From the IMG/VR virus record IMGVR_UViG_2711768006_000013: a DNA stretch of 4,055 nucleotides; one strand, written 5' to 3'. The notes under the pieces were generated by a model. The model made no database searches. It had not been told where the DNA came from and saw only the letters and a list, made by a program, of their open reading frames with translations. Shown in pieces: positions 1 through 4,055 of this stretch. This DNA is from a virus. Its lineage: Duplodnaviria; Heunggongvirae; Uroviricota; Caudoviricetes. Position 1 is the stretch's first letter, and each line of letters opens with the position of its first letter. The position numbers and the translations under genes are program-made.

Positions 1-2162
<2,162 letters not shown>

Positions 2163-2188
<26 letters not shown>

Positions 2189-2708
2189 TCAGCAACCCCG
2201 GTATCAGTTCATCCAGCGCGGCTGCTTTGTTCATGGCTTTGATGATATCCCGTTTCAGGAAATCAACATGTCGGTTTTCCAGTTCCGGAAAACGCCGCTG
2301 CACCGACAGGGGGATCCCGTCGAGAATACTGGCAATTTCACCTGCGATCCGCGACAGCACGAAAGTACAGAATGCGGTTTCCACCACTTCAGCGGAGTCT
2401 CTGGCATTTTTCAGCTCCTGTGCGTCGGCCTGCGCACGCGTAAGTCGATGGCGTTCGTACTCAATAGTCCCTGGCTGGAGATCTGTCTCGCTGGCCTGCC
2501 GCAGTTCTTCAACTTCCCGGCGCAGCTTTTCGTTCTCAATTTCAGCATCCCTTTCGGCATACCATCTTATAACGGCGGCAGAGTCATAAAGCACCTCATT
2601 ACCCTTGCCACCGCCTCGCAGAACGGGCATTCCCTGTTCCTGCCAGTTCTGAATGGTACGGATACTCGCACCGAAAATGTCAGCCAGCTGCTTTTTGTTG
2701 ACTTCCAT
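2163..2708 (-). CDS. Nu1: Terminase small subunit Nu1 (cosB-binding, winged helix-turn-helix N-terminus)
   Basis: The 181-aa ORF MEVNKKQLADIFGASIRTIQNWQEQGMPVLRGGGKGNEVLYDSAAVIRWYAERDAEIENEKLRREVEELRQ... matches lambda Nu1 (181 aa) as I recall it. It sits immediately downstream of the cosB repeats and overlaps the start of A. Confidence 0.95.
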
Positions 2709-2729
2709 TGTTCATTCCACGGACAAAAA

Positions 2730-2845
2730 CAGAGAAAGGAAACGACAGAGGCCAAAAAGCCCGTTTTCAGCACCTGTCGTTTCCTTTCTTTTCAGGGGGT
2801 GTTTTAAATAAAAACATTAGGTTACGGCGAAGAAGAACGGAAACG
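2730..2845. promoter_or_regulatory. cosB: terminase (Nu1) binding elements R1 (about 2730..2750), R2 (about 2768..2788) and R3 (about 2828..2845), with the presumed IHF site I1 in the R2-R3 interval
   Basis: Three copies of the CGTTTCC-containing R element are visible: CAGAGAAAGGAAACGACAGAG at 2730..2750, CAGCACCTGTCGTTTCCTTTC at 2768..2788 in the opposite orientation, and CGAAGAAGAACGGAAACG at 2828..2845. The arrangement, and the roughly 180-bp distance between the Nu1 start and cosN, match lambda cosB as I recall it. Confidence 0.8.
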
Positions 2846-2885
2846 CCTTAAACCGGAAAATTGTCATAAATAGCGAAAACCCGCG

Positions 2886-2897
2886 CGCCTTCCGCCC
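2886..2897. other. cosN: the 12-nt cohesive-end core of cos, internal and uncut as expected in a prophage; the sequence is a variant of the lambda core
   Basis: The flanks match the lambda left end (GCGAAAACCCGCG at 2873..2885) and right end (CGTAACCTGTCGG at 2898..2910) in reverse complement. The 12 nt between them read CGCCTTCCGCCC, where lambda has AGGTCGCCGCCC in the same orientation. Confidence 0.7.
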
Positions 2898-2945
2898 CGT
2901 AACCTGTCGGATCGCCGGAAAGGACCCGCAAAATGATAATAATTA
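2898..2945. other. Right-end cos flank, the expected location of cosQ (the element that terminates packaging)
   Basis: Sequence CGTAACCTGTCGGATCGCCGGAAAGGACCCGCAAAATGATAATAATTATCATC closely resembles the lambda right terminus as I recall it. The exact cosQ boundaries cannot be set without an alignment. Confidence 0.4.
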
Positions 2946-3096
2946 TCATCTACATGTCACAACGTGCATCTACGCCATCAAACCACGTCAAATAATCAAT
3001 TATGACGCAGGTATCGTATTAATTGATCTGCATCAACTTAACGTAAAAACAACTTCAGACAATACAAATCAGCGACACTGAATACAGGGCAACCTC

Positions 3097-3330
3097 ATGT
3101 CAACGAAGAACAGAACCCGCAGAACAACAACCCGCAACATCCGCTTTCCTAACCAAATGATTGAACAAATTAACATCGCTCTTGTTCAAAAAGGGTCCGG
3201 GAATTTCTCAGCCTGGGTCATTGAAGCCTGCCGCCGGAGACTGTGCTCAGAAAAAAGAGTTTCGCCTGAAGCAAACAAAGAAAAGAGTGACATTACTGAA
3301 TTGCTCAGAAAACAGGTTAGACCAGATTGA
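3097..3330 (+). CDS. ylcI: YlcI-like (DUF3950) small basic protein of 77 aa, predicted ribbon-helix-helix DNA-binding fold; prophage moron
   Basis: The ORF MSTKNRTRRTTTRNIRFPNQMIEQINIALVQKGSGNFSAWVIEACRRRL... has a basic N-terminal tail, then a short strand (RNIRFP), a helix (NQMIEQINIALVQKG), a G/S/N turn (SGNFS) and a second helix (AWVIEACRRRL), which is the ribbon-helix-helix pattern. The N-terminal 50 or so residues match my recollection of E. coli DLP12 YlcI; the C-terminus differs. It is transcribed away from cos and opposite to the terminase genes. A weak Shine-Dalgarno (AGGG) sits about 8 nt upstream of the ATG. Confidence 0.7.
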   Translation: MSTKNRTRRTTTRNIRFPNQMIEQINIALVQKGSGNFSAWVIEACRRRLCSEKRVSPEANKEKSDITELLRKQVRPD

Positions 3331-3387
3331 AGCAATTTAGATAATCGTGCAGACTACGCCCCCTCATATCACATGGAAGGTACTACA

Positions 3388-3798
3388 ATGGCTCAGGTTG
3401 CCATTTTTAAACAAATATTCGATAAAGTGCGAAATAATTTAAACTATCACTGGTTTTATTCTGAACTAAAACGTCACAATGTCTCACATTACATTTACTA
3501 TTTAGCCACAGAGAATATTCATCTTGTTCTTGAAAACGATAATACGGTTTTAATAAAAGGACAGGGTAAGGTTGTAAATGTAAGATTTTCAAAAAATAAA
3601 TGCCTTATAGAAGCCACCTTAAAAGGATTCAAATCAGGAGAGTTATCATTTTACGAATACAGGAAAAATCTTGCTACAGCAGGGGTTTTCAGATGGATTA
3701 CAAATATCCACGAAAACAAAAGGTATTACTATACCTTTGATAATTCATTACTCTTTACTGAGAACATACAGAACACTACACAAATATTTCCGCACTAA
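3388..3798 (+). CDS. ybcV: YbcV-like (DUF1398 family) protein of 136 aa, function unknown; AT-rich prophage moron
   Basis: Intact ORF with a strong Shine-Dalgarno (GGAAGG at 3375..3380) 7 nt upstream of the ATG at 3388. The ORF track starts at 3373 (MEGTTMAQ...), but that ATG has no ribosome-binding site, so 3388 is the likelier start. The size (136 aa) and the position next to a ylcI-like gene fit DLP12 YbcV as I recall it. GC content is about one third, against roughly 55% in the terminase genes. No hydrophobic signal peptide or transmembrane segment is apparent. Confidence 0.6.
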
Positions 3799-3808
3799 AT
3801 CATAACGT

Positions 3809-3833
3809 CCGGTTTCTTCCGTGCCAGAACCGG
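3809..3833 (+). terminator. Stem-loop (CCGGTTTCT / loop / AGAACCGG) about 10 nt downstream of the ybcV-like stop; possible terminator or RNA-stability hairpin
   Basis: An inverted repeat with an 8-9 bp GC-containing stem and an 8-nt loop is visible directly after the TAA at 3796..3798. There is no U-tract after it on either strand, so an intrinsic terminator is not secure. Confidence 0.25.
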
Positions 3834-4055
3834 ACTCGCTGGCATGATGAAATATGTGTACCCGGTAACCCCGGTGTGCATCGTTTTTGATTATTCCCGC
3901 ACACTCGCGCAGAAGGAGTTCCCCGTCGGGCTACGGTCTCTGTTAATACGGGAATACGGCGACGATTGGATTTGCCCCTATATTTCCAGACATCTGTTAT
4001 CACTTAACCCATTACAAGCCCGCTGCCGCAGATATTCCCGTGGCGAGCGATAACC

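Follow-up and report, generated by a model that had tools for sequence, protein, structure and literature searches.

The window, by which we mean the whole stretch of 4,055 nucleotides analyzed here, reads on its minus strand as the left end of a lambda-type virion chromosome joined to the right end, as in the prophage or circular form. Past Nu1 on this strand lie cosB, cosN (2886-2897) and the cosQ side. In window coordinates the features are as follows.

102-308: gpW
305..2188, minus strand: gpA (TerL) with ATPase and endonuclease domains (Pfam PF05876 and PF20454); the frame is open, with the N-run at 1224-1444 as its sole interruption
2163..2708, minus strand: Nu1 (TerS), 181 aa, full length (Pfam PF07471, E = 2.4e-101)
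2733..2748, minus strand: cosB R1, 16-bp repeat CTGTCGTTTCCTTTCT, lambda bp 151-166, identical to lambda
2774..2789, plus strand: cosB R2, 16-bp repeat CTGTCGTTTCCTTTCT, lambda bp 109-124, identical to lambda and inverted relative to R1 and R3
2833..2848, minus strand: cosB R3, AGGCGTTTCCGTTCTT, lambda bp 50-65 (R3 coordinates from PMC9026076), identical to lambda
2884..2885, minus strand: CG dinucleotide at phage bp 13-14, next to the bottom-strand nick site and the same as in lambda
2886..2897, minus strand: cosN cohesive-end core, GGGCGGAAGGCG in phage orientation and CGCCTTCCGCCC on the plus strand
2898..2899, minus strand: CG dinucleotide at phage bp -2 and -1, flanking the top-strand nick site, unchanged from lambda
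2921..2927, minus strand: cosQ heptamer GGGTCCT at -30..-24; same sequence and spacing as in lambda and DE3
3097-3330, plus strand: DUF3950/YlcI-like gene
3373-3798, plus strand: DUF1398 gene

A YlcI-like/DUF1398 right end is typical of integrated lambdoid prophages, and the two genes found here resemble genes annotated beside nohA/nohD in other E. coli genomes. Four IMG/VR contigs (L200, L189, L151 and L184) are 100% identical to the window. The length of its 221-base N-run (1224-1444) is not true, as window 1224-1445 corresponds to 264 nt in L200 (1230-1493). Because the N-run does not preserve length, the gpA ORF of the window looks 627 aa long, while the real gpA is intact and has 641 aa.

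The lambda genome (NC_001416) begins with GGGCGGCGACCT, so the lambda cos sequence that the first-pass annotation of this DNA had quoted was correct. An ungapped alignment with DE3/lambda likewise bears out its count of 5 differences in the 12 positions of the core. They fall at bp 7, 8, 9, 10 and 12, all in the right half, which reads AAGGCG in the window versus CGACCT in lambda. Five of the six right-half positions are thus changed and only the C at bp 11 is retained, whereas the left half (bp 1-6, GGGCGG) is identical to lambda. Over 401 nt the cos region is 94.3% identical to lambda/DE3 with 23 mismatches, of which 18 lie in the 389 positions outside the core, in accordance with the roughly 95% identity of the flanks noted before. 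The clustering of differences in the core is real and above chance. The probability that at least 5 of 23 mismatches fall in a given 6-nt block is 2e-5, or about 0.008 when corrected for 396 blocks, and comparison with the nearest canonical-core relative in the sample (L116) gave 5/12 differences in the core against 3/380 in the flanks (Fisher p = 5.6e-7).

The changes at bp 7 and 10 remove two of the symmetric pairs of lambda (6/7 and 3/10). The GC content of GGGCGGAAGGCG equals that of the lambda end (10/12), and its predicted Tm is 46.3 degrees C versus 47.8 degrees C for lambda at the same settings. The right half is not an inversion, as the reverse complement of CGACCT is AGGTCG and not AAGGCG. 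The hexamer AAGGCG at window 2886-2891 (bp 7-12) recurs at 2844-2849 (bp 49-54), at the start of the R3 region TTTAAGGCGTTTCC. A templated copy of this start was considered but is not favored: AAGGCG does equal lambda bp 49-54, yet the match stops at 6 nt. With a chance expectation of about 0.1 for a 6-mer within a few hundred bases, the likeness is probably a coincidence, a templated origin or a weak contact with TerS being less likely.

The spacing between cosN and R3 is that of lambda, with no indel in the ungapped alignment, and the stretch of IHF site I1, between R3 and R2, has three substitutions relative to lambda (bp 71, 73 and 78). Those defining features of a lambda-type cos that can be tested on the sequence are all present. 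The sole mismatch is the identity of the right half, which by the account of Feiss and colleagues (PMC4669245) does not define such a site. Neither truncated or frameshifted terminase genes nor lost cos subsites, the marks of a cryptic prophage, were found in the window; for gpA this was judged from the open frame of the window together with the intact gpA of an identical contig.

Two small differences lie in the spacers. The spacer between R2 and R1 (window ~2759-2762, lambda bp ~137-140) has one G fewer than NC_001416 and is therefore 1 nt shorter, a state common to the window, DE3, PhiR63_1 and E. coli 582 (GCGAGGCTTTTT versus GCGAGCTTTTT or GCGGGCTTTTT). Between cosN and R3, an A-to-C change at window 2863 (phage bp 35; ATGACAATTTT) occurs in the lineage of the window and in the contig L094 but not in E. 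coli 582, lambda or PhiR46_1; it is a useful lineage marker.

Divergence in one half of the nicking site had been called unexpected for a lambda-like terminase. This premise fails because natural variation of bp 7-12 and its tolerance by lambda terminase are documented: differences at these positions are common among lambda-like phages and many mutations there have a minimal phenotype (PMC4669245). Relative to lambda, N15 and phiD326 are changed at two positions (bp 9 and 12) and Gifsy-1 at three (bp 8, 9 and 11), and lambda terminase gives equal yield on cosN-lambda and cosN-N15 (PMC4669245). The symmetric changes have severe effects when made in the left half, where G2C lowers the yield ~10-fold, whereas C11G is silent (PMC4669245). 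This asymmetry is explained by TerS at R3, which anchors TerL and renders the bottom-strand nick insensitive to sequence (PMC4669245; PMC9026076), and the spacing between cosN and R3 is important (PMC9026076). Described as conserved are cosQ and the left half, and as highly conserved the CG pairs at the two nicks (PMC4669245); the pattern of conservation in the window matches this set exactly. Heterologous termination yields chromosomes with mismatched ends that segregate both cosN types, and such ends cost ~4-fold in yield with only 2 mismatches (PMC4669245).

The variant core recurs, together with its immediate flanks, in many independent assemblies. A 44-nt probe in which every 28-mer seed spans the variable block matched 169 places in 158 of 5,426 complete E. 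coli genomes, and the probe for the canonical core 8,392 places in 4,473 genomes. The variant thus makes up ~2% of lambda-type cos places in these genomes. The complete chromosome of E. coli 582 is among its carriers. It is further present in 78 IMG/VR contigs, in two deposited phage genomes, PhiR46_1 (PV340565) and YDC107_1 (CP025712), and in 23 plasmid records, none of them mobilizable and most with a length of ~46 kb, whose hosts are E. coli, E. fergusonii, E. albertii and Shigella sonnei. A scan of genome contigs for the variant 21-mer gave 9 hits, of which Escherichia sp. E1V33 is the sole real match; the other 8 fall in GC-rich genomes (Sorangium, Actinomycetota, Chloroflexi and others) and are due to chance. 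A full-text search for GGGCGGAAGGCG retrieved no phage paper. The allele may still be listed in Vahanian et al. 2017, reportedly a survey of the natural history of cosN variation.

The identical core in hundreds of independent assemblies refutes a local assembly or sequencing error over 2886-2897, as the first-pass annotation had considered. The window does contain an N-run and comes from a short contig, but the same 12-mer was read in independently sequenced complete chromosomes, plasmids and phages from several countries and hosts, so that we regard the chance of such an error as negligible.

Nu1 of the window type differs from lambda at 3 of 181 aa (measured on the DNA-identical contigs L200, L189 and L151), and gpA of these contigs, which are 100% identical to the window, differs at 3-4 of 641 residues; the gpA of L200 is intact with 641 aa, 4 of them different from lambda. 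At the variant-core loci from IMG/VR Nu1 is full length in 50 of 50 cases and gpA has 641 aa in 35 of 36, a count that leaves out the window with its N-run. At canonical-core loci the corresponding numbers are 67 of 77 for full-length Nu1 and 37 of 47 for intact gpA. Truncated genes are thus significantly more common beside the canonical core (Nu1 10/77, gpA 10/47) than beside the variant (0/50 and 1/36). This difference suggests a lower average age, or more frequent activity, of the elements with the variant core.

Four Nu1 and three gpA proteins are identical in every residue at variant- and canonical-core loci, and one complete identical pair of Nu1 and gpA occurs in both classes (L172 with the variant, L007 with the canonical core). 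Across all extracted loci we searched for Nu1 or gpA residues co-varying with the core and found none, no position being fixed between the classes. Since identical Nu1 and gpA flank both cores, there is no sign of an altered terminase specificity, and judged from these proteins the terminase is not co-evolved with the variant core. The altered cohesive-end specificity that had been proposed is consequently to be divided: it holds, in a trivial sense, for the sticky ends, which differ from those of lambda and would not pair with them, but not for the terminase.

The temperate phage PhiR46.1 (PhiR46_1, PV340565) has been isolated and employed in plaquing assays, and it has exactly the 12-bp core of the window. 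Its gpA differs from that of lambda by 3 aa and it has a complete lambda head/tail module, together with telL/telR, ParAB and a primase. YDC107_1 is classified as Ravinvirus. As an isolated phage that combines the variant core with a near-lambda terminase, PhiR46.1 demonstrates that a phage with such a cosN is viable. Since the PhiR46_1 record runs from telL to telR and does not start at cos, the GGGCGGAAGGCG overhang of this phage is a prediction from its core.

Plasmid replicons are strongly enriched among carriers of the variant. In the complete E. coli genomes they hold 16 of the 169 variant places compared with 20 of the 8,392 canonical places (odds ratio 44, p = 1e-18). The loci L124, L126, L127 and L218 are also cited for this enrichment. 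Two of the 23 variant plasmids were inspected, and both have the methylase-lysis-Nu1-A-W-portal layout found in PhiR46_1, an N15-type linear phage-plasmid. The variant is especially typical of such phage-plasmids with lambda heads. It may therefore be native to them, and integrated lambdoids such as that of the window may have acquired it from there. Canonical lambda cos was also found in PLSDB 'plasmids' assigned to Rahnella, Bacillus thuringiensis, Alicyclobacillus and Paenibacillus (H166, H167, H174 and H177). One of these records is 48,499 bp long. 'Plasmids' of 4.9 Mb also occur among the hits, and the hits of both kinds look like lambda control-DNA contamination or mis-binned chromosomes, not like genuine plasmids.

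When all 12 bases of the core were left free, a scan of 120 IMG/VR loci returned 115 canonical cores, 1 window allele, 2 of GGGCGTCAGGCG and 2 with single changes. No true allele with a pyrimidine at bp 9 on lambda-type flanks was found in this IMG/VR scan; the single such hit (L217) is a chance match in an unrelated GC-rich sequence. Polymorphism per site is equally low at bp 7-12 and in the remainder of the conserved -30..+45 region, and at bp 7-12 it is composed of block alleles. In this unbiased sample the variation of bp 7-12 is thus near bi-allelic, unlike free drift, which sits a little awkwardly with the published view that there is no selection on these positions.

The two loci with GGGCGTCAGGCG are L093 (at 5457-5468) and L118, both from IMG/VR. 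From bp 8 to 12 they read AGGCG like the window allele, and their cosQ and CG flanks are likewise those of the window. They differ from it in a T at bp 6, a position of the left half that is normally conserved, in a C at bp 7, in a divergent 180-aa Nu1-like TerS and in another cosB. Because of the divergent TerS and the different cosB, they probably represent another packaging-specificity group.

The variant core occurs on 46 left and 33 right flank haplotypes of 190 nt, some of them unrelated, and both cores are found on three of the left and two of the right haplotypes. L176 and L075 differ by an island of the five changes, embedded in 78 and 97 nt of perfect identity. From these haplotypes the core is seen to move like a cassette relative to its flanks, as a discrete block rather than a product of drift in situ. 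Ordinary crossovers in the invariant flanks or heterologous cos termination would explain this pattern equally well, and boundaries of exchange at the nick sites are not resolvable because -30..+45 is almost invariant in all lineages.

Taken together, we consider it very likely that the window carries a recurrent and apparently working natural allele of cosN, confined to the half of the site in which lambda terminase tolerates changes. The contrary proposal, that mutation of the right half blocks DNA maturation and that the element is a decaying, packaging-defective cryptic prophage, could draw on the five changes inside the nicking site, on the many defective lambda-type cos loci of E. coli (truncated Nu1 at 10 of 77 canonical loci) and on right-end genes like those by nohA/nohD. 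It fits poorly with terminase genes that are more often intact at variant than at canonical loci, with an allele spread over dozens of flank haplotypes and autonomous phage-plasmids, with the same core in the isolated temperate phage PhiR46.1 and with the published mutagenesis showing bp 7-12 to be tolerant. This suggestion of the first-pass annotation is hence not supported by a window in which terminase and the other cos subsites are intact, and we judge it improbable. Mutations in gpA that extend endonuclease specificity have been described for cosN mutants, and gpA positions 9, 21, 185 and 466 differ in frequency between the two core classes, as would be expected if gpA had changed to recognize the new right half. 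Nevertheless, no residue is fixed, three gpA, four Nu1 and one full pair are identical across the classes, and gpA of the window type is only 3-4 of 641 residues away from that of lambda, which together make a co-evolved terminase very improbable.

A more far-reaching reading is that the variant represents a second type of sticky end, functional and selectively maintained and native to N15-type linear phage-plasmids with lambda heads. It would spread as a cassette of 12 bp when terminase starts at one cos and stops at a different one and the mismatch then segregates. The near bi-allelic distribution with very few single-step variants and no pyrimidine-at-9 allele on lambda-type flanks in IMG/VR, the 44-fold enrichment on plasmid replicons (p = 1e-18), the shuffling of the core against both flanks and the mismatched-end chromosomes that Feiss and colleagues obtained by heterologous termination, with their ~4-fold loss in yield (PMC4669245), all point in this direction. 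If it were true, the variant would be maintained because it renders hybrid-ended chromosomes formed with co-resident canonical-cos prophages non-cyclizable and so creates an end-compatibility barrier in polylysogens. On the other hand, with so little variation in -30..+45, ordinary crossovers in the flanks would give the same pattern, and the bi-allelism could simply mean that the prophage modules of E. coli descend from a recent common ancestor. We hold this reading to be rather unlikely.

For the tolerated natural allele, which we prefer, the published work on lambda suggests how the site would be processed. TerS bound at R3 would anchor TerL, and the bottom-strand nick between bp 12 and 13 would be insensitive to bp 7-12 because it is placed by its distance from R3. 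The top-strand nick would depend on bp 1-6 and the flanking CG, both of which are unchanged in the window. Terminase would then cut at the usual positions and leave 12-nt 5' overhangs with the predicted sequence GGGCGGAAGGCG, with a predicted stability about that of lambda. Both ends come from the same cos and are complementary to each other; therefore cyclization should be unaffected and only pairing with canonical ends should be lost. The allele probably reached integrated lambdoid prophages by recombination at or next to cos. There may be a quantitative, modest cost in packaging, as the five changes exceed those of the tested N15 allele (bp 9 and 12).

The variant provides natural support, more extreme than that from N15 or Gifsy-1, for the model of Feiss and colleagues that position relative to R3, and not sequence, determines how the right half of cosN is read. 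In practical terms, cos finders that search for GGGCGGCGACCT miss ~2% of the lambda-type cos sites of E. coli and close to half of those borne on plasmids, and the ends of variant phages will not anneal with lambda ends. The near bi-allelic pattern and the enrichment on phage-plasmids, small population-genetic curiosities in themselves, could serve to trace how integrated lambdoids and N15-type phage-plasmids exchange head modules. For basic biology the allele carries little weight, the modest new points being the bi-allelism, the cassette behavior and the ~40-fold enrichment on phage-plasmids.

Among known systems, lambda and the window share cosQ, the CG flanks of the nicks, bp 1-6, bp 11, R1-R3 and the cosN-R3 spacing, have flanks that are ~95% identical and differ at cohesive-end bp 7, 8, 9, 10 and 12. 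The N15 and phiD326 ends (GGGCGGCGTCCG, checked against the annotated end of N15) are right-half variants too that keep the left half and the CG flanks, and N15 has a G at position 12 as in the window. N15 nevertheless has its own TerS and TerL (TerL ~65% identical) and a simple cosB, whereas the window combines five changes with an essentially lambda terminase. Gifsy-1 and LLS/mEp213 (GGGCGGCGCGCT; PMC12315714) are likewise right-half variants but with other substitutions, neither having AAGGCG. The same core, right flank and lambda-type Nu1/gpA/W/B module are found in PhiR46_1, YDC107_1 and E. coli phage-plasmids of ~46 kb such as pEC21Z151-46K. All of these are N15-type linear plasmid prophages (telL/telR, ParAB, primase) with another flank on the cosQ side, in contrast to the window with its YlcI-like/DUF1398 right end.
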